Of a stretch of DNA of 64,000 nt, positions 1 through 64,000 are shown one piece after another. The notes beneath the pieces are model-generated. The model was not told the DNA's origin. It saw only the letters and a list, made by a program, of their open reading frames with translations, and ran no database searches. Position 1 is the stretch's first letter. Every line of letters starts with the position of its first letter. The stretch is from the human T2T-CHM13v2.0 reference genome, Homo sapiens. The stretch is from assembly GCF_009914755.1 (NCBI RefSeq), contig NC_060940.1. One strand, written 5' to 3'. A program made the position numbers and the translations under genes.

Positions 1-630
<630 letters not shown>

Positions 631-639
631 GACACTCAG

Positions 640-2185
640 CTAGCTTGGCTGCAGCTTGCTTTTGCTTCCTAAAACCTGCCCCTGCCACTCCTCCAGAGGA
701 GCTGCTGTGCCTGTATTTGCAGAGAATAAAATGTGCCTGGGATTTTACTCCCCACCCCTGGGCCAGTAGAAAATAACTGACGGTGCAAGTTTATGAAAGC
801 CCAGCTCCCTTGCCTCAGGGCAGGATAACTATGAGAGGTAACTTCGACCCTTGAACCCGTGGGATAAGCCTAGGCTTTGCCCAAAATCACACCTTGCTTG
901 GCTTCTTTCCCTTTCCTGTTCTGCTTCCCCCACTTCCTTACCAGTTTCTCCTGAGATCCCTCCCTTCCTAAATCACTTGCACAGCACAGTGATTTGCACT
1001 ATTGATGCAAGACAGGCAAGCCCCACAACTGGGGCTTATCCCAGGAGGGTTCTTGGCTTCACCCAGGAAAGAGTTCAAGGGCGAGCTGGTGATATTGGAC
1101 AGCAGCTTTTATTAAAGCAGCAGTTCAGAGCAGCAGCAGAGGGACTGCTCCTCGCTGAGCAGGGCTATCCTGTAGGCAGTGTGCCCAGAATACCTAGTTC
1201 TGCAGTCATATTTATACCCACTTTTCATTATATGAAAATTAAGTGGCAGTTTATGCAGAAATTTCTAGACAAGGGTGGTAATTCCAGGTTACCAGGTTGT
1301 TGCCATGGAAAAGGGCAGTGACTTCTGGGTGTTGCCATGGCAATGGTAAGCTGACATGGCACACTGGTGGACATATCTTATGGAAAGCTGCTTCCACCCC
1401 ATCCCTGTTTTAGCTAGTCCTCAATTTGGTCCGGTGTCTGAGTCCCACCTACAGAGTTGAGTCCCACCTCCTGAGTTGAGTCTCGCCTCTTACCTCACCA
1501 TGTCCACTTAACCAAGCTGGAACCACATAACCTAGAATTCCCTTCCCTATACAGTTCTGGATTAGGTTTGGCCACAGGAGAATTTAGCATCCAATGGGGA
1601 GGGCAAGAGTGAAGCAGCATCCAAAAGCAGGTGAGCAGTACGCAGTGTTGCAACTCATCTATATTGTCATTGGTTCCCAGGCTTACCTGGTTGGTGAGGG
1701 GTGGTGAGCAGGTCCACAGCTACTCCATCTCCTGACAGCCCTCCCCCTTCAGCCTCTCCCCTTTTAGTTTCTCCTCCTTCCTCAACTCTGCTTCCTGGCC
1801 AAGGTGAGTGTCTAAACCCATGATGACGGGCACCACCTTCCCCTACAAGAGACTCCACATCATGGAAGTCGGAAGCATGCAAGTGGTTAAGAAACCAATG
1901 TGAGTTCCAGCTCATCCCCATAGGATTCAGTTCTTCCTCCTCTCCTCTATTCTACACCCATCTTTCTTTCCTGTCTGCCTGCCCTGCTGACTTCAAGCCC
2001 AGCACCAAACACAGAAGCAATGACCATAAACAATTCAACCATCTCCCATCATTGCTTTAGGCCACAACCCTGTAATCAATCCCTTATTCCATATTACTCC
2101 TTGTAGATCTGTTTCTCTGATTGAACCCTGGCTGATACACACAGGAATTCTCAGGCTCTGCTTCTGGGGAATATGACTTAAGACA
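640..2185. mobile_element. Nested LTR cluster: old ERVL-type LTR pieces with an ERV1-type solo LTR at ~1003-1497
   Basis: TG...CA bounded element (tgatgcaagac...ttacctca) inside older LTR-like sequence; families not firmly assigned. Confidence 0.55.
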
Positions 2186-2191
2186 ATTGGG

Positions 2192-2511
<320 letters not shown>

Positions 2512-3751
2512 TAATAAATGATGGGCTTTGTGACTTACCAAGGCCAAGTGATTATTCGGGCAATGCTGGACCTCAGTCCAGGTCTACGTGACTAAAGGCC
2601 ATGTTCTGTCCCCTAGAGCACGCAGCCACTGCAGACACTGAGCCATGCCAAAGCAGTGGATTCAGAGGGACTTCTGGTTCACAGTCATTTAGTGCATATT
2701 GGCAGAATTCCTCCAGATGTGTAAATATTATATTTAGTACTTAAATTCTTTAAATTCAGCATGCTCAGCCGGCAATGCCAGCAACCAGAGGGAGTTACGA
2801 CTGCTGAGAATCATGCAGCAGGGAGTCTGAGGGCAGAAACTCACCAATTCTCAGCACAGGCGCTCTTGTGGAATATTGATAGCTGGTCTAATATCTAAAT
2901 AGAGTATCTCTGGCTCTTCCTACACCAGCAGGTGTTTCTCACTCCTGGCGCCTGAAATGTGTGTGCCTTCTAAGACTGTAAAAATAGGCACCTCTCATAT
3001 TTCTATATAGGAACACTTAGAAACAAACAGCATTTGGAAAGCTGCATACATCTTATATGAAGTCATTCCACTTTTACAAGAGTCTTGCTATAAGTCTGAT
3101 GTATGAGCATAGATATTTGTATGTCTATAAAGTTCTGGTGATGATGCCCTTAAAATTCTCTGTTCCAGAGAAAAGTAGGGAGAGGCAGGACAACTGCGAT
3201 GAAGCATTGCTTTGCTTGAGAGCTCTTCACTAAACAAATGTGTAAATATCCAAATTTATGCTTTATGTTCTTAAATCCCTATATGTTATGGATTAGGACA
3301 AAAGTATCAAATTTTAAGTAGAATATTGGGAAAACCTCAAATAAAATTTAACTTTTCTAATTTTATAAATTATTTTGTTGTTGTATTGTTATTTTTTAAT
3401 TGGTTTTTCTTTTCGATATTTTCAAACCACAGTTGGTTGGATCCACAGATGCAGAACCCACAGAGGGCCAACTGTAAGTTTCTATCTATCTATATCTATA
3501 GTTTAGGTAAAGATAATGTGTATTTATATCTAAATATATCTAGGTAGATATATAGAAAATCTGCATATATCTAAATCTATGTAGAGATAGATAGAGAAAT
3601 AAACATAAAATCAAGAAGCTTCTATGAAACAAAAGTAGGGAGCTATAAAGGTAAAGACAGAAATGCAGAACAAAAAGCCAAATTAAGAAAAGAATAATGA
3701 GGAAATTTAAATTCTAATAGAATAATTAAAATCCTCATTGGAGATAATTTA

Positions 3752-4189
<438 letters not shown>

Positions 4190-4950
4190 CTACTTCCCCA
4201 GATACCAACATTTGACATTAAATGTTGCCCACCACACACATTTAAATCTAGAATTCACAAGGTGATATTTTTTAGTGCTGATGAAGTATTTATACAGTAG
4301 CTGGGAAGTTTTTTTCTTTCATTTTTATTATAAAAGCAATATAAGTTCATGATAAGAAAGTCAAACAGAGCAGAAGGGCATATACTGAAATACAAAGGTC
4401 TAATCCTGAAACCCACTACTTATGTCAGCTCCCCAGAAGTAATTGCTGTGGTTAAGATCTGTTTATTCTAGGACTTTTCTATGCACATACCATTTACCGT
4501 TTTGTTTTTATACAAATGGGACCATACTATACATTACTGTTTTGCAACTGCTTTTTTCAGTATACAATAATACATATTGAGTATCTTTCCACATACAGGT
4601 TTTCATGGCTAATATTCTACCTATCAGAGATGCACAAAGAAATTTTAACTACTCTCCTATTCTTGGACATTTAGGAGAAATATCCAAGAAATAACAATAG
4701 TCCACACAATGATATAATGAATACACATCTTCATATACAAGCTCCCCACTAGAATATAAGTTCTATGCCCGCTTTGCCCACTAGTAAGCTCCCAGAGCTT
4801 AGAGCAGTGCCTGACACATTGGGTGCCCCATAAACATTCACCAGATGACTGTATGTGTATATGTATCTATACATGTATTTAAAATTTCTGTGTAGATTGA
4901 CCAATCGCCTTCCAAAAAGATTGTTTCACTGTATACTCCTATGTATAGTT

Positions 4951-5266
<316 letters not shown>

Positions 5267-5319
5267 TAGTTTTTAAATTTTATTTTGTTTTGATCAGCTT
5301 GGGACGTCATCTGATCAAA

Positions 5320-5715
5320 CGGACTTAACACAAATTCATTATCTTCCAGTTCTGGGGGTCGGAAGTCCAAAATGGGTGGATAGAGCTGCAGTCCTCCCGG
5401 GAGCCCTAGGGGAGAATCCATTTCCTTGCCTTTTTCAGCTTGTAAGGGCTGCATTCCTTGGTTCAGTGCCCGTTCCACATCACTCTGAACTCGGCCTCCT
5501 GTCACATCTCTGAATCTGACCCTCCTACCTCTCTCTTTCTCTTATAAGCACATTTGTGATACATTGAGCCCACCTGGATAATCCATATAATCCCCCCATC
5601 TCAAGAACCTTAACATACTCACATCTGCAAACCCCCCTTTGCCACATAAAACAACCTACAGGCTCCAGGGATTAGGATATGAACATCTTTGGGAAGCCGA
5701 TATTCTGCCTACCAC
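5320..5715. mobile_element. MaLR MLT1-type LTR
   Basis: ctaggggagaatccatttccttgcctttttcagct...cacatctgcaa...tattctgcctaccac. Confidence 0.75.
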
Positions 5716-7129
5716 CGCTTGGGAGTCAGGTTTGAATTTCAGCTTTGTCATTTCAATCTTCATTTCCTAAATATGTGTTGAGTACCCCCATATCACGTCC
5801 TGAAATAGATCTAAGAAATACACTAACTAGCTCCCGTGGCCTTGCCCAAGTTATATAACCTCCCTGCACCTCCATTTTTCTCACTGGCAGAACTGACGAG
5901 ATTAATATCTGCCTCAGAGGAAACGCTGTATGTAAAGTGTCTGCCGGCAACCCTTTCCACTTAAACAGCATTCAGGAATTATATGCTATTTTCATCTTGA
6001 CAAAATGTAAGCAAAATACCAGATTAAGCAGTAAAGAGGTAGAGGAACAGATCCTCTTGGAAACGGCTAGTGTGAATGTGAATTGGTATAGGCTTTCTAG
6101 AGGGCAATGTGGCAATGTGAATGGAATGAAAAGCCTTACAAATTTTTTTCTCTTTATCCCAGTGATTATTCATTTCTAGACGTGTATCTGAAGGCCACGG
6201 CTGAATTTACATACAAAGATGTTTAGTGAAATATTATTTATATTACTGGAAGGGAAAAAGCAGAAACAGACTAAATGTCCTCTAATAAGCAATTAGGTAA
6301 GTACACCCACATAATGGAAATCTCATCAGCCATATAAAAGGACTTTGTAAAAGAATATGAAACATCATGTTCAGAGGTTTGCCAAATGTTAATGACAAAG
6401 CTGGGGATTTAAATCAGGGATATTAATTATCTCGTGTCGGTAAAAGAACTCCGTGTGATGAGAGAATGTGTATATAGATAGAAAAAAAAGGACTAAATAA
6501 AATAGATTTCGTGATGTTAACAGTGGTTATTTCCAAGTAATGGAAACAAGTGATTTTCATTTTTGTTTACTTGTATTTTCTATTTTCTAATAACAAAGGT
6601 GGGGGGTTTCTATACAAAACAATTCCTCTACTAGTTCAACTATCAGGCATTTCTAGGTATAGAACAAACACTGCGGGAGGTGTCCCTCTAGTGGAAGGAG
6701 GGATTTTTAAAAATAGTTTATTGTATTGAAGTCTTTGGGAGGCAAACAGAGGTCTGAAGTCAGTAAATGATTCTGCTTATTCCACAGCCACTGCACTCCA
6801 GCCTGGGCAACATATCAACATCCTGTCTCGGGAAAGAAAAAAAAAATTAAAAGAAGGATGGGGAGTAATCGCAAAAGGAAGGGCCAAAAACCACCCTAGG
6901 AAACAGGTGCTACTAACTCTTGGCGCATTTGGAATATTGACCAGTAACTTTTTCAACTGTCGATGTCGGGGGATTAAGCTCCTTAGGCTTACTTCCCCTT
7001 CCCTTGCTTTTTGGCAGCTTGAGGCTAGGGTGCCAGGGGATGTGGAAACTCAAAAGAGACGTGAATGGAGCCTGATATCTGCAAGCTACACCGACAGGGG
7101 GCGCCAGCCCCTACAGGTGACTCCATGAA

Positions 7130-35585
<28,456 letters not shown>

Positions 35586-35770
35586 ACAGTGATGGCTGTT
35601 TTCTTATCCCATGCCTGTACTTTTCAGCGGCTCCTTGCCAGACATCATAGGTCATTATTAATTATTGGTTTGCTATTTCATTCTTTTCCAATGCTCTTAA
35701 TGATTGTACGGTGGACCAGAAGCCAGGATTCCTCTCTGAACTCTGCAGTTAGGCATCACTTGAACTTGCC

Positions 35771-35971
35771 TGTGCCTGCTCTTTTTCCTCCCTGCACCGT
35801 CTATGCCGGGCTTAGCATGTTTCTTTTTAAATGAGGTTTGTCAGGATCAGGTAAAGTTCCTACAAGTGATTACAGAAGGTAGAAACTTTACCTGATCCTA
35901 ACAGATCTCATTTAGAAAGGAATATGCTAAGCCTGGCATGGACGGTGCAGGGAGGGAAAAGAGCAGGCACA
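35771..35971 (+). repeat. Long inverted repeat / RNA hairpin in ERCC4 3'UTR (93-nt arms, 15-nt loop)
   Basis: Manual alignment of 35771-35863 with revcomp of 35879-35971: 83/93 identical, no gaps. Confidence 0.97.
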
Positions 35972-36575
35972 AGAAAGCTACCATTTTTAACAGTCCTTGT
36001 TATCTAGTGCAACATAAATAACAGTCTTAATTGCACTTATACCCATGTCCTGTGGCTCTCCAAATCTGGTCTTTGCTGTTGTGTCTGCTGGACGCTTGAA
36101 CTGATGTTTGTGTAGGAAATCATGTTCTGACCCTTTGTCTACAAAGGAGCCTTCTGGAACACTGAGAAGAAACATCTCTTTGCCATTCCTGACCAGTTCT
36201 CTCTACCACATTTTCTTCAGCTCCATACTTCTGCCTGTCTGCTCTAAGGAAATTTCATGGAGCCTTCCTACTACTAATTCAAGACAGTCTCCTCAAAAAC
36301 TGGTTGACTAGTCTTCTAATGACCCTAACATATGTAGCATATACTATAATTTCATTGTTCCAAATTAGTATTTTTAAAGCAAAATGAATTACCTGTTTGC
36401 AAAAGTTAATGATGAAGGAGCTCTTAGAATTCTCAATTTTTGCACATATTCAGTCTCCTAATATCAGAGATCCCTAAGTCCAGCTGGCTAGTTACAGAGT
36501 TTTTTCAGACTTCCTCGTTTCTCAGCTCTTATATCCTAAGACACCAGCATCATATCCTCTAGAAATACAACCTAA

Positions 36576-36659
36576 TTGGCAGTGAGCCGAGATCGCACCA
36601 CTGCACCCCTGCCTGGGCGACAGAGTGAGACTTTGTCTCTATTACAAAAAGAAAAGAAA
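36576..36659 (+). mobile_element. 5'-truncated Alu in 3'UTR
   Basis: Last ~65 nt of Alu plus tail, perfect 15-bp TSD agaaatacaacctaa (36561-36575, 36660-36674). Confidence 0.9.
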
Positions 36660-37208
36660 AGAAATACAACCTAAGCTCACCTGCCTGTGATTCCTCATTT
36701 CTCACCATCCTGTGCCAGGGTGGCTACTTCTCTCTGTGAGGACTCAAATACAAGCCAATGAGTGGCCCACTAAGCTTTTAAGATTTGATTTTCCTGCCTT
36801 GAGATAAAAAGGAGTGTAGGTAAATGAAAGATCAATGTATGGAATATATAAAAATACGAAAGAAATATATACGTTTAAAAATCCATAAAGAAAAAAATCT
36901 CATTCTAAACCTGATTAAGTTGGCTTTTTACGTAAGTGTACAAATAGGATATTCACAGCATCTTTGTGCAGTTTTTAAACTTTTATATTTAAACATTATT
37001 AAGTTGGCTTTTGTTCACATGTTGAGTAATGGGTAGTAAATTTTCTACCTCAGGAGCTGATATAGACATCAGTTCTGCTAGCCATATCACATATTTTAAT
37101 GTTTCATCAACATCAGCTGTTTTTTTGTTTGCTACACTATTTGAACTAATAGACAGTGGATCATGTAACACAAAATTGTCTTCAACTTTAACAAAATTGT
37201 CATTGTTA

Positions 37209-37497
37209 TTTTTTTTTGAGACAGAGTCTCCCTCTGTTGCCCAGGCTGGAGTGCAGTGGCGCAATCTCGGCTCACTGCAACCTCGCCTGCTGGGTTCAAG
37301 CAGTTCTCCCACCTCAGCCTCCCAAGTAGCTGGGATTATAGGTGTGCACCACCAGACCCGGCTAATTTTTGTATTTTTAGTAGAGACGGGGTTTCACCAT
37401 GTTGGCCAGGCTGGTCTCAAACTACTGACCTCAGGTGATCCACCCACCTTGGCCTCCCAAAGTGCTGAGATAACAGGCGTGAGCCACCGCACCCACC
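37209..37497 (-). mobile_element. AluS in 3'UTR (antisense)
   Basis: Full dimer. Confidence 0.95.
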
Positions 37498-39553
37498 CAA
37501 CAAAATTATTTTTAACTGTCGTTTCTGAACTGAACCTCTCACATTGGCATCTTGATTTATTGGTACTTAACAGTATATATGGATTTTGAACTCTACACAA
37601 GGGTATAACCAGAATGAATTGAGGGGTATCAAGAACCAGATTGGTTACAGTAGAACTCTGTAAGATGATGTGGAGAGTAAGGAAAAGGAGAAGAAATAAA
37701 AATTAGTTTAAGATGGAATAAAGATTTGGGCTGCTAATTTTTTCCCAGGATTCAAAATATACCCGCTAGAATGGAAAACAAAAATTTGAATGATTACAAC
37801 ATTATCGTTAACATTCAATTTTGTATTTATTGTTTTATTGAATATAGTTCAGAGTATATTAAAATAGACCTACCACTTCAAATGATAATGATTATTATAA
37901 TGTCTCTTCACCCTATTCTAGCACTTCTGCTTGCAGTATGTGGTTTCTATTTTTTTCCTCTTGTATAATTCCACTTGCTTTTAATTGTTGTTTCATTATA
38001 TAAAAGGAACATCTTCCCATAGCATATTCTATGAAAGGGGTTTCATTCCAAGTTGAGTTTTCAAAAAAAAGGTCTTCCTAAAGCTACCATTTTCAACCGT
38101 CCTTGTTATCTAGTACAACATAAATAACAGTCTTAAAAATTGCACTAATACCAGTGCCCCCCTGGCTCTCCAAATCTGTTCTTTGCTCTTGTATCTGCTG
38201 GACGCTTGAAGACAGGTGCACTGTCTCGTATGTATTTGAATTATGAACAGTAATTTCTAATGAATTCTAAAATGGTCATTGTAAGTGAAAGCCTCTCGCT
38301 ACCACTTCCTCTTCCAACTACATAAATATATTTCAATGTATTTCCAGTTTTGGAAAGTTTTCAATACATACATCAAGTGTTTACTTAGATTTTTATAAAA
38401 ATTTTTTTTACAATCTAATAATCTTTGGTAAAGGAACTAGAGATGCATGCAGTTGCAAAATTAATGTATTTATTTTCCAGCATAATTTTATTAACTTCAC
38501 TTTTTTTCTCTCTAGTAAATATCCAGTGTACTTATGAACTCATGTTTGGCTCTTTTAAAACCTTTTCTAAAAGCTAGATCAGCATTTTTCTATTTTACAA
38601 GTTTTTTGTATAAAAAGGTGAACATATGAGATATTGTGAGAAATCATTTTAAGTTTCATTTAAATCATGGTGCCTCTTTTGATACTTTCTTAAAATTGTG
38701 CAAGAAGAAATCATTTTTAGTAGTGGTCATAAATATTATCCTTTTGGCAGTAAGCTATTACTAATTCAGCCTGAAGCTCGGTAGACAATATGTCTACATG
38801 TGTTTGAGTACATCCTGGATACAGTTTCCCAGCTCATGAGGGACTGAAAATAGTCTTATTCATCAACCCACTAGGATGTGAAGGGTTAAGTCTAGATTTG
38901 GTCGCATTGAAACCCCACAATATAGAATTAATAAATGGCCTTCAGTAGGAAAACCTACACTAAAGCAAATCCGAAGAAGTGGGGCAGGGGGAAAGAGGCA
39001 TTACTGGTCTTTCCTTTTGTTTTGCAAGCATAATTTGATTTTCCTTTGGCTCAGAAAACTCATTTGGGGAAATTCTCTTTTGTGTTCAGTTTAACCTAGA
39101 AAGGTCCTCTTGAAAAACCAACATTTTAGGAAAGTTCTTTTTTCAGGATGGAGTATATTAAAATTAAGCCAGGCTTTGACGTGAATTATCACTTTTCTTT
39201 ATTATTTTGTTTTCTATTTTGGTTTATAGCTATTTCTGGTTCAGTTCTGAACTTCAGCACTTAATCATCCTTATCAACCAGGCTTTTGGTAGCCTAAACC
39301 GCTATGCTGTTGTTTTTTTAATTTAAAGATGTATAAGCCAAAATTTGGATGGGAGTGAGACATAACTGATTTATATGAATTTTAACAGAGTTGTATTTGT
39401 GTGTGTTTAATAAAATATATATTTATTCAGTACTTTCCTCAGTATTTTATGGGCAAAGTAAAAATAACAATGCATAGTGAAAGGGCATATATTACCAGCA
39501 GTAATAATTCAAAATCCTGAAAATGTTTCATTTTTTTTGTTTTTGTTATGCAG

Positions 39554-39559
39554 AATAAA
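39554..39559 (+). terminator. Likely distal polyadenylation signal AATAAA
   Basis: Canonical hexamer with upstream U-rich tract and downstream ctttttgctgttt. Confidence 0.65.
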
Positions 39560-40325
39560 CAAGGCAGAAATGCTCTTTGAACCACTGCTTTTGCTGTTTA
39601 ATTCATTTGATAACCTACTTTCTAAGACTTGAAACTATTAGTTATTTTTCCTTTCTGCTTTTCATTCTGTATCATGTCTCCTTAAGGAGGAAAACAAAAC
39701 AAAACAAGAAAACTATTCTTCTGAAAATATTCATTTGTCAGTTTGTAATGAGTGTGTGGTAAACACAATGCCTGGGATATCTTAGCTCAACAAAGGTGAA
39801 TTCCTTGCCACTCCTGCCTCGTACATTTTTGTTCCTTTAATTTCAGAGTTGGAAGAAATGAATTATCCTTTCAACACCTCTGGAATTTATTGTAATCTTT
39901 CAAACAAGTTTAATTATTGGTTACTGATTGGCTCATTTCAATGATTTAATTACATTTGCTTCTTCAAAATGTAGATCTGTATCCCTTTTTAACAAGGTGT
40001 GAGACAGGTTATTTCTCAACATGTTTTAGTGTCTGAATAAAACTTTGGCAGACTAACCCCTTAGTAGCGGCACTGTAACTCACATTTTTTTAAAATCACT
40101 TATGCATTATCTCATTTAATCCTCATAACGAAGCCATGAAGGTACTATTATTTAATCTTGTTTTACATGATGAAACTGAGACACAGAGACGCTAAGTAAT
40201 TTGCTCAAGGTGGAACCATGATTTGATACCTTGATGTACAGCCCATAATGAAATAGTGGGGTTATGGGGGGTAGTGGGAAACATTTCTGTACACTTCTAT
40301 GTATCTGATTACAAATATGTCATAG

Positions 40326-40652
<327 letters not shown>

Positions 40653-41103
40653 GCAAATTGGTATGTTTTTATATCTCTCTTAAAGTGTCAAAAGGAAGTA
40701 TGTAAAACTTAGATACAATAATACTGAGTTTCCTCTCTGTGTAGAGCTAGATATTTAGCAGTTGCCTAGGCTGCCTCTGATTTTCTAGGGCCATATGCCT
40801 CTTGGTCACTGATTAGGAAGGCTATTTTGCAACTTCATAAGAATAGAGGTTAATTTAAATAAAACTGTTGGCCATGCAAATGATTCTTGTCCAGTTGCAT
40901 TGCAAAGGTCATTGCCTAGTGTAGCATTAACCAGTTTTGCATTTTTTCACAAACGTATTTCTGCACTCCTTTGACCAACAAATTCCAAATCTCCAGGTCC
41001 TTGACTTTCTTCTGAACCAGTCTTAATGATTTCCTCATTGAGTGAGTCAAATAAAATCTTTGACTTCTGTTTTGTTCTTTTTGTATAAGAGGCATGGTTT
41101 TAA

Positions 41104-41400
<297 letters not shown>

Positions 41401-42940
41401 TATGGTTTTAACTTTTTGAAAATTGTCCTTTATAATGGTATTGCCAGCATGAGCTCCTGAAGCTCCCATATAATGATAAAACCCTGTTTCCAGCCTCATG
41501 CATCCTAAAGTTATAAAATAGAAGAGGGTAATATATATACACATGTATATATATAAAATCAAGAAATATATATATTTCTTAAATATGTAAGAAGTATAAC
41601 GTACTAATACATTAACATTGAAAACTATGATTAGATATTAATTTTAAGAACTACAAATTTTAAGATGCTGGCATTTTTCAATGGACTCATCCTCATTCCG
41701 TTTACAAAAGCTCAGCTGAATATTTAGTCTAAGTTTCTTTTCTGTGTAGCCGTTGACTATCAGTGTTAAAGAGGCTGATTCATGAATGAGAAAGAAAAGG
41801 AATTTTTGATAATCCCAAAGATCTATTTGTGTGACTAAGATATTTCTACGTGAGAAGAACACAGCTCTCTGAGGCCTGAAAGGTAAACAAAATCAACTCA
41901 AGATTTTAAATAAAAGAGTTTCCTGGTTTCATGAAAATAGTAAATAAACCAGGTCTAATAAAATGGTAGTATGGCATATTTGAGATGGTAATATTTAGGG
42001 ACCCTTTCCTATAATTATGAGTTCCAGAACTTGGTGTCAATTAAAGAGTCCTCTTAACTGAGTAAAAGATTTGCCTCCCTGTGCAACTTTATTTCTGGGA
42101 AGGGTGACACCCAACAGAAGCTTAGGAGAGAAGACAGTTTAGTAGACCAAGAGAAGCGTGACCAGGCAGGTTTATTTTCAGCGTCAGGCATTAGTGCATA
42201 AGGCAGAGGGCTCTCTCTGGGTTTGATGCTATAACAAACAGTCCACGCCATCGAGGGACATTCAGTCTTGCAGTGAAGAGAAGTCAGAGGCAGAAAATGA
42301 GCAGGTGGAAGAATAAAAAATCCACAAGAGAGATAGAAGTGTTCCTGAGGTCAGAGGAAGAGGTCATATCCCTGCAGGGAACAGGAATAGCCTCAGAGAG
42401 GAGGTAGAATTCGAGATGGGTCTTAAAAAACAGCTAGGATTTCAGCAGACAGATGCAGGGCTCTGCACTTCAGCCCCGGTCTACCACATTAGTGAAGAAA
42501 CAGATGGGAAATAGAATAATGTTTAAAGAGGGAGTTGTGAACGCTAAGTAGGAGCAATACGAGGGCCATATTGTAGGAGTCTCTTAAGGGCTAGGATGAG
42601 GAGTTCTCATTTCAGTAGAAAAGCGAATGTTCAATTAAGGAAAAAATGAACCAGAAGACTTTTAAAATTTTGGTCTGGCAGTAGAGATTTTGAAATGGAA
42701 AGGAACTAATATTAATTTACAGTGTGCCATGTGGGTTGTGTATGCTACCTTTACAGACAAAGAGACATACTGAGAGATTAAGTGACTAAAGCCACAGTGG
42801 AAGGACATTGCAGATTCAGACTCCAAAACCTGTCATCTTTCTGCCAGACCTTGCTGTCTAGAAGGGAGGATTGGAGGTGAAAAGACCACCTCAGAAGCTG
42901 TTGTAACAATCTAAGCAACAGGTAACGAAGGCCAGAACTA

Positions 42941-43707
<767 letters not shown>

Positions 43708-46205
43708 TCAAGGGAGTGACCCACAACATCAGGAGTTGAGCCGTATGAGCGCTGGCGGCCTTCAAGGCAACAATGAAGACAGCGCTGGTCATCCTGTGTG
43801 GTGTGTCCAGGAGACCTAGGGGCACACGCCCGCCTGGGGGTCTGAGGAAGCCATGGGGGGTGGTGAGGATGAAGAAAACGAGGATGGGCAGGCTGAACAG
43901 AGGGGCGATTTTGCTTGTTGGTGATCAGGATGAGGGAGCAGAGCAAAGTGGGAGAAGGAAGGCACTAGAGAGAGAACAGAGAATTAGGCAGAACCAAAAT
44001 TTAGTATTGTGGGGGATGGGGGTGGAGGGAAAAAAACGAACGTGGTTTTGCTTTTCTTCCTTTCACACCTACAGAAAACCTGTTTTTGTATTGAATTGCT
44101 TCTTCTTAAAGACCAGCATCAACCTGATCATGCTCCCCACCATGTGAAACGGAATGGGCACGCCACGATAAGTAGTAATGAGCCTTTTCGGCAGCCTTCT
44201 GTTTTAACAAAAAAACGCTGCTGTTTGGCATTGAAGTTTGCTTGTGTTTAAGCTCGCGGTGGAACAGCCTAGGACCCCTCTCTGTTTGTAACCTGGCTTT
44301 ATAATTTTGTTATTATTTAAAGCCTCCCTTTCAGCGATTTTTTAAAACCAAAATATATGCTGGCTAATGTCATCTGGAAACTGAAAGTCGATGTTCAGCA
44401 ACTCTCACTCGCCAATCCTACAACTTGGTAAGGATTTTTATTTTGGTCGTACTGAGCTTACTGTAACTGGGGCGGCTGAGTTGCTATGGTAATTTGTTCT
44501 CAGAACAGAGCACTTTGCTGCAATGCATGGAAACAGCAGATAAATCTACTTTATGTTGACTTGATTGTGACATTAATTCTAGTTGAAACATCCTCCATGC
44601 TCCCATCAGGACTCATGTATAAGAATTTTAAATTGGAGCCAAGAAGGCATTGGCTAAAAGAATTGCAACTTCGGCTGTTTAAACCCAGGCCTTCACAATT
44701 CATGCAACTGAAGGCTGTTGGCTCACAGCCTAGAGCGCTGCCCCGGGGGCGGCTTGCAGCTGGGGGAAGGTTCATCACTGAGGCAATTATGTGGTTAATT
44801 GCTCCAGTGTGGGCTTGGGCTGAGAGTTGTGACTCATGCCGCCCTCTGTCACTAATAGATGGGGGTAGGGGGTAGAGTGGACAGGACTCAAGGACTTACT
44901 GAAAACTCAGCTGCCTTTTCCCTTTCCTCTTGCAAATAAATCTGTAACTCACTAACATCTGCCCTGGAGATGTGGGAGGAAGGTAGACCTCAACTCCAAG
45001 ACTTGGTGCTCCCGGCCTCCATTGGTAGGGGTCCCCATTAAGTCCCACGTCCTGAACTACACTGGAGCCCTCGGACACTTTAAGGATCACTGCACTCCGA
45101 ATTGGGGTGTATCTTCCTCCAATTCTTGCCTAACCATGACAGAGGAGAGACAAAAACTAGATGCCTGACTTCGAGCATGACTCATTATAAACAAATAGAG
45201 GACAGATTGACTTCCTCTTATCAGAGCCCGAGTCTGCGCCCCAGGACACAGCATGAGTCAGACTTGAAGTCCCAAGTCTTGTTGGGAATTTTCCCCCTGA
45301 GAAAGAGGTAGATTTTTGAGTAGAGTTCTGTTGATTTCTTGAATATTATCAGTGACCCCATGTTAAGCCCTGGGCTTCTGCATCAGGTCACATCCCTTCG
45401 AAACCAATAGAGCTTCCAGAGTAAGGATAAAAATTGGCTGTGCTCACAAAGAAACTCATTTGGAATTGATAGAAATGTTTGTAATTTTAGCGGTGATGGT
45501 TTTGCAATGTATAGATGTCAAAATCATAAAAGCATACACTCAATATGTGCAGTGTATTGTATATAAATTATACTTCAAATATTTTTTAGAAGAAACATAG
45601 TTTAGCAGGAAAAAAAAAGATGTAGTAGGCACCTGCATTGAAATGAGAACTGAAGACATTGGTTGAATAAGTAAGTGGTTAAGGTAAAGAAACCGTAAAC
45701 GACTAACAGAATGCTAAAAATGCCTACACTTAGAAGAAGGGAAGATACAGACAGAATATTAGAAGAAGAAACTGAGTCATCCAGCAGCCAGAATGAAACA
45801 GGAGGGAATTTATAGGGAGTGACCCACAACACCAGGAGCTGAGCAGTATCAGCGTAGATAGCCTGGTGGCCTTTGACGCAACAATGAAGAGAGCACTGGT
45901 CATCCTGCGTGGTGGTTAATTATTATTATGATTTATCATGAAGTTCAGTGTTACCTCCTCCCTTCCCCATCCATACCGATCTATTGCTTGTATTTGGGTG
46001 CAAACACACACAGAGTACCTGCCTGAAGGGATCATGAGGTCACAGCATCCAATGCTGATCTCAGACTCCCAGAGTGTGTGTTAGTAGGTAACATTTATTT
46101 TTACTCAACTCCGTATTTCACTAGGTAAAAGGGAATGAAGGCAGTCGGGATAGGTGAAACCCAGGTTGTGACAAATTTGGAGGAGGGTGGGGGAGCTGTT
46201 GGGTA

Positions 46206-46936
<731 letters not shown>

Positions 46937-47631
46937 GTAGCAAAGGAAAAAGAAGCACCTTCAAGGTACCCCACCCCAGGCGGCCACAGGACAGGAGAAG
47001 GCTGTTTTTGCCTTCAGGTTTCAGCAAATTCAAGTTGAGTCAAGCCAACAGCATGACAGCATGCAAGAGCTGTGCCATTGGGCTGTGGCCACAAAACACA
47101 CACACGTGAAATGACTTAAAGCTTGGAAACCAGCACACCAGGGAGCAAATTAATTTAGGGAGAAATGAATACGTGTGTGCTTAGATGGCACAAAAGAAAG
47201 AACAAAGTCTTTCGGCAAGCCAGGTTAATCGAAGAGCAGGCAGCCATGAGGGTGGAGTGGCCCGGATTTTTTTTTTTAATGTAAATAACTTCAAGTGGGA
47301 AAATATGAACGTGTATCCATGCATGGACTTGCTTATGATCTTCTGAAAAGTACATGATCTCTCTCTATTTCAGATAAATGCCCTTAATGATGGGAAAGGA
47401 GGCTTTTCCTTCCTCTTGCTGTAGATATTCTGGAATATCTACTTCTGACTGCTAACCTTGCGGGAAAGGTCTTTCATTTTGACTGCTGACTTCATCCAAA
47501 AGGAATTAATTATTTCTTTCATTTTCCCTTCAGTCTCGGTGAGGCCAGCATTTTCCTGCTGCCATCTTTTGGCAAACAAATTCAACATACGCAAGTGATT
47601 TGGAGAATTTGCCATCTTAATAGGAGGGTCA

Positions 47632-47972
<341 letters not shown>

Positions 47973-49099
47973 TCAGTCACTGTCACTAAATCTGTATGTG
48001 TAGTGTTTGTGTGTGTGTATTTTTTGACCCTCTGGATTCTGTACCTATTTTGAAGGCGTGTCCTTGCCACAGTGGCTGATCTCACATGTCCTTAATTTCC
48101 AAAGACAGTCCCAAATTTTAACAATTCCTTTGACATCCCTCCATAAATATACATTCATACTTTGTAGGTCATTTTCTGCTATGTAAATATGATCTATCGG
48201 AAGAATGTTTCATTCAACAAGTGTTTTCTCTTGACATTCGGGGTCTTAAAAATTATTATTTGGAAAACAATGTCAGTTTATTCCACAAACATTCATGAAG
48301 CGTCTTCTGTGTGCCGGAAGAGAAAAGCCCAGCCCATAGTTTGGAGTTACAAGTTGTAGTTTTCTCCAAGTCTTAAAGAGTGCAAAAAGCAAAGCCAGCT
48401 TTTGTATTTGTAATGATGGAATTACAGTAAAGTACTCCTTAGATATATTTTTTTGAAAATAACACTCATTGCCTGGAAATGACCAAAGCGTCACAGCACT
48501 GTGATCTGTATTACAGAGTTCTGGGTGCTAAGAGCATAGGTTACAGGAGTTGTAAGAGTATACTTCTCCATGGCAGACTGCCAAGCAAGGGCTTATTTCA
48601 CATTTAATGCCTTGTAGGAAAAAGATAGCCCAAGTCGAACAGATGAGAAAGTTCAGTCGTCTTGAAAAGCAAAGAACCCATGTCCTCAGCTGTTCGGATC
48701 TTCAGGCTGTTCGCCGGTTTCGAGGAGTGGTGTCAGAGGGCAGTTTTGAAATGGGAGAAAAGGTTTATAAAAGGAAAGACATGTTCCAGGTAGATCTTTG
48801 TAATGTTTTCCTGAGAGCTGACCTGGAGAAGCTTTTGTGATGTGGTTTTTTGCTGGGGCTCCAAACCTTTGATGTATCCCTTCAAACTGAGTCTTCCATC
48901 TGTAGTCCAGATTTGAGCTTCCGGCATTTCCTCTAGTTTATCATCTTGTTTCTTTTATCATACACTACTGTTTGTTTAAGATAGGTGTTTTTGTTTTTAA
49001 TTGGGCCACTAGTGCCTAGAATCAGAATAATTATAATTATTGGTTTATCAAACACATCACGGACCCATGCATGACCTGCTCTCATTCATTTAGTTCGTC

Positions 49100-49420
49100 A
49101 TTTTTATTTATTTTTTATTTATTTTATTTTATTTTATTTTTTTGAGACAGATTCTCGCTCTGTCACCCAGGCTAGAGTGCAATAGTATCTCAGCTCACTG
49201 CAACTTCCGCCTCCCGGGTTCAAACGATTCTTCCGCCTCAGCCTCCTGAGTAGCCGAGGTTACAGGCTCCCACCATCACACTCGGCTAAATTTGTGTTTT
49301 TAGGAGAGACGGGGTTTCACTATGTTGGCCAGGTTGGTCTCAAACTCGTGACCTCGTGATCTGCCCGCCTCGGCCTCCCAAAGTGCTGGGATTACAGGCA
49401 TGAGCCACCACGCCCAGCCC
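49100..49420 (-). mobile_element. AluS
   Basis: TSD ctcattcatt. Confidence 0.95.
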
Positions 49421-49436
49421 TCATTCATTCTATATA

Positions 49437-58105
<8,669 letters not shown>

Positions 58106-58109
58106 ACAA

Positions 58110-59960
<1,851 letters not shown>

Positions 59961-61141
59961 TTTCCAATCTTTTTGGATCTGGGATTCCCATCCTAGCTTT
60001 CCATATTCCTCATAACTTATAACCTCGTGTTTCTTTTATTTCTTTCTATATTTTGCTTGTTTAAAGATAATTTTTAATTAGAGCTTATTTATTTAAATTT
60101 AAATAAATTAGAAACTATTCTGAAAATATTTATAAATTATACATAATTTAAAAATATAAGCAGTTACAATCATAGTAGTAATGTCAAACAAATGATACTA
60201 AATCAACTTTTATTTGCTCCTCATCATTTTCTCCCTAATATGTAGGGCAGTTTGATAAGATGCTTTGGGTTAGGTTACCAGAATAGTCCCAGGGTTACAC
60301 AACATTAGAGCTAGAAGAAGCTTTAGAGATAACGTTGAGGAACCTAAAGCCTATTCATTCAACAAATATTAACCGAGAACCAACTTTGTGCTAGGTATTG
60401 TATTAGACCCTAACAATATGGTACAGAGTAAGTCAGACAAGATCTAAGCTTTCCTAGAGTTACTTTCTCATCAGGGGAGAGAACAAGGAGACAAGCAGGA
60501 TTGTTTGTACAGATTGTTTTAAGCACAGTGAAGAAAATAGGATGATGTAAAAGAGAAAGAAAAACTGCAAAAGCCATTTTCCTCAGGCCTCTTTTATTCT
60601 TGTTTGCCTTCCTGAAAGTGATGCTGAATAATACAGCAGCCTACAACCAGTCCACCCTTCCATTTTGAGAAACCAAGTTGCGGGTGGCGGGGGCACAGGG
60701 AACAGACACCTCACACAACTGGTTAAGTCACTATCTGGGTATGTCTGCCAAAGCCGGCAGCCCAGACCCCACACCAAAGCTACAGGAACATGAGGGATAA
60801 GAGCTGACGTTCTCTGTCTGAAAACGCAAGGGTGGATAAGCTCTGTGATCCGGTGGCATCTGGCACAACCTCACTGATCACCTCCTCTGCACCAGAATCT
60901 TATGCTGGGTGCCAGGGCTACCCAAGATGAAACAGTTAATGGTCCCGCCCTCAGTACCATGGGGAACATACTGATGCTTTCAAAGCAACATGGACATACC
61001 ATGATCAGAGTTCACTGAGAAGAGAGAGGGGATTATCTAAGTCTTGGGAGTCAGGGGAGGCTCCCTGGAAGAAGCAGTGCCTAATGTAACAGTTTATACT
61101 GCCATCAACAGCAGAGAGCCAGAGAGCTGGTGGGGAGCTAG

Positions 61142-61492
<351 letters not shown>

Positions 61493-62432
61493 CAGTTCGT
61501 ATCTTAAATTCCCCACCCAACCAAAGCATGTGTGTTGTCATTTGTAAAATGGGAATAGTAGTACAGAGAACCTAAGTTTATTAGGAAAACAAAATAAAAT
61601 GATCTGTGTAGAGCACTTACTTAGTTCTTGGTGAATTCATCGCCTGATCAACTCACAGAAAATCAATGTGCAGAAATCCAGTTTGCCAAATGACCTATAT
61701 ACTGAATTTGCCAAAGTTACTGAGTAGCTTTCACTGGGATATTCAAGTTGGTTTCTGACTGTGAGATATACTTTCCTGGGCACTAATTAAAAACAATTGA
61801 TAATGCAATCGTTGGCAAATGGATCTTATAAAATGATACTTTTAAAAATGTGACAAAGTCGGAATAAGCCTAAAATGAAGGGTTTTTTCATATGAAGTGC
61901 TGTATTTACCAAGCAAAATTTTAGCCTTTCATGTCAGATTTTCTTCAGTTTCTTCTAAATTCTTTTGTGATACTTTTGAATGTCTTTTTCTATCCTTCAA
62001 ACTATAAACATTTATAATAATCTTTTGCCAGTTCCTTTAATGACATATCAGGCTTAAATTTAAATGCATCAAATTTAAAATTGAATTTAGTTGGAATTCA
62101 GTGTTAAACATGTTAAATTTTAATGCAAAATGTCCCAAAGAAATCTGAAATTGTAAATTTAAAACCATACTAAAAATATCAGGACTAACTGAAATAACCC
62201 TTTCCTGAAAAATGCTGAAATTCTGGTTTCTAACAAGGATAATTTGGAATACATGAGTGAGAGAAAATTAATTTCATCGGAATGAATTATTATAATGAAT
62301 CATATTATTAGTACTTTATATCTGACATGCATTAACCATAAATAGGAATTTTAAAAGAAGCAATCAATAAAATCAACTTAAAAGCCTCTTAAGTTGCATA
62401 AACACCAAATGAGTGAACAAAGATCATGATCA

Positions 62433-62756
<324 letters not shown>

Positions 62757-63286
62757 GCAATTATTTTTAAAAATCAATGTAAACCATTTTACAATGTAGA
62801 TAATGAGTATGCAGACATTTGCTGTAAAATTTTTCAGTATGTCTAAAAATTGTAAATATGTTGGAGGAAAAAAGTTAACGTAAATCAAAAATTTTCTACA
62901 AGAAAGGCTAAAAATATATTCTTACTACCAATAACCAAAACTCAAAATTTCCTGTAAAGTTGTTAAACTTTCTAGTGAAAGCTATTAAAACTTTTGGCTT
63001 TAGAGAATAGGCAAACTGGGTAATTTTGGCCAACGGTTCATTCTGGAAAACTAATTCGATAAATTGGCTTTCAACAAATTAATTTCTGTCAGATTAATCC
63101 AGAGCTCAAAGAAGAGAATGCTCTCCTGGCAGAAGGAACTATGAAAGTAGACGTGGGAAGGAGGAAGCAACAGAATCCCAGGAACAGTGCCCAGCAACCC
63201 AGAGAGGAAAGAGAATACAGAGGTTCGGCAGGACCCAGGTCCTGGTGGGAATTATAGCCATAGCAGGCTTTTATAATACTGATTAG

Positions 63287-63693
<407 letters not shown>

Positions 63694-64000
63694 TTAGTTG
63701 TATTGTGGATTTTTTTCCTGATTATAAACATAACATGAACTCATCAAATTTGGACTATGGAGAAGAACATAGAAAAGAAAATAAAAACCATAATCCCATC
63801 ACTCAGACTTTTTTCTGTACATATTAATATGCCAGAATCTTCAGACATTACTGATTCTCCAGAAAGGTTGCAACCAACAATATGACGACCAGTGGCATGC
63901 GACTATCCAATGTCCCTGACGCTAGCCATGGATATGACTCAGACACTACCTTTCTTGACCCAGGAATACCATTTACCAGTGCTGACCATTACCCTAAAAA

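What the first reader, a model, noticed from the sequence alone, without database searches (positions are those of the whole stretch)
35771..35971. Gap-free 93-bp RNA hairpin in the ERCC4 3'UTR with strand-biased G-U pairs
Seen: starting 186 nt after the stop, arms 35771-35863 and 35879-35971 pair without indels around a 15-nt loop. On the mRNA strand there are 83 Watson-Crick pairs, 8 G-U wobbles and 2 A-C mismatches (C35842/A35900, C35859/A35883), so 91/93 positions pair. The opposite strand would have 8 A-C mismatches. The 8:2 bias hints at selection on the RNA fold, but the one-sided binomial is 56/1024, about 0.055, so it is suggestive only. I do not recognise the sequence as Alu or a MITE. 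Established: duplexes this long are substrates for ADAR (A-C mismatches favoured; A35900 has a preferred 5' U), Staufen, PKR and Drosha/Dicer. Inference: a hairpin endo-siRNA/miRNA-like source or cis-acting element controlling XPF mRNA stability or export. I cannot exclude prior description in small-RNA surveys.
Basis: partly seen in the sequence, partly recalled or inferred. Interest (0 to 1): 0.85.

Follow-up and report, generated by a model that had tools for sequence, protein, structure and literature searches.

The report
Single-copy long RNA hairpin in ERCC4 3'UTR
The XPF (ERCC4) DNA-repair gene carries in its 3' untranslated region a one-of-a-kind 93-base-pair fold-back made by a local inverted duplication, not a transposon; it should form long double-stranded RNA in the mRNA, and its mutation pattern hints, without proving, that the pairing has been preserved.

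Summary
Arms 35771-35863 and 35879-35971 pair without gaps around a 15-nt loop, with 83 Watson-Crick pairs, 8 G-U and 2 A-C. The RNA MFE is -170 kcal/mol, z = -22.

It is not a repeat family. Whole-genome BLAST, two mismatch-tolerant patterns and a sequence model of the arms find only the two arms themselves. There is no target-site duplication, no repeat mask and no Rfam family. The best reading is a local template-switch or fold-back inverted duplication.

No canonical poly(A) signal lies before 37695, so canonical ERCC4 mRNAs should contain the hairpin.

All 10 arm differences are transitions, and 8 keep sense-strand pairing. Against nulls of 0.26-0.40 this gives P = 0.0006-0.012, or 0.004-0.057 with the 99-nt arms. 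That is suggestive of constraint, not proof.

A 93-bp stem does not fit vertebrate miRNA precursors. It does fit the profile of edited non-repetitive dsRNAs. ERCC4 editing is published, but I could not place the sites in the hairpin.

The most likely role is a binding platform for ADAR and other dsRNA-binding proteins, with a modest cis effect. A neutral relic is a close rival. Conservation across mammals could not be tested here.

The parts
35771..35863 (+). 5' (left) arm of the hairpin, pyrimidine-rich (58 of 93 are T or C)
   Evidence: It pairs gap-free with 35879-35971.
35864..35878 (+). 15-nt apical loop or spacer between the arms
35879..35971 (+). 3' (right) arm, purine-rich (58 of 93 are A or G). 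It carries the two A residues opposite C, A35883 and A35900.
35765..35770 (+). Outer extension of the left arm, probably part of the original duplication. 4 of 6 positions pair with 35972-35977.
   Evidence: It adds one A-C-type difference (35770/35972) and one transversion (35768/35974).
35972..35977 (+). Outer extension of the right arm
35771..35841 (+). Left side of the 71-bp uninterrupted helix (WC plus G-U), followed by runs of 16 and 4 bp
35583..35585 (+). ERCC4 stop codon TGA. The hairpin begins 186 nt downstream.
   Evidence: and the supplied RefSeq annotation.
37695..37700 (+). First canonical poly(A) signal (AATAAA) in the 3'UTR, 2110 nt after the stop. None lies upstream of the hairpin.

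Best explanation
A single-copy local inverted duplication sits in the last exon of ERCC4. It has 93-99 nt arms and a 15-nt spacer, which is the geometry of a replication template-switch or fold-back event.

It is transcribed as part of the 3'UTR of canonical XPF mRNAs. In RNA it folds into a rod-like duplex of 93 bp, 98% paired, with 71 contiguous pairs.

Such a duplex is expected to be bound by dsRNA-binding proteins and deaminated by ADAR. The two A-C mismatches would become I-C pairs. It is expected to act in cis as a modest brake on XPF output, through translation efficiency, stability or retention, as inverted-Alu duplexes in 3'UTRs do.

The substitution pattern (only transitions, mostly G-U on the sense strand, no indels) suggests that pairing of the sense RNA has been under some constraint.

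Shown: the structure, its uniqueness, its non-transposon nature, its position in the mRNA, and the substitution pattern.

Inferred: the origin mechanism, protein binding and editing, the cis effect, and the constraint.
For: Structure:
- Searches give 83 WC + 8 GU + 2 AC, -170 kcal/mol, z -22, and a hairpin that persists in an 800-nt fold.

Uniqueness:
- BLAST of the 241-nt and 106-nt queries finds only the locus itself.
- A 25-mer and a 28-mer, each allowing up to 3 mismatches, have 1 genomic hit each and 0 control hits.
- The sequence-only model of the two arms gave 17,474 first-look candidates, of which 150 were scored. Only the 2 arms are significant (E 5e-29 and 1e-28); the next best hit has E 0.56.
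- 0 of the 15 weak hits are palindromic.
- There is no TSD of 4 nt or more, and the locus is absent from the masked-repeat table.

Position in the mRNA:
- None of the 7 canonical poly(A) hexamers in the 3'UTR lies upstream of 37695.

Constraint:
- 10 of 10 differences are transitions and 8 of 10 are G-U type.
- The expected G-U fraction is 1/3 in theory. Empirically it is 0.27, from 340 differences in 10 other inverted pairs in the same transcription unit.
- P is 0.0007 at 0.27, 0.0034 at 1/3, and 0.012 at a conservative 0.40.
- As an internal contrast, a younger single-copy inverted duplication in ERCC4 introns shows a neutral-looking 3 GU: 4 AC: 2 transversions plus indels.

Literature:
- Template-switch events create inverted repeats of 28 to 83 bases in primate transcribed regions, which then gain point mutations (PMC10710096, passages).
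- Edited non-repetitive human dsRNAs have medians of 144 bp, 30 contiguous bp, -185 kcal/mol and 87.5% paired. Unedited ones have 75 bp, 14 bp, -45 kcal/mol and 75% (PMC11838218, Table 1). This hairpin has 93 bp, 71 contiguous bp, -165 kcal/mol and 98% paired.
- ERCC4 carries A-to-G sites that drop on both ADAR1 and ADAR2 knock-down (PMC3935819, one passage).
- ERCC4 has 2 3'UTR sites with increased editing in tumours (PMC4793219, Table 2).
- 3'UTR inverted-Alu duplexes cut translation 2- to 5-fold, independent of editing, when they lie 472-1842 nt from the stop codon (PMC3458544, abstract and section 13).
Against: - No direct data place editing, protein binding or any effect at this hairpin. 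The positions of the published ERCC4 editing sites are in supplements that were closed.
- The same 3'UTR holds another candidate duplex, an inverted Alu-like pair at 36579-36660 / 37197-37278 (82 nt, 80%).
- With the 99-nt arms the statistic weakens to 8 of 12 (P 0.004-0.057).
- The empirical null is pseudo-replicated: 5 of the 10 pairs share one Alu, and it consists of Alu sequence.
- Three of the four CpG copies survive in the arms. That argues for a rather young element, for which chance explains more of the pattern.
- In the Capshew reporters, duplexes 15-65 nt from the stop had no effect. At 186 nt this hairpin lies in the untested gap.
- Inverted duplicated sequences are generally selected against in mRNAs (PMC7006430, abstract and passages). 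The default expectation is therefore neutral or slightly harmful, not useful.
- Conservation in other mammals could not be checked.
Confidence: 0.5

Rival explanations
1. Neutral relic. A local inverted duplication arose tens of millions of years ago in a tolerant part of a long 3'UTR and is simply decaying. The RNA may be bound or edited incidentally, but nothing depends on it. The transition-only, G-U-rich pattern is a small-sample accident.
For: - The sample is only 10-12 differences.
- The P value rises to 0.057 with the 99-nt arms and a conservative null of 0.40.
- Zero indels among 10-12 substitutions is not unusual.
- 3 of 4 CpG copies are retained, consistent with a modest age.
- Arm divergence (K2P 0.12) fits about 28-121 My of neutral drift, depending on the rate assumed (the rates are recalled).
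- Most predicted human dsRNAs are unconserved: over 99% have phastCons below 0.5 (PMC11838218 passage).
Against: - 10 of 10 differences are transitions (0.018 at a transition fraction of 0.67).
- 8 of 10 preserve pairing specifically on the transcribed sense strand. Other inverted pairs in the same gene show the opposite tendency, 93 G-U type against 140 A-C type.
- Non-repeat inverted duplications are the class most depleted from mRNAs (PMC7006430 passage). Long survival in a constitutive UTR is therefore not the default.
Confidence: 0.35
2. Small-RNA source. The hairpin is cut by Drosha and/or Dicer into endo-siRNAs or miRNA-like RNAs. These would be perfectly or nearly complementary to the opposite arm of ERCC4 mRNA, giving self-targeting.
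For: - The stem is long and nearly perfect, with a 15-nt loop.
- A claim exists of endo-siRNA from a hairpin in the PTEN mRNA 3'UTR (PMC4933753; seen only as a search listing with title and start of abstract).
- Template-switch hairpins have become primate miRNAs (PMC10710096).
Against: - The stem is 93 bp against the canonical 30-35 bp.
- Vertebrates lack long miRNA hairpins, and human cells mature them poorly (PMC12553114).
- The 71-bp uninterrupted basal helix has no internal bulge about 35 bp from the base that could stand in for an apical junction.
- No Rfam miRNA family reaches its gathering score. The best is plant MIR7533 at 107 bits against 230, and it matches both strands alike, as any long hairpin would.
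- No MIR gene is in the RefSeq annotation supplied.
- That somatic mammalian Dicer handles long dsRNA poorly is recalled knowledge.
Confidence: 0.08
3. Decayed palindromic DNA transposon (MITE) whose relatives are too diverged to detect.
For: - The architecture is palindromic.
- The search tools state that they score only the best candidates and skip very common words, so very old copies below about 70% identity could be missed.
- Masked stretches shorter than 100 nt are not in the table I could read.
Against: - No second copy appears by BLAST, by mismatch-tolerant patterns or by the profile search.
- 0 of the 15 weak profile hits are palindromic.
- There is no TSD of 4 nt or more for any boundary within the scanned range.
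- The arms are 88-89% identical and gap-free. That is far better preserved than a family so old that every other copy has vanished.
Confidence: 0.04

Closest known systems
Inverted-repeat Alu (IRAlu) duplexes in human 3'UTRs
   Same: Both are intramolecular long dsRNA inside a 3'UTR of a cytoplasmic mRNA. Both are an expected ADAR substrate and dsRBP platform. IRAlus reduce translation independently of editing and depending on distance from the stop (PMC3458544).
   Different: This element is not Alu and is single-copy. It is 93 bp at 98% pairing, with a 15-nt loop and 71 contiguous bp. IRAlus are about 300 bp with medians of 31 contiguous bp, about 85% paired and about 2-kb loops (PMC11838218 Table 1). 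No experiment exists for this one.
Template-switch-mutation (TSM) hairpins, some of which became primate miRNA genes
   Same: Both are a one-step local inverted copy next to its template in a transcribed region, followed by point mutations and wobble pairs (PMC10710096).
   Different: The arm here is 93-99 nt, against the reported 28 and up to 83 bases. This element lies in a 3'UTR exon, whereas 81 of 99 intragenic cases lie in a sense-strand host intron. It is not an annotated miRNA. The event itself was not reconstructed because no outgroup sequence was available.
Non-repetitive edited dsRNAs of the human 'dsRNAome' (dsRNAscan catalogue)
   Same: It matches the profile of that class: a short loop, high pairing, long contiguous runs and a strongly negative free energy. 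By the published scoring (+3 per pair, -4 per mismatch, threshold 75) it would pass.
   Different: I could not see the catalogue tables. 'ERCC' does not occur in the main text. Exonic dsRNAs are stated to be rare there.
Hairpin-RNA endo-siRNA loci (Drosophila hpRNA, mouse oocyte hairpins) and the reported PTEN/YAP 3'UTR hairpins
   Same: All are long inverted repeats transcribed as one RNA, and siRNAs from them would match the host gene.
   Different: There is no small-RNA evidence here. The fly and mouse systems rely on Dicer forms that human somatic cells lack (recalled). The PTEN paper was seen only as a listing.
Palindromic MITEs such as MADE1, the source of the mir-548 family (recalled)
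   Same: Both are near-perfect palindromes able to fold into a hairpin when transcribed.
   Different: The defining features were tested and not met: multi-copy status and TSD.

Membership tests
MITE / palindromic DNA transposon | Many dispersed copies in the genome | tested here: not met
   Only the locus itself was found by BLAST, by the 25- and 28-mer patterns with up to 3 mismatches and by the arm profile: 2 significant hits of 150 scored, from 17,474 candidates.
MITE / palindromic DNA transposon | Target-site duplication flanking the terminal inverted repeats | tested here: not met
   No direct repeat of 4 nt or more flanks any boundary pair in 35755-35774 / 35968-35989. TSDs of 2-3 nt were not scored.
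MITE / palindromic DNA transposon | Annotated or masked as an interspersed repeat | tested here: not met
   No masked stretch of 100 nt or more lies between 34304 and 37196. Shorter masks are not listed, and Dfam was not available.
Canonical vertebrate miRNA precursor | Stem of about 30-35 bp with a terminal loop, flanked by single strands | tested here: not met
   The stem is 93 bp with a 71-bp uninterrupted basal run. The criterion is from the PMC12553114 summary.
Canonical vertebrate miRNA precursor | Match to a curated miRNA family or an annotated MIR gene | tested here: not met
   0 of 4227 Rfam families reach gathering score in the whole window. Sub-threshold generic hairpin hits appear on both strands. 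There is no MIR gene in the supplied RefSeq annotation.
Canonical vertebrate miRNA precursor | Discrete ~22-nt reads, Drosha/Dicer dependent, AGO loaded | not testable with these tools
Hairpin endo-siRNA (hpRNA-like) locus | Long inverted repeat transcribed on one RNA | tested here: met
   It lies inside the last exon of ERCC4, by the annotation.
Hairpin endo-siRNA (hpRNA-like) locus | Phased 21-23-nt Dicer-dependent small RNAs | not testable with these tools
   No small-RNA data are available.
ADAR-edited 3'UTR dsRNA | Duplex of at least 25-30 bp in an expressed transcript | tested here: met
   The duplex has 93 bp, 47 A among 186 stem nucleotides, and two A opposite C. It lies in the mature mRNA by the annotation, and no upstream poly(A) signal exists.
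ADAR-edited 3'UTR dsRNA | A-to-G RNA-DNA differences mapped inside the arms, ADAR dependent | tested here: inconclusive
   ERCC4 sites are reported, but their positions are in closed supplements. A second candidate duplex exists in the same UTR.
Template-switch (fold-back) inverted duplication | Inverted copy immediately next to its template, with a short spacer, and unique in the genome | tested here: met
   The spacer is 15 nt and the arms are 88-89% identical. The element is single-copy.
Template-switch (fold-back) inverted duplication | Outgroup lineages carry one arm only, and the event is reconstructed on a tree | not testable with these tools
Structurally constrained (functional) RNA helix | Excess of pair-preserving over pair-breaking substitutions | tested here: inconclusive
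   8 of 10 differences (or 8 of 12) are G-U type, against an expected 0.26-0.40. P ranges from 0.0006 to 0.057 depending on the null and the arm boundary. This rests on a single genome, and the changes are not polarised.
Structurally constrained (functional) RNA helix | Compensatory double substitutions across species | not testable with these tools
   No orthologous sequences are available.

The most novel reading that the evidence does not exclude
The hairpin is old (pre-primate) and kept by selection as a double-stranded RNA switch in XPF mRNA.

If G-U-type changes are the only ones that accumulated freely, the 8 seen imply a neutral-equivalent arm divergence of roughly 25-30%. That would mean most pair-breaking changes and all indels were purged.

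ADAR editing of the two A-C mismatches would complete a 93-bp helix. The element would then tie XPF output, and hence nucleotide-excision and crosslink-repair capacity, to ADAR, Staufen or PKR activity. Alternatively it would be a first vertebrate long-hairpin small-RNA locus acting on its own host mRNA.
Probability: 0.12. Interest if true: 0.75.

Novelty: new member of a known kind. Interest (0 to 1): 0.42.

Why it matters
XPF-ERCC1 is dose-sensitive. It limits nucleotide-excision and interstrand-crosslink repair, and its level influences the response to platinum drugs.

A constitutive, nearly perfect 93-bp dsRNA in the XPF mRNA would be a concrete, deletable post-transcriptional control element. 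It would also be one of the uncommon non-repeat duplexes that survive in a mature human mRNA, a class reported to be depleted by selection (PMC7006430).

It is a clean natural test case on three counts:
- Whether single-copy 3'UTR duplexes are ADAR, Staufen or PKR clients.
- Whether A-C mismatches are 'repaired' by editing.
- Whether template-switch duplications can give rise to constrained RNA structure.

If it proves neutral, it is still a useful dated example of a large template-switch event inside an exon.

Tried and rejected
**Transposon origin.** I looked for other copies in four ways, for palindromic structure at the 15 weak profile hits, and for TSDs. All were negative, so this reading was rejected.

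**Known RNA family.** I ran Rfam in E-value mode on 1 kb and at gathering score on the whole window. Only sub-threshold matches appeared: plant MIR7533, MIR530 and MIR6020, insect mir-276 and SRP. The top hit, MIR7533 (and also mir-276), matched both strands. I take them as generic long-hairpin matches.

**Neutral explanation of the G-U excess by transcription-coupled mutational asymmetry.**
- I expected a coding-strand bias towards A>G and C>T. This was recalled from Green et al. 2003, which I did not see.
- The local empirical control went the other way: 93 G-U type against 140 A-C type among 340 differences.
- I therefore no longer rely on this explanation. P values under a conservative 0.40 are still given.

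**Prior description.**
- Full-text searches found no paper describing this hairpin: ERCC4 + UTR + hairpin, ERCC4 + inverted repeat + dsRNA, ERCC4 + A-to-I + editing + UTR, ERCC4 + non-Alu + editing, a mixed ERCC4/XPF/Microprocessor/DGCR8/endo-siRNA/hiCLIP search, and ERCC4 + stem-loop + UTR + dsRNA.
- (ERCC4, ADAR1, Staufen; any 2 of 3) returned only ADAR1/Staufen papers without ERCC4 among the 25 listed.
- A search by coordinate prefixes, computed from gene start positions recalled from memory, found nothing relevant.
- Barak et al. 2020 and GAP-Seq do not mention ERCC4 in the main text.
- PMC11048297 concerns a coding site, not the UTR.
- PMC6533207 gave no position for the 3'UTR SNP it studies.

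**Closed supplements that could bear on the claims.** These are the editing-site tables of PMC3935819 and PMC4793219, the IDS tables of PMC7006430, and the dsRNAscan tables of PMC11838218.

**Other points.**
- Age could not be fixed. K2P 0.12 gives 28-121 My under recalled rates, and CpG retention points to the younger end.
- Clustering of 9 of the 10 differences in 35786-35842 was considered, but it is not significant by my own hand estimate (about 0.055, no call).
Full report
**1.
- The sequence and a base-by-base count give arms 35771-35863 and 35879-35971, a 15-nt loop, 83 Watson-Crick pairs, 8 G-U pairs and 2 A-C mismatches (C35842/A35900 and C35859/A35883). There are no indels.
- The stop codon is at 35583-35585, so the hairpin starts 186 nt downstream.
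- The repeat finder independently reports arms 35765-35863 / 35879-35977, 99 nt and 88% complementary. The six extra positions add one A-C-type difference and one transversion.
- The sense RNA folds into one continuous rod at -170.3 kcal/mol. Shuffles give -63.5 +/- 4.9 (z -22), and 0 of 200 shuffles fold as well.
- The antisense RNA is weaker, at -149.5 kcal/mol, with the eight wobble positions opened.
- The rod is unchanged when 800 nt of context are folded.
- The helix consists of uninterrupted runs of 71, 16 and 4 pairs. The stem holds 47 adenosines among its 186 nucleotides.
- In the 64-kb window there are 2 inverted repeats with arms of at least 30 nt and a spacer of at most 200 nt: this one and a 34-nt pair.

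**2. It is not a transposon or any recognisable repeat.**
- In the table of soft-masked stretches of 100 nt or more, nothing lies between 34304 and 37196.
- Whole-genome BLAST with the 241-nt hairpin and with one arm returns only the locus and its own other arm.
- A 25-mer and a 28-mer from the arm, each allowing three mismatches, have one genomic hit each and none for the reversed control.
- A sequence-only covariance model of the two aligned arms drew 17,474 first-look candidates from the genome. 150 were scored, and only the two arms are significant (E 5e-29 and 1e-28). The next hit has E 0.56.
- None of the 15 weak hits sits in a palindrome.
- No direct repeat of 4 nt or more flanks any plausible boundary.
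- Rfam gives nothing at gathering score in the whole window. It gives only generic sub-threshold long-hairpin matches, the top one (MIR7533) on both strands.
- Limits: the genome tools score only the best candidates, masks under 100 nt are not listed, and Dfam was not available.

**3. Origin.**
- An inverted copy lying 15 nt from its template, unique in the genome and without transposon hallmarks, is what a replication template switch or fold-back produces.
- Monttinen et al. (PMC10710096, passages) document such events of 28 and up to 83 bases in primates. They create perfect inverted repeats in transcribed regions that later acquire point mutations. At 93-99 nt this arm would be at or above that range.
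- ERCC4 contains a second, younger example. Arms 15523-15823 and 18791-19092 are 96-98% identical, 3 kb apart, unmasked and also unique in the genome.
- Arm divergence in the hairpin is 10.8% (K2P 0.12). Under neutral rates recalled from memory (0.5-2.2e-9 per site per year) this means roughly 28-121 My.
- Three of the four CpG copies survive, which favours the younger end.

**4. Place in the mRNA.**
- The hairpin lies in the last exon (34852-39586).
- All seven canonical poly(A) hexamers of the 3'UTR lie downstream; the first is at 37695.
- So any ERCC4 mRNA ending at a canonical signal includes the hairpin. Non-canonical proximal sites cannot be excluded.

**5. Is pairing under constraint?**
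- More informative is that all 10 differences are transitions, only one of them at a CpG. Eight of the ten keep a pair on the sense strand.
- With a transition fraction of 2/3 and no strand bias, a difference is G-U type with probability 1/3, and P(at least 8 of 10) is 0.0034.
- As a local control I compared the 10 other inverted pairs inside the ERCC4 transcription unit, mostly Alu. Of 340 differences, 93 were G-U type, 140 A-C type and 107 transversions. Excluding CpG contexts the counts were 70, 100 and 92 of 262.
- The empirical G-U fraction is therefore 0.27, which gives P = 0.0007. A conservative 0.40 gives 0.012. With the 99-nt arms (8 of 12) the range is 0.004-0.057.
- Caveats: 5 of the 10 control pairs share one Alu. 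Alu sequence is not an ideal neutral proxy. The arm boundary matters, and the changes are not polarised.
- I had expected transcription-coupled asymmetry to favour G-U. This was recalled from Green et al. 2003, which I did not see. [quoted passage not shown] The local control does not show such a bias.
- The younger intronic duplication shows 3 G-U, 4 A-C and 2 transversions plus single-base indels, a neutral-looking mix.
- Overall this is suggestive evidence for preservation of the sense-strand helix, not proof.

**6. What it most likely does.**
- By established knowledge, a duplex of this length is bound by dsRNA-binding domains without sequence specificity, and ADARs deaminate it promiscuously. 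A opposite C is the favoured context.
- A35900 has the preferred 5' U. A35883 has the disfavoured 5' G.
- Andrews and Bass (PMC11838218, summary, passages and Table 1) report the following medians.

| Class | Length (bp) | Contiguous bp | Free energy (kcal/mol) | Paired (%) | Loop |
|---|---|---|---|---|---|
| Edited non-repetitive dsRNA (median) | 144 | 30 | -185 | 87.5 | 509 nt, with a peak below 100 nt |
| Unedited non-repetitive dsRNA (median) | 75 | 14 | -45 | 75 | 1407 nt |
| This hairpin | 93 | 71 | -165 | 98 | 15 nt |

- The hairpin therefore sits with the edited class.
- Wang et al. (PMC3935819, one passage) name ERCC4 among genes with A-to-G sites that fall on knock-down of both ADAR1 and ADAR2.
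- Zhang et al. (PMC4793219, Table 2) list two ERCC4 3'UTR sites with increased editing in tumours.
- I could not see the positions of any of these sites. The same UTR also holds an inverted Alu-like pair (36579-36660 / 37197-37278, 82 nt, 80%) that could host them.
- Capshew et al. (PMC3458544, abstract and section 13) showed the following for 3'UTR inverted-Alu duplexes. They stay cytoplasmic. They lower translation 2- to 5-fold independently of inosine. They do so when placed 472-1842 nt from the stop but not at 15-65 nt.
- At 186 nt, this hairpin lies between the tested distances.
- My best reading is a dsRBP/ADAR platform with a modest cis effect on XPF output (confidence 0.5). A functionless relic is the main rival (0.35).

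**7. The miRNA or endo-siRNA idea.**
- Canonical precursors have 30-35-bp stems. Vertebrates lack long miRNA hairpins, and human cells and recombinant Microprocessor handle extended hairpins poorly. [quoted passage not shown]
- Here the basal 71 bp are uninterrupted.
- There is no family match and no MIR gene in the supplied annotation.
- A precedent claim exists for siRNA from a PTEN 3'UTR hairpin (PMC4933753, listing only).
- I give this reading 0.08. It needs small-RNA data.

**8. Comparison and novelty.**
- Functionally, the element resembles IRAlu duplexes. By origin, it resembles template-switch hairpins. It fails the tested defining features of MITEs and of canonical miRNA precursors.
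- Inverted duplicated sequences are depleted from mRNAs, most strongly the non-repeat ones (PMC7006430, abstract and passages). Exonic dsRNAs are rare. The element therefore belongs to an uncommon but known class.
- It would almost certainly be listed in genome-wide catalogues whose tables I could not open.
- Seven full-text searches and one coordinate search found no paper that describes it individually.
- Verdict: a real, single-copy, structurally remarkable 3'UTR hairpin. It is a new member of a known kind.

Noticed in passing
window 15523-15823 and 18791-19092: A second single-copy inverted duplication lies inside ERCC4. Its arms are about 300 nt, 96-98% identical in three gapless blocks, about 2.97 kb apart, unmasked, and the only two copies genome-wide. 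The arms flank coding exon 17949-18129 (181 nt). The left arm overlaps the alternative first exon 15783-15930 of XM_054379811.1. In pre-mRNA it would form a ~300-bp near-perfect duplex looping out that exon, making it a candidate for back-splicing, exon skipping or heavy editing. Its differences look neutral: 3 G-U, 4 A-C and 2 transversions, plus indels.
   Followed up: partly
window 36579-36660 and 37197-37278: An inverted Alu-like partial pair lies inside the same 3'UTR (82 nt, 80% complementary, 536 nt apart). It is an alternative host for the published ERCC4 3'UTR editing sites.
   Followed up: no
window 7393-39586 (ERCC4 transcription unit): Among 10 old inverted repeat pairs, A-C-type differences on the sense strand outnumber G-U-type differences by 140 to 93. 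In the five pairs that do not share the Alu at 37203 the counts are 55 to 36. This is opposite to what I expected from the recalled coding-strand G+T mutational bias. Yet the introns do show a slight G+T excess of +0.025. It is unexplained and may reflect Alu subfamily differences or pseudo-replication.
   Followed up: partly
window 35771-35971: The arms are compositionally polarised. The left arm has 58 of 93 pyrimidines and the right arm 58 of 93 purines. Nine of the ten differences fall in 35786-35842, leaving the basal 15 bp perfect and a single A-C mismatch (35859/35883) in the apical 21 bp. The clustering is not significant by my hand estimate.
   Followed up: partly
window 17302-17335 and 17432-17465: A small AT-rich inverted repeat (34 nt, 88%, 96-nt spacer) lies in an ERCC4 intron. 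It is the only other short-spacer inverted repeat in the window.
   Followed up: no
window 18592-18649 and 19200-19257: A 58-nt, 78% complementary inverted pair lies just outside the right arm of the 300-nt duplication. Its nature was not examined.
   Followed up: no
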